Shown: positions 1-64,000 of the stretch, piece by piece
Layout: each line of letters begins with the position of its first letter
How positions within the stretch are numbered: position 1 is the stretch's first letter
From: an uncultured cyanobacterium
GTDB lineage: Bacteria > Cyanobacteriota > Cyanobacteriia > PCC-9006 > JAAUQQ01
Length of the DNA: 64,000 nucleotides
Reading direction: 5' to 3'
Assembly: GCA_963718615.1 (NCBI GenBank)
Contig: OY970368.1
Span: forward strand, 3,872,001-3,936,000
Notes under the pieces: generated by a model
Told to the model about the DNA's origin: nothing
What the model saw: the letters and a program-made list of their open reading frames with translations, nothing else
The model's database searches: none
Translations under genes and position numbers: made by a program

Positions 1-185
1 TCTTACCTTCCTCCAAAGAGACTCATAATTTTCTTTACAAGTCAATCAAAGTTAGGCAGGATGGAGAAATACTGAACTTTTGTTTCTGAGAAAACAAAAA
101 GAACTTTAAGACTAAAAAAATTACGGATGACGCTGAGCAAATCAGCGAATACTCCCCACAAGTTCTATTAGCAGCTTTACAATAC

Positions 186-230
186 GAAAAAGCAAAAGAC
201 CCCAGAAGTTAGTATTCCGAGGTCTTTTGC
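186..230 (-). terminator. Rho-independent terminator of the rRNA operon
   Basis: Perfect 10-bp inverted repeat GCAAAAGACC (192-201) / GGTCTTTTGC (221-230), followed by a T-run on the minus strand, just 3' of 5S. Confidence 0.75.
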
Positions 231-239
231 GTAGTATTG

Positions 240-357
240 CCCTGGCATCGAGCTAGATTCACAAGCAGTCACCCGCTCACTATTTTCGCCGCAGATGTGT
301 TTCACAACCGAGTTCGGGATGGGTCGGAGTGGTTCCACATCGCCATTGACACCAGGA
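240..357 (-). rRNA. rrf: 5S rRNA
   Basis: Reverse complement reads TCCTGGTGTC...CCCATCCCGAACTCGGTTGTGAAAC...GATGCCAGG, with complementary termini. Confidence 0.95.
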
Positions 358-472
358 ATGCTGTTGGGTCTGTTGGCCAGAACCCAGAAGGCTGCATAGA
401 GAATCTTTAACGAAATGAATGGGCATGCGGTTCTTAACATCACCACATCTTCAACACCCTCTCCACTGATTG

Positions 473-3354
<2,882 letters not shown>

Positions 3355-3617
3355 TCTTCTCAATCACTCCCTTTCACTACTCACATGCTTCACTCTCATC
3401 TACACAACCAACTTCCCTAAATATTCTCTAGAAAAATCTGTTGCTCAACTCAAATCCACACATCTCATAGCTTCCAGTCATCATTGACTTCAGTCTCTTG
3501 GTGTCTGTGTATCTCTCATCCTCGCTTCTTCTTCTTCTCTGGTCTCGCTCTTACACTCAACCTCTGATGAATTAGCAACGCTAAATGAGTTCGATACTAC
3601 CCATTCATCTCTTTCTC

Positions 3618-3637
3618 TATGCAGTTTTCTAGGTTCT
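3618..3637 (-). promoter_or_regulatory. ITS boxA antitermination/processing element
   Basis: Minus strand AGAACCTAGAAAACTGCATA, the typical cyanobacterial ITS boxA; a complementary stretch lies 3' of 23S (~381-399). Confidence 0.6.
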
Positions 3638-3770
3638 TTCACTGGACTAATTGCCCAGCATCCTCATTGCTACCTTTCACTTCATGCTCAACACAAACTA
3701 TACATACAATAGCCTGTTGCTCATCAAACTACTCTTCGCAATCTAGGTGCTAAACTCTAATCCCTCTCAG

Positions 3771-3843
3771 TGGAGGTTAGCGGACTTGAACCGCTGACAT
3801 CCTGCTTGCAAAGCAGGCGCTCTACCAACTGAGCTAAACCCCC
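3771..3843 (-). tRNA. tRNA-Ala(TGC)
   Basis: Cloverleaf GGGGTTTAGCTCAG...CTTTGCAAG...GTTCAAGTCC...CTCCA in the 16S-23S ITS. Confidence 0.97.
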
Positions 3844-3861
3844 AAACACCTTTGGAGAAGG

Positions 3862-3935
<74 letters not shown>

Positions 3936-4174
3936 TTAACTCTTATCTATACAACTATCACTCACTACCTTGATCTCTCAATTAGCTCATGACTCATCTC
4001 TAGATAAAATCAGTCCCTAAACAGATCTGAAAGCTTTACTCGCCCCACTCATCACTCATCCTATCTCTCAATACAATGAACTCTGAATGGCCGAAATCCT
4101 CGAACGACCTTAGAGTGACCTCTCACAACTCGGCAATACTATTGCGCCGATGTCATAAGGGCTAGGTCTCCCTT

Positions 4175-5663
<1,489 letters not shown>

Positions 5664-5934
5664 GTAAACTTAAGTCCCGTGAACACAGTCTCTCAACTAC
5701 ATCCACTCAACTCAGCTCGAAAAGCTCAGCAAACCCTATTCGCTAAAATAGAACTCACCTTCTCAATCCGGCACCAGATATTCTCTATCCGGTCCTTGTC
5801 CCAAAACTCTGACATTAATTGCCAAAGCTCTTCTTTTTCTTGACGAGGACTTCTGGCTTATAAAGCTCTCAATCTATTTCTCTGTCTAGGTTCTGGCACT
5901 TTCCGGTGAGCTCCGCTCCCCTCAGCGCTTTACT

Positions 5935-5964
5935 AAGGTAACTCGTTCCTTTTCAATCTGTCAA
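5935..5964 (-). promoter_or_regulatory. rRNA operon sigma70-type promoter
   Basis: Minus strand TTGACA (5964-5959), 18-bp spacer, TACCTT (5940-5935), upstream of the 16S leader. Confidence 0.6.
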
Positions 5965-6108
5965 TACTTTTCTCAAAAAAACTTTTACCTCACGGTTTGC
6001 CTGCATTTTGCGGATGGAGTTGTTCTGTGAGGTAGCCTGTTTTGAGGAATAGGACATTAGGGATGCTCGAAATGCTCGGGTATCAAAGCAATTCTGGAGA
6101 GACCTAGC

Positions 6109-6996
6109 GTGAACTTTCAGTCTGTTATTGCCACCCTGAACCAATTTTGGTCGGAGCGAGGCTGTTTGATTGCCCAGCCCTACGACACCGAAAAGGGGGC
6201 TGGGACAAAGAGTCCCCATACGTTTTTGCGAGCGATCGGCCCAGAGCCTTGGTCAGTGGCTTACGTAGAACCCTGCCGCCGACCTGCAGATGGTCGCTAT
6301 GGGGAGAATCCAAATAGAGGACAGCACTACTACCAATACCAGGTACTGATCAAGCCTTCACCAGACAATATTCAGGAAATCTATCTGGATTCATTGCGTG
6401 CCCTCGGTATCCATCCCGAAGATCATGACATTCGGTTTGTGGAAGACAATTGGGAAGATGCAGCGGTGGGGGCCTGGGGAGTGGGCTGGGAAGTCTGGCT
6501 GGACGGGATGGAGGTAACGCAGTTTACCTATTTCCAGCAATGTGGCGGTTTGGACTGCAATCCGGTGTCCATCGAAATCACCTACGGTTTAGAGCGACTG
6601 GCGATTTATTTGCAGGGGGTTAATTCCATTTTTGATTTGCAGTGGAATGACAGCTTGACCTACGGTGATATCTTTCTACAGAGCGAAATCGAGAACTCAA
6701 CCTACAACTTTGAGGCTTCAAATCCAGAACTGTTGTTTACGCTGTTCCAGCTTTACGAACAGGAGGCCAAGCAGCTTATGGAGCGCAAGCTGGTGATCCC
6801 GGCCTATGAACAGGTATTGAAGTGCTCTCATACGTTTAATTTGCTGGAGGCGCGGGGGGTTATTTCGGTAACGGAGCGGACTCGCTATATCGGTCGGGTG
6901 CGAGGTTTGGCGCGGCAGGTGGCTCAGCTTCAGTTGGAGCAGCGGGAGGCTTTGGGATTTCCGCTACTCAAGCAGAATGCGGAAGCTATGGCTTAG
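6109..6996 (+). CDS. glyQ: Glycine--tRNA ligase alpha subunit
   Basis: [40 protein letters not shown] motifs; GTG start. Confidence 0.97.
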
Positions 6997-7098
6997 TCGC
7001 TGTTTTTAGACTGGCCCTCCGCTCCGGATTTACCCCAAAACCCAGAGAATTCAGCTTTAGAATGCTAAGCGGATGAAGACGCACGCTTGGAGTAGATC

Positions 7099-7587
7099 AT
7101 GAACATAAATGGAACCATCAGTGAGGTCCTGGAACCCTTGGGGGCCTGGTTTCGCGGTTTAGGCATTCCCGAACCCATTACCCACTGGGGTCATCCCGCG
7201 ATGATGGGCATTGTCGTCTTTGTCCTGGGAACCTATACGGCCTATGCGGGCTGGAAGGGTAGAACAGCGACAGAGACAGAAGAGGCCACAAACAATAAAG
7301 CAGAGCACAAGAAGCTGGCACCGTTGTTCTATCTATTTATTGCGTTGGGCTATACGGGGGGCGTGCTGTCCCTGGTGATGCAAAAGCAGCCGATTTTTGA
7401 GAGTCCTCATTTTTGGACTGGTTCAATTGTCCTTGGGCTGCTGGCGCTCAATGGTTTGATTTCCGCAACGAAATTTGGGGGAGGACAATCTCAGCTCCGG
7501 ACCGTTCATGCTTATCTGGGTAGCGTGGCGCTGGTTCTACTATTTGTCCATGCCTTTTTGGGGCTGCAATTGGGTCTGAGGATCTAG
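7099..7587 (+). CDS. DUF4079-like membrane protein
   Basis: HWGHPAMM, ESPHFWTG and RTVHAYLG histidine motifs; four hydrophobic helices. Confidence 0.75.
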   Translation: MNINGTISEVLEPLGAWFRGLGIPEPITHWGHPAMMGIVVFVLGTYTAYAGWKGRTATETEEATNNKAEHKKLAPLFYLFIALGYTGGVLSLVMQKQPIFESPHFWTGSIVLGLLALNGLISATKFGGGQSQLRTVHAYLGSVALVLLFVHAFLGLQLGLRI

Positions 7588-7594
7588 GTTTGCC

Positions 7595-10024
7595 ATGAGC
7601 CCAACGGAAGGCTGGCTACTCCTATTCGCCTATCTTGCAGGGTTACTCGCGACCGGGCTGAATTGGCAGTTTCGCAGTCTTCCGTTGCCGGAGCTGATAT
7701 TGTTTGCCATTGGCTTGTTGGCAGCTTTTGTTTTACCGCGTGTTTGGTGGAAAAGTCCGCGATCGCGCATTCTCTTCCTCGCCGGTCTGATTGCCCTGGT
7801 GGCTGGCTTTTATCTGAACTGGCGCATGCCCCAACCGGGTCCTCAGGACGTTAGTCGGTTAATTCCACCGGAAGGGGAAGGCCAGTCGTTGCCCATTGTG
7901 ACGCTGCGGGGGACAATCGCCAGTGCGCCCAAATTGACCCGGAGCGATCGCGTCCAGTTTTGGCTCCAAACCCAGCGCCTGTTAGAAATCACTGGCAAAA
8001 CCACCACAGAACAAAGCGCCGATAACACCACCGGCAAAGTTTATGTCACCGTGCCTTTGTTGCAGGGCACGGGCCTCTATCCAGGGCAAAGTGTGGATGT
8101 CACGGGAATTTTGTATAAGCCCCAAACGGCCAGCTATCCGGGTGCCTTTGATTTTTCGGTTTATCTAGCACGACAGGGGGGCTTTTCAGGCTTGAGTGCG
8201 AATCAGGCCAGCGATACCGGGCAAGACACCCGCTCTCCTCAGACTTGGCGCTTACGCCGCAGGATTATTCAAACCCAGACGCGCGCCTTGGGGAGTCCTC
8301 GGGGACCGCTGCTCAGCGCCATGGTACTGGGACGACGCAGCGTGGATTTGCCCTACGACATTCAGGATTTATTTCGACAGGTGGGGCTCTCCCATGTGAT
8401 TGCCGTGTCGGGGTTTCACGTCTCACTGGTGTTGGGATGTGTGTTGATGCTGACTCGGCGGCGATCGGCCCAAGTCCAGTTTGGACTCGGCACGGCCCTA
8501 TTGCTGGGGATTCTTGCTCTGACCGGATTTCAGCCATCCGTTCTCCGGGCGGTGCTGATGGCTCAGGGGGCTTTGATTGCCTTGATTTTGCGGCGGCGGA
8601 CCAAACCCCTAGGGGCACTGTTGCTGACCGCCGGATTATTGCTGCTGATTAATCCGCTGTGGATTTGGGATCTGGGATTTCAGCTCAGTTTTCTGGCGAC
8701 GTTTGGGTTAGTGGTGACGGTGCCGGGATTGACACGCGGGTTGGATTGGTTACCGTTGCCGATCGCAGGGGCGATCGCCGTCCCCATTGCCGCCACCCTC
8801 TGGACCATTCCGCTACAACTGTTTCACTTTGGCCTGACCTCGCCGTACAGCATTTTGGTCAATTTACTGACCACGCCTTTTGTCACGGTTTGTACGCTGG
8901 GGGGATTTTTGAGTGCGGCATTGGCGGGGTTGTGGCAACCGGCAGGGGAGTTCATAGCGATGCTGATGGGCTATCCCATGGCTGGGCTGTTGGGCATTGC
9001 CCAAAGTTTTGCCCATTTTCCGGGAACTCAGTATGCGATCGGCAAACTGACGATTCCCCAGTTGGTGAGCTTGTATGGTGTTTTGCTGTTGTTTTTGGCG
9101 CGATCGCTCTGGCAACGCCGCCTTTGGCTCATTCTCATTGGCTTGGTTTTTATCACAACACTGCCTCTACAAGGCTATGCCCTGCCTCGGCTTCAGGTCA
9201 CGGTCCTCGCCGCTAAGCCGCCAGTCTTGGTGATTCAGGATCGCAACCAAACCGGGCTAGTCAACAGTGGTGATGCGGACCAAGTTCGTAATGTAGTGAT
9301 TCCATTTTTGCAGCACCAAGGTATTAATCGACTCACCTGGGGCGTGGCTACGAGCCTGGATAACGAGATGCGTCGCGGCTGGTTACAGCTTTTGCAAACC
9401 ATTCCGGTTGAGCAATTCTACGAACTGTCTACGACAATCGGAGGTCAGGGATTAGGCAATACGCCGAATCCAGGAAACACACCCAATCCAGGCATCACAC
9501 CCAATCCGGACACAGCCCCAATTCCCGCTCCGGCAGCCCCTGTCACAGCCCCCGAAGCCTGGATGAATTCAGCCCTCCAAGCCGTTCTCAACAGCCAAGA
9601 GGCGATCTATGGCATTTTGCAGCCCGGTCAAACCCTGGGTGTGGGACGCAGCACGATCGCGATTGATCGTCAAAGTGCCAATATCTGGCACTACCAACGG
9701 GGCCAACAACGCTGGCTCTGGATGTTTAACTTAGACCGGGGTCGGCAAGAGGCACTGATCCGTCAGGTAGGGTCTCAGGGGTTAGAAGATGTGGATGTGT
9801 TGTGGTGGTCCGGGGAAGATTTGGCCCAGGAGCTGATTGAGCAAATTAAACCGGAGGTGGCGATCGCATCTTCCAAAACCCTTACCCCTGATACGCTTCG
9901 TCTCCTTTTAACCCAAGAAATCCCAGTTTATTGGACCGGACGCGATGGCGCAGTGCAGTGGATACCGCCCAAGGATGTCCAACCCACGCGCGAGGTTCTA
10001 GAGGTGGAGACCGATCCCCTTTAA
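7595..10024 (+). CDS. comEC: ComEC/Rec2 competence protein
   Basis: GLSHVIAVSGFHV, PSVLRA and GFQLSFLAT motifs; C-terminal MBL-like region with (NTPNPG)n insert. Confidence 0.92.
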   Translation: MSPTEGWLLLFAYLAGLLATGLNWQFRSLPLPELILFAIGLLAAFVLPRVWWKSPRSRILFLAGLIALVAGFYLNWRMPQPGPQDVSRLIPPEGEGQSLPIVTLRGTIASAPKLTRSDRVQFWLQTQRLLEITGKTTTEQSADNTTGKVYVTVPLLQGTGLYPGQSVDVTGILYKPQTASYPGAFDFSVYLARQGGFSGLSANQASDTGQDTRSPQTWRLRRRIIQTQTRALGSPRGPLLSAMVLGRRSVDLPYDIQDLFRQVGLSHVIAVSGFHVSLVLGCVLMLTRRRSAQVQFGLGTALLLGILALTGFQPSVLRAVLMAQGALIALILRRRTKPLGALLLTAGLLLLINPLWIWDLGFQLSFLATFGLVVTVPGLTRGLDWLPLPIAGAIAVPIAATLWTIPLQLFHFGLTSPYSILVNLLTTPFVTVCTLGGFLSAALAGLWQPAGEFIAMLMGYPMAGLLGIAQSFAHFPGTQYAIGKLTIPQLVSLYGVLLLFLARSLWQRRLWLILIGLVFITTLPLQGYALPRLQVTVLAAKPPVLVIQDRNQTGLVNSGDADQVRNVVIPFLQHQGINRLTWGVATSLDNEMRRGWLQLLQTIPVEQFYELSTTIGGQGLGNTPNPGNTPNPGITPNPDTAPIPAPAAPVTAPEAWMNSALQAVLNSQEAIYGILQPGQTLGVGRSTIAIDRQSANIWHYQRGQQRWLWMFNLDRGRQEALIRQVGSQGLEDVDVLWWSGEDLAQELIEQIKPEVAIASSKTLTPDTLRLLLTQEIPVYWTGRDGAVQWIPPKDVQPTREVLEVETDPL

Positions 10025-10065
10025 TCTCAAACCTAAAGGGGCTATAGTATTAATCGTGCCAGCTT

Positions 10066-10150
10066 GGAGAGGTGGCAGAGCGGTTGAATGCGCTTGACTC
10101 GAAATCAAGTATAGGGAAACCTATCGGGGGTTCGAATCCCCCCCTCTCCG
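10066..10150 (+). tRNA. tRNA-Ser(CGA)
   Basis: GGAGAGG acceptor stem, anticodon arm CTTGA-CT CGA AA-TCAAG, long variable arm, GGTTCGAATCCC. Confidence 0.96.
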
Positions 10151-10210
10151 TTGAAGAATAGCAAATTGACTGGATCGACCGCTGCGTAGCGATTTGAGCT
10201 CCTAGACCCG

Positions 10211-11446
10211 ATGAAATACGCCCTCGTCCACGAATGGCTGACCCCCAAGGCAACGGGCGGCTCGGAATGGGTGGTGCAGGAAATTTTGCGCCATGTGGAG
10301 GCAGATCTGTTTGCGTTGATTGATTTTGAGTCTCGTAATCCCGAGAGTTATTTGTATCAGCGGGCGATCGCCACCACCTTCCTCCAGCATTTTCCCCAAG
10401 CTGAGCGGGGCGTACAGAAATATTTGCCCTTTTTGCCCTTGGCGATCGAACAGCTCGATCTCCGGGGTTATGACGTCATTCTCTCCTCATCCCATGCGGT
10501 GGCCAAGGGCGTGTTAGCGGCTCCCCAGCAATTGCACATTTGCTATTGCCACAGCCCCATGCGCTACGCCTGGGATTTGACGTTTGACTATCTCGAACGC
10601 AGTCGGGCGGGGCAGGGATTGCCTGGTATCGCAACCCGCTACCTCCTCCATCGGCTGCGCCAGTGGGATGTAATTTCTGCTAACCGGGTGGATTTTTTTA
10701 TTGCCAATTCTCACCATACCGCCCGTCGGATTTGGCGCTGTTACCGTCGTAGAGCAGAAGTGATTTATCCTCCCGTGAATCTCGATCGCTTCCCCCTCCA
10801 TCCAGACAAAGAAGATTTCTATCTCGTCGTCGCCCGTCTCGTCAGCTACAAACGGGTGCCGCTGATTGTGCGAGCCTTTGCTCAACTGGGATTACCGCTC
10901 GTTGTCATTGGCGAAGGCACGGAATTTTCGGAGGTCGAGCAAATCGCCAAAACCGCCCCCAAGGGCAATATCCAAATCCTTGGTCCTCAGCCTAACGCCG
11001 TCGTCGAGCAGTACATGGCCAAGGCTAAAGCCTTTGTTTATGGAGCCTGCGAAGATTTTGGCATTAGCCTGGTCGAAGCCCAAGCCTGTGGAACCCCCGT
11101 GATTGCCTATGGCGGAGGCGGTGCCCTTGAAACCGTGCGAGACCTACAGGTTCATCCCGAAAACCCGACCGGCCTCTGGTTTGAGCAGCAAACCGAAGCC
11201 AGTTTGATCGCAGCCGTCGAACAATTTGAGCAAAACCAACGTCAGTTTCACCCAGAGGTGATTCGTCGCCATGCCGAGCAATTTAGCCAGGAGGTGTTTG
11301 GCGATCGCTACCTGCAATTTATTCACCACTGCTGGGAACAATTCCAAGATCAAGCCGCAGGTCAAGCCTCAGATCAAGCCGCAACCGGCACCCAATGGTC
11401 CAGGCAAACAGACTCCCCTGACAACCGAAATGATCCGGAATTCTAG
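10211..11446 (+). CDS. Glycosyltransferase family 4 (GT-B)
   Basis: ALVHEWL...GGSE, YCHSPMRYAWD, EDFGISLVEAQACGTPVI. Confidence 0.9.
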   Translation: MKYALVHEWLTPKATGGSEWVVQEILRHVEADLFALIDFESRNPESYLYQRAIATTFLQHFPQAERGVQKYLPFLPLAIEQLDLRGYDVILSSSHAVAKGVLAAPQQLHICYCHSPMRYAWDLTFDYLERSRAGQGLPGIATRYLLHRLRQWDVISANRVDFFIANSHHTARRIWRCYRRRAEVIYPPVNLDRFPLHPDKEDFYLVVARLVSYKRVPLIVRAFAQLGLPLVVIGEGTEFSEVEQIAKTAPKGNIQILGPQPNAVVEQYMAKAKAFVYGACEDFGISLVEAQACGTPVIAYGGGGALETVRDLQVHPENPTGLWFEQQTEASLIAAVEQFEQNQRQFHPEVIRRHAEQFSQEVFGDRYLQFIHHCWEQFQDQAAGQASDQAATGTQWSRQTDSPDNRNDPEF

Positions 11447-11594
11447 TTTTCCCCTTCGGAAAATCCTAAAGGAAAGCTATGATCCCTACATTCGCTGTGG
11501 TGTTGTGACTTTTTTGAGGGTGGCCTAGCCCCGTGGGCTGTAGCGACAGCTTCATCCTAGGATGTCCATGTGGTGTGAACGGAAGTGAGGGCTC

Positions 11595-12332
11595 ATGACT
11601 GGGAACCGGCAAGCTATTGCTGAAGAACGATTGCGATCGCCTGAACGGAAGGCCAGCGCCGCGCCGCTGTTTTTCCCGTCTCGTCGCCGCAGCCAAGGAC
11701 TTTTGCGCCTGTTGGACGGACCGATCACCAAGCGCCTCTTTGATATTTTGTTTGCCAGTGCCGTCTTAACCCTCTGCGCTCCGATTTATACACTAATCGC
11801 CCTTTTGATCAAAGTCAGTTCCCCCGGCCCGGTGTTTTACTTTCAAGAACGGGTGGGTCGCAACGGACGCCATTTTACCTGCATCAAATTCCGCACGATG
11901 GTGGTTAATGCCGATGTGCTCCTCAGCGAGCTCATCCGCCAATCCCCCGACTTACAACAGGAATTTGCCGATAACTTCAAGCTCAAAGTCGATCCTCGGA
12001 TTACCCCCATCGGTCGGTTTCTCCGGGTTACGAGCCTCGATGAATTTCCCCAATTTTGGAATGTCTTCTGGGGCGATATGAGTGTCGTTGGTCCCCGTCC
12101 CCTAGTGAGTGAGGAACTGCCCCGCTACGGCGGTGCGATTCACACGGTGCTTCAGGTCAAACCCGGCATTACTGGGCTCTGGCAAGTCTCTGGGCGTAAT
12201 GATATTCCCTACGATCGCCGCATTCAAATTGACGCCTCCTACAGCCGCTTTCACACGTTCCAGATGGATCTCTGGATTATTCTCAAAACCATCCGCGTCG
12301 TCCTGTTTCCCAAAAATAACGGGGCTTACTAA
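11595..12332 (+). CDS. Bacterial sugar transferase (polyprenyl-phosphate glycosylphosphotransferase, HepC/WcaJ-like)
   Basis: KRLFDI, KFRTM, DPRITPIGRFLR.TSLDEFPQ, GDMSVVGPRP, KPGITGLWQ. Confidence 0.9.
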   Translation: MTGNRQAIAEERLRSPERKASAAPLFFPSRRRSQGLLRLLDGPITKRLFDILFASAVLTLCAPIYTLIALLIKVSSPGPVFYFQERVGRNGRHFTCIKFRTMVVNADVLLSELIRQSPDLQQEFADNFKLKVDPRITPIGRFLRVTSLDEFPQFWNVFWGDMSVVGPRPLVSEELPRYGGAIHTVLQVKPGITGLWQVSGRNDIPYDRRIQIDASYSRFHTFQMDLWIILKTIRVVLFPKNNGAY

Positions 12333-12593
12333 GACAGTTCCTGAGAGTTCCCATGGGCTGAAAGGATGGGCGATCGCCTAGGATATCCCCTAGGATACAG
12401 AGGCAATCTAAAAACACGTAGCAGAAAAATTACGCTATCTCGGTTGGCAACTGGGCTATTTGGGCAGTCTGTAGATTGAGGTTCTTGAAACATCATTCAG
12501 TATTCCTAAACGGCCTCAGCCGACGATGTTTTGAGCGGTGTCCTTAGCCGGATGTTTTAAGCACAACGTTTCCACAGACGAGAAGAGGCAAGC

Positions 12594-13676
12594 ATGACGC
12601 AAGCAAAGCGCGCCCTAATCACAGGGATTACAGGTCAGGATGGGTCCTATCTGAGCGAGCTGCTCCTAGAAAAGGGCTATGAAGTTCATGGCATCATTCG
12701 ACGGACCTCAACGTTCAACACCGATCGCATCGATCACATCTATGTCGATCCCCACATGGAAAATGCCAAGCTTTTCCTGCACTACGGGGATTTGACCGAC
12801 GGCACAACGCTCCGCCGAATTATCGAAGAAGTCCAGCCGAATGAAGTCTATAACCTAGGGGCTCAGTCCCACGTTCGCGTCAGCTTCGATGCGCCGGAAT
12901 ATACCGTGGATGCCGTCGGCATGGGTACATTACGCGTTCTCGAAGCCATTCGAGACTACCAGCAACGCATCGGTAACGAAGTCCGCTTCTACCAAGCAGG
13001 CTCTTCGGAAATGTACGGTAAGGTCCAGGAAGTCCCTCAATCCGAAAAGACCCCCTTCTATCCTCGTAGTCCCTACGCCTGCGCTAAGGTCTATGGCCAT
13101 TGGCAAACGGTCAACTACCGCGAGTCCTACGGTATGTTTGCCTGCAACGGTATTTTGTTTAACCATGAATCGCCTCGCCGGGGGGAAACATTTGTCACCC
13201 GCAAAGTGACGCGGGCGATCGCTCGCATCATCGCAGGCACCCAAAAGCAGCTTTACATGGGCAACTTGGACGCCAAGCGGGACTGGGGCTACGCCAAGGA
13301 CTACGTCAAGGCCATGTGGCTGATGCTACAACAGCAAGAGGCGGATGACTACGTCGTCGCCACGGGTGAAACCTACTCCGTCCGAGAGTTTCTGCAAATT
13401 GCCTTCAACCATGTCAACCTCAACTGGGAAGACTACGTCGCCTTCGATGAGCGTTATCTGCGACCCGCAGAAGTCGAGCTGCTGATCGGCGACCCGACGA
13501 AAGCCAAGCAAAAACTGGGCTGGGAGCCTTCGGTAACTTTTGAGGGCCTGGTGAAACTGATGGTGGATGCAGACCTGCGCGCCCTCGGACTGATTCCCCT
13601 GAACGGCAGTCAGCCTTCCCCTGTGAGCGACGTTGCTACAGTTCGCGCGGTCGCTGCAGCCAGTAGCATGGGTTAG
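12594..13676 (+). CDS. gmd: GDP-mannose 4,6-dehydratase
   Basis: [42 protein letters not shown]. Confidence 0.97.
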
Positions 13677-13927
13677 GAATCGAGGAAGCGGAAATCCTTT
13701 CAATTCGTCTGTAGGGAAGGGTTTGGCGGATAATTCTTGAGATAATTCTTGAGATGATTCTTAGATTATTCAAGCCATCGGCCAAACCCCATCCTCAAAA
13801 TCCCGGCACGGCATTCGATGAGTATTTTCTTGAATATTTCCTTGAATATTTTCCTAATTTTTTAACCTCGATTTTTCGTTGAGCAGAGGGTGCCACCGTC
13901 CCCCCTATTTCGGATATGGAGTAACAG

Positions 13928-14893
<966 letters not shown>

Positions 14894-14940
14894 CCTCTGC
14901 CCTAGTCACGCCCAAGGCCGTCAGGCTCCACTCAAACCGG

Positions 14941-15603
14941 TCAGACCCAACCCGCTCGGTCAAAGGGCCAAAACCGGAATAGGGCGTGACCCCGCACATT
15001 GGCGGTGGGCAAAAAGCCCCACACATGGGAGTCGTTGCTATTGTTACGATTGTCCCCCATGACAAAAATGGCTGATTCCGGCACGCGATAGGGACCCCAA
15101 TCGTAGGCAGGGGGTTCGGCAATATAGGGCTCGGCGAGGGGGCGATCGTCCACAAACACCGTCCCTTCCCGAATGGCAATCACCTGGCCCGCAACGCCAA
15201 TGACCCGTTTAATAAAGACCTGTTGCCGAGCGTAACCATAGTCCTGAAGCAGTTGGGGCGGTTCGAAGATAATCACATCACCGGGGCGGGGGGGATGGAA
15301 TCGGTAAGAGATCTTTTCGACGACGAGGCGATCGCCCACCCACAACGTCGGCACCATCGAATCTGAGGGAATAAACCGAGGCTCTGCCACAAAAACTCGG
15401 ATCAGCAACGCCAAGATCAACGCCACCGAAAGCAAAATGATATTCTCCCGCTGCTTCCGCCAAAAACTTCGGGGGATTGGGTCGTTAGGCTTTGGGTCGT
15501 TAGGCTTTGGGTCGTTAGGCTTTGGGGAATCAGGGGGTGAAGTTATGGGTTGTGGGGTTGCAGATTGTGAGTTGGCTGGCTGCAAAGTTTTATCGGAGGT
15601 CAT
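14941..15603 (-). CDS. lepB: Signal peptidase I
   Basis: IPSDSMVPTL, FIKRVIG, MGDNRNNSNDSH; ATG at 15603 preferred; N-terminal (PKPND)x3 repeat. Confidence 0.93.
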   Translation of the reverse strand: MTSDKTLQPANSQSATPQPITSPPDSPKPNDPKPNDPKPNDPIPRSFWRKQRENIILLSVALILALLIRVFVAEPRFIPSDSMVPTLWVGDRLVVEKISYRFHPPRPGDVIIFEPPQLLQDYGYARQQVFIKRVIGVAGQVIAIREGTVFVDDRPLAEPYIAEPPAYDWGPYRVPESAIFVMGDNRNNSNDSHVWGFLPTANVRGHALFRFWPFDRAGWV

Positions 15604-15718
15604 ACCCAGGTTTATCGTGATACCTCCATGCAGCATAAGCCTTCTTGCCAAGGATGTGGATTGCAAGCTGTTGGATGTTGTTTGATATCTTGGCCTTTGG
15701 CCTCATTTCTCCCTCACC

Positions 15719-17515
15719 ATGCCCCTCGACTTTCGCAATACCAATACCCTCTGGGCATCGGTGCTGGTGGAAACGCTCTACCGCCTCGGTCTTCAGACAG
15801 CCATTCTTTGCCCCGGCTCCCGTTCAGCCCCGCTCACCCTAGCCTTTGCTCAACATCCCCAGCTCAAAGCTATTCCCGTCTTGGATGAGCGATCGGCCAG
15901 TTTTTTTGCCCTGGGTATGGCTCGGCGACTGCACCAACCGGTGGCCTTGGTCTGCACCTCAGGAACCGCCGGGGCCAATTTTTATCCCGCCGTGATTGAG
16001 GCCCGTGAAAGCGGCGTGCCGCTGCTGATTTTCACCGCCGATCGCCCGCCAGAACTGCGCCACTGCCACGCGGGACAGGCCATCGACCAAGTTCGTCTAT
16101 TTGGACAATATCCCCAATGGCAAACGGAATTGGGCCTGCCGGAAGCCAATCTCGATGTTTTGGCCTATTTGCGGCAAACCTTGGTTTATGCCTGGGAGCG
16201 ATCGCAATTTCCTACCCCTGGCCCCGTTCATCTCAATCTCCCCTTCCGCGACCCCCTCGCCCCGCTGGCAGAAAACTGGCCTGAGGAACAATCGTCCGTC
16301 GCCGACCTCGATCCGGCGCAATTTTTTCAGCATCTCTTGCCGCCAGCTTTGCCCCCCGAACCGATTGCCCTCCCCACCCATCGTCTGCCCGAGCGGTTGC
16401 CCGACTGGCATCGCCTTGAGACCGGCATTTTGGTGGTTGGCTTGGCCCAACCCGCCCAGCCCCAACGGTATTGCGAGGCGATCGCCCAACTCGCCCAGTC
16501 CCTCGGCTGGCCCGTCCTCGCCGACGCCCTCAATCCCCTGCGCAACTTTGCGAGCTTAAACCCCTATCTGATTGACCATTACGACCTAATTTTGCGATCG
16601 CCCGATGCAGCCCAAAGCCTTCAGCCCGACGGTGTGATTCGCCTGGGCGAACTGCCCACCAGCAAAACCCTGCGGCAATGGTTGAGCCAGCTCGACGTGC
16701 CCCAATGGGTTCTTAGCACCAGCGCCGAAAATTTTGACCCCCTCCACAGCAAAACCCTGCACCTGCGGACCCCCCTTGAAACCTTACTCGACAGTTTTCC
16801 CCACTCCCCCACTCCCCCACTCCCCCACTCCCACCTCAAAACCTGGCAACATCTCGACCAGCAAATCGCTCAACGCCTAACGGCCCAATTCACCGCTACC
16901 TCAGACCTGCGAGAACCCAAAATTGCCTGGTTTCTCTCCCAAACACTACCGCCAGAAACGCTGCTCTTCGTGGCCAACAGTACCCCGGTCAGGGATCTGG
17001 AGTGGTTTTGGCAAAAGGGCGATCGCCATATCCAGCCCTACTTCAATCGCGGAGCCAACGGCATCGACGGCACCCTCTCCACCGCCCTAGGACTAGCCCA
17101 TGCCGCCAACCGCGCCAGCGTCCTGCTAACGGGTGACCTTGCCCTCTTGCACGACACCAACGGCTTTTTGCTGGCCTTGGGCGCGCAGCGCAGCGGCAAA
17201 CTTCGGGGTTCGCTCACCATTATTTTGATTAACAACAATGGCGGCGGCATTTTTGAGCTCTTGCCCATTGCGCAGTTTGACCCCCCCTTCGAAGAATTTT
17301 TTGCCACCCCCCATCCCATCCAGTTTGCTCAACTCTGTCAGACCTACGGCATCGAGTATCACGCCATTCAAACCTGGGAGGCATTCGCCCAGAATTTGCA
17401 ATCCTTACCCCAGCAAGGCATCCGACTCTTAGAATTGCGAACTGACCGCAAGGCTGATAGCGTTTGGCGATCGCAACTGCTCAATCTGGGTCGAGAAATC
17501 CCCCTGAACGGTTAA
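15719..17515 (+). CDS. menD: SEPHCHC synthase
   Basis: CPGSRSAPL, DERSASFFALG, TSGTA, NRGANGIDG, GDLALLHD, NNNGGGIF. Confidence 0.96.
   Translation: MPLDFRNTNTLWASVLVETLYRLGLQTAILCPGSRSAPLTLAFAQHPQLKAIPVLDERSASFFALGMARRLHQPVALVCTSGTAGANFYPAVIEARESGVPLLIFTADRPPELRHCHAGQAIDQVRLFGQYPQWQTELGLPEANLDVLAYLRQTLVYAWERSQFPTPGPVHLNLPFRDPLAPLAENWPEEQSSVADLDPAQFFQHLLPPALPPEPIALPTHRLPERLPDWHRLETGILVVGLAQPAQPQRYCEAIAQLAQSLGWPVLADALNPLRNFASLNPYLIDHYDLILRSPDAAQSLQPDGVIRLGELPTSKTLRQWLSQLDVPQWVLSTSAENFDPLHSKTLHLRTPLETLLDSFPHSPTPPLPHSHLKTWQHLDQQIAQRLTAQFTATSDLREPKIAWFLSQTLPPETLLFVANSTPVRDLEWFWQKGDRHIQPYFNRGANGIDGTLSTALGLAHAANRASVLLTGDLALLHDTNGFLLALGAQRSGKLRGSLTIILINNNGGGIFELLPIAQFDPPFEEFFATPHPIQFAQLCQTYGIEYHAIQTWEAFAQNLQSLPQQGIRLLELRTDRKADSVWRSQLLNLGREIPLNG
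16799..16834 (+). repeat. Short tandem repeat (CCCCACTC)n inside menD
   Basis: About four copies of an 8-mer encoding PHSPTPPLPHSH; STRR-like. Confidence 0.7.
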
Positions 17516-17682
17516 GCCAAGCCCAACCCGGTGCATAAAGGAACTAAATCATTGGCTCCATTAAGGAAAGGCAAGGGGAGTGATAGAGTTTTAAGTAGGA
17601 AATTGACAAATTTCTTAAGCCTACTCCAACAAATGTTAAAGAGTGGGTGTCCACCCTTATCTTTACCGGTCGGAGGAAGCGG

Positions 17683-18747
17683 ATGCCGCCACGCCGCACT
17701 GCAACACGCACAAGCAGCAGAACCCGGAAGCGAAGTTCCGCTCAGGGAGAAGCTGAAGTCACCCCAGCTCGTTCATCAGATTTATCGGCAACTAATCCCT
17801 GGGATATGGAAATTGAATCTGCCTCTGAGCCGAAAACTGAGTCTGAACCTCAAACTGAGTCCGTTGCTGAAGCAGCCGTAGCACTCGTGGAAGCGGTCGC
17901 TGCTGATTTGGCTCCAGAGCCAGAGCCTGAAGCCGCGACCCAAGCGTCAACATCCGGTTCGGATAAGTCGAATAAGTCGGATACAGATGAGACAGGGGCG
18001 GCGATCGCCCAAAGTCTCATTCAGGAAATCACCCAAGAAATTAATCAAAAAACGGCAAAGACTACCAGCCGTCGGCAAAACGCTAAAACACAGCCTAAAA
18101 CACAGGCCAAATCTCAGGACAAATCGGCAAGCCCCAAAGCCGCAACCGTCCCAAAATCTAAGGCTGAACCCAAAGCTGAACCCAAAGCTGAACCCAAAAT
18201 CGAGCCCAAAGCTGCTACTTCTAGCCGCCGCCAAGCCAAGAGCAAAAGCAGCTCCTCATCAGCCCCCAACGTTTCTTCACCTTCTACTCCGGAGCTTTCT
18301 ATGCCTGCGAAAAGCAACTCAACCAGCCGTAAACCCAGCAACAGCCGAGCTACAACCCGCAAAGCCAGCTCGACCACAAGCACAACCCAGGCGGCTTCCA
18401 CACCGTCAGTCTCGAGTTTGACCGTTTATCAAGCCTCACCCTTGCCCGAACATCGACCCATCGGTCCCAGCGCCATCGAAGTGGCCGATACCTATGGTGG
18501 CAACTTCCAGCGCCCCATCGGTGCTAGCGAAATCCATGTGGTTCACACCTTCCGCGATCCAGAAGTGCGCCCGGTAACGGCAGATACCTTTGAAATTGCC
18601 AAAATGGAAAATCACTCCGGCAATCGTCCCATCATGAAGAGCCAGCTTCCCATTTCTCGGATTGAACGGGCCTTTGGCGATCGCCCCATCGCCCCCAACG
18701 ACGTGGTAGACGAAGATCCCGCCATCCTCATGGGCTATCTCGACTAA
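17683..18747 (+). CDS. Low-complexity hypothetical protein with C-terminal RP(I/V) repeats
   Basis: ATG 17683 with GGAGGA RBS; S/T/K/A-rich N-terminus; co-oriented between menD and menB, 9 bp before menB. Confidence 0.7.
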   Translation: MPPRRTATRTSSRTRKRSSAQGEAEVTPARSSDLSATNPWDMEIESASEPKTESEPQTESVAEAAVALVEAVAADLAPEPEPEAATQASTSGSDKSNKSDTDETGAAIAQSLIQEITQEINQKTAKTTSRRQNAKTQPKTQAKSQDKSASPKAATVPKSKAEPKAEPKAEPKIEPKAATSSRRQAKSKSSSSSAPNVSSPSTPELSMPAKSNSTSRKPSNSRATTRKASSTTSTTQAASTPSVSSLTVYQASPLPEHRPIGPSAIEVADTYGGNFQRPIGASEIHVVHTFRDPEVRPVTADTFEIAKMENHSGNRPIMKSQLPISRIERAFGDRPIAPNDVVDEDPAILMGYLD

Positions 18748-18756
18748 GCGACATTC

Positions 18757-19614
18757 ATGGGAAATTCAGCAGCAATCCCCGAGGTCGACTGGCATTCGGT
18801 CAAGGCCTACGAAGATATTTTGTATCACAAATGTGAGGACGGAATTGCCAAGATCACGATCAATCGACCTCACAAACGTAACGCCTTTCGACCCAAAACC
18901 GTTGTAGAACTCTACGACGCCTTTAGCAATGCACGGGAAGACCCACGCATTGGTGTGGTTTTGTTTACGGGCGCGGGTCCCCACAGCGATGGCAAATATG
19001 CCTTCTGTGCCGGGGGCGACCAAAGCGTTCGGGGGCAAGGGGGCTATCTCGATGAGGAAGGAACCCCCCGTCTCAATGTACTCGACCTTCAGCGTCTGAT
19101 TCGAACCATGCCGAAGGTCGTGATTGCGCTGGTGGCCGGCTATGCCATTGGCGGGGGCCATGTACTGCATATTCTTTGCGACTTAACCCTGGCTGCAGAC
19201 AACGCCATCTTTGGCCAAACCGGCCCCAAGGTGGGCAGTTTTGATGGTGGTTTTGGCTCCAGCTATCTGGCGCGAATTGTGGGCCAAAAGAAAGCCCGAG
19301 AAATTTGGTATCTCTGCCGCCAATATGACGCCCAAGCAGCACTAGACATGGGACTAGTGAACAAGGTCGTCCCGATAGAGGAGCTAGAGGCAGAAGGAAT
19401 TCTCTGGGCTAGGGAAATTTTAGAAAAAAGTCCGATCGCCATCCGCTGTCTCAAGGCCGCCTTTAATGCTGACTGCGATGGTCAAGCCGGAATCCAGGAA
19501 CTCGCAGGCAACGCCACCCTGCTGTACTACATGACGGAAGAAGGGGCAGAAGGCAAACAAGCCTTCCTTGAAAAGCGCAAACCCAACTTCCGCCAATATC
19601 CCTGGCTCCCCTAG
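18757..19614 (+). CDS. menB: 1,4-dihydroxy-2-naphthoyl-CoA synthase
   Basis: [32 protein letters not shown]. Confidence 0.97.
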
Positions 19615-19629
19615 CTGGCCCCCCTAGAT

Positions 19630-20757
19630 TTAATTGACTTGCTCCAAACGAGTACCCGCCATCCGGCTCATCCATTGTCGAAAATACTGACGGTTGACCC
19701 GCTGCTCCTGGGGGTCAGCGGTATTGAACGGGTGGGGCGCGAGGCCCTGAATCGCCGCAGAAGTCACACAAAACATCGACTTTTGAAAGCTAATCGCCAA
19801 CTGCACACGCACATCCCGTCCCTGGCGTTTGCTGGTCTTGTAATAGGGTTCCAGATAGTCCGGCAGGTGTCGACTCATATCCTGCATCAGCAGCGTCGGC
19901 GGAATGCCTGAACCACCCACGGGCAAGGGATCCGCATAGAGTGCTCCATAGCTAAAATCCTGAGGGTCCAAGGGAATTTGGAAGGCTTGGGCATTGTAAG
20001 AAACGGTGCCCATAAACGGAGCCCCCCGGAAGAAAACAGCTTCGACATAGGGAACTGCCGTTGCCGAAATAAATACAAATTCTTTGTCCGCCGGAATCAG
20101 CTCACACACCTGTCCCCGAATCGTGGGGGCATAGGTAATGGGCATTGCCGCATCCCGCACCAAGCCTTCCCGAATATGGGCTGTGACCGCTGGAATCGAC
20201 GTGATTTCTCCCTGGCGATAGCGTAGGGCCAAGGTATTGAAAATATCAGCCATGATCGTCCAAAACTGCCCTAGGGCACTGTAGTAGACCATCAACCGCA
20301 GTTGCTCAGCAAAGAAGTTGGGAAAGAGACGATGAAGGAGTGCTAAATCAGGACGGCCCTTGATCTTGACCTGGGTTGCGGCTTCGGCCAATTGCTCAAA
20401 CTCTGGGGTTTCCAGAAACGGCATCAAGACACTGTCCCCATGCCAGAGCATCGCTCGCATACAGTATTCTGCGTATTCAAAATAAAGGCGATCGTGCCAA
20501 AGATGGCGCAAGAGCTTTTGCACCGAAACTTCACCGTCAAAATATTTGAAAAAGGGAAAGAACACCAAACACTGATGGTCGGCAATGTACTTGAGATTTT
20601 TGGAATAGGCATCCAGGACGATACCGTAGCTATCTAAAACGCCAACCACCTCCAGCAGATTCTCTGGAGAATCCGGCAACATCGACTCCCCGGCAATCAG
20701 GCGATCGATATAGGCATCCAAAGGATGAGCCGGATTTTGTTCAATACTCGCAGTCAT
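19630..20757 (-). CDS. cupB: CO2 hydration protein CupB (ChpX)
   Basis: FEYAEYCM, VPYVEAVFFRG, SYNAQA, GIPPTLLMQDM, SFQKSMFCVT; 375 aa fits CupB rather than the longer CupA. Confidence 0.88.
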   Translation of the reverse strand: MTASIEQNPAHPLDAYIDRLIAGESMLPDSPENLLEVVGVLDSYGIVLDAYSKNLKYIADHQCLVFFPFFKYFDGEVSVQKLLRHLWHDRLYFEYAEYCMRAMLWHGDSVLMPFLETPEFEQLAEAATQVKIKGRPDLALLHRLFPNFFAEQLRLMVYYSALGQFWTIMADIFNTLALRYRQGEITSIPAVTAHIREGLVRDAAMPITYAPTIRGQVCELIPADKEFVFISATAVPYVEAVFFRGAPFMGTVSYNAQAFQIPLDPQDFSYGALYADPLPVGGSGIPPTLLMQDMSRHLPDYLEPYYKTSKRQGRDVRVQLAISFQKSMFCVTSAAIQGLAPHPFNTADPQEQRVNRQYFRQWMSRMAGTRLEQVN

Positions 20758-20766
20758 GATTTCCCC

Positions 20767-22659
20767 CTAAGCCTTCCAAACCGCCGTCTGCAACAGTTGC
20801 AGCGCAGTGGTGACATCATCCCAAAGATGGGTCCAGCTCGCGATGAAGACGAGCAGAGCACCCACACCCAGCAAAATCGTCACCACATAGAGCTGGGACT
20901 GACCAGACGCGCTATAGCGCAGCGTTTGCCCTCCCAACACCGTGACGAGTCCGACTGCATTGACCAAACCATCGACGATATAGCGATCGAACCAGGCAAA
21001 CAACTGCGAGGCCAACCGCACGGGGGCTACCACCACAAGACCGTAGAGGCGATCGAGATAAAAATCGTAGGCCAAAAGATCCTGGGCAAACCGCAGACTG
21101 CGGCTGAGGGGACGCGCCCGCTGTCGAGAGAGGGGTAGGGCAGCTCCCACCGCACAGCCCACGACTCCGGTGGCCGTAATCGCAGCCATGGGCAAAATTG
21201 CAGTGACTGAGCTAATCCCCGACAGCAGCCAGTTGGGCGCAATCCAAGGTAGGAGCAGCGTCACGATACTCAACGACACCATGGGCAACACCATGGGCCA
21301 GCCCACCTCGGGCGTTCGCCGGGTTTTGAGCTGCGGTTCGCCACAGAAAATCAGTCGGAACAGTCGTGTCAGGTTGAGCGCCGTTAGTCCATTGACGATC
21401 GCCAAGATCACTACCACCCAAAGGGGCGAGGAATAACTACCACTCACCCAGCGTTGCCAGGTCCAAAATAACCCCAGGGGTAGAACGCCAACGACCCCTA
21501 AGGACCCCACTAAAAACGCCAGCGTCGTGACCGGCATCCGGGACCCCAACCCTCCCATTTCGGTGATGTCCTGGGAGGTTGTTACCAGAGAAATCGCGCC
21601 AGCACTCATGACCAGCAGCGCTCGGGCAGTGCCATGGGTGAGAATCAACAGCAGGGCAACGTCGGTGCGCTGGAAGCCCACAGCGATAAAGACAAGCCCG
21701 AGGTAGGCGCTGCTGGAATGGGAGAGGGCTCGTTTGAGATCGATTTGGGCGATCGCCACCAAAGATCCCCCCACCGCCGTAATCACCCCCAACAGCATCA
21801 ATGCCTGTGAAGCCACCGGCGAGAGCGTCAGCAGTGGCTGCAATTTCAACAAGACATAGGCCCCAGCGGACAGCACCACCGAGTTCCGCAAAATCGACGC
21901 CGGACTTGGCCCCTCCATGGCTTCATCAAGCCAAAGATTCAGGGGAAACTGGGCACATTTGCCCACCGGCCCTGCAATCAGCGCCAACCCCAACAGCGTC
22001 GCCTGCCAGCCCGACACCGGCTTGTGCATGGCCCAGTTCGAGAGCTCCGAAAAGGTCAGTCCCGGTGCGTAGGAAATCAACGCCACTAGGCCCATCAGCA
22101 GAACCACATCCCCAACCCGTTTGGTCAAAAAGGCATCGCGTGCCGCCGTCACCACCAAGGGTTGGGCATACCAAAACCCCACCAGCAAATAGGTCGAGAG
22201 GGTCAGCAACTCCAGCAGACCGTAGCTCAGGACAATAGAATCGCTCAGCGCCAACCCCGACAGCGCCGCTTCAAAAAAGCCCAAAAGCCCATAGAACCGG
22301 GCCAAGGACCATTCCTTTTCCAGATAGCCCAAGCCATAGAGCTGGGTCATCAACATTACCAGCGAGATCAACGTCACAGCCCCGAGGGTAATCGTTGAAA
22401 TTTCTAGACTGATGTTGATCTCTAGCCCCGCCACCTGGAGCCAGGGCATGGAGAGATGCTGGAATGGCTGCATGTTCAAGCCTCGAAAGGCGATCGCCCC
22501 ATGCACCAACGCCAAAAACGAAGTCAGAATATTAAAATAGGCCGCCGGACGCTGACCATTACGCCTCACCAAGCCTATGGACCAAGGCAAAGAGAAGGCG
22601 GCACCAACGAGACCATAAAGCGGAATTAACCAAACCCGATCTAAAAGGAAGCCAGTCAT
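20767..22659 (-). CDS. ndhF4: NAD(P)H-quinone oxidoreductase subunit F4 (constitutive CO2 uptake)
   Basis: RPAAYFN, YAQPLVVTAARDAFLTKRVGD, KCAQFPLNLWLDEAMEGP; directly upstream of cupB. Confidence 0.87.
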   Translation of the reverse strand: MTGFLLDRVWLIPLYGLVGAAFSLPWSIGLVRRNGQRPAAYFNILTSFLALVHGAIAFRGLNMQPFQHLSMPWLQVAGLEINISLEISTITLGAVTLISLVMLMTQLYGLGYLEKEWSLARFYGLLGFFEAALSGLALSDSIVLSYGLLELLTLSTYLLVGFWYAQPLVVTAARDAFLTKRVGDVVLLMGLVALISYAPGLTFSELSNWAMHKPVSGWQATLLGLALIAGPVGKCAQFPLNLWLDEAMEGPSPASILRNSVVLSAGAYVLLKLQPLLTLSPVASQALMLLGVITAVGGSLVAIAQIDLKRALSHSSSAYLGLVFIAVGFQRTDVALLLILTHGTARALLVMSAGAISLVTTSQDITEMGGLGSRMPVTTLAFLVGSLGVVGVLPLGLFWTWQRWVSGSYSSPLWVVVILAIVNGLTALNLTRLFRLIFCGEPQLKTRRTPEVGWPMVLPMVSLSIVTLLLPWIAPNWLLSGISSVTAILPMAAITATGVVGCAVGAALPLSRQRARPLSRSLRFAQDLLAYDFYLDRLYGLVVVAPVRLASQLFAWFDRYIVDGLVNAVGLVTVLGGQTLRYSASGQSQLYVVTILLGVGALLVFIASWTHLWDDVTTALQLLQTAVWKA

Positions 22660-22914
22660 TCAGAGTGCTCTGAGGTTTTGCCGAAACGAAATGCAGAATA
22701 TCCGTCAGCAGAACTCCATCAGGGGAATTCAGCGGAATAATTGCCCCGAAATGCTGACATCACTGATTGCTTAAATATTTTTACCTATTGACGAACCTCA
22801 GACAAGCTGAATGGCCTAGGATGATCCCAGAGCAGGAGCAATTCCGTCACCGAGGCAGTACCTGGAACCGAAAGATTCGCTTACGATGGCGGGAAAGCGT
22901 TTGGAGCACGGCTG

Positions 22915-23346
22915 ATGGATTTGCGCCATATTGCTCGGGAAACCTGCGACATCCTGGTGAACTATCTGACCTACCAAGCCTACCGGGTGATCTTAAGTCA
23001 ACTCCAGGAAACTAACCCTTCGCTCTATATTTGGCTCCAGCATTTTTCAGCTCAGCACTCATTCCAGCACTCCGGGGACTATCTGCAAGCGTTATACCAA
23101 GAGAAACCCGAACTGGCGCTGCGCATGATGACCGTACGGGAGAATCTGGTGGAGGACATGGCCGACGCGCTCCCCGAGATGAGTCGTACCAGCGTCCGAC
23201 AGGCCAATATGAGCTTGCGGCGACAGATGCTGGAGCAGCTCACCCAAGCCCCGTCGGCGATCTCCAGCGCCGAGGCTCCCCTCCATCCCGAACTGAGCCC
23301 CGAGGAATTGCCGACCGCCGAAGAAGCGGGTGACTCAACTGATTAG
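22915..23346 (+). CDS. rbcX: RuBisCO assembly chaperone RbcX
   Basis: IARET...NYLTYQA.RVILSQLQETNP, LALRMMTVRE, LPEM...QANM..RRQ.LE. Confidence 0.9.
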   Translation: MDLRHIARETCDILVNYLTYQAYRVILSQLQETNPSLYIWLQHFSAQHSFQHSGDYLQALYQEKPELALRMMTVRENLVEDMADALPEMSRTSVRQANMSLRRQMLEQLTQAPSAISSAEAPLHPELSPEELPTAEEAGDSTD

Positions 23347-23435
23347 GTTAATTAGGCTGATTAGCCTAAGACCAAGGATGAGTAAGCCCAAGGACAAATT
23401 CCGCCCTGAGCCGATTGAGCTGCCGATTGAGCAGT

Positions 23436-23705
23436 CTAGTAAACCCGCTCCAGAATGCGTAACACCAAATCCGCAAAGGCATCATCACCCAAGCGCCCTA
23501 GGGCCTCTTCCAGAATTTCCAATTCGCTAATCTGCGACTCCGGCGATAGTTCGATCGCTGGAACCAACAACTTGAGATGCTGAATAAACTGCTGCAAATC
23601 CTCCTCGATCCGGCGATGCTTTACATCTAACACCTCCAGCGTGCGTCGAACTGAGCATTCCCGCCGAAATTGATTTGCAACACCATACTCGGATTCGCTA
23701 TTCAT
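23436..23705 (-). CDS. Hypothetical protein (89 aa, helical)
   Basis: ATG-start ORF in an otherwise empty intergenic space; protein-like composition; no family recognised. Confidence 0.5.
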   Translation of the reverse strand: MNSESEYGVANQFRRECSVRRTLEVLDVKHRRIEEDLQQFIQHLKLLVPAIELSPESQISELEILEEALGRLGDDAFADLVLRILERVY

Positions 23706-24036
23706 AACCTATGGCCTCAGCGGGGAAAAGTTAGCTGCCTACCCTCGCATTAAAGCGAAGAACCCTAGGGGCCGTGGGCATTCATTGCAAAAAGTTTGTG
23801 TTTATTCAGACTTAGTCAAATTGGAGGTTTCATCCCCTGGCCATAGGGCTTAAAAGCCTATAAAGTCAGGGTTTGAGCCGGACGCTGAATTAACATAGAA
23901 GAGATCGGCAGGGCCGCCATTGATCTTTTTGCTCTTTAGGGTTTCCGCAATGAAAAGAAAAGGATCGCCGGAACCGTTGAAAAATGTGATAACAGTTACA
24001 GAGTAAGTCTTTGCACAAACTAGGCAGGTAATTGTT

Positions 24037-24825
24037 TTGGCTGGAATACTAGCGGCCAAATCCCCTGAGGCGATCGCAATCTCGGAGAGCGTCTCTTCAG
24101 AATCTCTGGCAGCGCCCATCAAAATTTTAGTGGTTGAGGATGAAGCGTTAATTCGGGAGACTATCGTCTTGGCACTCCGGGATGAAGGGTACGACGTCGA
24201 AGTCGTAGCCGATGGTCGCGCCGCCCTCGACCTGTTTTATCGCAGCTTTGAGCAGGAGGGCGGGGCAGACACCCTACCGGCTCTAATTGTTCTGGACCTG
24301 ATGCTGCCCCATGTGAATGGTCTGGATCTGTGTCGGTTTGTTCGGCGGCAGGGCAGTACCATTCCCATTTTGATTTTGAGCGCCAAAGGCACCGAAACCG
24401 ATCGGGTCGTGGGTCTCGAAGTCGGCGCGGATGACTATCTCACCAAACCCTTTGGCATGCGGGAACTGATCGCCCGCTGTCGTGCCCTGCTGCGCCGTTC
24501 GCAGCAAAACCGCGAGTCGCAGCAGGAGGACGCCATTTCCTTTAAGGAGATTACGCTTTACCCGCAACAATGCCGGATTCTCTTGCGCAACGAAGAGGTT
24601 AATCTTTCTCCCAAAGAATTCCGCATGATGGAACTCTTTATCCAAAACCCCAAACGAGTTTGGTCCCGAGAGCAGCTGTTGGAACGAGTTTGGGGACCCG
24701 ATTTTATGGGGGATAGCAAAACCGTTGATGTTCATATTCGCTGGCTGCGAGAAAAGCTAGAATCAGAGCCCAGCCGCCCCGAATATCTCAAAACCGTGCG
24801 GGGCTTTGGCTATCGGTTCGGTTAG
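24037..24825 (+). CDS. sphR: OmpR/PhoB-family response regulator (SphR-like)
   Basis: ILVVEDE, LDLMLP, GADDYLTKPF, SKTVDVHIRWLREKLE, TVRGFGYRF; paired with a PhoR-like kinase; start uncertain. Confidence 0.8.
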   Translation: MAGILAAKSPEAIAISESVSSESLAAPIKILVVEDEALIRETIVLALRDEGYDVEVVADGRAALDLFYRSFEQEGGADTLPALIVLDLMLPHVNGLDLCRFVRRQGSTIPILILSAKGTETDRVVGLEVGADDYLTKPFGMRELIARCRALLRRSQQNRESQQEDAISFKEITLYPQQCRILLRNEEVNLSPKEFRMMELFIQNPKRVWSREQLLERVWGPDFMGDSKTVDVHIRWLREKLESEPSRPEYLKTVRGFGYRFG

Positions 24826-24983
24826 ACAATTTGGGGGTCGAATGGCAAACCGCAGGGCACAGAACGGTGCTAGGACATGCATCCTGGATCACCTACAGAC
24901 ACCAAAATCTCACCCTAAGATGAAGGATGCTCTCAGTACTTTTCTGTCCCCTCTTTTTCCCTTAACCCCTGTATCTTGCTGTA

Positions 24984-26285
24984 ATGGCTGAATTTTTTCT
25001 GGGATTGGCGATCGGTCTGCTGCTCTTGGCCTGGCAACGTGTTGCCCTCAGCAAGCAGTTACGACAGTTGCTGGCTTACTTCGACGAAGAGTCCCTGCCG
25101 CCCTACTTCAGCCAAACCTCTCGGCTCCTGGTTGCTGCCGCCCAACAACGTCAGCGCCAACAGGATTTGCAATCGATCCTGGCCAGTTTGCGCCAGTTAA
25201 TTAACTACGCCCCGATCGCCTATCTCCAGATCGATCCCGATAATCATTTGCTCTGGTGCAATCAGGCGGCCTCTGAACTGGTGGCGATCGCCGATCCCAG
25301 CCCCACCACCCCTCGGCTTTTGCTCGAACAGGTGCGCTCCTACGACCTCGATCAACTCATCGAACTCACCCGCCAACAGCAGCAAATTTGCCAGCGTCAA
25401 TGGGTTCTCCATCCGCTCAATCCTGATCCCCTCAATCCGGCTCCGCGCCAGACCTTGTATTTATTGGGATATGGCATTCCCCTGCCCGATGGCCAAGTGG
25501 GTGTTTTCCTAGAAAACCGGCAAGAGGTCATGCAGATCGCTCAACAGCGCGATCGCTGGGTTTCGGATGTGGCCCACGAACTCAAAACCCCCCTGACTTC
25601 GATTCGGCTCGTCGCCGAAATGATCGAGTCCCGAGTGGATCCCATGCTCAAACCTTGGGTGGAGCGACTTTTAGGAGAGGTCATTCACCTCAGCAACCTG
25701 GTCCATGACCTACTCGACCTTAGTCGGCTGGAGCGACGCGCGGCCCAAAGCCTGAGTCTCAGTTCTGTACAGTTGCCCAGCCTCATCGAAAGTGCTTGGC
25801 AAACCCTGGAACCGATTACGGCAGCCAAGGACATTCAAATGATCTACCAAGGACCCCAACGGCTGGCGATCGAGGCGGATCAGTCTCGGCTTTACCGGGT
25901 GGTCCTCAACCTGCTCGATAACGCGACAAAGTACAGCCCCCCCAGCAGCACCATCCAAATCCAGCTCGCCCAAACGGACCAAGAGGTTTGTCTGGATGTG
26001 ATTGATTCCGGTCCCGGCTTCCCGGAAGAGGCGATCGCCCACGTCTTCGAACGCTTTTACCGCGCTGATCCCGCCCGCGCCCGCACCGCCTCAACCCTCG
26101 GCCAAGCCGCAGAATCCAGCTCTGCCAACCTCACCTCCATCGCCAGTTGTGGCCTGGGTCTCGCCATCGTCTGGCAAATCATCGAAGCCCACGCAGGCAA
26201 AGTAACCGCCCAGAACCATCCAGACACCCACGGTGCCTGGATCCAGGTGAAGCTCCCCCTACCCATCACCGCATCAGCACTTTAG
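24984..26285 (+). CDS. sphS: Sensor histidine kinase (SphS/PhoR-like)
   Basis: N-terminal TM, PAS-like region (LLLEQVRSYDLDQLI), SDVAHELKTPLTSI, NLLDNA.KYSP, FERFYRAD. Confidence 0.8.
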   Translation: MAEFFLGLAIGLLLLAWQRVALSKQLRQLLAYFDEESLPPYFSQTSRLLVAAAQQRQRQQDLQSILASLRQLINYAPIAYLQIDPDNHLLWCNQAASELVAIADPSPTTPRLLLEQVRSYDLDQLIELTRQQQQICQRQWVLHPLNPDPLNPAPRQTLYLLGYGIPLPDGQVGVFLENRQEVMQIAQQRDRWVSDVAHELKTPLTSIRLVAEMIESRVDPMLKPWVERLLGEVIHLSNLVHDLLDLSRLERRAAQSLSLSSVQLPSLIESAWQTLEPITAAKDIQMIYQGPQRLAIEADQSRLYRVVLNLLDNATKYSPPSSTIQIQLAQTDQEVCLDVIDSGPGFPEEAIAHVFERFYRADPARARTASTLGQAAESSSANLTSIASCGLGLAIVWQIIEAHAGKVTAQNHPDTHGAWIQVKLPLPITASAL

Positions 26286-26466
26286 CACTGCCCCTTTCGC
26301 CGCCAAAAACAAGGGGTTCAGACCCCTCAAGGCTCATAACCCACAAGGGGATAGACCCAGCAGCAATCTCCAAGGGCTCTCACAAGTGCGGTAAGATTGG
26401 CTTGTCAACTGAATCCTGACTTCCGCTTAACGTTCTTAAACAGGTTGTGATAACGTTCTGATCACC

Positions 26467-27210
26467 ATGGGCGATCGCCTCCAAAAAGTGCTATCCCAAT
26501 GGGGAGTGTCCTCCCGCAGAGGCGCAGAAACCCTCATTCAAGCCGGGCGGGTCCAGCTCAATGGCGAAATTGCCCAAATCGGGCAATCTGCCGATCCTGA
26601 GCGCGATCGCATCGAAGTTGATGGGGTGCTGATTAACGCCCATCAACGCCCCCAGTTTCACTACCTGCTGCTGCACAAACCTCTGGGTGTAGTTTCAACC
26701 TGCGACGATCCCCAAGGACGTCGTACCGTGCTGCAACTGCTCCCCCCCGTCCTCCAGCGGGATCAAGGATTGCATCCTGTGGGTCGTCTGGATCTAGATT
26801 CAAGCGGGGCGCTCCTCCTCACCAACGACGGCGAGTTCACCTTCAAACTCACCCATCCTCGGCACCATATCGCCAAAACCTATCGGGTTTGGGTTCGAGG
26901 TCAACCGAGAGAAGCGGTACTCCAGCAATGGCGTCAGGGCATTCTGCTAGAGGGGAAGAAAACCCACCCCGCAACCGTTAAACGGTTACGGCAACGCGAC
27001 GAAAATACACTCCTTGAAGTGGTATTAAAAGAAGGTCGCAATCGACAAATTCGTAAAATGGCCCAGCAGTTGGGTTATCCGGTGCTGCAACTGCATCGCA
27101 TCGCCATCGGCTCGGTCAACCTCGGCAACCTCCCCCGAGGCCAATGCCGCTCCCTCGCCCCCGAGGAAGTCCGCGCGCTCAAGACAGATGAGTCGAAGAG
27201 CACAAGCTAA
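26467..27210 (+). CDS. rRNA pseudouridine synthase (RsuA/RluB family)
   Basis: S4 domain RLQKVL...SRR.AE, VGRLDLDSSG.LLLTNDG, EGRNRQIRKM. Confidence 0.92.
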   Translation: MGDRLQKVLSQWGVSSRRGAETLIQAGRVQLNGEIAQIGQSADPERDRIEVDGVLINAHQRPQFHYLLLHKPLGVVSTCDDPQGRRTVLQLLPPVLQRDQGLHPVGRLDLDSSGALLLTNDGEFTFKLTHPRHHIAKTYRVWVRGQPREAVLQQWRQGILLEGKKTHPATVKRLRQRDENTLLEVVLKEGRNRQIRKMAQQLGYPVLQLHRIAIGSVNLGNLPRGQCRSLAPEEVRALKTDESKSTS

Positions 27211-27354
27211 AAAGTTACTTGGGCCAGCCTCGTATAAATACTGAAATCCCTTCTAGAGAGTGTTCAGTATGATCCACGATGGCGCGCTTGAAATGGTAGT
27301 CTAAGCAAGCAAAAGTCGGTTACTTGATTGGCATATCTGGAAACTAGAAGGTTT

Positions 27355-28317
27355 ATGAAGAGAAGAGCGGGTACACCCCAATCCCTTCAATTAGCAGAGC
27401 TCCAGCAGCAACAGCTCAGGGAAGTTGGTGTTTACCTTCGTCAACACCGTGAGTCTCAGCAGCTTTCTTTGTCCGATGTCGCTCAGAGGACGCTTGTGCG
27501 TCAATCTATTTTGACCGACATTGAAGGGGGCAATCTTGAACGCCTGCCGGAGCCTGTCTATATTCAAGGTTTTATTCGTCGCTATGCGAGCGCCCTCGGG
27601 CTTGATAGCGAACAGGTCGCAGAGGCGTTTCCGACGCAAGTATTTCAAAAGGTCTCCCATTCCTTTTGGCGACAGTTACCCAATGCCCAGCTTCGGCCCG
27701 TCCATCTGTACGTTGCCTACTTACTCATGATTGCAGCTTCAGTCCACAGTTTGTCTTGGCTGATGAACCGTTCCATTGCGCGGGCGGCAGACGACACCCG
27801 TACGGAACAGGCGACGCAGCTCGAACAGGCGGTGGCTCAGGCATCAGCAGCAGCGGCGGGCATGGGGTCTTCCAAACTGGGTCCGATGCGTCAAGCGTTT
27901 CCCCTGGCGGCAGCTCCCGATCGGAGCTCACCCCAACAACTGGCGGAGCAATTGAGCAAGCAGGCGATCGCCGCAGCGCCCCAAAAAACAGCTCAGGAAA
28001 AAAAGTCGAATAAGCCCGTTCAAATCAAGCTGACCTTGACGTCCCAGTCTTGGTTGCGGGTCATGGTCGATGGCAAGACCGCCTATGAAGGCATGCTTTC
28101 GGAGGGGGACCAGCGAAGCTGGGAAGCCAATGAAGCCGTTGTCGTGCGGGCGGGAAATGCGGGCGGGGTGATGGTGGCTCTGAATAATCAGCCGCCTAAA
28201 CCCATGGGTGCGCCCGGTTCGGTGGAAGAAGTCACCTATGGTTCGAACAAAGTCGCCTTGGGTAAGTCCACGACTCGGGCCTCGATTCTGCAAGCCTCGA
28301 TTTGGAAGAGTTTCTAA
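27355..28317 (+). CDS. rodZ: RodZ-like HTH / DUF4115 membrane protein
   Basis: XRE HTH with LPEPVYIQGFIRRYA, single TM, C-terminal SWLRV.VDG...GNAGGV. Confidence 0.8.
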   Translation: MKRRAGTPQSLQLAELQQQQLREVGVYLRQHRESQQLSLSDVAQRTLVRQSILTDIEGGNLERLPEPVYIQGFIRRYASALGLDSEQVAEAFPTQVFQKVSHSFWRQLPNAQLRPVHLYVAYLLMIAASVHSLSWLMNRSIARAADDTRTEQATQLEQAVAQASAAAAGMGSSKLGPMRQAFPLAAAPDRSSPQQLAEQLSKQAIAAAPQKTAQEKKSNKPVQIKLTLTSQSWLRVMVDGKTAYEGMLSEGDQRSWEANEAVVVRAGNAGGVMVALNNQPPKPMGAPGSVEEVTYGSNKVALGKSTTRASILQASIWKSF

Positions 28318-28367
28318 GGCTGCCAACAGATCCATCGAAAACCTTAGAGACAATCCTCAACCTTACC

Positions 28368-28393
28368 CTGGGACATGGCAGTACATGTCCCAG
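28368..28393. terminator. Hairpin between convergent rodZ and malQ
   Basis: Perfect 10-bp inverted repeat CTGGGACATG / CATGTCCCAG with a 6-nt loop. Confidence 0.5.
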
Positions 28394-28427
28394 TATTTGT
28401 GTGGAACACATTTTTGTGCCGACGATT

Positions 28428-29933
28428 TTATCGGGGTACGCGCCCATAGAGTTCGGTGACGAGGCGGAAGCGATCGCTCACCTCCCGCTGTAACATCTCA
28501 GAACGATAGCGCCACTGCCAGTTGCCCTCAGCAACCCCCGGAAAATTCATCCGCGCCTCGCTCCCTAAGCCCAGCAAATCCTGGAGGGGAAAAATTGCCT
28601 GGTTAGCCGTGCTGCTAGAGGCTAAGCGAATCAAATCCCAATGGATCCCTTCTGAACTCATCTGACCGAGATAGTTGGCGACATGGGTCTTAGCTTCGTC
28701 GGAACGCTCATTGAACCAGCCGACGGTGGTGTTATTGTCGTGGGTGCCGCTGTAGACCATCCAGTTACGACCCTCGTAATTGAAAGGAAGATAGGGATTG
28801 TCAGGACCCGAATCAAAGGCAAAGAGCAAAATTTTCATGCCGGGGAAATCAAAGCGATCGCGCAGTTCTTCCACATCCGGCGTGATGATGCCCAAATCTT
28901 CCGCCACCACCGGCAAATCCCCTAAGTGAGCCCGGATCGTCTCAAACAACTCGTCCCCCGGAGCCTGGATCCATTCTCCGTTCATCGCCGTGGTTTCACC
29001 TTCAGGCACAGCCCAGTAGGCCCGCAACCCCCGAAAATGATCAATCCGAACAATGTCAACGTAATCCAGGAGGGTTTTAAACCGACGAATCCACCAATCA
29101 AATCCCGTTTTCTGAAGATAGTCCCAGTCATATACCGGATTGCCCCAAAGCTGTCCCGTGGCGCTAAAGTAGTCCGGCGGAACGCCCGCCATCAGCTCGG
29201 GATTTCCCGTTTCTGGATTGAGACGAAAGTTCTGGGGACAGGCCCAAACGTCGGCACTGTCGTGGGCAACATAGATGGGAATATCCCCAATGATCTGAAT
29301 GCCTCGCTCGTTGGCGTAGGACTTGAGTGCCGACCACTGCCGAAAGAAAACAAATTGCAGAAATTGGTGAAACTCAATTTGAAAATGCAGCTTGTCCCGC
29401 CAGTCGGCGATCGCCCCAGGGTCCCGTTGACGCAACTCCGGATCCCAGTCATTCCAACACTGATTACCGCGATTTTCGCGAATGGCCATAAACAGCGCAT
29501 AGTCATCGAGCCAATCGGCTCGTGTTTGGCAAAATTGCTCAAAATCCTGTCGATCAGAATCCGTCGCTTGGTCGCGAAACCGTTCAAAGGCCATTAGAAG
29601 CAGCGGCATTTTGGTCGCGAGGACGGCATCAAACTCTGTCCGATCCGCTGGAAAATCCGGTAAGCCCTGGCAGTCCTCTACATGAAGTAAATCCTGTTCG
29701 ATCAGCAGGTCGGGACTGATCAGCAGCGGATTCCCCGCCATGGCTGAATAGGCCAGATAAGGCGAATTTCCGTAACCAGGCGTACCCAGGGGCAAAATTT
29801 GCCAAAGACTCTGACGACTATCCGCTAAAAAATCAATAAACTCATAGGCAGCAGACCCAAGATCTCCGACCCCAAAGCGACTCGGGAAACAGGTGGGGTG
29901 CAATAAAACGCCACTGACACGGGGAAAGGACAT
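28428..29933 (-). CDS. malQ: 4-alpha-glucanotransferase (amylomaltase)
   Basis: SGVLLHPT, GDIPIYVAHDSADVW, GVPPDYFSATGQLWGNP, RIDHFRG, AEDLG, GTHDN. Confidence 0.96.
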   Translation of the reverse strand: MSFPRVSGVLLHPTCFPSRFGVGDLGSAAYEFIDFLADSRQSLWQILPLGTPGYGNSPYLAYSAMAGNPLLISPDLLIEQDLLHVEDCQGLPDFPADRTEFDAVLATKMPLLLMAFERFRDQATDSDRQDFEQFCQTRADWLDDYALFMAIRENRGNQCWNDWDPELRQRDPGAIADWRDKLHFQIEFHQFLQFVFFRQWSALKSYANERGIQIIGDIPIYVAHDSADVWACPQNFRLNPETGNPELMAGVPPDYFSATGQLWGNPVYDWDYLQKTGFDWWIRRFKTLLDYVDIVRIDHFRGLRAYWAVPEGETTAMNGEWIQAPGDELFETIRAHLGDLPVVAEDLGIITPDVEELRDRFDFPGMKILLFAFDSGPDNPYLPFNYEGRNWMVYSGTHDNNTTVGWFNERSDEAKTHVANYLGQMSSEGIHWDLIRLASSSTANQAIFPLQDLLGLGSEARMNFPGVAEGNWQWRYRSEMLQREVSDRFRLVTELYGRVPR

Positions 29934-30053
29934 AATCAAACTTTGACAAACGGAGTCTGGCTGATAGCGTAGTCTAGCTATCCTCGCAAATCATACTGCC
30001 CTAGGTTGAAGTCAGCGCGTTTGCCCCATAAATCTTTCTTTGTAAACCCTGTC

Positions 30054-30504
30054 ATGACTTACCGTAATCCTGTTCCCACCGTCGATATCATCATCGAACT
30101 GATTGATCAACCCCAACGCCCGATTATTTTGATCGAGCGATTGCACGAGCCCCTAGGCTGGGCAATTCCCGGCGGCTTTATAGATTATGGCGAAACAGTC
30201 GAGACTCGCAGCCTTGCGGGAGGCCAAGGAAGAGATTGGTCTGGACATCCAGCTCACTGAGCAGTTTCAGGTCTATTCAGACCCGGCAAGGGATGCACGT
30301 CAGCACACGATTAGCATTGTTTTTTTGGCGATCGCCCAAGGCCAACCCCAAGCTGGAGACGATGCCAAGAACTTTGCCCTCTTCACCCTCGATCAATTGC
30401 CTGCCAATCTCTGCTTTGATCACGATCGCATTCTGAGCGATTACCGTCGCTATCGAGAAACGGGTGAACGACCTCAGCATCAAGGTTATCGGCATCAAGG
30501 TTAG
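30054..30504 (+). pseudogene. Nudix hydrolase split by a +1 frameshift
   Basis: The Nudix box [24 protein letters not shown] is split over two frames; deleting one C near 30207 restores it. Confidence 0.75.
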
Positions 30505-30540
30505 TTTTGTCGGCGGAAGGCCAGCCTTTTTGATTAGCTG

Positions 30541-31119
30541 CTACGCCAACAAATCAGCTACAGACGAGCTAAATCCTAACAGAACTTTCTGGGTACAAAG
30601 GGTTTGCTCTGGATTAAACACCATCCAGGCCCCATCAGTTTTTACCAAAATAAATTGAGACTCTGGAAAAACAATCCACACCTCTTCACAACCCGAAGCA
30701 AGATATTCGTCGGCTTTGGCAAATAGCATTTCAGCGCTATCGTCGGGGGAAGCTATCTCTGCAATTAATGGAAAGCTTTGGGGCAACGTTGCAACAGATC
30801 CAAATTGCTGAACCAATTCAGGGGTAAGGTAGGCAACATCTGGACGACGACCTTGCGTCTGGGTTCGGCAGGGAGCTTCGGTATAGGCATTACCGCCTTG
30901 GCCACTGTCGGTAATGTATCGATTCCAAGCGGTGACAATGTTGCCCTGAACTTTGCTGTGTCGAAGTGTCATACCGTTTTTTTCGATCAGTTCCCCATTC
31001 ACCCATTCCATCCCTTCAGGCGGGTTTTCCAGAAAGTCCTTTAGAGACAAGGATTGAGATTGTTCGTGCTGTAGGTTCTGAGGTGGATTTGGAGAAGGTC
31101 GAATAGGGGTGGTGACCAT
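30541..31119 (-). CDS. Uma2/DUF820 family endonuclease
   Basis: EWVNGEL, RRPDVAY, LIAEIASP, EYLASGCEEVW. Confidence 0.88.
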   Translation of the reverse strand: MVTTPIRPSPNPPQNLQHEQSQSLSLKDFLENPPEGMEWVNGELIEKNGMTLRHSKVQGNIVTAWNRYITDSGQGGNAYTEAPCRTQTQGRRPDVAYLTPELVQQFGSVATLPQSFPLIAEIASPDDSAEMLFAKADEYLASGCEEVWIVFPESQFILVKTDGAWMVFNPEQTLCTQKVLLGFSSSVADLLA

Positions 31120-31181
31120 GGTACGTATGCGGTGGGTTGAATTGTGAAGGAGGGAGGAGCGATTGCCTTTTCTATTTAATC

Positions 31182-33887
31182 CTAAATCATATTCTTTTCC
31201 CCGAAGAAACCCAATTGTTCTATTCCATCCTCCTGAACTCTACTACTTTTTGGCTTACCAGAATGCCCTTCATCCTTGCGTAGGCCCACCGCAATTTTGC
31301 TGTGCTTTTCAATGCGCGCCATCACCTGTCGCGCCCGCTGAATCACAGACTTGGGTAAACCCGCTAAGCGAGCCGCTTCGATACCGTAGGATTTATCCGC
31401 GCCCCCCGGTTGAACCTGGTGCAAAAAGATGATTTGGTCATCCAGCTCTTTGACCACCACTTGAAAATTAGCCACATTGGGCAGGATGGAGGCGATTTCA
31501 TTCATCTCGTGATAGTGGGTGGCGAAGATCGTGCGCGATCGCAATTCCGTCGCAATGTATTCTGCCACGGACCAAGCAATCGATAATCCATCAAACGTCG
31601 CCGTACCCCGCCCAATTTCGTCGAGTAACACCAGGGAACGCGCCGTAGCGTGGTTGAGAATATTGGCAGTTTCATTCATTTCCACCATAAACGTGGATTG
31701 GCCCGTGGCCAGATCATCGACCGCACCGACGCGGGTGAAAATGCGATCGCAAATCCCCAACCGAGCCGACTTCGCCGGGACAAAGCTTCCCACTTGAGCC
31801 ATCAACTGAATCAACCCCGTTTGACGCAGATAACAGCTTTTGCCGCTAGCATTTGGCCCCGTCAACACAATCAAATCCGGGGCGTTCTCATCCCGTTCGT
31901 CTCGGTCCAAGGCATATCCCAAGCGAGTCGAATTGGGTACAAAGAATCCGGTGGGCATGGATTTTTCAACCACGGGGTGGCGGCCATCGATAATCGCGAT
32001 CGCCCGATTTTCAGTCATTTCAGGACGGCAATACCCTTGGTAAACCGCAACCTCCGCCAGGGCTGCCAACACATCCGCCGCCGCCACCGCTTGCGCCACG
32101 CCACGAATCAGTTCGCTACGCAATCCTACCTCTTCCCGTAACCCCACAAAAATATCGTATTCAATTTGATTGAGCGTATCTTGGGCATTGAGAATGCGGT
32201 TTTCCCGGTCCTTCAAATCCGGCGTAATATAACGCTCTTCATTCGTTAACGTTTGCTTACGAATGTAGTCCTCGGGAATCTGAACCTGGATACTTTTGGC
32301 TCGGGTGATGCTGATGTAATAGCCAAAGGTTTTGTTATAGCCGACCTTGAGCGAAGAGACACCCGTTCGTTCTCGTTCCGTGGTTTCGAGATTGGCGATC
32401 CATTGGCGATCGCCCTCCACCTGCGCCCGAAAGTCATCTAAATTAGTATTAATCCCCGGTCGAATCAGTCCTCCTTCCGTCAACAAAAGCGGTGGCGAAT
32501 CCACCAGATGCTGATGCAATTTCTGACCGAGCTGCTCCAAAACAGATGGCACCTGCTGGAGATGCTTGAGATAGGGCGAGGTGCATTGACTCACCAACTG
32601 GGCCAGCTCCGGTAAGCGGGCGAGGGAATCGGCCAAGGCTACTAAATCCCTCGCATTGGCCGTGCCCGAGCCCGCTCGTCCCGTGAGTCGCTCTAAATCG
32701 TAAATCTCCCGCAGGAGGCTCCGCAGAGCCTGTCGCAAACTGCCCTTGCTCACCAATTCTTGAATGGTTTCCTGACGCGCCAGAATGCCCCGACGATCGA
32801 GCAGGGGCTGAAGCAACCACCGCCGCAGCGCCCGTCCGCCCATGGTGGTCATGGTTTGGTCTAGTGCCCACAGGAGCGAACCAAAGAACGTCCCATCCCG
32901 CACGGTTTGGGTAATTTCAAGATTGCGGCGGGTTTGATGATCAAGGATGAGAAACTCCGTCAGTTGATAGGTATGCAGCGGTTGTAGCTGCACCGTTATT
33001 TCTCGCTGGGTATCTTCTAGGTAGTCGAGCAAGCCCCCCGCCGCCCGCACGGCTAAGGGCAGATGGTCGCAGCCTAAACCTTCCAGGGAGCGGAGTTTGA
33101 AGCGATTGAGTAGACGCGATCGCGCCTCCGCCAACAAAAACCGCGACTGGGGCCGAAAGGTATAGCAAAACTGCGTGGGTAAACAATCGGGAAGATCCGC
33201 TCGCCCTGCAATTTGCTTTTCACCGGGGCGCAACAATCCCACCAGATCCGGCGCATCAATGGGAAACAACACTTCGGAAGGTTGTAGCCGCAAGAGTTCC
33301 TGGGAAAGCTGTTCTAAATCCGAGGCTTGGACCGTCAAAAACTCTCCCGTAGAAATATCGGCGTAGGCTAACCCCCAATGTTTTTTTTCAACCACAACCG
33401 CCGCTAAAAAATTATTGCGTCGGGCATTGAGCATGCCGTCTTCTAGCACCGTTCCCGGCGTGATCACCCGCGTAATCTCTCGCCGCACGAGGCCCTGAGC
33501 CTGGGAGGCCTCTTCCACCTGGTCACAAATTGCCACGGCATAGCCCTTTTCCACGAGCTGAGCGGCATAGCGATCGAGGGCATGGTAAGGAATCCCGGAC
33601 ATGGGCACCTTGCCCACCGCTTTGCCTGCGGCCTTGGCGGTCAGGACCAGCTCTAGCTCCCGCGAAATGGTAATTGCGTCTTCAAAGAAGCACTCATAAA
33701 AATCTCCCATGCGATACAGCAGCAACGCACTGGGGTTCTGTGCCTTGGTCTCGACATAGTGGCGCATACTGGGGGTGAGCAAATCCCAGTCCACGGCACG
33801 AGAGTTGTCGTATTTGACCTCGTGCTTTACCCGATAATCGGGCAGATCAGGCGGCTGGGGCAGATTGTCAGCGGGCACTTGGGTCAT
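31182..33887 (-). CDS. mutS: DNA mismatch repair protein MutS
   Basis: [54 protein letters not shown]. Confidence 0.97.
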
Positions 33888-34099
33888 GGGACAGGCAGGA
33901 GGGCATTAGATCTATTCTAAACAGCGGCTTGGGGAGTTCCAACCGTGGGTGGGGCGATCGCAAGGTATTGAAACCTGCGCTGGCGCACCCCCCCTGAAAA
34001 ACATCACGCTTTATGTCTTTCATGGTGCGGTTTGTGATTTTCCTTGGATTTCGGGATTACTGAAATCATGAGCGTTACTCTCTATAATGCCTGGGCTTT

Positions 34100-34681
34100 A
34101 TGAAATACCCTCTGCAACTGAAATTCAAGTGGTCTCTCTCGACCCAGATCGAAGTAACGGATGAGACGGGAAAACTCGTCTTTTTTGTACGCCAGAAAAT
34201 GTTTAAGCTGAAGGAAGCGATCGGCGTTTTTGCCGATGAAAAACGAACCCAGCTTAGATACGAAATTAAAGCCGATCGCATTATTGATTTTTCTGCTCGT
34301 TATAATTTCTCAGATGCCAACGGTCGCGTCATTGGCGCAGTCAAACGCCGGGGATTGCGCTCCATTTGGCGGGCACATTATGACATTTTCCAGGGCGATG
34401 CCGTAGCCTTTACGATTACGGAAAAGGATCCTTGGGTAAAGGTTGTTGATTCTCTTTTTGCTCAAATTCCCATTGCGGGCTTATTTACTGGTTTTGTCTT
34501 CAATCCCACCTACTTGGTCAGTCGCCCCGATGGCAAAGTGGTCATGCGTTTGGAAAAGAAGCCTGCTTTCTTTTCTCGCATTTTTCTGGTCAAGCAGGTC
34601 GACGAGTTGGTCAATCAGGAAGAAGCACAGGTACTTTTGAGTTTGATGATGATGCTGTTGATGGAGAGAAGTCGCGGTTAG
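34100..34681 (+). CDS. LURP-one/scramblase (tubby C-terminal-like) family protein
   Basis: VRQKMFKLKEAI, IKADRIIDFSARY, GAVKRRGLRSIWRAHY beta-rich pattern. Confidence 0.7.
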   Translation: MKYPLQLKFKWSLSTQIEVTDETGKLVFFVRQKMFKLKEAIGVFADEKRTQLRYEIKADRIIDFSARYNFSDANGRVIGAVKRRGLRSIWRAHYDIFQGDAVAFTITEKDPWVKVVDSLFAQIPIAGLFTGFVFNPTYLVSRPDGKVVMRLEKKPAFFSRIFLVKQVDELVNQEEAQVLLSLMMMLLMERSRG

Positions 34682-35010
34682 CGGCGCTGACCGGCTAAAG
34701 GGTGATGGGTGCTGAAAGCTTTATAAACTCAAGGCACTCAACACCGTAAATTCGTTGATCACGCCTTCAGAAGACAGTGCTCGCCTTCCACGAACCTGAA
34801 GTTCGCCAATTGACTGACTTCGGTACTGGTCAATCAAATCCAGATGGGGCGATCGCCCACCCTTCTGCCAATTCACCTACTCATCAAATGGTCTAACGCG
34901 AGAACCAGAAAATTGTCAGCGTTTTCTTCAGAGTTTAGAGCGCTGAGGCGTTGGTGAAGATTTTGTAATTTTCTACGCTGGGTCGAAGAGAATAATATTA
35001 TACTGAGACA

Positions 35011-35213
35011 TGCCTGATAATACCTGAACAGGGGTGTTATCGGGCGTCGCTGCTGGGATAATACCTGGAAACGGGTTGTTATCATGCAGCTTTGCCTGAT
35101 AATACCCAACAGGGGGTGTTATTCAGCATGATTGCCTGGATAACTTGCTGTGACTAGGGATTATACGGCGTTGGCGCTTGAAAATACCGGAAGGAGGGAG
35201 TTATCAGGCATCG
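35011..35213. repeat. Five tandem ~41-bp palindromic units (TGCCTGATAA-N16/17-TTATCRGGCR)
   Basis: Units start at 35011, 35051, 35093, 35133 and 35175; arms are imperfect reverse complements. Confidence 0.85.
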
Positions 35214-35236
35214 TGCATGAGAATAAGTTGTTAGCT
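35214..35236 (+). other. Putative attI-like primary recombination site (crossover G35230/T35231)
   Basis: TGCATGAGAATAAGTTG|TTAGCT; GTTAGCTT matches the reverse complement of the downstream attC R'' AGGCTAAC at 7 of 8 positions. Confidence 0.6.
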
Positions 35237-35364
35237 TGATAGCCATTTGTAGGAATGCTTCTGCTAGCTTTCTTGCAAATGTTGAAGTAGTTTTAGATGA
35301 ATAGTTAGAGCAATTAGGCTAAAATCAGGCTGTTTAATCAATTTTTGTATTGGCGGTGTAATGT

Positions 35365-35733
35365 ATGTCAGAACAGAAGCCTTGGCTTTCTATGCTGTCC
35401 TTATTAGGATTTCAGGTGAATGCAGCTATCGAAAAAGGGCATGGAAATAAAATTTCATTCCATGACATTTACAAGGGCTTAGAAGAAAGAAATTTGTTTG
35501 AACTGTTAGACGAAAAGCTTCCTGGAGTTTTAGATCTCAGTCTTTTCCTTGAACGTAACGAGGGAGCTTCCCTTGAGCAGCGAGATGGACTTCTAAATGC
35601 TTTAAGCGATGCTGCGTCAGGTATGGAGGGAAGAGAAAGAAGAAAATATGGTATTGAGAGTTCAGGTTTGTCTTTACTGATGGCTTATATTTTAGAGGCG
35701 ATCCAGCAAGAATATTGGGTAAGTGCTAGATAG
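35365..35733 (+). CDS. Hypothetical protein (gene cassette 1)
   Basis: 122-aa AT-rich ORF between the attI-like site and attC1. Confidence 0.75.
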   Translation: MSEQKPWLSMLSLLGFQVNAAIEKGHGNKISFHDIYKGLEERNLFELLDEKLPGVLDLSLFLERNEGASLEQRDGLLNALSDAASGMEGRERRKYGIESSGLSLLMAYILEAIQQEYWVSAR

Positions 35734-35818
35734 TTACTGCGTGTAATTTGACACACCTTGGAGATAATTGAAGGCAACGTAGGTATGCAATTGAAAGAGA
35801 AGATCGTTACAAAGCACA

Positions 35819-35906
35819 GGCTAACAAACCCAATGCACACCGACCGCCGAGAGATTATCGGTTAGAGTTCAAAGTTATTTGTGGCGGGTGATTGGGAACG
35901 TTATGC
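35819..35906 (+). mobile_element. Integron attC site (attC1)
   Basis: R'' GGCTAAC, 5 nt, L'' CAAT[G]CAC ... L' GTGATTG, 5 nt, R' GTTATGC; extra-helical G at 35835; inner stem CCGCC/GGCGG. Confidence 0.85.
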
Positions 35907-35994
35907 CGCAAGTCCTTGGTGGGGGCAGTTCTTAAGGCTTATCTTCTAGTAGCCAGAGCTAAAATACTGAAAAGTTATTGATTTAGGGACAAGA

Positions 35995-37215
35995 ATGGTT
36001 GACGGAATAGATGAAAACCAGAGAAACTATTGGAACCAGTCCTCGGTAGAGAGGGGCTTATTAGATCTATCTGTTGTACTCTCAACCCGTGATATTACCG
36101 CTGGTAATCAATTTGCAATCTTTGTTTTAGTTAAAAATCCTTTTGATAAACCAGTTTGGATACGCCAAGTACATGTAAGTTTACCTAGTGAACTTAAATT
36201 GGCAAATTTTCTAGAAAAGCAGAGCAAGAACTCTAAACGTAAAAATGAAACAAGAAAAAATCTGGAAAGGTTGAGGGAAGAGAAAAGAGTTCGACTAGAA
36301 GCTAAGATCAATCTTCTAAATCAAGAAATCAAGAAAGTAGTTAAAGGTTTAGAGAGTAGTAAATCTCTAGAAGAATCAGATAAAAACTTTTTATACAAAA
36401 TAGAGTCACGGTTAGCAGAAGTAAAGCAGGAGTTGGAATCCCTGAATGAAGCAGATGAGGCAAGAATTTATATTGATGGCAAAGCGGCTGTAAGCAACTT
36501 TAAGGTTGTTTCTAGGCGACCCAGAATTTATATTGATAATGCTTCAGCCGTTTCTTATCTTGATGTCTACGATCCTGAATCTTTCCAAGAGGTGTCTGCC
36601 CAAGCAAGAACAGTAGCTTTAGAGAGTTCTCTTCCAAGGAATACAGCTTTACAACCCGGCAGCACTGCCGTTTATACAGCAGTTTTGTATGTTGAAAAAT
36701 CTCTTATTTTTACCCCGTCACATTATCGCTTGCAATTTAATGTTAATTATAGTTTTCATTCCAAAAAGAAGGGTTTGTTAGAGGAAACGACTTCTCGAGG
36801 TAGTTATGAGGAGGGAGAGGAAGGAATATTTACAAACACAGTGGCTCATGAAATATCAATCAGACCTTCAGTTTATTCGGTAATTATTGGAGCAGGTTTA
36901 GGAGGCTTTACAGGTTCCGTTGCTCGCTTGCTTCAAATTACGCCTATAGAGAAGTGGCAAGCATTTTCAAACGTAGATACTTTTACTTCTTTGATTGCTG
37001 TTACGGTTGCAGTAATACTCAGTGGCATTGCAGTTGTGTTTATGGCAAGGAAGTCAGAAGCGCAATCATTTGTATCAGTAGAGGATTTTTGGGGTGGGCT
37101 ATTGATTGGTTTTCTTGTTGGATATACTGGGACTTCCTTCTTTGAGCAGTTAACAGGCGTTACGAATCCGACAATAGTTAATCCAACACCAAGGGTTTCA
37201 CCTTTGCCACAGTAA
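35995..37215 (+). CDS. Hypothetical membrane protein (gene cassette 2)
   Basis: 406-aa AT-rich ORF after attC1; coiled-coil insert and three C-terminal hydrophobic segments. Confidence 0.8.
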   Translation: MVDGIDENQRNYWNQSSVERGLLDLSVVLSTRDITAGNQFAIFVLVKNPFDKPVWIRQVHVSLPSELKLANFLEKQSKNSKRKNETRKNLERLREEKRVRLEAKINLLNQEIKKVVKGLESSKSLEESDKNFLYKIESRLAEVKQELESLNEADEARIYIDGKAAVSNFKVVSRRPRIYIDNASAVSYLDVYDPESFQEVSAQARTVALESSLPRNTALQPGSTAVYTAVLYVEKSLIFTPSHYRLQFNVNYSFHSKKKGLLEETTSRGSYEEGEEGIFTNTVAHEISIRPSVYSVIIGAGLGGFTGSVARLLQITPIEKWQAFSNVDTFTSLIAVTVAVILSGIAVVFMARKSEAQSFVSVEDFWGGLLIGFLVGYTGTSFFEQLTGVTNPTIVNPTPRVSPLPQ

Positions 37216-37261
37216 TATTTAATTATAATGCTATGAAGATGTTTACTACTTTGGATTCAAA

Positions 37262-37271
37262 GCGGCATAAT
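37262..37271 (+). mobile_element. Truncated attC2 (R'' half only)
   Basis: GCGGCATAA is the exact reverse complement of TTATGCCGC that begins cassette 2 (35901-35909); remainder missing. Confidence 0.6.
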
Positions 37272-37282
37272 CGGGATAGGGA

Positions 37283-37498
37283 ATGCGATTCGTTGCAGAT
37301 GAATAACGGTGCAAGCCCGTAAATAACTCTGCCAGCTTGGCTTCCAAACATGAAGCACTCTCAAGAGCTGAACTGTCCTCTTGATGAGGGTGAAAGTCCC
37401 TTCCATCAAACTCGGATGTGACTCCTGATCTACCCACGATGACCCGACTCGGAATTCGGGAGGTCGAAGCTGGGAGCAGGGCGCAATCAGACACTCAT
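37283..37498 (+). mobile_element. 5' fragment (domain I) of a group II intron
   Basis: Starts ATGCGATTCGTT (GUGYG-like); hairpins ACGGTGCAAGCCCGT and TTGATGAGGGTGAAAGTCCCTTCCATCAA; no domain V/VI or RT ORF seen. Confidence 0.6.
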
Positions 37499-37700
37499 TA
37501 GACCTCTTGCATGAATGCTAAACAGCGTTCTGGTCGAGTTCCAAATTGTAGAGGGAAGCAATCAGGTTAAAGCGAAAGCCAAATCCAAAGTCCTGTTGCC
37601 GTCCTTTTCCATAAACCGTGCACAGAATCTTGAGCGTCATCAAGTCGATGACCACCTACACCATCAGCGTATGCTTACTGTTATTGGCAAGACGTTCAAA
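37499..37700 (-). mobile_element. Internally deleted IS5-family (ISL2-like) remnant
   Basis: Terminal IR-like TAGACCTCTTGCAT at 37499; minus frame KHTLMV*VVIDLMTLKILCTVYGKGRQQDF fused to FGFRFNLIASLYNLEL. Confidence 0.7.
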
Positions 37701-37757
37701 CCTCCCTGGTTTGATTCCACTGTAACGACAAAATTCGGCAGGAATGAAAACAGCTCA

Positions 37758-38363
37758 TTACCAAATTCGATCCAGACCCAGAACAAATCCCGGCATCACC
37801 TCACCACAATCGATCGAACTGGGTGACTCCAACACCACCGCATCCTGTCCAGGGCGATAAATCTCAACCTGTTGACTCTGAGGATCGATTAACAGCCCCA
37901 ATCTCACCCCCAGCCGTCGATACTCCGCCATCTTCTCCTGCAACAATTTCAAATTATCCGTCGCCGACCGCAACTCAATCACAAAATCCGGCACAACCGG
38001 AATAAACCCAACAATGTCCACGCCCGCCAGTCGTGACTTCTCAATCCAAGACACATCCGGCGACATCTTCCCGCCCCCGCCCGCGATAAAATCATAGCCC
38101 GTCGATGAGTCAAATGTTTCGCCCAGATTAGTTTGGCGATTCCAAATCTCAACATCAGTTCCTAGACTCATATTTCTTTTGCCACTTTCACCACCCGTAG
38201 GAGGCATGACAATCAACTCTCCATCTTTTGTTAATTCCAGGCGCAACTCAGGATTATCCAAGCAAAGCTGGTCAAAGTATTCTGGGGTTACAGTGAGCTT
38301 GACATGGCTAACATTGAGTAACAGCGCATCAACCGATGATGTCGGAGCCGTAACCATGGTCAT
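37758..38363 (-). CDS. Uma2/DUF820 family endonuclease
   Basis: ELTKDGELIVMPP, FDSSTG, SPDVSW, PDFVIELRS, GVRLGLLIDP. Confidence 0.9.
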   Translation of the reverse strand: MTMVTAPTSSVDALLLNVSHVKLTVTPEYFDQLCLDNPELRLELTKDGELIVMPPTGGESGKRNMSLGTDVEIWNRQTNLGETFDSSTGYDFIAGGGGKMSPDVSWIEKSRLAGVDIVGFIPVVPDFVIELRSATDNLKLLQEKMAEYRRLGVRLGLLIDPQSQQVEIYRPGQDAVVLESPSSIDCGEVMPGFVLGLDRIW

Positions 38364-38449
38364 ATAACCTCCAAACGCCTTTGGGAGCGAGTTATAGCAC
38401 TTCTATCCTATCATTTAGGCTAGAACGAGCTCCCCCCCCAAGCCCCCAG

Positions 38450-38577
38450 CCCCAGCCAGCAAGTCAACTTTCGCCCATGACTCTTGTCCGACATCTTCAA
38501 TCCATCCATTAGCGCCCTCAACGCCACCGCCCCCCTAGCTCACCCCCAAACAACTCCAAGAATAGTTGCTTAGGCAT
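38450..38577 (-). pseudogene. Possible remnant of a DNA cytosine-5 methyltransferase N-terminus
   Basis: LELFGG (motif I-like) then, in another frame, EDV...KVDLLAG (pre-motif IV-like); no PCQ; weak. Confidence 0.3.
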
Positions 38578-38710
38578 TAAACTTATCTGCGTCCAGTGAG
38601 CGTGACCGTTATTTTTTTGGGCCGCTCATGGGGCTTCCCCCGTTCCATCACAATCAGGTTATGCTAAGACTGTTGCAGGGCCTACACTTTGATATTCTGG
38701 AGATGCGTTT

Positions 38711-39322
38711 ATGGCAATTGCCTCTTCGCCTTCATCAGCGATCGCCAGACAAAAACTAACCCTAGCGGAGTTCCTAGATTATCAGGATGGGACTGACAAT
38801 CGCTATGAACTGGTAGAGGGGGAGTTACAACAGATGGCCATAGGGACAGGCTTGCATGGAGCCATCATAGAGTTTATCAATGATGAATTTCGCAATGAAA
38901 TCCGACGATTACAGCGACCCTGGACATCGAAGCAAGCTGCCGTTGCGATTCAGTCTCCTCGGGGCCGCCGTTGGGAGACCTGTCGTATCCCCGATGTAAC
39001 AGTCTTACCGATAGAACAATGGGAAACACTTTTGTCGAAGCAGGCAGTGATTACGCTAGATCAGCCTGTACCGACTTTGGTAGTGGAGGTGGTGAGCGAA
39101 TCTACGAAGGCTGAAGACTATCGGGCCAAGCATGCGGAATACGGCGTGTTGGAGATTCCGGAATATTGGATGATTGACCCGTTGGATGAAGTAGTGACGG
39201 TTTGTGTGTTTGAGGATGGAGGCTATACGAATCGACGGTTCGTGGGGGACGAACCCCTTCGGTCTGACATTTTTCCAGAGCTAATCCTCACTGCCGCTCA
39301 AATTCTTTCTGCACGGCGTTAA
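38711..39322 (+). CDS. Uma2/DUF820 family endonuclease
   Basis: YELVEGEL, RIPDVTV, LVVEVVSES, DYRAK..EY, EYWMIDP. Confidence 0.9.
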   Translation: MAIASSPSSAIARQKLTLAEFLDYQDGTDNRYELVEGELQQMAIGTGLHGAIIEFINDEFRNEIRRLQRPWTSKQAAVAIQSPRGRRWETCRIPDVTVLPIEQWETLLSKQAVITLDQPVPTLVVEVVSESTKAEDYRAKHAEYGVLEIPEYWMIDPLDEVVTVCVFEDGGYTNRRFVGDEPLRSDIFPELILTAAQILSARR

Positions 39323-39374
39323 TTAGATATGCCACTCTGGTTAGATATCGTAAACGCAGATTAGGGTCTCTAAG

Positions 39375-39959
39375 TTACCAAATTCTCTGCAAGTTCAAAA
39401 CAAACCCTGGCAACTCCGGCTCTGCGCTGACCTGATCCGGTTTCTGAAGGCAGACCACATTCTGCCCTGGACGATAGACATACACATTGTAATGTTTTCG
39501 ATCGATTAAAAACCCCAACCGACAACCCGGTTCCGCTAAATACTCCTCCATCTTTTCTTGCAAAGGCTTGAGATTATCCGACGGGGACCGCAGTTCCACA
39601 ACAAAATCGGGACAGATAGGAGCAAATCGCGATCGCAACTCCGGCTCCACACTATGCCAACGCTCCAGCGTTATCCAAGCCGCATCGGGAGAACGGTCTG
39701 CGCCCGTTGAAAGTTTAAATCCGGCACTAGAGCTAAATACAATTCCAGTTCCGTCTTGTTCTGCCCAGGCCCATAGCGGCCCAATGATTCCTGCTTCGCG
39801 ATGACCGGATTCTGAACCAACAGGGGACATAATTGAAATGACTCCATGGCGATCGCGCTCAATCCGCAGTTCCGAGTTTTCCTGACAAAACTCAAAAAAT
39901 TGTTGCTCCGTCATCCGCAGGGACGTGGGAAATTTTACGGAAAGAGAAGAAGAGAGCAT
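39375..39959 (-). CDS. Uma2/DUF820 family endonuclease
   Basis: FSSSAGF, RSPDAAW, CPDFVVELRSPSD, KMEEY. Confidence 0.9.
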   Translation of the reverse strand: MLSSSLSVKFPTSLRMTEQQFFEFCQENSELRIERDRHGVISIMSPVGSESGHREAGIIGPLWAWAEQDGTGIVFSSSAGFKLSTGADRSPDAAWITLERWHSVEPELRSRFAPICPDFVVELRSPSDNLKPLQEKMEEYLAEPGCRLGFLIDRKHYNVYVYRPGQNVVCLQKPDQVSAEPELPGFVLNLQRIW

Positions 39960-40040
39960 GGTCGGTCCACAAGCTCAGGAATTTAATAGGTTACCCAGTT
40001 GATCTGCAAATTAATCTGCAAGCTGATCTTAACGCGATCG

Positions 40041-40832
40041 CTACAGCGCGCTAGAATCCAAACTCTCTGCCTCCTCCGGCGTTTGCGGCAGGTGAATGCC
40101 ACATTCCTGCTTCAGCCCCTGGAAACGTGTATCCCGTTCGTCGTCATCATCCATCGACAGCGGACGGCTCGAATGCCAATCCCCTACGGTCACATAGCCC
40201 TTATCGAAATAGGGGTGATAGGGCAAATCGTACTTCATTAAGTATTGATAAATATCGCGGGAGTGCCAGTTGAGAATCGGCAGAAGTTTGTAGCGATCGC
40301 CCTGCATCCCAATACGATCCAAGGTTTTGCGGTGATCGGTCTGATTCGATCGCAACCCCGCCAACCAAGCCGCCGCATTCAGCTCCCGCAACGCCCGCTG
40401 CATGGGCTCAACCTTGCGAATCTGGTCGTATTCGTTTAGGGCTTCCACCGTGCCCATTTCCCACAGCCGTCCGTAGCGGGCTTCCATGTGGGCCGGACTT
40501 ATAGGCGATTGGTAGACCTTGAGGTTGAGGTTGAGCCGCGCCGTCATTTCGTCGGCAAAGCGATAGGTTTCGGCGGGAAGATAACCGGTGTCGACCCAGA
40601 TAATTGGGATGTTGGGATTAACCTGGGTGGCCAAGTGGAGCATGACCGCCGACTGGATGCCAAAGCTGGTACTCAGGACCATGCGATCGCCAAACGTCTG
40701 ATAGCCCCAATCCACCAACGTCGCCGCGTCTGCATCGGCGTAGGTTTGGTTGATTGTCTTGAGATCGAGCTGGCCTGGAGCCCGTTCTAACGTTTGCTGC
40801 GGCGATGCACTGGCCATACCGTCAGTCCCCAT
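40041..40832 (-). CDS. cysH: Phosphoadenylyl-sulfate reductase
   Basis: [40 protein letters not shown]. Confidence 0.94.
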
Positions 40833-40886
40833 GAATGTCTGAAATGTCTGGTCTGCCTATTTTTAGCATCCCTCCAGCATACGGCA

Positions 40887-42578
40887 TTAGAAGGGCGTGG
40901 GGGAGTGGAAGGTGAGGGGGGATGAGGGGGTGAGGGAGTGAGGGGGGGGCTGAAAGCTTAGGGTTTTGGCGTGGAGCAGGAGGCGGGGCGGGGCGGAATC
41001 CAGGTGGGGATCGGAGGGGGAATTAGGGTGGAAATCAGCATGGGACAATCCGTAGAGGCGATCGCCCCCAATGGCACAACCTAACCCTTCCAGGCAATGA
41101 ACCCGCAGTTGATGGGTGCGTCCCGTCACTGGAACTAGCTCCAGACGAGTCAATCCAGGCCAGCGATCGAGCACACGAAACCGGGTGAGACTAGGTTTGC
41201 CTCGGTTCCAATCAACGGTTTGGCGGGGCCGGTCCTGGGGATCGCCCCAGAGGGGAAGGTTGATTTCGCCTTCGTCGAGCAAGACCGAACCGACGACGAT
41301 CGCTTCGTAAACTTTTTGCACTTGGCGCTGCTGAAACTGTTGGCTAAGCTGGCGATGGGTTTGGGGATCCTTGGCGAACAGGAGGATTCCGGAGGTGGCT
41401 TGGTCGAGGCGATGGACGGGAAGGAGGGTAGGACTGGGGTTAGGGCTGGGGTTAGGGCTGGGGTTAGCACTGGGGTTGGAACCATAATATTGGCGCAGGC
41501 GGCTGAGGGCACTGTCTTGGCGATCGCTCGTCCGTCCTGGGACAGAAAGCAACCCCGCAGGCTTGTCAATGGCGAGGCAAAACTCGTCTTCGTAGAGGAT
41601 GGGAAGCGTGAGGGAATGGATCGTTGGAAGCCCAGGAAGCCCACTGAGCAAAAATCCCATCAGGGGCTGACAGCGTTCTTCGCAGGCTCCGTAAAATTCT
41701 CCCTGGATTTTGTCGCTCAAACTGGGACCCCACCAGAACTCGGCGAGGGCGATCGCGTTCCACCCCTGGGTCGCAGCGTAATGCAACAGCTTCGGCGCAC
41801 AGCAGTCCCCTGTTCCCGTCGGCAATCCCTGGGGCATGAGCTGGGCCAGGGCAATGGATTGGCCCCCAAAATTGGTGAGGGAGTAGGCCGCGTGCATTTG
41901 GGTTTGGAGCTGGCGGGAGAGGGCTTTGCGCTGTTGCTTCATTTGGCGGATTTGGTCGTCGGCCTGGGCGATCGCCTGCCGCAGGGGTCCCAAAATCACC
42001 TCCCGTTCCCGCTTGAGGTTACGGCGTTCCATGCCATCGCGACGGCTTTCTTCCTCTAATTGTTCAAGGGGCCGGGTTTGGGCGGCGCGGCAGGCGGCGC
42101 GGTGGGCTTTGCGCTGTCGGTGGCGATCGCCCATTGTCTGGAGTCGGTGCTCAAATTCAGCGGACAGGCTTGCAAATTGCTCTCGCTCAGGAATTTGTTT
42201 CAGTCCAATTAGCGCTTGCTTGAGCTGGTCCAGTTGTGCCAATGTCTCGGCTTCCGCTGGGGCCACGCGATCGCGTCCCGGAATCGGCGGTACCCAGCCG
42301 GGGCGCTCGGCTTCGCCCGCCAGCAAGCCTGAAAAGGCTTTGAGAACTTGGCGATCGCCCGTTGCCGTTTCTGCCAGCAAAATCCCATACATTTTGCCTT
42401 CGCGCTGGAACATGGGGTCCTGGGCGAGTTCGGCCATGAGGTTTTGGGCGATCGCTTCCCCTTCCGCCGTCCGAGGCAGCCGCAGCAATTTGCCCGTTTG
42501 AGGACAAACCCCTTCATACCAATAGTTCGGTTCGTCACTCGCTATGATGAGGTCGTGCGATTTTTTGGCCCCGTCCAT
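40887..42578 (-). CDS. RluA-family pseudouridine synthase (long form with N-terminal extension)
   Basis: GKMYGIL, GTGDCCAPKLL, KPAGLLSVPG, HRLDQATSG, TGRTHQLRVH; start uncertain. Confidence 0.9.
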   Translation of the reverse strand: MDGAKKSHDLIIASDEPNYWYEGVCPQTGKLLRLPRTAEGEAIAQNLMAELAQDPMFQREGKMYGILLAETATGDRQVLKAFSGLLAGEAERPGWVPPIPGRDRVAPAEAETLAQLDQLKQALIGLKQIPEREQFASLSAEFEHRLQTMGDRHRQRKAHRAACRAAQTRPLEQLEEESRRDGMERRNLKREREVILGPLRQAIAQADDQIRQMKQQRKALSRQLQTQMHAAYSLTNFGGQSIALAQLMPQGLPTGTGDCCAPKLLHYAATQGWNAIALAEFWWGPSLSDKIQGEFYGACEERCQPLMGFLLSGLPGLPTIHSLTLPILYEDEFCLAIDKPAGLLSVPGRTSDRQDSALSRLRQYYGSNPSANPSPNPSPNPSPTLLPVHRLDQATSGILLFAKDPQTHRQLSQQFQQRQVQKVYEAIVVGSVLLDEGEINLPLWGDPQDRPRQTVDWNRGKPSLTRFRVLDRWPGLTRLELVPVTGRTHQLRVHCLEGLGCAIGGDRLYGLSHADFHPNSPSDPHLDSAPPRLLLHAKTLSFQPPPHSLTPSSPLTFHSPTPF

Positions 42579-43788
42579 GCGTTTTCTTGCTGCCTGCTTC
42601 AGTCTCTTGCTCATTGGCATTTTAGTTTGTGCAGGGGTTTCCCCGGCCTGGGCGGAGACCGATCGGCGATTTGCCCAGACCCTTTGTCTAGAATATTTGG
42701 ATGAATGGATTATTCCAGTCCAGGAGGTTGAGGGGACAACCGTTGGGGGGCTGTCGGCGATCGCCTACGACCGCACCCTAGGCAAGCTCTATGCCCTCTC
42801 TGATGAGCATGGCGGCGCTGAAACTCATTTTTACACGTTGGATCTGCAACTGGATGAATCCGGCGAACGGCCCAAGATTGGCGCGGTTACGGTAGAAGGG
42901 GTAACGTTTTTGACCGATGAGACGGGAAACCGCTACGGCGGCACCTTTGACCCCGAAGGCATGGCGCTGACGCCCCAGGGCACGCTCTATGTTGCCAGTG
43001 AAGGCTCACCCGCAGCGGGTTTGGCTCCAGGATTGACAGAATTTGATCTGAAAACGGGTCGACAACTCCGGGCTTTACCGGTGCCCAGCAAGTTTCAGCC
43101 CCAATTTGAAACACCGTCGGAGCCCGAGGTTACCGCTACCGATACAACACCTACACCCCCTGAACCCACTCCTCTCCCTAAACCCAGGCAAACCGCAGGA
43201 GTTCAAACCAATCAGGGATTTGAATCGCTCACCCTGGGTTTTACGGGAACTGCCGCCCATGAACCCATTCGCCTATTCACAGCAACGGAAGGCCCCCTCG
43301 TGCAAGACAAAACCGCAGGGAGTATCAATAGTACGCCCCGCAACCGTTTCCTGCATTACTACCTCGGGGAAGGTCCGCCGCTGTTGTTGGCAGAGCATCT
43401 TTATCAACTGGATACGGCTCCTGGAGCTATGATTCATGGGCTGAGTGAGCTGCTAGCGCTAGATGATAACGGGCATTTTTTGGCGTTGGAGCGATCGCTC
43501 ACTCCCCTTGGCTTCCAAATTAAACTGTTCCAAATCAGCCTCGCAGGGGCCAGCGACATTTCAACCCGACCCAGCCTGCGCGAAAATCTGCGGGGCGTTC
43601 AGCCCATGCAAAAACAGCTCCTACTCAATCTCAGCGACCTGGGGATTACCCTCGACAATTTAGAAGGCATGGCCTGGGGACCGCAGCTCGCCGACGGTAG
43701 CCGATCGCTGCTGATGATTAGCGATGACAATTTCAAATCCTTTGAGAAGACTCAGCTCTTGCTTTTTCGGGTTCAGCTTCAGCCCTAA
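42577..43788 (+). CDS. Esterase-like activity of phytase family protein (secreted)
   Basis: Signal peptide, GGLSAIAYD, DPEGM, NQGFESLT, DNLEGMAWGP, SDDNF. Confidence 0.85.
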   Translation: MRFLAACFSLLLIGILVCAGVSPAWAETDRRFAQTLCLEYLDEWIIPVQEVEGTTVGGLSAIAYDRTLGKLYALSDEHGGAETHFYTLDLQLDESGERPKIGAVTVEGVTFLTDETGNRYGGTFDPEGMALTPQGTLYVASEGSPAAGLAPGLTEFDLKTGRQLRALPVPSKFQPQFETPSEPEVTATDTTPTPPEPTPLPKPRQTAGVQTNQGFESLTLGFTGTAAHEPIRLFTATEGPLVQDKTAGSINSTPRNRFLHYYLGEGPPLLLAEHLYQLDTAPGAMIHGLSELLALDDNGHFLALERSLTPLGFQIKLFQISLAGASDISTRPSLRENLRGVQPMQKQLLLNLSDLGITLDNLEGMAWGPQLADGSRSLLMISDDNFKSFEKTQLLLFRVQLQP

Positions 43789-43822
43789 ATCATTTGACTA
43801 CCTTTTGACCATAAGGATCTCT

Positions 43823-44449
43823 TCAAAGCTCATCCAAATAAAACCGATAAAGCTGATGATCCGCTGTAAAGGTTTCTTGATGGTGAAGCTGATACATTAG
43901 CTTTTCATCGATGAGGCGCTGGGCCAGGGCCTGGGATTCTTCTGGGGTCAATTGGTAATGTCGCTGGAGCCAAGCGAGCAGATCATGGCCCTGAAAACAG
44001 GACTTGTAGCGCTTGAGACCCTGGCGGCGATCGCCAATCCGAAAGTCCCTTGAAAGATGCAAATCCTGCGAGAGCCGTTCTAGGTTAATCTGGGCAATCT
44101 GAAGCCGCTGGAACCGTTCTTGACTACATGGAGTCAATTCTGGATCCTCCTGCCACACTGTCCATTGGGTTCGGCAACGCACAATCAAAACCAGCAGGTT
44201 TTCCTTCGTTTCTTTGAGTTTCTGCAAAGCGGTCTGCCGAGCATTCGCCTCCCGCTCCAGCGAATAACTTGCCACTTGAAAAAAAAGCTTATCTTGATAG
44301 CTCACCCCATTGAGAACCATCTCATCAAAAATATTGTGACGCATCACCCGACAAGGTTCGATCTGGGTTTCTTGTAGCAGTAACATCACCAAACGGCTCC
44401 CGCTTGAAGTAGGTAGATCGTCAAGGTTGGTTTCAACTCCAACAATCAC
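43823..44449 (-). CDS. DEP-domain-containing protein
   Basis: C-terminal IGDRRQGLKRYKSCFQG.DLL.WL...AQRLIDE...F......LYRF fits the DEP pattern; start uncertain. Confidence 0.7.
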   Translation of the reverse strand: MIVGVETNLDDLPTSSGSRLVMLLLQETQIEPCRVMRHNIFDEMVLNGVSYQDKLFFQVASYSLEREANARQTALQKLKETKENLLVLIVRCRTQWTVWQEDPELTPCSQERFQRLQIAQINLERLSQDLHLSRDFRIGDRRQGLKRYKSCFQGHDLLAWLQRHYQLTPEESQALAQRLIDEKLMYQLHHQETFTADHQLYRFYLDEL

Positions 44450-44629
44450 ATCTCTTACTAAGAGGTTCTATACAAAACTTCAAAGTCTGGAAAATCTCTA
44501 GTCAAGTCTAAGAAATCCCGTATTTTCAAGGAAATTCAAAACCCGTGTCTCTAGGGGAGCTAGCCACTCCCCAATCAGCACAGTTGTCAAACCCAGGATA
44601 AATCCGCTACTGAGGTCCAGGAGTGAAGC

Positions 44630-47434
44630 TCAACTCCCCAGTAAAGGCGCGTTCAGGACCTTTTCGATCCGGACTACAATATCTTCGCAATGGGCTAGGG
44701 TGGTGCGATCCTGAGTTCGGCGCGCTGCCGTTTGGACTTCGCTCCGTAGCTGCTGGAGTTGCGATCGCGCCAAGGCCCTCGCATCCTCCGGTGCATTCAT
44801 CGTCAACATCGCCGATAACCAATCGGCTAAGCTCACCGCCTCCTGGGCTGCGGTTTTATTGCGCAGGGTCATGTTGCTGAGGATGGCCAAGTGCTGACGT
44901 TGCAGACCACGCTGCAAGGCTGAGATCTGGGGACGGCCCTCTAGGGTGCTGGTCCAAATCGTGTCGTGGAGCGTGGTAAACAGCTCTTCTAGCGTCAGCG
45001 TTTCACGCTGGGATTGCCGCAGTTCATCATCCCGTAGACGCGCGAGGCGATCGCCCGAGAGCAGATCACTCAGCATGTAGGTTTGGAACAGCAAAATCTG
45101 GTCATAGAAGGGATAATCCACTTCCAAGCTGGGATATTGTCCCCAGTGATACCAGCGAGCCGAGGGCAACTTATTAAGCAGTTGAGATGGCAACTCGAAC
45201 GCCGATGCATTAAACACATGGGTTTTAAGTGCCTGAAGCGCTTGGCGCTGCTGCTCCAACGGGACCGGTCCCAGGGGCAACTGTCCTGGTGCATCTCCGG
45301 CGCGGTAGCGGTTAAACTGACGCCCACCAATATAGTTATTCAGCACCACCGCATTTTGAATGTAGTGGTCGAGCAACAAATCAAATTGCTGGCGCAGATC
45401 GCTGTAGCTTTTGCCCACTCCAGGCCCTCGAAGATTGAGTTTTTCCCACAACTCACGGGTTTGAGTCAGACGAGTTTGATTGTAGGTGAGCAGGTCGCTG
45501 CTGAGATCAAAGCGATTGATGCGAGGATCAACGCCAGCCATGGCATCTTCATCGGTGGCATAGGCCAAGCCTGGCTCGGCAGCACGGCTTGCAATCTGTT
45601 CTAGCTCCCGGCGCTGGGCGAGGGGAGAGTCCTGTAAGGGTTTGTAACCGTATTCGATCGCCCATTCATCATAGGGACCAATTCTCTGAGGAAAGTAATC
45701 TCCCTGTTGCCCACCCTCGGGCGCAAGGTTCACCGGTACATAGTCCATCACCGAGGCCACCATGCCCTTCTGGGCCACAATCTCAGGATTTTGCAGTTCC
45801 TCCGGCGAAAGCCAGGTACTGCCCTGGAAATTGTGCCGCAGTCCGAGCAAATGGCCGACTTCGTGGGCAATTAAACTCGACAGAAACTGATGCATATAGG
45901 TTTTTGCCGCATCGCTACTGGGCAAGACCTGTTGGAAGGTGGAGAGGGCAAGGGAGCCATAGGCGAGCTGTTGGGTGGAGAGGGGACCGAGACAGCGATC
46001 GCCCTCTCGAAACTGACTTTCTTCCGATCTAGTTTGAAGACGAGGCGATTGTTTTCCCTCCCGCAGCCCCTGGAAATCAAAGGTTGAAGGGCAGTAATCA
46101 TCATTTTTTCCGCCCAGGCGTTGCCACAGAAGTTGACCAAAGGCAGAAGGATGCAGTGTGTCAAACTCCTGGCGGGTATAGCGCACCAAATTTGCTCCCA
46201 CCAAAATATCACCGTCTAAAATTTGCCCATTAAAGGGATCAACTCGAGACGGCCCCAGGGCAAAACCGCCCTCCACCGCGTCAAACCAGCGAATGGTGTT
46301 GTAGCGAATATCTGCCGGGTCCCAATCGGCATTGTCGGGCATTTGTCGGACTTCGATGGCGTCCTTAAAGCCAATTTTTTCAAAGGCCCGATTCCACATC
46401 AAGGCTCCATCCCGAAAGGCAGCACGATACTCCTGGGGAACGGTGTTTTCAATCCAAAGCACAATCGGTTGTTTGGGGGGAGACAGGGCGGCACTGGGCT
46501 CAGCCTTTTCTAGCCTCCAACGGTTGATATAGCGAACAAAGGGATCTCGCTGTTCCCGCGCGGAAACATCTCGGTAGGCTGTAATAAAATAGCCAATCCG
46601 CTCATCCGCCAAACGGGGCTGGTAGCCGTTGTTCCAAGGCAATTGCGACAGACTGTAGTGAACCCCTAGGGTCAGGGCGCTGCTATCCGGCAATGACGAA
46701 AACTGGAGCCAACTTTCCCGACTGCCGCCCTTAAAGTTATAGCTAGCATCCAACTCCAGATTGTGCGGTAGGTTCTGAATCCCCTTGAGATAAAACTGCT
46801 CCTGATCCGGCGCGTAGCCGGTGGCCTGTAGCACAGGCATAAGCGCACTTAGAGCTACAGGCTCCCGCAAAAATAGCGGGCTCACATCCACCAACAAGCT
46901 TTGACGTTCAGGATGGGTGGCAATAATGGGCAAGCTGTAGAGCACCGAATCACTAAACGAATCCTTGAGAAATTTCTGGAGGGGGTCGTCCGGGTTACTC
47001 CGAAAATAGAGGTTGGGCACAACCACCTGGACCGTATTGTTGACGTTACGCAACGTGAAGGGAAAGTCCTGGAGCGGCATACCCCGATAGAGGCCAAATT
47101 CCCCCACACCGCTGCCTAGGGTGGTGGCCATCAAATAGTAGCGGTTGAGTTGGTCGGGCTGGATTTCGGCGAGGAGTTTGTTTTTTTTGCGATCGCGATA
47201 CAGCTTCAAAAAGCCATCCACGACCTCCAGTTTTTGGGTCGCCGTGGCAAAATCGACTTCCGGTGAGGCTTTATCTTCCTCATCCGCTGCTTCGCGGGCC
47301 GTATCCGTTTCCTCTGCTCGAACTTCTATCTCGGTCGGGGGATCAGCCGCCCAAAGGGGCGTGAAAACTAGGCTACTGCTTAAGGTGAGAAGCAAACTCA
47401 GACAAAGCGCCACCCAGAAAGAACGTTTACCCAT
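44630..47434 (-). CDS. Secreted zinc-dependent metalloprotease (DUF5117/DUF4953, EcxA-like)
   Basis: Signal peptide, PRLADERIGYF, HEVGHLLGLRHNF, SVMDY Met-turn, GPYDEWAIEYGY. Confidence 0.88.
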   Translation of the reverse strand: MGKRSFWVALCLSLLLTLSSSLVFTPLWAADPPTEIEVRAEETDTAREAADEEDKASPEVDFATATQKLEVVDGFLKLYRDRKKNKLLAEIQPDQLNRYYLMATTLGSGVGEFGLYRGMPLQDFPFTLRNVNNTVQVVVPNLYFRSNPDDPLQKFLKDSFSDSVLYSLPIIATHPERQSLLVDVSPLFLREPVALSALMPVLQATGYAPDQEQFYLKGIQNLPHNLELDASYNFKGGSRESWLQFSSLPDSSALTLGVHYSLSQLPWNNGYQPRLADERIGYFITAYRDVSAREQRDPFVRYINRWRLEKAEPSAALSPPKQPIVLWIENTVPQEYRAAFRDGALMWNRAFEKIGFKDAIEVRQMPDNADWDPADIRYNTIRWFDAVEGGFALGPSRVDPFNGQILDGDILVGANLVRYTRQEFDTLHPSAFGQLLWQRLGGKNDDYCPSTFDFQGLREGKQSPRLQTRSEESQFREGDRCLGPLSTQQLAYGSLALSTFQQVLPSSDAAKTYMHQFLSSLIAHEVGHLLGLRHNFQGSTWLSPEELQNPEIVAQKGMVASVMDYVPVNLAPEGGQQGDYFPQRIGPYDEWAIEYGYKPLQDSPLAQRRELEQIASRAAEPGLAYATDEDAMAGVDPRINRFDLSSDLLTYNQTRLTQTRELWEKLNLRGPGVGKSYSDLRQQFDLLLDHYIQNAVVLNNYIGGRQFNRYRAGDAPGQLPLGPVPLEQQRQALQALKTHVFNASAFELPSQLLNKLPSARWYHWGQYPSLEVDYPFYDQILLFQTYMLSDLLSGDRLARLRDDELRQSQRETLTLEELFTTLHDTIWTSTLEGRPQISALQRGLQRQHLAILSNMTLRNKTAAQEAVSLADWLSAMLTMNAPEDARALARSQLQQLRSEVQTAARRTQDRTTLAHCEDIVVRIEKVLNAPLLGS

Positions 47435-47626
47435 GGGAGATGTCACCGAAATACCACCGGAATGTCCTTTCTATTTTGACAGGAGAATCCGTTTTCTTGA
47501 GATCGGGACAGAAATGTGGCGCGATAGTTTTATTTTTGCTTATCGTGAGAATTTATGTGAACTTTTTGGAGGACAGAAAGAATCTTCCTGTTTTTCATAC
47601 AACAATCTACGCAAGTATCAAGTATA

Positions 47627-47767
47627 TTTAACGATTCAAACCTCACCGAAATCCTCGACGGCACCTTCACCCTCAACGCCGACGGCCTCAGCAGCAGCAT
47701 CACCGCCACCGACCTCCCTGGCCTCATCAAAGAAGAAACTAACGGAGGCGGCGTCACCCTCGTCTAA
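47627..47767 (+). pseudogene. Start-less 3' gene fragment
   Basis: FNDSNLTEILDGTFTLNADG...GGGVTLV* with strongly C-ending codons; no in-frame ATG/GTG/TTG after the TGA at 47558. Confidence 0.4.
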
Positions 47768-47816
47768 AGTCGCCGCAGCCTCAATACCGAGGCTTACAAT
47801 CCGAAAAACTCAGGGC
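47741..47816. repeat. Direct repeat copy 1 (76 bp; last 40 bp identical to copy 2)
   Basis: AGCCTCAATACCGAGGCTTACAATCCGAAAAACTCAGGGC at 47777-47816 equals 49391-49430. Confidence 0.9.
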
Positions 47817-48002
47817 CTCACCCTCTAAAAACCCGGCCAACGCCATCTCCAACACCGCCTCAACTGGATAATCAATTTCAGCCGCTCGCCGCTCAAACGC
47901 TGCCCGAATCGGCTCCGGCAAAGCCACCAGAATCATACGGGCCACGATCGGACTGAGATGTTCAGTCGTTTCTGGTTGCGCGATCGGTACCATGGTCATC
48001 AT
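47781..48002 (-). CDS. Small hypothetical protein (possible RHH/antitoxin-like)
   Basis: 73 aa from ATG 48002 with GAGGGA upstream; LPEPIRAAFERRAAEIDYPVEAVLEMALAGFL. Confidence 0.6.
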   Translation of the reverse strand: MMTMVPIAQPETTEHLSPIVARMILVALPEPIRAAFERRAAEIDYPVEAVLEMALAGFLEGEALSFSDCKPRY

Positions 48003-48044
48003 CAATCCCTCATGGGTATACGAGCATTGTATGGTGGTCCACTG

Positions 48045-48071
48045 CGGCGACGTATCAGAGATGACGATCAT
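48045..48071 (-). pseudogene. Truncated DUF3368 (PIN-like) gene start
   Basis: MIVISDTSP, translationally coupled (ATGA) to the upstream UPF0175 stop. Confidence 0.55.
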
Positions 48072-48360
48072 GCAGTCAAGCATTGGTCTGCATCAAGGGA
48101 TTGGAGCGTTCGGCGATCGCGCGCAAAATCCGTTTCGTCATAGAGCAGCTCACCCCCCGCAGCTTGCAAAAAAGCATCCAATTCCAACATCATGCTAAAC
48201 CAACAACTCCTTCAATCGCCCTGCACTCAGCAATGCATTTTGGTAAGCATGAATCAGCAAAAGCTCCAAACACTGGCGCTCCAGAGTGCCCCCAGCACCA
48301 CCCCAAGCAGACTGCATTTCTTTGGGCAATCTCATCAGGAATTTCAAGCGTAATTTTCAT
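48068..48360 (-). pseudogene. UPF0175-family antitoxin pseudogene (two frameshifts)
   Basis: MKITLEIPDEIAQ / W...LERQCLELLLIHAYQ..LLSAGRLKELL / LELDAFLQAAG..LLYDETDFARDRRTL, joined across frameshifts. Confidence 0.7.
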
Positions 48361-48460
48361 CGTTTGACCCATTCCTTCCAACGTCAAAGGGTTGCAGCAA
48401 GTTTTTCGCAGCAGGCGTTAGTCACTTCATTTTAGCTTCTACGGGCCTTCCCTACTTGGC

Positions 48461-49231
48461 TCAGAGGATTGTGTCTGGATCGACACCGAGGCTACGCAGA
48501 TGCTCTGCCAACCGCTCCGCCCGCTGCCGCTCCTCCGCTGCCACCTGCTCCGCCTGCGATCGCAACTGCTCCGACTCCGCATAGGTTAACAACTGCGCTC
48601 CCGTAGCGGGATCAAACAATCGCAACTCCCGCGTTAGCGGACCTATCGGTGACGGCAAAAACGAAGTGGTAGAAGGCGGCAGCAATCGAAGATCCAGACC
48701 CAAAACCCGGCTCGACAAAGACACCGTCCCATCCGCTAAAGTATGGGCCTCGATCGGCTCATACCCCCCATTAACCGACTCCCCATTTACTGACAGCCTT
48801 TGCCCCTTAAGCTGCGGCTGAAGATAGTCCCCCGTCGGATCATACTGAAAATATTCTTGAACCCCGAGCTGACGATATAACTCTGGCTTTGTCTCTTCAT
48901 CCTGCTTCTTCGTACTTTTAGATGTCAGCTCCAAAATGAACGACGGTAGCTTGCCACCCTCCTGCCAAGCCTTATAGCTTCGCCGCTCCCGATTATTCAC
49001 CCCAAAAATGACAAAGACATCGGGCGAGATAGTCTGACTCGGTTGTCCTTGCTCATAGTAGATAAACAAATTTCCAGAGACATAAACCCGTGGCCGACTC
49101 TGAAAAAATAGTTGTAACGCCGCAATGCAGTACACCATGTAATTTCGTGTTGCATCACTTTCCGTCATGGGCTGACCATCCGTTTCTGGATATTCAATTG
49201 GGGCAAAGGGCGCACGCGGCTGCTGAACCAT
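48461..49231 (-). CDS. Uma2/DUF820 family endonuclease
   Basis: YPETDGQPM.ES, SGNLFIYY, SPDVFV, LELTSKST, GVQEYFQYDP, C-terminal AERLAE.LR.LG.DP. Confidence 0.9.
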   Translation of the reverse strand: MVQQPRAPFAPIEYPETDGQPMTESDATRNYMVYCIAALQLFFQSRPRVYVSGNLFIYYEQGQPSQTISPDVFVIFGVNNRERRSYKAWQEGGKLPSFILELTSKSTKKQDEETKPELYRQLGVQEYFQYDPTGDYLQPQLKGQRLSVNGESVNGGYEPIEAHTLADGTVSLSSRVLGLDLRLLPPSTTSFLPSPIGPLTRELRLFDPATGAQLLTYAESEQLRSQAEQVAAEERQRAERLAEHLRSLGVDPDTIL

Positions 49232-49354
49232 AGAACTTGGGGCTCGTTGCTAGACGGCACTGCAAGGACAATCGAGCAAAAAGTGTTCGGAAAGTCTATC
49301 ACCATTGTATCGCTAGCTCATGTATTGTCAGTAAAGAAACCCCGATTGGAGGCC

Positions 49355-49430
49355 AATGGAGGCGTCGTTACCCTTGCATGAAGTAGCCATAGCCTCAATA
49401 CCGAGGCTTACAATCCGAAAAACTCAGGGC
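49355..49430. repeat. Direct repeat copy 2
   Basis: Ungapped match to 47741-47816 at an offset of 1614 bp. Confidence 0.9.
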
Positions 49431-49486
49431 TCCTCTAAGGCTTATTTCTGACCATGCATACATCCTCTCAGGCCCCTCATTCATCG

Positions 49487-50329
49487 CTAGTTGGCATAGC
49501 GCAAAATCGCCCGAGGATCATAAATTTTCTCTAGGATTTCCGTGGGGATAGGTAAGGGATTATCAGCCATATTTAACATCACTAATCGTTTTAAGCAGCG
49601 CAAGACCGGCGGCAATCCTGTAAAATAATTATCCGAAACGTAGAGCTCACAAAGATTGGATAAACGGGCGATCGCCCCCGGCAAACATTCCAAACGATTG
49701 TGACTCAAATTTAGCCATTCAAGCTGCTGTAACTGAGCCAATTCAGTAGGAACTCGGGCAATCTCATTACAACTTAAATCTAGGCGTTGGAGTTTGGGCA
49801 AATAGGTGAGCAGCGTGGGCAATACCGTCAGTTGATTGCCACTGGCCGAAAGGACTTCCAATTGGGTTAATCCGGCTAGGGCATCGGGCAAGGCGCTGAG
49901 ACGGTTGCAGTTAAGATTTAGATGGGTGAGTTGTTGCAATTGGCCGATCGCCTGGGGCAATTCTGTGAGTTGATTAAACCCGAGCGACAACCAGCGCAAA
50001 TCGAGGAGACGGGCGATCGCTCCCGGCAACACCGCAACCTGATTATCTCCCAGATAAAGCTCCTGCAATCCCGCCAATTCAAACACCACCGCTGGCACCA
50101 CTGCAAAGCCATTCAGCATCAAATCCAAACGTTTGAGACCTCGCAATTGTCCTAAGGCCAGGGGCAAATCCTGTAGCTGGTTATCGCTGAGATTGAGACT
50201 TTCGAGCTGGGTCAAGGCCAAAACCTCGCGAGGGAGCTCCGTCAGCCCCAAACTTGACAAATCTAATTCCGTCGCGCCGGTTTGGGCCGCTTGGGCAATG
50301 AGGGGGAGAGGATCATCCAGGAGAAACAT
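49487..50329 (-). CDS. Leucine-rich repeat protein
   Basis: About eleven 23-aa LxxLxLxxNxLxxLP repeats; ends NPLPIPTEILEKIYDPRAILRY. Confidence 0.9.
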   Translation of the reverse strand: MFLLDDPLPLIAQAAQTGATELDLSSLGLTELPREVLALTQLESLNLSDNQLQDLPLALGQLRGLKRLDLMLNGFAVVPAVVFELAGLQELYLGDNQVAVLPGAIARLLDLRWLSLGFNQLTELPQAIGQLQQLTHLNLNCNRLSALPDALAGLTQLEVLSASGNQLTVLPTLLTYLPKLQRLDLSCNEIARVPTELAQLQQLEWLNLSHNRLECLPGAIARLSNLCELYVSDNYFTGLPPVLRCLKRLVMLNMADNPLPIPTEILEKIYDPRAILRYAN

Positions 50330-50475
50330 ACGAGGCTTAGGGGAAGGCTGTTGCCAGAGGGTAACACAGGAGCGAACCGGGCGGGGATGGCGATCCCAAT
50401 TCGATCCGCATTCGCTTAACTGCTTTCACCCGTCTCGCCATAGATGTACCAGCATCTGAAAATCTGAGATCCGTA

Positions 50476-51171
50476 TCATCGCCCAACCTGATACTGCAAA
50501 AATAGCTCATCTCCAAGGGCCTCCACGGAATGCAGCGCGAGTCGTGGCGCTGTCTCTGGGGTAAAACCCAAGCCATCCACAGGGGTTGGAGCCGTAGCTC
50601 CGCCCAAAATCAATGGACAAACGGTCAGGTTTAACCACTGTACAAGACCCGCTTCAAAGAGGGCCGCCACCAGCGAGCCTCCCCCTAAAACAGCCACGCG
50701 GGCAAATCCAGCCGCCGCCAACCGTTGCCAAATTGCCGCCCAGTCCCAGGTCCCGGATCGCTCCGGTGCAATCCAAATCTGCTCAAAGGCGGATGCCTCA
50801 GAAGCCCCATCCACCCACCCCTGCGCCCCTGTTTTCGTCGTGAGCAACCACCGGGGCACGGGCTGCCGAAAAAACCGCGAGGCTGGGTCCAACTGCCCCG
50901 ATCGCGAACAAACCATTTGGACCGGCTGCGGGCATTGGCCTCGGGATTGGCGCTGAGCCAAAAGTGCGGGCGATCGCACCGACATCGTCGTGCCATAGGC
51001 CCGCAACGTTCCAGCCCCAAAAACCACCACATCGGCCTCGGCAACCTGCCGTTCTAATTGAGCTTGGTCCATCGGGGAGCCAAAACGAGCGGGCGATCGC
51101 GCCTGATCGGCAATCTTGCCATCCGCACTCATCGCCAAAATCACCGTGGTTTGAATCGAGCACATGGTCAT
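50476..51171 (-). CDS. RibD C-terminal (reductase) family protein
   Basis: AMSADGKI, GAGTLR, LGGGSL, TVCPLILGG..APTPVDG. Confidence 0.85.
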   Translation of the reverse strand: MTMCSIQTTVILAMSADGKIADQARSPARFGSPMDQAQLERQVAEADVVVFGAGTLRAYGTTMSVRSPALLAQRQSRGQCPQPVQMVCSRSGQLDPASRFFRQPVPRWLLTTKTGAQGWVDGASEASAFEQIWIAPERSGTWDWAAIWQRLAAAGFARVAVLGGGSLVAALFEAGLVQWLNLTVCPLILGGATAPTPVDGLGFTPETAPRLALHSVEALGDELFLQYQVGR

Positions 51172-51713
51172 CCGGAAATTGTCAGCATTTATACAGAGTA
51201 ATTACAAAGAATTTAAAATCATCAAAAGTGCTTGCAGTAGCTTTACGGAACTCGACTTTCTGCCGTATTTTACAAAGGAGTTATCACAATGGGTCGGTAA
51301 AATTTATGCCTTTTTCAAAGTAATTTAGCCCCCTAACCTTGTCGGCCCTTAGCCACCGCCCATTCAGACTAGGCATCTGCCAATCTATGCTGAGCGCGAT
51401 AGAAAACTATGGAAAACCGAACCGCTATTCATTTGAGCTGGAGCTCCTCTAGTCTCAAAAGACAAGGATTATTAGTTCACTGGGGATACAAATCGATCCT
51501 GCAAATGGCTTAATTTGTTTTTATTTTCTCAGAGATAAATAATTTTGGTTGTTTGGACTGTTTATGATCCGATAGGGAGATGACTGAGACCGATTCGTTG
51601 GTGAGTCAGCCTTTGATTGCTTCCCGCTGCTTCAGCCTCCGCAGCTTTCCTGCCTGGCATTGCCTCTCGCTGCACCCAGCTCTCTGCGCTGCCAAATTTT
51701 TGCACGTTTGCGT

Positions 51714-53084
51714 ATGCCACCTTCTTCCTTCCGTAGCATCCTCTGCTCTCGTATTTTGCTCTTGCTGCTTCCTGTCCTGGGGTTGAGTGGCTGGATGGCC
51801 TATGCGAAAGTGCGTTTCGTTTTAGGAAATACCACCCTTGCTCCGGCGTCCTCTTCAGCCCCCCCTGCGATCGGCTCAACCACAATGCCGGTAATCACAC
51901 CTTCGTCCCATCGCGATCGCGATACTGCGCTCAGCGAGATTGCTTGGCTGTTGGGGGGGACCACCGCGTTTACGATGGCCACTGTGACAGCGTTGGCAAT
52001 TTATTTATCCAGAGAATTAGCCCATCCGGTCGAGACGTTGCGCAATCAAATGCGGGCGGTGCAGCGTCAGTTGGAGAATACGTCCCCTGATTTACAGGTG
52101 GAGCCCCTTCCCCTTCAATCCCTCAAGATCCGCGAGTTTCAGCAATTGGCAACCACCTTTAATCAGTTGGCCGAATGCTTAGAACAACGGACAACCGCCC
52201 TCGCCTTGGCCTCGCGGGAGGCCACGTCGGCTTGCCAGATGAAGAGTCAGTTTCTGGCGGCAACCTCTCATGAACTGCGCACACCGCTCAATGCGCTGAT
52301 CGGCCATATTCACCTCATCCAAGACGGCTGTTGCGACAATCGGGAAGAAGAGTTGGAATGCTTGGCCCAAGCCAACCAGGCAGCGCTGCATTTGCTGCAT
52401 GTTTTGAATGAGCTGCTGGATATTGCTCGCATTGAAGCGGGTGAGTTTGAACTCAATTGGGAGCGGCTGGATCTCCATGGCCCACTGCAAGAGGTGATCA
52501 AGCTCCAGCGACCCAGCCTAGAGCAAAAAGAGCTGGCTCTGGAACTGGGAGTGGTGTCCCAGCCAGTGTGGATTTGGGGCGATCGCGCCAAACTCAGACA
52601 GGTTCTGCTCAATATTCTCCAAAATGCGATTAAGTTTACGGATCGAGGGCGTATCACCATTACGCTTCAAGTCGCGATCCCCAGTGCAGCGTCTATGCCC
52701 GATTCACCAACCGAGGAGAGCTCCGCCGAGACTCCGCCTACTGGGGTGGCCATTTTGCGGATTACCGATACGGGCATTGGCGTTGATCCCAAACAGCAAA
52801 AAGCCCTGTTTCAGCCTTTTTCCCGCGTTAGCAATACCCCGACCCGGCAATTTGAGGGAACCGGGCTAGGGTTGGTGATTTCGCGATCGCTCCTGGAAGG
52901 CATGGGCGGCCAAATCCAGCTTTCGAGCCCAGGGCTCGGCCAAGGCACCCGCGTCGAGATCCGTCTTCCCATCCACACTCAACCCCCCGGCAATCGCAAC
53001 GCAGATCCTTCGACCTCAGATCCTTTAGCCTCAGATCCTTTAGCCTCAGATCCTGCGACCTCTCGGGATTTGACCATAGACTGA
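51714..53084 (+). CDS. Membrane sensor histidine kinase (2 TM, HAMP, HisKA, HATPase)
   Basis: FLAATSHELRTPLN, NILQNAIKFT, DTGIG, GTGLGL; ATG 51714 preferred. Confidence 0.88.
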   Translation: MPPSSFRSILCSRILLLLLPVLGLSGWMAYAKVRFVLGNTTLAPASSSAPPAIGSTTMPVITPSSHRDRDTALSEIAWLLGGTTAFTMATVTALAIYLSRELAHPVETLRNQMRAVQRQLENTSPDLQVEPLPLQSLKIREFQQLATTFNQLAECLEQRTTALALASREATSACQMKSQFLAATSHELRTPLNALIGHIHLIQDGCCDNREEELECLAQANQAALHLLHVLNELLDIARIEAGEFELNWERLDLHGPLQEVIKLQRPSLEQKELALELGVVSQPVWIWGDRAKLRQVLLNILQNAIKFTDRGRITITLQVAIPSAASMPDSPTEESSAETPPTGVAILRITDTGIGVDPKQQKALFQPFSRVSNTPTRQFEGTGLGLVISRSLLEGMGGQIQLSSPGLGQGTRVEIRLPIHTQPPGNRNADPSTSDPLASDPLASDPATSRDLTID

Positions 53085-53087
53085 CAG

Positions 53088-54110
53088 CTACAGCCCCACG
53101 GGATGGCCCGCAACCATGGACTGGCTCAAGGCCGTGAGCACCTCAACCAACTGAGCTCCAACCCAGCCGGAGGAGCGCTCAGACCCTTGCTGGGCAATCA
53201 CGCAGTCTAGGAAATGGGCACAGACCCGCTGGAGGGGTTCGCCCGCCGGAATCGAAATCACTTCTTGGGCCAAACCGCCGGGGTTATACCCCCCGTTCTC
53301 TTCATCCAGATGGCCCTGCAGCAAAACCAGGGGATTAGGGGCGAGTTCGTCAAAAATTAGCGTTCCGCGATCGCCCACCAAGCCAATCCGCCGCTGCTTA
53401 TCAGGGTTCAGCCAAGAGAAATGCATTTGCACCGGCACCCCGCCAGGATAGGCCAACTGCGCCCAAACCGTATCCGCAAGCCCCCGAGGCGACAGGGGCG
53501 TTTGCAAGTGGGGCTGGAGCCAGGTGCTTCCCTGAGCCTGAACCTGGACGGGTCGTTCTCCGAGCCAGTGGTTAAAAATTGCAATGTCGTGAATCGCTAA
53601 ATCCCAAAGGGCATCAACATCCTGGCGAACCGGACAAAGATGGGTCCGGCTGGCATAGCCATAGCGCAGCTCTCCTAGGGCTCCCGACTGAATCACCCCT
53701 CGGGCTGCCTCCACCGCTGGGTTAAATAAATAGGTGTGGTCCACCACCAGGACACAGCCCTGGGTTTGAGCTTGGTGGCAGAGACCATAGGATTCCTCAG
53801 GAGTGAGGGTTAGCGGTTTCTCCACCAAGACCGACAACCCCCGCTGGAACGCCGCTGAAACCACGGGATAATGGGTCACTGCAGGCGTCGCTACCACCAG
53901 GGCATCAAGACCGGGCAACCGCAGGAGTTCCTGCCAATCGGAGGTTAATTGGACATCAGTGGGCAGCGTCATGTGCTGTTGAACCCGTTCCAGCATCGCC
54001 ACCGAGGGATCGGCGATCGCCCGTACCTGGGCACGGGGATCCGCTAAAAATTTACGAATCAAATGACTTCCCCAGCGGCCCGCCCCTAAAATACCAATGC
54101 CGATCGCCAT
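53088..54110 (-). CDS. Gfo/Idh/MocA family oxidoreductase
   Basis: GILGAGRWG, VATPAVTHY, VEKPL, DLAIHD. Confidence 0.9.
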   Translation of the reverse strand: MAIGIGILGAGRWGSHLIRKFLADPRAQVRAIADPSVAMLERVQQHMTLPTDVQLTSDWQELLRLPGLDALVVATPAVTHYPVVSAAFQRGLSVLVEKPLTLTPEESYGLCHQAQTQGCVLVVDHTYLFNPAVEAARGVIQSGALGELRYGYASRTHLCPVRQDVDALWDLAIHDIAIFNHWLGERPVQVQAQGSTWLQPHLQTPLSPRGLADTVWAQLAYPGGVPVQMHFSWLNPDKQRRIGLVGDRGTLIFDELAPNPLVLLQGHLDEENGGYNPGGLAQEVISIPAGEPLQRVCAHFLDCVIAQQGSERSSGWVGAQLVEVLTALSQSMVAGHPVGL

Positions 54111-54169
54111 AGGTTCCCATTCCCTCCATTCAAAGTTTTAGAGGACTAGGGCCTTAGAGATCCAGGGCT

Positions 54170-54871
54170 TTAGAGATCCAGGGATTCATAGGCCGCCTGG
54201 GCCGCAGCCTGCTGAGCCGCTTTAATCGAACGTCCCTTACCAGACCCCAAGCACTGGCCCCGCAGCCAAACCTCTGACCTAAAGCGTTCCCCATCGTCAT
54301 GGATCAGGCTCGATTCCTCCGTACGATATTCCGGGAGTTCCTTGTATTGCCCCTGGCTCCACTCTTGCAGCGCCGCTTTGTAGTTTTGTCGGGCAGGATC
54401 TCGGCGAATTTCCTCAGACAAAGGTTTTAGGTGGGTATCGAGCCAGGGGGAAACGTAGCGAAGATCCTGACTGCTCAGAAACAAAGCCCCCATGACCGCT
54501 TCCAGAGCGTCTGCCAAACGGCTGGTGGTGCCCGCGCGATCGCTCGCCGCACTGGGGGCCATGAGTAGATATCGCTCTAGGCTGTAGGTTTTGGCAATTT
54601 GGGCCAGGATGCGATCGCTCACCAAAATCGACCGTAACGCCGCCAGTTCGCCCACCGCTGCCGAGCCATAGGTCGTCGTCAAATATTGGGCGCAGGCCAA
54701 CCGCACTACCGCATCCCCCACAAACTCCAGATGCTCATAGTTTGACGTCTGGGAAGCCGTTGGATGGGTCAGCGCCTGATCCAGCAATCCCCACTGCACG
54801 TCCTGCGGATCCGAAAGACCCAGCTTTTGAAGAAGACCTTGCAGTTGTTTTTGCCGTCGAGGGTCAATCAC
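54170..54871 (-). CDS. rnc: Ribonuclease III
   Basis: ALTHPT...NYEHLEFVGDAV, LADALEA, dsRBD NYKAALQEWSQ...G.GRSIKAAQQAAA. Confidence 0.92.
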   Translation of the reverse strand: MIDPRRQKQLQGLLQKLGLSDPQDVQWGLLDQALTHPTASQTSNYEHLEFVGDAVVRLACAQYLTTTYGSAAVGELAALRSILVSDRILAQIAKTYSLERYLLMAPSAASDRAGTTSRLADALEAVMGALFLSSQDLRYVSPWLDTHLKPLSEEIRRDPARQNYKAALQEWSQGQYKELPEYRTEESSLIHDDGERFRSEVWLRGQCLGSGKGRSIKAAQQAAAQAAYESLDL

Positions 54872-54959
54872 GTCACGCCAACTCCATGAAAACCCCTGTC
54901 ATCATACCGGGGTAGCTGGCGAGGAATCAAAAGGTCATATCAGGGTCATACCAGGGTCA

Positions 54960-55526
54960 TTACAGGGCAATGAGCGACGACCGGCTGCCCTGGAAGAAAT
55001 GAGGAATCACCTTCGGGGTCAGCGGCAGTGGCTGGGGCTCCGGAGCCGCCAGATGGGCAAATTGGACATAGCTCCAATATTCGCTGCCTTGAATTTCTTC
55101 AGGAATTTGAATCCCGAGAGCGTCGTAGTGCTGACGATGGACCACTGCCATGGTTTGGGGAAATACCCCCACCAGCTTGGCCAAGACCTCTAGGGGCAAG
55201 GATGCCACCGCCTTGGGCTCAAAAAAGGCATCAAAGCTCGACAACAAAGCTTCGGCGCGCCCAGTCGGTCGGGCTTTCTCCGTCACCTTCTTGAGCCAAT
55301 ACATCCACTGGATCCGCCGCCGATAGGCGGCTTGCTGATCTTCAGCAGACTCTAACGTCACCAGTTCCCACTTGTTGCCAATGGCGATCGCCTGTTGACA
55401 ATCAAAATCGCAGGGCCGCCCAACCGCCGCACCGGGACCTGCAAACTCAGCATGGTAAGTCTTGCAGAGAATTAGGCCATTGCGGCGCTGGGCACTCAGG
55501 GCTGTAAAGGGGGATTCTTGGTACAC
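54960..55526 (-). CDS. Conserved cyanobacterial hypothetical protein (Crp-like remnant)
   Basis: RRNGLILCK..HAEFAGPGAAVG, RRIQW, LAKLVGV.PQT HTH-like; GTG start. Confidence 0.65.
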   Translation of the reverse strand: MYQESPFTALSAQRRNGLILCKTYHAEFAGPGAAVGRPCDFDCQQAIAIGNKWELVTLESAEDQQAAYRRRIQWMYWLKKVTEKARPTGRAEALLSSFDAFFEPKAVASLPLEVLAKLVGVFPQTMAVVHRQHYDALGIQIPEEIQGSEYWSYVQFAHLAAPEPQPLPLTPKVIPHFFQGSRSSLIAL

Positions 55527-55926
55527 AGTTCTTTATATGGCTATCGTCAGAACTCACGAATCGAGAAACGCATTGCTCCGACGCCCCTGATGCAAGAAGG
55601 ATCTGAACTCCTAACTACTAAAACAGGGCAACCTGCTTTTAAAAGGGATCAGGACCCAGTCTTCGCGGAATCTACACGATTAATCCTGGCTATCTGAAAA
55701 AACGATAAACCGCTAATCGCATTGTTCCCGAGTTTTCTACGCATCCATCACCCCTCCATGGTAACCGTACACTGTGTTTCTCTTGTTACAAGTACGGTCT
55801 ATTGGTGGCCTATTCTAGAATGCGATCGCAGGGCTGGCGAAGGTCTTTGGCCCCTGAGGAGAGCGAACCCGCACCACCCCCTCATCTAGAGCCGGATGGG
55901 TAATGATTCAAACTAAATAATGGAAT

Positions 55927-56314
55927 GGAAAAGTCGGACATAAGCCGGGTTCTGTTCCCCGCTTTCCGAAGAAAACGGAGGGCAGTTATCTATCTGGGAC
56001 AGCGGTTACCCGACGCCTCAAGCGGTGCTCTCATGACGGAACAGGCAAAAGACCAACCCTTGTTCCAACGACCTTGCTCCCAACCGGGGTTTACCGAGCC
56101 AGCACCTCTCAATGCTGCTGGTGCGCTCTTACCGCACCTTTGCACCCTTACCTGTGAAGTCTAGACTTCCATCGGCGGTATGTTTCTGTGGCACTCTCCT
56201 CACGGTCACCCGCACTGGGCGTTACCCAGCAAGTTTGGTCTTTCGGGAGCCCGGACTTTCCTCAGACTGGGTCAGCGATGCCGCCCAGCCCGCAACTGCC
56301 TCGCCAACTTTTCC
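55927..56314 (-). ncRNA. rnpB: RNase P RNA
   Basis: Minus strand GAGGAAAGTCCGGGCTCCC ... AACAGAACCCGGCTTATGTC; paired termini GGAAAAGTT/GACTTTTCC. Confidence 0.96.
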
Positions 56315-56510
56315 TCTTCTCAGTGTACTAAAGCGTCTCGCGGAAACCCGACAGTCCCTAGGAAGTTTTTGAACATCACTGCTTTATCCTCAGCTCCTGC
56401 CCTAAGTGTTTGTACGGTTTTTATATCCTCAAGGAAAATAGGAAGATCCGGAAAACTTTATAAATTTCCCCCAATCTTCCGAAGTTTTACGGATGCCATC
56501 TAGATATGAC

Positions 56511-58742
56511 TTATTTAGTACGGTCTTGGCGTTGCAAGGCCCGAACCAGCTTGATTTCGTCATAGCTATAGCGTTTTCCCAGGTGTTCCCAGAGATTTCC
56601 TAGGGAAGCCAGACCGACGGTTTCGATCGCCTGATTAATCTCCGCCTGGGCTTCGGGCTTCACCAAGCCTTCAAGATTGGCAATGCGCCGATTTTCGATC
56701 AGCAACGCTAGGTGATTGGCCACGGTTTCGGGTCTAATTTCCCGATGGGCTGCAATTTCGGCGGGGCTATAGCCTTCCTGGAAGAGCGCAAGGGTTTGGA
56801 GGTGAGTGTGGGTCACATGGGCGCGCCGGATTTCTACGGCTGGGCCAGCGTCCAGCGTGGGCGGTGTGGGATCCAGGCCCATATCCCGGCAATACTGGCG
56901 GATTTCAGCGATGAAGCGATCGCCATACTGCTCCAACTTATGACTCCCCACCCCTGAAATTCGGCCAAAGGCATTGAGGGTTTGGGGCCGCTGCTGGGCC
57001 ATGAGGCGCAGGCTAGAATCCGAGAAAACCACATAGGGGGCCACATTTTGTTCGTTGGCAATTTGTTTGCGCAGCTTTCGTAACCGTTCAAACAATTGTT
57101 CGATTTCGATCTGAGTACTGCTGACGGTGGGTCCATCGGCACTGTCGAGGTGATTGGGAATCGCAACTTGGACAGACCGCTGTTTGCGCAGGACTTCCCA
57201 ACTGCCTTCGTTGAGTTTGAGGACCGGATAGCCGTCTTGGGTTTCGCTGAGGAGGTTTTGGTGGAGGAGCGATCGCCCCAGCAACCGCCACTGGTCTACG
57301 GTCCTGTCCTTGCCAATCCCGTGGGTGGAAAGCTGGTCATGGCCGAGTTCTTTGATGCGCTGCTTTTTGGAGCCCCGCAAAACGTCGATAATATGGGCCA
57401 TGCCAAATCGCTCTTTGCAGCGGGCCACACAGGAAAGGAATTTCTGGGCCTCGATAGTCCAGTCTTCCATCGGCGGTGGATTGACGCAGTTGTCGCACTG
57501 ACCGCAGTTCACCGTAAAGCGTTCGCCAAAATAGCCGAGCTGAATCGTGCGGCGGCAGCTAGAACTTTCGGCGTAGTCTACGACCTGGCGGAGCTGCTGG
57601 CGGGCGATGCGCTGTTCATGCTCCAAAGGATCACCGGTTTGCGGATCAACCTTTTGGTCAATAATCCATTCAATTCGTTTGATGTCGCCGGGATTAAAAA
57701 ACAGCGTGCAGCGAGCTGGGTCATTATCCCGTCCGGCACGGCCTGATTCTTGGTAATAGCCTTCGATATTGCGAGGCAAATCATAGTGAATCACAAACCG
57801 GACGTCGGGCTTATTGATCCCCATGCCAAAGGCCACGGTGGCGACCATCACCTGCACATCGTCGCGGATAAATCGCCGCTGGTTTTCGGTGCGGACAGTA
57901 TCGCTCAATCCCGCATGGTAGGGCAGGGCAGAGATACCGCTTTGCTGTAGGCGATCGGCGGTTTCTTCAACCCGCTTGCGACTGAGGCAATAAACAATCC
58001 CCGACCCACCGTCCTGCTGGCGAATCAACCGGAGGACATCGGCAAAGGCGTTCTGGGCCTTGGGCAGAACTTCATAGTAGAGATTGGTGCGGTTGAAGCT
58101 GGCAACATGGACAAACGGGTCCCGGAGCTGGAGTTGCTGACAGATATCTTCCCGGACGCGCTCGGTGGCGGTGGCGGTGAGGGCAAGACAGGGCACATAG
58201 GGGTAGCGTTGGCGTAGCTGGGCCAGTTGGCGATACTCGGGTCGGAAGTCGTGGCCCCATTCGGAAAGACAGTGGGCTTCGTCGATGGCGAAGGCGGAGA
58301 GGCCGATGCTGTCGTGAATTTCATCGAGGAAGGGAAGGAAGTTTTGATTGAGCAAGCGCTCAGGGGCAACGTAGAGCAGTTTGATTTTGCCGTCGCGCAG
58401 ATCGTTTTGGCGCGATCGCGCCTCCTCTCCACTCAAGCTGCTATTCAAAAACGTCGCCGCAATCCCATTGCGCTGTAGCTGCTCCACCTGGTCCTGCATC
58501 AGGGCGATTAGCGGCGACACCACCACCATCAGCCCCGATTTGAGCAGCGCGGGTAGCTGAAAACATAGGGATTTACCGCCCCCCGTGGGCATGATCACCA
58601 GGGAATCCTGATTGTTCAGCGCCGCTTCAATAATTTGCTGTTGTCCCGGTCGAAACTGCTCGTAGCCATAAAAATGCTTCAGAGCATGCTCAAGGGTGGG
58701 AAAGGCAAGGGGAAGCGATGCGGGCATCTGAGCAGTAAACAT
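56511..58742 (-). CDS. recQ: DNA helicase RecQ
   Basis: MPTGGGKSLCFQ, DEAHC.SEWGHDFRP, ATVAFGMGINKPDVR, QESGRAGRD, RQC and HRDC domains. Confidence 0.96.
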   Translation of the reverse strand: MFTAQMPASLPLAFPTLEHALKHFYGYEQFRPGQQQIIEAALNNQDSLVIMPTGGGKSLCFQLPALLKSGLMVVVSPLIALMQDQVEQLQRNGIAATFLNSSLSGEEARSRQNDLRDGKIKLLYVAPERLLNQNFLPFLDEIHDSIGLSAFAIDEAHCLSEWGHDFRPEYRQLAQLRQRYPYVPCLALTATATERVREDICQQLQLRDPFVHVASFNRTNLYYEVLPKAQNAFADVLRLIRQQDGGSGIVYCLSRKRVEETADRLQQSGISALPYHAGLSDTVRTENQRRFIRDDVQVMVATVAFGMGINKPDVRFVIHYDLPRNIEGYYQESGRAGRDNDPARCTLFFNPGDIKRIEWIIDQKVDPQTGDPLEHEQRIARQQLRQVVDYAESSSCRRTIQLGYFGERFTVNCGQCDNCVNPPPMEDWTIEAQKFLSCVARCKERFGMAHIIDVLRGSKKQRIKELGHDQLSTHGIGKDRTVDQWRLLGRSLLHQNLLSETQDGYPVLKLNEGSWEVLRKQRSVQVAIPNHLDSADGPTVSSTQIEIEQLFERLRKLRKQIANEQNVAPYVVFSDSSLRLMAQQRPQTLNAFGRISGVGSHKLEQYGDRFIAEIRQYCRDMGLDPTPPTLDAGPAVEIRRAHVTHTHLQTLALFQEGYSPAEIAAHREIRPETVANHLALLIENRRIANLEGLVKPEAQAEINQAIETVGLASLGNLWEHLGKRYSYDEIKLVRALQRQDRTK

Positions 58743-58869
58743 AGGGAACGAAGAACCTCTCTGAATTTATCATTTAGTAGAGGAACCGCTGCTCTACTTT
58801 AGTAAGCCCATACCAGTCTTTGCAGCGACCATCAAGTCTCACTTTTTTTTGGAGAATGCCTTGACTACG

Positions 58870-59931
58870 ATGCGCTCTGGCGATCGCCCAAATCCCCCCC
58901 CCCTTCCTCACCCCCATCTCCAATCTCCCCTGACCATCGGCAACGTCCAGGTCCAGAGTCGTGTCCTTCAGTCCCCCCTCTCCGGCGTCACTGACCTGGT
59001 TTTTCGTCGTCTGGTGCGTCGCTATGCCCCCGACTCCATGACCTACACCGAAATGGTCCATGCCTCGGGCATCTGCTCAGCCCGCAAGCTGGACAAGGTC
59101 ATGGATATCGACCCCGACGAACAGCCCATCAGCATTCAGCTCTTCGATTGCCGCCCGGACTTCATGGCCGAAGCCGCCGAAAAAGCCGTTGCGGAGGGAG
59201 CACTCACCATCGACCTCAACATGGGCTGTCCCGTCAATAAAATTACCCGTAAGGGCGGGGGCTCCTCGCTGTTGCGGCAGCCTGAGGTGGCTGAAGCCAT
59301 TGTTCGAGCGGTGGTCCAAGCGGTTGCTGTGCCCGTCACCGTCAAAACCCGCATCGGCTGGGATGATGACGAAATCAATATTGTCGACTTTGCCCAACGC
59401 CTAGAAGCCGCCGGAGCCCAGATGCTGACAATCCACGCCCGTACCCGTGCTCAGGGGTATACCGGTTCGGCGCGGTGGGAATGGATCAAGACCGTTAAGG
59501 AAACCGTTGGGATTCCGGTGATTGCCAATGGGGATATTGATTCTGTGGAGGCGGCGATCGCCTGTCTCCACCAAACCCAAGCCGACGGGGTCATGTGCTC
59601 CCGCGCCACCCTCGGCAACCCCTTCCTAGTGGGAGACATCGACCACGCCCTCAAAACGGGCCACAAACGGCCTGCCCCGACCCTGGCGGAACAATTGGAC
59701 TGTGCGGAAGAACACTTGCGATCGCTCTGGGCCTACAAAGGTCAGCGAGGACTCTTCCAAGCCCGCAAACACATGACCTGGTATGTCAAAGGCTTTAGCG
59801 GCTCAGGGGATTTGCGCCAAAAGCTCTCTCGCATGGACTCCCTCGACGAGGGCCTAATACTCCTAGAACAGGCAAAAGTCACGGCACAAGCATCAAACCA
59901 TAGCGTTTTGCAAGGGAACGCAAAGAATTGA
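58870..59931 (+). CDS. dusB: tRNA-dihydrouridine synthase B
   Basis: QSPLSGVTD, DLNMGCPVNK, VTVKTRIGW, IHARTRAQ, VIANGDI. Confidence 0.9.
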   Translation: MRSGDRPNPPPLPHPHLQSPLTIGNVQVQSRVLQSPLSGVTDLVFRRLVRRYAPDSMTYTEMVHASGICSARKLDKVMDIDPDEQPISIQLFDCRPDFMAEAAEKAVAEGALTIDLNMGCPVNKITRKGGGSSLLRQPEVAEAIVRAVVQAVAVPVTVKTRIGWDDDEINIVDFAQRLEAAGAQMLTIHARTRAQGYTGSARWEWIKTVKETVGIPVIANGDIDSVEAAIACLHQTQADGVMCSRATLGNPFLVGDIDHALKTGHKRPAPTLAEQLDCAEEHLRSLWAYKGQRGLFQARKHMTWYVKGFSGSGDLRQKLSRMDSLDEGLILLEQAKVTAQASNHSVLQGNAKN

Positions 59932-60072
59932 TGACTTTAATAGAATTTATCTTGCCTTATATGAAAGATTATTGCGAAGAAAACAATTATGTCGCGTTTT
60001 TCGTTGCTTTCCAGTGGGAATTCGCTATGGTAGTGCGTAGGCAGAAATCTAAAGAAAAAATTAAGGTCAACC

Positions 60073-60294
60073 ATGAACCCTTCCATCCTTCGTCAGTTTT
60101 GGTCCCTCGTTGAAAGTTCACAAGCCACCCTGCTGCTCCAACTCGACGATCTAAGCCTTTCCTCTTGGCTCCTAGATCAGCTCGCCACTGAAATGCCCCT
60201 AAACGGCAACGAAGAAATAGTTATCAATTGCTACATTCAAAACAAACTCACCCTCGTGCGTGATCTGGCTCAGGCTCGACTGGGCAGCTGCTAG
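60073..60294 (+). CDS. Small conserved cyanobacterial hypothetical protein
   Basis: MNPSILRQFWSLVE...LL.LDD..L..WLL...YI..KL.LVRDLA pattern. Confidence 0.7.
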   Translation: MNPSILRQFWSLVESSQATLLLQLDDLSLSSWLLDQLATEMPLNGNEEIVINCYIQNKLTLVRDLAQARLGSC

Positions 60295-60610
60295 GTCGGG
60301 ATAGTGCTCTTAGCACCTCAGCTCGAAGACGGCATCACTGAAGGCTGCCCTGATTCGCAACCCACAAAGTTCAAGCATCTCTACATAGCCAGCCTGTCTC
60401 CATATCTGAATCTGACAAGACTACAATATCTGACAAGACTAACCTCTCAAACGTCTTCCTTGGGGAAATGGTGTTCAAACCATCAGCTCTCAACCCCTAA
60501 AGAGTTCCTATCAGTACGTTTCTTCTCCTCAGTTTTTCCCTTCGCTCTAGGCTAGATTTCTGCATCCCTGTCCTGTTAAAAACGGGGCTTTTTTTTATTC
60601 AATTCTTGGG

Positions 60611-60666
60611 CTAAATACCTTTGACTAGAATACTTTGACTAAAAATACTTTTACTAAATACTTTGA
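60611..60666. repeat. Four imperfect 13-15-bp tandem repeats (CTAAATACTTTGA-like)
   Basis: ctaaatacctttga / ctagaatactttga / ctaaaaatactttta / ctaaatactttga. Confidence 0.75.
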
Positions 60667-60968
60667 CCAACAATTAATCAATCGTTATTCCTAGGGAAAT
60701 CATTGAGGGAAATCATTGAAGAATCAATCTAGCGTCATAACGACTATAAAGCCAGGCTGCTCATGGGTAAAACTCCTATCTTAATATTTTTTTATATTTT
60801 GTAGCTGCTGTAACAGTGAACCTCAAATGCCCATGGTTTCTTGCAGGAGGGAAGAAGGATCGAGCGGATTTCAAGCCGAGTTAAATCTTAATTAATCTTG
60901 ATTTCCTATGCAGAAAAGGCGTAGCATTCTTCCTGAATTGTCATAGCAAATAGAGTGTGCGGGGTTCT

Positions 60969-62054
60969 ATGGGTAAGAGGAGTTTACGGTTGATCACAGC
61001 ATTGATGCTGGTAACACCCTTGGTGGCCTGTACCACGGCCCCCAGTGGTGACAGCAGCAATTCAGGCCCAGGGGCAGCCACTGCTAATGGACCAAGCCGT
61101 TTGGAAACGGTCAAAAATCGGGGCAAGCTGCTCTGCGGTGTTGAGGGCACCATTCCGGGCTTTAGCTTTGTCGACACCGACGGTAAGTATTCCGGGCTCG
61201 ATGTGGACACCTGTCGGGCGGTTGCCGCCGCAGTATTTGGCACCGCTGAAGATATTGACAGCAAAATTGAATACCGCAACCTAGATTCCACCGCCCGTTT
61301 CCCAGCACTGCAAAATGGCGAAGTAGACGTGCTGGCCCGGAACACGACTTGGACCCTGAGTCGCGATGCGTCCGGCGGCAATGGTCTGGAGTTTGTGCCC
61401 ACGACGTTCTATGACGGCCAAGGGATTTTGGCCCGCAAAGACAGTGGCGTCACTTCGCTCAAGGATATGGAGGGCAAGTCCATCTGCGTGGAAACCGGGA
61501 CAACCACGGAGCTTAACCTTGCCACCCGCAGTACTGAGCTGGGGATTACGGTAAGCGAGGTCAAGTTCCAAGATTCCAATGCTACGTTTGCCGCCTACGA
61601 AGAGGGTCGTTGCGAGGCGATTACTTCTGACCGCTCCCAACTTGCAGCGAAGCGGACGGGCTTGTCTAATCCCGATGACCATGTGCTGCTAGATGACGTG
61701 CTCTCGAAGGAGCCCCTCGGTCCTGTAACGATTAACAACGATTCCGCTTGGTTTGACGTGGTCAAGTGGGTCACCTATGGCCTGATCCAAGCCGAAGAGT
61801 TTGGCATCACCCAGGCCAACGTCGAGGAAAAGGTTAGCGATAAGAGTCCAGATGTCAAGCTCTTCTTGGGCAGTGAGGGGGACTTGGGCAAGCAGTTGGG
61901 TCTGCCGGCCAACTTCATGGTCAATGCGGTGAAAGCTGTGGGGAACTACGGTGAGGTTTACGATCGCAACATCGGAGAAGTTCTCAGCATCGATCGGGGT
62001 CAGAATAAGCTCTGGACCGATGGCGGCTTGATGTATTCTCCGCCGTTCCGCTAA
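60969..62054 (+). CDS. natF: Amino-acid ABC transporter substrate-binding lipoprotein (NatF/AapJ-like)
   Basis: Lipobox LVAC, RNTTWTLSRD, FYDGQG, SKEPLGP, VGNYGEVYDRN, GGLMYSPPFR. Confidence 0.85.
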   Translation: MGKRSLRLITALMLVTPLVACTTAPSGDSSNSGPGAATANGPSRLETVKNRGKLLCGVEGTIPGFSFVDTDGKYSGLDVDTCRAVAAAVFGTAEDIDSKIEYRNLDSTARFPALQNGEVDVLARNTTWTLSRDASGGNGLEFVPTTFYDGQGILARKDSGVTSLKDMEGKSICVETGTTTELNLATRSTELGITVSEVKFQDSNATFAAYEEGRCEAITSDRSQLAAKRTGLSNPDDHVLLDDVLSKEPLGPVTINNDSAWFDVVKWVTYGLIQAEEFGITQANVEEKVSDKSPDVKLFLGSEGDLGKQLGLPANFMVNAVKAVGNYGEVYDRNIGEVLSIDRGQNKLWTDGGLMYSPPFR

Positions 62055-62097
62055 AAATTGGTGGCGCGATCGCCCGTTAAAAGCGATCGCTTCAACC

Positions 62098-62129
62098 AGA
62101 GGGGCTTTGCATGCAAGGCCCCTCTTTTT
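62098..62129 (+). terminator. Intercistronic hairpin/terminator after the substrate-binding gene
   Basis: AGAGGGGCTTTGC-AT-GCAAGGCCCCTCT followed by TTTT. Confidence 0.7.
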
Positions 62130-62248
62130 GCTCAACCTGAGCCGTCCCCTGGGCGATCGCGTAGTAGATTACTCAGTACATTGCTTAGTGCATTGCTGAG
62201 TCCATTACGCCTCAGCTTGCTTGTTTTAGAGCGTTCAGGACCGAATCC

Positions 62249-63445
62249 ATGACAGCACCGGACGATCCCGCTGACCGTTGGCAACCCCATGCTTTGCGGT
62301 CTGCAAAGCCACCGCTCTGGCGTGATGAGCGCTTTTGGAAAATCCTCTTCCAGGTTTTGGCGGTGGTGATTGTAGGCAGTCTCTTAGCGATCGCCATCAC
62401 CAACCTCAATCGCAACCTCGCTCAGCAAGGCCGTAGCTTTGAGTTCGGCTTTTTGGGCAATGCGGCGGGATTTAATATTGGTGAGGCGATCGTGCCCTTT
62501 ACCCGCGATGACCCCTATTGGTGGGGATTTGCCGTCGGGCTCATCAACACGATTCGGCTGATCTTGCTGGCCATTCCCCTCGCGACGGTCTTCGGCGTCA
62601 TTGCAGGGGTGGCGAGTTTCTCTAGCAACTGGCTACTGCGCAAGCTCAGCCTGCTCTACGTTGAGGTCATGCGGAATCTTCCCATTCTGCTTGTGCTCTT
62701 CATTTGGTATTTTGTCGTCTTTTTTGGGCTCTCCGAAAAGGACGCAGTAACCCAGCTCTCCAGTGCCTTGGCAATTAGTAAAAAGGGGATTTGGGTGCCC
62801 TGGCCTGCGAGTCCCAATGCGGGGCTGTGGGCGCTGGTGTTGGTTGCCTTGGCGATCGCCGCAACCCTACTCTGGCGCTGGCGAATCAAAATCATGACCG
62901 AGCAAGCCGTCTCGGGTCAGCCTCAGCTCTATGGCCTATTGGGCATGGGCGTGGTGGGTCTTTTGATCTTTTTCTTCGGTTTGGGCTGGCAAATTCCTCA
63001 AGTGGAGGGGACCAATGTCGATCGGGGCCTCAAGGCGACGCTGGAGTACAGCGCGATGTTGATGGCGTTAGCCGCCCACACCGGAGCTTTTATCGCCGAG
63101 GTGGTTCGGGGGGGCATCCAGTCGGTCTCTAAGGGCCAGTGGGAAGCGGCCCGAGCCATGGGGCTGGGCAATACCCAGGTGATGCGCCTGGTGGTCTTAC
63201 CCCAATCCCTACGGGTGATTGTGCCGTCGTTGAATAGTCAGTACATCACGCTCAACAAAAACTCCAGTTTGGCCCTGGCGATCGGCTATCCCGAAATCTT
63301 TTCTATCTCTCAAACCACGCTCAATCAGACGGGACGGGCGGTAGAAATTTTGCTTCTCGTGACGATTGTATTTTTGATCTTGAACTTTTTGACCTCGTTG
63401 ATCATGAACCGCATTAATACGCTGGTTCAAATCCAAGAGCGCTGA
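62249..63445 (+). CDS. natG: Amino-acid ABC transporter permease (NatG/AapQ-like)
   Basis: PLWRDERF, AGFNIGE, FIAEVVRGGIQSVSKGQWEAA (EAA loop), KNSSLA. Confidence 0.85.
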   Translation: MTAPDDPADRWQPHALRSAKPPLWRDERFWKILFQVLAVVIVGSLLAIAITNLNRNLAQQGRSFEFGFLGNAAGFNIGEAIVPFTRDDPYWWGFAVGLINTIRLILLAIPLATVFGVIAGVASFSSNWLLRKLSLLYVEVMRNLPILLVLFIWYFVVFFGLSEKDAVTQLSSALAISKKGIWVPWPASPNAGLWALVLVALAIAATLLWRWRIKIMTEQAVSGQPQLYGLLGMGVVGLLIFFFGLGWQIPQVEGTNVDRGLKATLEYSAMLMALAAHTGAFIAEVVRGGIQSVSKGQWEAARAMGLGNTQVMRLVVLPQSLRVIVPSLNSQYITLNKNSSLALAIGYPEIFSISQTTLNQTGRAVEILLLVTIVFLILNFLTSLIMNRINTLVQIQER

Positions 63446-63458
63446 AGCCTGATATTCT

Positions 63459-64000
63459 ATGACTCCTGCAACCCCTTCCCGCACCAGTGCCCCTCCGGCG
63501 ATCGCCCAACCCACCCCGATCGCCTGGCTCAAAGAAAATCTCTTTAGCACCTGGTACAACGGCATTATTACGGTGGTCCTGCTATTTTTAATCGGCAGAA
63601 CCTTAATCAGCACCCTCGACTGGGCCTTGCATGCGGCCCGTTGGGCGGTCATCCCCGAAAACCTCAAGCTCTATATGACGGGCCTGTTTCCCGTGGAGCA
63701 GCTTTGGCGGGTCTGGGCTTTGCTGGGGATGATCTGCGGACTAGCGGGGTTAACCTGGGGCGTCTTGGCCCGGAATGTGCCTCGGCTATTTGGACCATCG
63801 GTGCTGTTTGGGGCGGGGGCGATCGCCCTGTTCACGATGTGGGTCCCAACTTCCCTCCCCAATCGTTTGCTGCTCCTAGGATTTGAAATCCTCGTCTTAG
63901 CGGGAGCCTGGGGCGGACGGCGACTCAGCCGCACCCAGCCGAAACTGGCCCAGTGGCTCCCTGCGGCTTGGACGGTATCCTTTTTTGTGGCCCTTTGGTT
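63459..64000 (+). CDS. natH: Amino-acid ABC transporter permease (NatH/AapM-like), runs off the window end
   Basis: MTPATP...WLKENLFSTWYNGIIT...ARWAVIPENLKLYMTGLFPVEQLWRVW; open to 64000. Confidence 0.8.
   Translation, partial: MTPATPSRTSAPPAIAQPTPIAWLKENLFSTWYNGIITVVLLFLIGRTLISTLDWALHAARWAVIPENLKLYMTGLFPVEQLWRVWALLGMICGLAGLTWGVLARNVPRLFGPSVLFGAGAIALFTMWVPTSLPNRLLLLGFEILVLAGAWGGRRLSRTQPKLAQWLPAAWTVSFFVALW

What the first reader, a model, noticed from the sequence alone, without database searches (positions are those of the whole stretch)
35011..35236. Array of five phased palindromes leading directly into an attI-like site
Seen: five ~41-bp units (starts 35011, 35051, 35093, 35133, 35175) of the form TGCCTGATAA-N16/17-TTATCRGGCR. 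Loop lengths alternate 16/17/16/17/16, and in several units TACC...GGTG extends the stem. A sixth left half-arm (TGCATGAGAATAA) runs straight into the G|TTAGCT crossover of cassette 1. A TATACT hexamer lies just upstream (34999-35004). Known: class 1 attI has only two short direct accessory repeats, and XerC/dif arms end in ATAA/TTAT. Inference: this may be an undescribed attI architecture, a helically phased (~4 turns) platform of about ten tyrosine-recombinase or repressor half-sites. Alternatively it could be a transcribed multi-hairpin leader controlling cassette expression.
Basis: partly seen in the sequence, partly recalled or inferred. Interest (0 to 1): 0.85.

Follow-up and report, generated by a model that had tools for sequence, protein, structure and literature searches.

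The report
Phased palindrome array in integron attI
The five phased palindromes are real and form the cassette-insertion region (attI) of a decayed cyanobacterial integron, an architecture that many cyanobacterial integrons share and that I did not find described in the papers I searched.

Summary
Five ~41-bp palindromic units lie at 35011-35211, and a sixth left arm runs into G|TTAGCT at 35230/35231. Rfam has no match.

The context is an integron:
- The genome holds about 11 copies of this ~300-bp element.
- Three copies abut protein-level remnants of a divergent integron-integrase gene, and four more keep its first bases.
- All copies stay alike up to ...GTTGTTA and differ after it.
- Seven are followed, on the same strand, by a site of one attC family (window copy: 35814-35910).

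The only intact intI in the genome carries a different four-unit palindrome array in the same position. In 25 other cyanobacterial intI loci, 16 have repeated half-sites, mostly alternating in orientation with a 40-42 bp period. The left arm recurs at the crossover with a 6-8 bp spacer, against mostly 16-18 bp in the array units. Array type follows the IntI clade. A class 1 attI1 control shows no such array.

Best reading (0.55): accessory IntI-binding boxes on double-stranded DNA, phased at four helical turns. This is an expanded, inverted-pair counterpart of DR1/DR2 in attI1. Binding is not shown.

The leader-RNA reading is weaker. Covariation does not beat shuffles, and the strand bias of folding is not general. 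I rate it a new variant of a known kind.

The parts
34954..34981 (+). Conserved 28-nt block (GGTGAAGATTTTGTAATTTTCTACGCTG) between the former intI start and the array. Its function is unknown; it is a candidate promoter or operator region.
   Evidence: Nearly invariant in 9-10 of the genome copies and in two copies of a related genome (alignments). No sigma-70-like site was called there.
34998..35010 (+). Unpaired right-arm-like half-site R0 (TTATACTGAGACA).
   Evidence: It occupies the position of a right arm in front of U1, as TTATCGGGCG-TCGC does in front of U2. It is conserved in the copies.
35011..35046 (.). Unit 1: inverted boxes TGCCTGATAA / TTATCGGGCG with a 16-bp spacer.
35052..35088 (.). 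Unit 2: GCTGGGATAA / TTATCATGCA with a 17-bp spacer.
35093..35128 (.). Unit 3: TGCCTGATAA / TTATTCAGCA with a 16-bp spacer.
35134..35170 (.). Unit 4: GCCTGGATAA / TTATACGGCG with a 17-bp spacer. This is the least palindromic unit.
35175..35210 (.). Unit 5: CGCTTGAAAA / TTATCAGGCA with a 16-bp spacer.
35214..35236 (+). Putative attI core (simple site): left box TGCATGAGAA, 7-bp spacer TAAGTTG, then TTAGCT. The inferred crossover is between G35230 and T35231.
   Evidence: All copies are alike up to GTTGTTA and differ after it. One search reports the same left-arm + 6-8 bp + TTR geometry in 11 other loci. One of these (L036) has no array. L048's reported left-arm consensus came from an unrelated palindrome pair rather than from its array arms.
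35231..35900 (+). Cassette 1, from TT after the attI crossover to the G of the attC right-hand box. It holds ORF 35365-35733 (122 aa, no Pfam family).
35814..35910 (+). attC site of cassette 1: an imperfect palindrome GGCTAAC...GTTATGC, with the right-hand box at 35900-35906.
   Evidence: It folds as a long imperfect hairpin on both strands. It aligns at 74% column identity with sites after the cassettes of three other copies. The nhmmer profile E-value is 6.3e-24, though this site is one of the four the profile was built from.

Best explanation
The array is the accessory part of an integron attI site. Two steps are shown by comparison: that this is an attI region, and that it has this geometry. 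The binding step is inferred.

Anatomy: the site consists of a core and an array.
- In the core, two inverted integrase boxes are separated by 7 bp, and cassettes are joined at G|TT.
- Upstream of the core lie five units. In each, the same kind of inverted boxes is separated by 16-17 bp, one helical turn more than in the core.
- The units repeat every 41 bp, about four helical turns.

Inferred mechanism: integron integrase protomers bind these roughly 12 boxes on double-stranded DNA, all on one face of the helix. Because the spacing is wrong for catalysis, the units do not recombine themselves. Instead they raise the local integrase concentration. They also shape the DNA into a defined nucleoprotein complex that favours attI x attC insertion at the core, as DR1/DR2 do in attI1. 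Since the arrays fill the space between intI and the cassettes, they may also feed back on the promoters there.

Status of the window copy: it is an orphan platform. Its intI is gone and no intact integrase of its own type is left in the genome. It still carries one cassette.
For: 1. Integron context in this genome.
- blastn finds about 11 copies of the element, at 70-96% identity.
- TIGR02249 and tblastn find intI remnants, divergent and directly upstream, at copies c3, c4 and c10. Copies c6, c7, c9 and c11 keep the first bases of the gene.
- There is one intact intI, scoring 443.8 bits against a cut-off of 265.

2. Crossover. All copies share sequence up to GTTGTTA and then differ: GC, TA, GG, TG and so on. 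Each is followed by a co-oriented ORF, and these are mostly unrelated or of unknown family.

3. attC sites. Four sites after the first cassettes align at 74% column identity. Their profile finds 18 sites in the genome. Twelve of these, including the four training sites, lie downstream of and co-oriented with an array. They cover 7 of the 10 arrays of this type.

4. A second array type in the same place. The intact intI and one more remnant carry four units of another palindrome. These end at AAGAG|TTA, and the two copies diverge after that.

5. Generality.
- 127 of 401 cyanobacterial genomes have intI above the cut-off.
- Of 30 loci fetched, 25 had at least 330 nt upstream. In 16 of those 25, plus both types in this genome, the count of repeated half-sites exceeds all 10 shuffles.
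- In most of them the orientations alternate. Periods are 40-42 bp.

6. Core rule. The left arm of the units recurs just before the crossover with a 6-8 bp spacer in L033, L038, L039, L045, L053, L054, L055, L059 and L060. It is identical 9 of 9 to the unit consensus in L039 and L045. Array units have mostly 16-18 bp spacers.

7. Box sequence. The arms look like the canonical integron box; in many arrays they read xTTAGGC / GCCTAAx. That consensus is recalled and is also quoted in PMC4909258 (passages read).

8. Array type follows the IntI clade. One clade (100/100 support) holds the GATAA-type arrays. A 9-row clade (100/100) holds none.

9. Period. It stays constant while sequence and arm/spacer partition differ. 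That fits a constraint on double-stranded DNA.

10. Conservation. Arms are more conserved (0.91) than spacer centres (0.79) and linkers (0.82).

11. Precedent. attI1 has two extra integrase sites, DR1 and DR2, that favour attI x attC recombination (review PMC8946536, passages read).
Against: - No binding or recombination data exist. All evidence is comparative.
- The type-1 array has no intact cognate intI in this genome. It was found elsewhere only in one related MAG, also next to a remnant. Its conservation may therefore serve something else.
- The whole unit is palindromic, spacer flanks included (TACC...GGTG), not only the boxes. That would also suit hairpin or cruciform formation.
- In all 10 full type-1 copies the cassette-sense strand folds better as RNA. 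Stems hold 98 G-U against 27 A-C positions.
- Co-variation of array type with IntI clade can be plain co-inheritance of neighbours.
- The half-site statistic used only 10 mononucleotide shuffles per locus. L046 passes it without a phased pattern.
- Nine of the 25 loci from other genomes show no array.
Confidence: 0.55

Rival explanations
1. The units are operators for another DNA-binding protein, either a dimeric repressor or a host factor. It would control the divergent intI and cassette promoters or organise the attI DNA. IntI would bind only the core.
For: - The arrays fill the intergenic space and often start within about 10 nt of the intI start codon. The intI promoter must therefore overlap them.
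- Phased palindromes are typical of dimeric regulators.
- The V. cholerae attIA reaction is thought to need unknown host factors (PMC8946536, passages read).
Against: - The left arm of the units is re-used as the left box of the core, 9 of 9 identical in L039 and L045.
- The arms resemble integron boxes.
- Array sequence changes with the IntI clade. A host regulator would be expected to keep one motif within a host lineage.
- This genome has two different array types.
Confidence: 0.15
2. The array is transcribed with the cassettes and works as RNA. A leader of five hairpins would stabilise the transcript or control translation of the first cassette.
For: - The + strand folds at -100.8 kcal/mol (z -6.1) against -66.4 for the - strand.
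- The + strand is more stable in 10 of 10 type-1 copies, with 98 G-U against 27 A-C stem positions.
- A TATACT hexamer lies just upstream.
- Every copy is followed by a co-oriented ORF.
Against: - Covariation does not exceed the controls. For intra-unit pairs, 4 pairs have double changes and 107 of 500 shuffles reach the score. The alternative inter-unit pairing fits as well or better, at 93% paired.
- RNAalifold gives a covariation term of +0.8.
- The strand bias is not general: 8 of 14 other arrays.
- A conserved 40-42 bp period has no obvious meaning for RNA.
- In many loci the array abuts the intI start, so a cassette promoter upstream of it would have to lie inside intI.
- TATACT coincides with a half-site.
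- There is no Rfam match.
Confidence: 0.12
3. The units act as folded single-stranded DNA or as extruded cruciforms. They would be small attC-like hairpins that IntI recognises by structure, or secondary recombination sites.
For: - Whole-unit palindromy gives 14-15 bp stems; single units fold at up to -23 kcal/mol.
- IntI is known to recognise folded attC sites (PMC8946536, passages read).
- Unit number differs by whole periods: c7 lacks one unit, c9 lacks two, and c11 lacks about two.
- The truncated copy c8 begins inside the left arm of unit 3, with a new sequence starting TTA on the other strand.
Against: - Units are 36-38 bp, well below the 57-141 bp quoted for attC (PMC4909258, passage read). 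The stem has room for one box pair only, with no separate L and R boxes.
- Whole-period deletions are equally explained by slippage or homologous recombination between repeats.
- There is only one truncated copy.
Confidence: 0.1
4. The element is a non-functional repeat. It would be a miniature mobile element or a relic tandem duplication that happens to lie near integron remains.
For: - It is multi-copy: about 11 copies at 70-96% identity.
- Three copies (c1, c2 and c5) have no intI remnant.
Against: - The 3' end coincides with the cassette junction in all copies.
- Arrays of independent sequence stand at the same place next to intact intI genes in many genera.
- The motif occurs nowhere else in the genome.
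- I saw no terminal inverted repeats or target duplications in the alignments, but I did not test for them formally.
Confidence: 0.05

Closest known systems
attI1 of class 1 integrons (simple site L/R plus accessory integrase sites DR1 and DR2)
   Same: - Same position, between a divergent intI and the first cassette.
- The crossover is at G|TT.
- The core has inverted boxes 7 bp apart. In the class 1 control locus I read CTAA-N7-TT; placing the crossover there rests on my recollection of attI1.
- Extra core-like sites lie upstream and are thought to assist attI x attC recombination (PMC8946536, passages read).
   Different: - attI1 has two accessory sites in direct orientation and without regular phasing.
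- Here there are 4-7 units of inverted box pairs (8-14 boxes) with mostly 16-18 bp inner spacers and a 40-42 bp period.
- The same half-site statistic gives 3 on attI1 (shuffle maximum 4), against 9 here.
attIA of the Vibrio cholerae chromosomal integron
   Same: It is the attI of a sedentary chromosomal integron and is cognate to its own integrase.
   Different: It is reported to have no such repeated sequences (PMC8946536, passage read).
attC (59-base element) sites
   Same: Imperfect palindromes with integron-type boxes at the ends. Genuine attC sites of this genome lie downstream of the arrays.
   Different: - The units are 36-38 bp against about 88-93 bp for the attC sites of this genome.
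- They have one box pair only.
- They are tandem and phased, and they do not flank ORFs.
- The attC profile does not hit them.
Accessory binding motifs of other tyrosine recombinases (arm-type sites of lambda Int; DR1/DR2 of TnpI in the Tn4430 resolution site). These are recalled, not looked up.
   Same: The idea is the same: extra recombinase sites next to a core build a higher-order complex and act as a topological or directional filter.
   Different: These belong to different recombinase families and have a different site layout. No comparison was run here.
XerC/XerD dif sites
   Same: The arms end in ATAA / TTAT.
   Different: dif is a single site with a 6-bp central region (recalled). Here the inner spacers are 16-17 bp, the sites are arrayed, and the neighbour is an integron integrase. 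I did not search for XerC/D.

Membership tests
Integron attI site | Lies next to a divergently transcribed integron-integrase gene. | tested here: met
   For the element family:
- intI remnants lie directly upstream of c3, c4 and c10.
- Start-codon stubs remain at c6, c7, c9 and c11.
- Analogous arrays lie next to intact intI genes in other genomes.

This is not met for the window copy itself, whose upstream neighbour is an unrelated 193-aa ORF.
Integron attI site | Forms the boundary to the first cassette, with the junction at G|TT. | tested here: met
   The copies are alike up to GTTGTTA and differ after it. The type-2 arrays diverge after AAGAGTTA.
Integron attI site | Cassettes with attC sites follow in the same orientation. 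| tested here: met
   attC family A3. 12 of 18 profile hits, four training sites included, lie downstream of and co-oriented with arrays. The window site is 35814-35910.
Integron attI site | Has a simple site of two inverted integrase boxes around a short spacer. | tested here: met
   Window: TGCATGAGAA-TAAGTTG-TTAGCT. The same geometry appears in 9-11 other loci.
Integron attI site | Is bound by IntI and recombined with attC. | not testable with these tools
   This needs EMSA or footprinting and a recombination assay.
attI1-type accessory sites (DR1/DR2) | Two directly repeated single integrase boxes upstream of the simple site. | tested here: not met
   The boxes here come as inverted pairs, five to six pairs, at a 41-bp period.
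attC site | 57-141 bp imperfect palindrome with R''-L'' ... L'-R' boxes at the end of a cassette. | tested here: not met
   The units are 36-38 bp, tandem and without ORFs. They are not hit by the genome's attC profile. The size range is quoted from PMC4909258 (passage read).
Any Rfam RNA family | Match to a covariance model. | tested here: not met
   No match at gathering thresholds. The only match at E up to 10 is mir-137, at 19.5 bits against a gathering score of 56.7.
Structured RNA in general | Base pairs kept through compensatory changes beyond what conservation gives. | tested here: inconclusive
   Intra-unit structure: 88.4% paired, with 107 of 500 shuffles reaching the covariation score. 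Inter-unit structure: 93% paired, with 1 of 500 shuffles reaching it, but only 4 pairs show double changes. The sequences are close kin.
Miniature transposable element | Terminal inverted repeats, target-site duplication, and insertion at unrelated places. | not tested
   Only alignment by eye. The 5' end differs between copy groups, and the 3' end is the cassette junction.

The most novel reading that the evidence does not exclude
Many cyanobacterial integrons may build a large, helically phased attI intasome. In it, 8-14 integrase protomers would load onto inverted core-like boxes set one helical turn too far apart to recombine. The complex would wrap the DNA and deliver it to a single active core. 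The same array would work as an integrase-sensing operator for the divergent promoters.

In the boldest form, the units extrude as cruciforms. The attI partner would then also be presented as hairpins, like attC.

Orphan platforms such as the one in the window would remain usable landing pads, served in trans.
Probability: 0.2. Interest if true: 0.85.

Novelty: new variant of a known kind. Interest (0 to 1): 0.66.

Why it matters
attI sites are known in detail for only a few integrons. [quoted passage not shown]

A recognisable attI grammar would help in several ways. The grammar is a left arm, 6-8 bp and TTR at the junction, preceded by the same boxes at mostly 16-18 bp in units of 40-42 bp.
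- It would let attI sites and cassette-array starts be annotated in a phylum where about a third of the sampled genomes carry intI (127 of 401).
- It gives a clean, testable case of how accessory recombinase sites and helical phasing control a tyrosine recombinase.
- Together with the roughly ten orphan platforms in one genome, each with its own cassette, it raises a question: can one integrase serve several insertion sites?

Tried and rejected
- Known RNA family: no Rfam match.
- sRNA gene family, my first idea after finding about 11 copies with a conserved upstream block: dropped once intI remnants and the cassette junction were seen.
- Guide-RNA-like element with a variable 3' flank: considered from the sharp 3' end. 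Rejected because the variable flank begins with cassette sequence and ends in attC.
- Promoter scan: no sigma-70-like site with TATACT as -10. The hits lie inside the units.
- RNA covariation: inconclusive.
- Unbiased hairpin picking in other loci: ambiguous, because neighbouring arms can pair either way.
- Home-made palindrome scan for attC: not specific. It gave 2.4 candidates per random 2.9-kb segment, against 17 candidates (about 1.5 per segment) in the 11 segments downstream of the arrays. It was replaced by a profile of four aligned sites.
- Search for an intact cognate intI of the type-1 array:
  - Genome contigs gave only two contigs of one MAG.
  - The first metagenome scan gave 0.
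  - The second gave 28 loci, none with intI or an array, so these are chance matches.
- Expression: no RNA holder is listed. In the one run laid (X1, contigs, probably DNA), contigs cover mainly cassette 1 and its attC. Several stop near 35818-35822 and near 35853/35903, and a single 35-nt piece lies in unit 5. This says nothing about transcription of the array.
- Literature: I found nothing describing arrays of phased palindromes in attI or attI sites of cyanobacterial integrons. The searches were made, over full text of open PMC and bioRxiv only. Subscription papers such as the original attI1 binding studies were not read, and supplements were not available.
- I did not test integrons outside the Cyanobacteria beyond one class 1 control.

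Full report
**1. The observation**

Reading 34700-35600 confirms the five units, their starts and their spacers. The table gives left arm, spacer length and right arm.

| Unit | Coordinates | Left arm | Spacer | Right arm |
|---|---|---|---|---|
| U1 | 35011-35046 | TGCCTGATAA | N16 | TTATCGGGCG |
| U2 | 35052-35088 | GCTGGGATAA | N17 | TTATCATGCA |
| U3 | 35093-35128 | TGCCTGATAA | N16 | TTATTCAGCA |
| U4 | 35134-35170 | GCCTGGATAA | N17 | TTATACGGCG |
| U5 | 35175-35210 | CGCTTGAAAA | N16 | TTATCAGGCA |

- A sixth left arm, TGCATGAGAA (35214-35223), is followed by TAAGTTG and TTAGCT.
- The repeat finder gives spacings of 41, 41 and 82.
- GATAA-N16/17-TTAT occurs 6 times in the 64-kb window, all inside the array. 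The expectation is 0.53, and 0 of 100 shuffles reached 6.
- Tandem Repeats Finder did not report the array at score 30, because the copies are too unlike.

**2. First tests as RNA**

- Rfam has no family here.
- The + strand folds much better than the - strand as RNA: -100.8 against -66.4 kcal/mol.
- This made a transcribed multi-hairpin RNA my first working idea.

**3. The element is multi-copy**

- blastn of 34900-35300 against the window's own genome (6.10 Mb, one contig) finds about 11 copies at 70-96% identity.
- Aligned, the copies share three things:
  - a 28-nt upstream block (34954-34981 in the window);
  - the half-site-like TTATACTGAGACA;
  - the five units and the sixth left arm.
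- All copies run alike up to ...AAGTTGTTA and then differ completely.
- Unit number varies by whole periods. c7 lacks one unit, c9 lacks two, c11 lacks about two, and c8 is a copy truncated inside unit 3.

**4. The context is an integron**

- Copies c3, c4, c6, c7, c9 and c11 share about 60 nt upstream that end in the start of a divergent ORF.
- TIGR02249 (integron integrase) finds one intact gene in the genome (948656-949594; 443.8 bits against a cut-off of 265). It also finds broken remnants directly upstream of c3, c4 and c10, and one more remnant elsewhere. tblastn confirms these.
- The window copy (c1), c2 and c5 have no remnant. Upstream of c1 lie an unrelated 193-aa ORF and mutS.
- Every copy is followed within about 20-170 nt by a co-oriented ORF. 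Their families are mostly unrelated: trehalose phosphatase, AAA ATPase, AraC-type regulator, an AAA_21 + DUF4276 pair, and several without a family.

**5. attC sites**

- After ORF 35365-35733 lies an imperfect palindrome, GGCTAAC...GTTATGC.
- My own palindrome scan turned out to be unspecific (2.4 candidates per random 2.9 kb), and I do not use its counts.
- Four of its candidates are clearly homologous. They lie after the cassettes of c1, c2, c3 and c5, and align at 74% column identity (A3).
- An nhmmer profile of these four finds 18 sites in the genome at E up to 0.01.
- Twelve of the 18, including the four training sites, lie downstream of and co-oriented with an array or the second intI remnant.
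- These cover c1, c2, c3 (three sites), c5, c7, c9 and c10 (two sites), so 7 of the 10 type-1 arrays have a site within 3.5 kb. Six hits lie elsewhere.
- The window therefore holds one cassette, 35231-35900, with its attC at 35814-35910.

**6. A second array type at the intact integrase**

- The intact intI has no copy of the window's array.
- Directly in front of its start codon stand four units of another palindrome (TGATAGSCAGAAAnTTTCTnnATATC on the intI-sense strand). Spacings are 40, 33 and 39.
- The remnant at 1.907 Mb has the same array.
- The two run alike up to ...CCTATTAAGAGTTA and differ after it. This is again the behaviour of a cassette junction.

**7. Other cyanobacteria**

- TIGR02249 is above its cut-off in 127 of 401 sampled genomes of the class.
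- Of the 30 loci fetched, five had fewer than 330 nt upstream and were dropped.
- For the other 25, plus the two types of this genome, I counted the best 10-mer half-site in the 300 nt after the intI start. Up to 2 mismatches and both orientations were allowed.
- The count exceeds all 10 shuffles in 18 of 27 regions (16 of 25 from other genomes).
- In most of these the orientations alternate strictly and the period is 40-42 bp. Examples are L033, L039, L045, L048, L059 and L060. L046 passes the count without such a pattern.
- Nine loci do not pass. Most belong to one IntI clade and show a single short palindrome just before the junction.
- A named example is plasmid pB of Kovacikia minuta CCNUW1.
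- The same statistic on a class 1 integron gives 3 against a shuffle maximum of 4.

**8. The grammar**

A script that finds inverted arms 15-19 bp apart, and then looks for one more left arm followed by GTT, gave the following.

| Locus | Units | Inner spacers (bp) | Periods (bp) |
|---|---|---|---|
| L039 | 6 | all 17 | 40, 40, 40, 41, 41 |
| L045 | 5 | all 17 | 40, 40, 41, 41 |
| L059 | 3 | all 17 | 41, 41 |
| L034 | 4 | 17-18 | 41, 42, 42 |
| L038 | 3 | 17-18 | 41, 42 |
| This genome, copy c3 | 5 | 16/17/16/17/16 | 41 throughout |

- The left arm recurs just before the junction with a 6-8 bp spacer in L033, L038, L039, L045, L053, L054, L055, L059 and L060. It is identical 9 of 9 to the unit consensus in L039 and L045.
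- The script also reports L048, but there its left-arm consensus came from an unrelated palindrome pair rather than from the array arms. It also reports L036, which has no array.
- For the window's type the script stops at the first GTT (spacer 4). The point where the copies diverge, and the other loci, favour the second GTT (spacer 7).
- Not all spacers fit. By reading, one unit each in the type-2 array and in L054 has about 10 bp, and one in L034 about 20 bp.
- In many arrays the arms read xTTAGGC / GCCTAAx. That is the canonical integron box as I recall it, and as quoted in PMC4909258 (passage read).
- So the accessory units are the core geometry opened by one helical turn.

**9. DNA or RNA?**

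- On 10 full type-1 copies, the intra-unit pairing is 88.4% kept, but 107 of 500 shuffles reach its covariation score.
- The competing inter-unit pairing is 93% kept, with 4 pairs changed on both sides.
- RNAalifold prefers a mix of the two, with a covariation term of +0.8.
- The pairing is therefore kept because the arm sequences are kept.
- The strand bias is real for type 1: 10 of 10 copies, with 98 G-U against 27 A-C positions. It is not general: the cassette-sense strand is more stable in only 8 of 14 other arrays.
- Arms are somewhat more conserved (0.91) than spacer centres (0.79) and linkers (0.82).
- The period stays at 40-42 bp across arrays of different sequence. This is what a constraint on the double helix would give.
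- No RNA data could be obtained.

**10. Co-variation with the integrase**

- In a tree of 31 IntI sequences, the GATAA-type arrays sit in one clade (100/100 support).
- The loci without arrays mostly sit in another clade (100/100 support). The TTAGGC-type arrays lie between.
- The array/no-array label needs 4 changes, against about 8 when shuffled.
- This fits co-evolution of integrase and site. It would also arise from simple co-inheritance.
- The remnant next to the window-type array is 54-69% identical to all sampled IntI sequences. No intact integrase of that type was found.

**11. Conclusion and comparison**

- The thing is the attI region of a decayed chromosomal integron platform. The palindromes are most likely accessory integrase boxes.
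- The closest known case is attI1 with DR1/DR2. A review describes these as extra binding sites that favour attI x attC recombination and may act as topological filters. The same review says the V. cholerae attIA has no such repeats (PMC8946536, passages read).
- The differences are number, inverted pairing, fixed inner spacing and helical phasing.
- My searches found no description of this architecture. They cover open full text only.

**12. Limits**

- Binding, recombination and transcription are all untested.
- Statistics on other loci are rough (10 shuffles, related genomes).
- Only one non-cyanobacterial control was examined.
- The function of the 28-nt conserved block, and of the roughly ten orphan platforms, remains open.

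Noticed in passing
own genome: copies at about 292.8, 295.4, 417.7, 428.1, 745.8, 1015.4, 3859.5, 3907.1 (window), 4097.0, 4646.5 and 4714.0 kb (loci L003-L011): One genome carries about ten attI platforms of one type. Each has its own first cassette, and none has an intact integrase of that type. The only intact intI (948.6 kb, L030) has another array type. How the platforms multiplied, and whether they are still used, is unexplained.
   Followed up: partly
L009:2609-2908 (- strand), copy c8: This is a truncated array copy. It begins inside the left arm of unit 3; read on the other strand, the shared sequence ends ...GGTATTA and new sequence follows. That mirrors the behaviour at the core junction and could mark recombination at an accessory unit.
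   Followed up: no
L039, L045, L060, L093 (Kovacikia pB), L035, L059: between the intI start and the array: A separate conserved palindrome of the form GATGTAC ... GTACATC lies between the integrase start codon and the first unit in several loci. It is a candidate operator for a regulator of intI. I did not test it against any known box.
   Followed up: no
window 37268-37499: A 232-nt stretch between two ORFs is 96.6% identical to a stretch after the first cassette of copy c6. It is 85% identical to one after the cassettes of c11. It is not an attC profile hit, and its nature is unknown.
   Followed up: no
L036, L037, L041, L046, L051, L061: An IntI clade without arrays has a single short palindrome (TAGATCTC-N5-GAGATCTA or similar) directly before ATAGTTAG. 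This is a second, simpler attI layout in cyanobacteria.
   Followed up: partly
L009:3439-5192 (- strand): The cassettes after copy c11 encode an AAA_21/AAA_15 ATPase (383 aa) and a DUF4276 protein (201 aa). This pair looks like a defence-type module.
   Followed up: no
window 30541-31119, 37758-38363, 38711-39322, 39375-39959: Four Uma2-family (putative restriction endonuclease) genes lie around the integron remnant, on both strands.
   Followed up: no
own genome 2245120, 3133729, 3236104, 5014237, 5022910 and 5046652: Six attC-profile hits lie far from any array or intI remnant. They may be attC clusters without a platform.
   Followed up: no
window 35818-35903, run X1: In one metagenomic run, several different contigs match only the attC stretch and run on unlike the window on both sides. 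This is as expected if related attC sites sit in other cassettes.
   Followed up: no
window 240-5665, 10066-10150, 55926-56311: The window also holds an rRNA operon with two tRNAs, a further tRNA and RNase P RNA. These are ordinary.
   Followed up: no

What the first reader, a model, noticed from the sequence alone, without database searches (positions are those of the whole stretch)
35214..37271. Integron-type gene cassette array without a neighbouring integrase
Seen: a canonical attC at 35819-35906 (R''-5-L''[extra G]...L'-5-R'). Both cassettes show the circular-intermediate signature. Cassette 1 begins GTTAGCTT and its attC begins AGGCTAAC. Cassette 2 begins TTATGCCGC and ends GCGGCATAA. 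Each carries a single AT-rich ORF in the same orientation. I recognised no IntI ORF or remnant between 34682 and 35010 or elsewhere in the window. Inference: a CALIN-like array that retains its attI and could be serviced in trans, i.e. a satellite capture site in a cyanobacterial chromosome near mutS.
Basis: partly seen in the sequence, partly recalled or inferred. Interest (0 to 1): 0.8.

Follow-up and report, generated by a model that had tools for sequence, protein, structure and literature searches.

The report
Integrase-less integron array with attI
This is a genuine but decayed gene-capture site (an integron docking site followed by two captured gene cassettes, with no recombinase gene beside it) in a cyanobacterial chromosome, and it is an ordinary example of a kind already known.

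Summary

- **attC.** Window 35819-35906 is a complete attC. It belongs to a family of about 25-32 copies in this genome. Its stem is backed by compensatory changes.
- **attI.** Window 34943-35230 is one copy of a repeat that elsewhere abuts intI start codons. The copies stay alike up to G|TT (35230|35231) and then diverge completely.
- **Cassettes.** Both cassettes (GC 0.38-0.40, genome 0.52) recur in other organisms, and the likeness starts or stops at the predicted crossover points.

- Cassette 2 keeps only the R'' box of its attC. The rest is replaced by a 229-bp repeat derived from group II introns.
- With one intact attC, the locus misses the formal CALIN threshold.
- The window has no tyrosine recombinase. 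The genome has one intact intI 2.96 Mb away and at least four decayed ones, the nearest 47 kb upstream.

Service in trans today is untested. The surviving IntI is only 64% identical to the lineage that owned this attI.

The scan has found the same kind before: another copy of this attI in this genome, and arrays in several other cyanobacteria.

The parts
34943..35230 (+). attI region (genome repeat 'H'). About 12 core-like sites (GATAAY / GTTATC) alternate in orientation roughly every 20 bp from 35016 to 35230. The crossover point is G|TT at 35230|35231.
   Evidence: Repeat copies. Alignment of 8 long copies with conservation ending at G|TT. Site positions read. 10-copy alignment.
35231..35900 (+). 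Cassette 1 (670 bp), carrying ORF1 at 35365-35733 (122 aa, no family).
   Evidence: In metagenome run X5, contigs match 35230-35337 and 35349-35544 with 2 differences each. The 43 letters before 35230 are unlike.
35819..35906 (+). Complete attC of cassette 1: R'' GGCTAAC, imperfect L stem with three bulged bases on the 5' arm, R' G|TTATGC.
   Evidence: Models R1 (90.7 bits) and R2 (86.6 bits). Covariation. DNA folds.
35901..37270 (+). Cassette 2, carrying ORF2 at 35995-37215 (406 aa; coiled-coil middle, three hydrophobic C-terminal segments, no family). Its attC is cut off after the R'' box GCGGCATAA (37262-37270).
   Evidence: Comparison with the intact homologous cassette in G067. In run X1 a 1393-nt contig covers exactly 35899-37270.
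37269..37497 (+). Repeat 'T' (7 copies in the genome), derived from group II introns. It replaces the rest of cassette 2's attC.
38545..38614 (+). attC remnant: the 3' arm and R' GTTATTT are kept, the 5' arm is deleted. The array once reached further.
   Evidence: nhmmer E 5.6e-7. Not found by the covariance models.
34683..34790 (+). Repeat 'A' (about 6 copies in the genome), left of the attI region. Role unknown. It may not belong to the integron.
   Evidence: A copy also follows mutS in relative G003. Another copy abuts an intI remnant at C1:4096777.

Best explanation
The stretch is an orphan integron platform. It has a multi-site attI, then two promoter-less, AT-rich cassettes of unknown function in the same orientation.

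The array was built by an integron integrase joining the folded attC of a circular cassette to attI at G|TT. That reaction leaves each cassette starting with TTRRRY and ending in an attC whose R'' box is complementary to that start.

Cassette 1 is complete. Cassette 2 lost its attC beyond the R'' box when an element derived from group II introns entered there and the rest was deleted.

No integrase is left at this locus.

- Shown: the identity of attI, attC and both cassettes, and their boundaries.
- Inferred: the integrase acted from elsewhere in the genome at some time. Three integrase-less attI copies share a left flank but carry different first cassettes.
- My estimate for today: the locus is mostly a fossil. 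At most, cassette 1 could still be excised and new cassettes inserted, and only if the one surviving IntI accepts this attI.
For: 1. attC family.
- 20 copies were aligned.
- In the L stem 90% of cells are paired and 11 of 16 pairs show changes on both sides.
- Over all 23 pairs of the structure, 81% of cells are paired, against 32-43% when the partner is slid and 0 of 500 shuffles as high.
- Model R1 finds 25 places in the genome at E<0.01. All lie in arrays with consistent strand.
- Model R2 finds 32 places at E<=0.1.

2. Link to integrases.
- The H repeat abuts intI starts at C1:3859k, 4713k and 4646k.
- In the listed rows, R1 sites lie within 10 kb of an intI or an intI fragment, on its 5' side and divergent, in at least 10 other genomes. 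Examples are G014, G065, G149, G024, G048 and G093.

3. attI junction at G|TT.

4. Cassette 2 in G067, a different family.
- The ORF2 protein there is 93% identical.
- The cassette there starts G|TTATGCC behind a different attC.
- It runs on from ...GCATAA into a complete attC ending GCC-GTTAGGT. The window switches to T at that same point.

5. Metagenome contigs stop or start at 35230, 35899 and 37270.

6. Start/R'' complementarity: 63 of 98 letters against 41.3 for random partners.

7. GC 0.38-0.40 against 0.523 for the genome.

8. An intact IntI exists.
- 443.8 bits against a cut-off of 265.
- It aligns end to end with VchIntIA, PDB 2A3V, E 8e-90.
Against: - IntegronFinder's own attC model could not be run. 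My models were built from this genome's copies, so the window copy matches them by construction.
- The R''/R' helix is only 60% paired in the family alignment, partly because of misalignment.
- The first bulged base is G on the top strand, so C on the bottom strand. From memory the canonical bottom-strand base is G.
- The fold of the single site is only moderately better than shuffles: z -2.2 and -2.7.
- No promoter stands out. Seven promoter-like sites were found against 5.9 expected.
- Nothing shows present-day recombination, and no strain of the same species was available to compare.
- The intact IntI is only 64% identical over residues 1-179 to the H-type IntI, and its upstream repeats differ in sequence.
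Confidence: 0.9

Rival explanations
1. Active satellite capture site. The locus is serviced now, in trans, by the intact IntI at C1:948635-949606. Cassette 1 is excised as a 670-bp circle and new cassettes enter at 35230|35231.
For: - An intact intI is present.
- An attC-like site of the same family sits beside it (24.8 bits with R1; 41 bits with R2).
- Its presumed crossover (..TTTAATG|TTAGCG) resembles ..AATAAGTTG|TTAGC here.
- The window copy of the attI region and the copy at C1:417k are 96-97% identical and both lack intI, yet they carry different first cassettes.
- A 446-bp cassette segment is 96% identical between the intact integron's cassette side and four other arrays.
Against: - No direct sign of recombination. 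The metagenome contigs come from other organisms.
- The surviving IntI belongs to another lineage, and its upstream palindromes differ in sequence.
- attI recognition is usually specific to the cognate integrase (established knowledge, not tested here).
- All H-type intI copies are broken.
Confidence: 0.25
2. Block transfer. The attI-cassette-T unit arrived here, or was multiplied, as a block by segmental duplication or transposition. It was not assembled in place.
For: - attI copies at 11 loci and T at 7.
- The 84 bp right of T (37501-37584) recur inverted next to the left end of the attI copy at C1:417814-417897, and also at C1:306585.
- Repeat A sits left of attI here and at C1:4096777.
- Whole cassette segments are shared between arrays at 91-97% identity.
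Against: - The copies differ exactly from G|TT onwards. This needs site-specific recombination after any duplication.
- Cassettes 1 and 2 have no second copy in this genome.
- No transposase and no clear terminal repeats bound the unit.
Confidence: 0.15
3. Not an integron. The hairpin is a REP-like, MITE or terminator repeat, and the ORFs are ordinary chromosomal genes.
For: - The hairpin family is very widespread: 113 of 151 sampled genomes of the class. It is unusually conserved in sequence for attC sites.
- No Rfam family or published model was available to check it against.
Against: - Consistent orientation in arrays downstream of intI genes, in this genome and in others.
- RYYYAAC/GTTRRRY ends, and bulges on one arm only.
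- Cassette boundaries at G|TT in three independent comparisons.
Confidence: 0.02

Closest known systems
CALIN: cluster of attC sites lacking an integron integrase (Cury et al. 2016, PMC4889954; passages read)
   Same: Cassettes with attC and no intI within reach. That paper also found most CALINs without a recognisable intI pseudogene nearby (15 of 279 had one).
   Different: This locus keeps its attI. IntegronFinder cannot search for attI outside classes 1-3. The locus has only one intact attC, below the defined minimum of two.
Decayed sedentary chromosomal integrons of cyanobacteria and other phyla. Integrons are recorded in Cyanobacteria in Ghaly et al. 2021 (PMC8618304; passages read). Xanthomonas examples with dead intI are recalled.
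   Same: Chromosomal location, ORFan cassettes, integrase lost or broken, attC sites alike within the lineage.
   Different: At this locus intI is gone without trace. The same genome holds about 11 attI copies, at least 4 intI wrecks and one intact intI of another lineage.
attI1 of class 1 integrons: L and R plus DR1 and DR2. attIA of Vibrio lacks such repeats (Richard et al. 2022, PMC8946536; passages read).
   Same: The crossover is at G|TT, at the end of an imperfect inverted pair, preceded by extra core-like repeats.
   Different: About 12 sites in alternating orientation every ~20 bp over 215 bp, against four in attI1. Binding by IntI is not shown.
Group IIC-attC introns (Leon et al. 2010, PMC3001079; abstract and introduction passages read)
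   Same: Intron material sits between the cassette gene and its attC, mostly in last cassettes. In this genome, remnants with a maturase piece lie reversed at R'' boxes.
   Different: T is only 229 bp and chimeric. Its first ~15 letters are the reverse of such an intron's 3' end. The rest is the 5' domain of another group II intron in the same direction as the cassettes. The attC beyond it is missing.
VchIntIA / Vibrio cholerae chromosomal integron (PDB 2A3V)
   Same: The genome's intact IntI aligns over its whole length with it (E 8e-90).
   Different: That IntI is 2.96 Mb from this array and has its own, different attI region.

Membership tests
Integron (complete platform) | intI gene adjacent to attI | tested here: not met
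   No TIGR02249 or PF00589 match in the window. No remnant in 34600-35000. The nearest match, a broken copy, is at C1:3859645-3860405, 47 kb upstream.
Integron (complete platform) | attI: a conserved site next to intI, ending at the crossover G|TT, after which content varies | tested here: met
   8 long copies were aligned. 7 are conserved to TTG|TT and then unrelated. 5 of the 8 have an intI start or remnant on the other side.
Integron (complete platform) | Cassette promoter Pc in or next to attI | tested here: inconclusive
   The consensus scan gives 7 sites against 5.9 expected by chance. No RNA data are held.
attC site | R'' RYYYAAC and R' GTTRRRY as inverted ends | tested here: met
   GGCTAAC and GTTATGC fit in 6 of 7 letters each. 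The family consensus is ..CnAAC ... GTTAGAC.
attC site | Imperfect L''/L' stem with extrahelical bases on one arm, kept by structure rather than sequence | tested here: met
   16 pairs, 90% of cells paired, 11 pairs with compensatory change. Bulges at three fixed columns of the 5' arm.
attC site | Passes IntegronFinder's attC covariance model | not testable with these tools
   That model is not in Rfam or on the script machine. My own models R1 and R2 were used instead.
attC site | Recombined by an integron integrase as a folded bottom strand | not testable with these tools
   This needs an experiment.
Integron gene cassette | A discrete unit from TT of one G|TT to G of the next, found with different neighbours elsewhere | tested here: met
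   Cassette 2 in G067 lies behind a different attC. X1 and X5 contigs have ends at 35899, 37270 and 35230.
CALIN (IntegronFinder definition) | [quoted passage not shown] | tested here: not met
   One model hit in 64 kb; the next best has E 0.37-0.7. There is also one R''-only stump and one 3' remnant.
Group IIC-attC intron (for repeat T) | Complete intron with RT gene, inserted in the bottom strand at the attC | tested here: not met
   No RT ORF follows any T copy. No Rfam intron hit in 34600-37900. Only the first ~15 letters match the reversed 3' end of the remnants with a maturase piece.

The most novel reading that the evidence does not exclude
The genome runs a distributed integron. About 11 copies of one attI, most or all without a working integrase of their own, act as parallel capture sites. 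They are fed by a single surviving IntI of a different lineage, so cassettes move between loci megabases apart.

The near-identical integrase-less attI copies with different first cassettes would be the footprint of this. So would the cassette segments shared between the intact integron and the orphan arrays.
Probability: 0.2. Interest if true: 0.6.

Novelty: new member of a known kind. Interest (0 to 1): 0.3.

Why it matters
For this locus alone, little. It is a well-preserved example of integron decay, useful for annotation: attI at 34943-35230, two ORFan cassettes, and an intron-derived scar.

Three wider points came out of checking it.
- One attC sequence family is found in 113 of 151 sampled genomes of the cyanobacterial class. 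An integrase above the curated cut-off is found in only 48 of the same 151.
- Cassettes such as ORF2 are shared at 93% protein identity between different families.
- The attI has many more core-like sites than textbook ones.

If orphan attI copies are really served in trans, integrons in these genomes would work as multi-site systems rather than single platforms.

Tried and rejected
- **Rfam.** No family matches in 34600-37900 on either strand at E<=10, apart from chance-level hits. None matches in L013:1-7000.
- **A folded attC at the end of cassette 2.** None found (fold z -0.28; models).
- **The attI repeats as conserved hairpins.** The predicted fold is very stable (z -6.65). On 10 copies, however, the covariation term is +0.67 and only 4 of 67 pairs show compensatory change, and the arms can pair in two registers. 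I therefore read them as alternating sites, not as a proven structure.
- **An IntI remnant left of attI.** None found.
- **T as a complete intron.** No RT ORF. The RNA fold of its minus strand is no better than shuffles (z 0.02).
- **Cargo function.** No Pfam family reached its cut-off. PADLOC gave only weak coiled-coil-type hits. The atlas gave only 'hypothetical protein' clusters, best score 0.89.
- **Strain-level comparison.** The genomes held are one per species, and the nearest are other genera. In G003 mutS is followed by repeat A and then by unrelated DNA.
- **Expression.** No RNA holder is listed.
- **Sequencing runs.** No run holds half of the stretch or more. Only parts of it are found, in other organisms.
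Full report
**What is in the sequence.** The window is C1:3872001-3936000 of a 6.10-Mb single-contig cyanobacterial genome. Between mutS (31182-33887, minus strand) and three Uma2-family genes and cysH lie the following, all on the + strand:
- a 290-bp repeat-rich stretch (34943-35230);
- ORF1 (35365-35733, 122 aa);
- an 88-nt imperfect palindrome (35819-35906);
- ORF2 (35995-37215, 406 aa);
- a 229-bp repeat (37269-37497).

GCGGCATAA is 37262-37270. Both ORFs have no Pfam family above its cut-off. Their cassettes have GC 0.40 and 0.38, against 0.523 for the genome.

**The attC.**
- Taken alone, the site folds as single-stranded DNA only moderately better than shuffles. The bottom strand gives -15.8 kcal/mol, z -2.2. 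The top strand gives -17.0, z -2.7.
- It is, however, one of a family. Iterated nhmmer found 21 copies in the genome. All have RYYYAAC-like and GTTRRRY-like ends.
- On 20 aligned copies (one truncated copy left out), over all 23 pairs of the attC structure, 81% of cells are paired, against 32-43% when the 3' partner is slid by 1-3 columns. None of 500 shuffles reached that value.
- In the 16-pair inner stem 90% of cells are paired, and 11 pairs change on both sides. RNAalifold predicts the same stem on its own.
- Three bases are always bulged on the 5' arm.
- The outer R''/R' helix is only 60% paired, partly because MAFFT misplaced some 5' ends.
- A covariance model of the family (R1) finds 25 places in the genome at E<0.01. 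Five of them were not in the training set, and all lie in runs of consistent strand. A broader model (R2) finds 32 at E<=0.1.
- In the window, both models find only 35819-35906. The next best has E 0.37-0.7.

I could not run IntegronFinder's own model. The window copy was also part of my training set. The independent support is therefore the covariation and the genomic context, not the score.

**The integrase and the attI.**
- The curated integron-integrase model TIGR02249 finds one complete gene at C1:948635-949606: 443.8 bits against a cut-off of 265. It aligns over residues 9-319 with VchIntIA, PDB 2A3V, at E 8e-90.
- The same model finds broken pieces at C1:3859645-3860405, 4712672-4713843, 4646232-4646402 and 1907122-1907298.
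- None is in the window. PF00589 has 5 matches in the genome and none in the window.
- The stretch 34943-35230 is a repeat present at 11 loci. In the copies at 3859k, 4713k and 4646k it abuts the intI start.
- Aligning the 8 long copies shows conservation up to ...GAGAATAAGTTG|TT, followed by unrelated sequence: GTTAGCT, GTTATAC, GTTAGGG, GTTATGC, GTTAGGT, GTTCGAC, GTTAGGT. The eighth copy is degenerate at this end. That is the footprint of attI x attC recombination.
- Five of the 8 copies have an intI start or a remnant of a few codons on the other side. The window copy and those at 417k and 428k have a different left flank and no intI. tblastn of IntI against 34600-35000 finds nothing (best E 1.3).
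- An R1 attC follows the repeat in the same orientation within 4 kb at 8 loci. At a ninth, T follows it.

**Anatomy of the attI.**
- Read, GATAAY-like and GTTATC-like hexamers alternate in orientation about every 20 bp. They start at 35016, 35036, 35057, 35078, 35098, 35118, 35139, 35159, 35180 and 35200. The series closes with GAGAAT at 35219 and GTT|GTTAGC at 35227-35235.
- The predicted RNA fold is very stable (z -6.65). On 10 copies (8 from this genome, 2 from relative G003) the covariation term is +0.67, and only 4 of 67 predicted pairs show compensatory change. I therefore do not claim a conserved hairpin structure.
- The intact intI has four ~25-bp palindromes at ~40-bp spacing in the same position, with a different sequence. 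An attC-like site lies right after them: 24.8 bits with R1 and 41 bits with R2.
My count agrees. Binding by IntI is untested.
- Textbook attI1 has L, R, DR1 and DR2. Vibrio attIA has no such repeats (PMC8946536, passages read).

**The cassettes are mobile units.**
- Within this genome, the first letters of a cassette are complementary to the R'' box at its end. Over all 14 pairs I could define, 63 of 98 letters match, against 41.3 for random partners, and 0 of 20000 draws reach that value.
- The 10 attC pairs alone give 38 of 70 against 27.8, with 33 of 20000 draws as high.
- A first version of this test left out three pairs whose attC follows a repeated cassette. The figures above include them.
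- ORF2 is found in 9 of 401 sampled genomes of the class, counting this one, and in none of the 7 of the same family. In G067, a different family, the protein is 93% identical.
- In G067 the cassette begins G|TTATGCC behind a different attC (60 bits). It runs from ...GCATAA straight into a complete attC ending GCC-GTTAGGT (16 bits with R1).
- The window sequence departs from G067 exactly after GCATAA.
- ORF1 is found in 2 of 401 genomes.
- Contigs of four public runs were laid on 34900-37600.
  - A 1393-nt contig of X1 covers 35899-37270 with 53 differences and nothing else.
  - X5 contigs cover 35230-35337 and 35349-35544 with 2 differences each, with 43 unlike letters before 35230.
  - Many contigs of X1, X3 and X5 match only 35820-35903.
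  - X2 has the attI repeat up to 35239 and T from 37266.
  - These are contigs of other organisms. They show modularity, not activity in this strain.

**The end of cassette 2.**
- T has 7 copies at 83-98% identity. Each starts right after a different RYYYAA.
- In 3 of the 7, the 8-10 letters before T are complementary to the start of the cassette at the nearest upstream att site: 9/10, 9/10 and 8/10. For 4 of the 7 I found no partner within 12 kb.
- The right ends of the copies vary between about 205 and 350 bp.
- The first ~15 letters of T equal the reverse of the 3' end of intron remnants at C1:1008728 and 788864.
- The 1008728 remnant lies reversed after an R''-like box and carries a maturase piece (GIIM, 24.6 bits against a cut-off of 23). 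Its R'' box matches 10 of 10 letters of the start behind an attC-like site 5 kb upstream.
- This matches what is described for group IIC-attC introns: bottom strand, opposite to the cassette genes, between gene and attC, mostly in last cassettes (PMC3001079, passages read).
- The rest of T is homologous to the 5' domain of a different group II intron in the same direction as the cassettes. In G029 and G005 that sequence lies about 350 bp upstream of an RT ORF, which is followed by an RF00029 hit.
- No T copy has an RT ORF, and Rfam finds nothing in T.
- I conclude that T is a chimeric intron scar that replaced the attC. How it spread is unresolved.
- An attC remnant at 38545-38614 shows that the array once went further.

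**How widespread.**
- In 151 genomes sampled evenly from the class, counting this one, R1 matches 113 at E<=0.001.
- TIGR02249 is above its cut-off in 48, and matches at E<=1e-20 in 73.
- Integrons are on record for Cyanobacteria (PMC8618304, passages read).
- My four literature searches listed no paper devoted to cyanobacterial attI or attC families. That is not proof that none exists.
- The scan itself has reported integrase-less or decayed arrays with attI in several other cyanobacteria (e1-7598444, e1-3082226, e1-752590, e1-2500664) and an intron-split attC (e1-3081781). I did not check those notes.

**Verdict.** This is a real, well-delimited orphan integron platform of a known kind.
- Service in trans in the past is a reasonable inference. 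The window and 417k attI copies are 96-97% identical, both lack intI, and they carry different first cassettes.
- Service in trans today is unproven. The surviving IntI is 64% identical to the H-type IntI over residues 1-179.

Noticed in passing
G000:C1:948280-948635 (L012:10281-10636): The one intact intI has four ~25-bp palindromes at ~40-bp spacing upstream. A 117-nt attC-like site follows directly after a G|TTAGCG. This looks like an ORF-less first cassette. Then comes an 874-aa ORF.
   Followed up: partly
G000:C1:3844571-3860405 (L018, L019), 12-27 kb left of the window start: A roughly 15-kb array: broken intI, attI, at least 3 attC sites, an internal duplication, a 2.63-kb insertion sequence present in about 13 near-identical copies in the genome, and T at its end.
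   Followed up: partly
window 37501-37584: The 84 bp right of T recur inverted, directly left of the attI copy at C1:417814-417897, and also at C1:306585-306669. This may mark an old inversion or the end of a larger unit.
   Followed up: partly
G000:C1:2245199-2245612, 3853005-3853420, 3845774-3846186, 4717305-4717585: A non-coding cassette of about 414 bp with an internal 58-bp duplication is present in four arrays at 91-99.8% identity. Part of a neighbouring segment is also found 3.5 kb from the intact intI (944668-945113, 96%).
   Followed up: partly
window 37758-39959: Three Uma2-family (PF05685) genes in a row in alternating orientation, with the attC remnant between the first two.
   Followed up: no
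window 34683-34790: Repeat A (about 6 copies). One copy follows mutS in relative G003 too. Another abuts a 7-codon intI remnant at C1:4096777-4096872. Nature unknown.
   Followed up: partly
window 240-5665, 55926-56311: A ribosomal RNA operon with two tRNAs, and RNase P RNA (Rfam gathering hits). Ordinary.
   Followed up: no
Integron decay looks like the rule in this class.
   Followed up: partly
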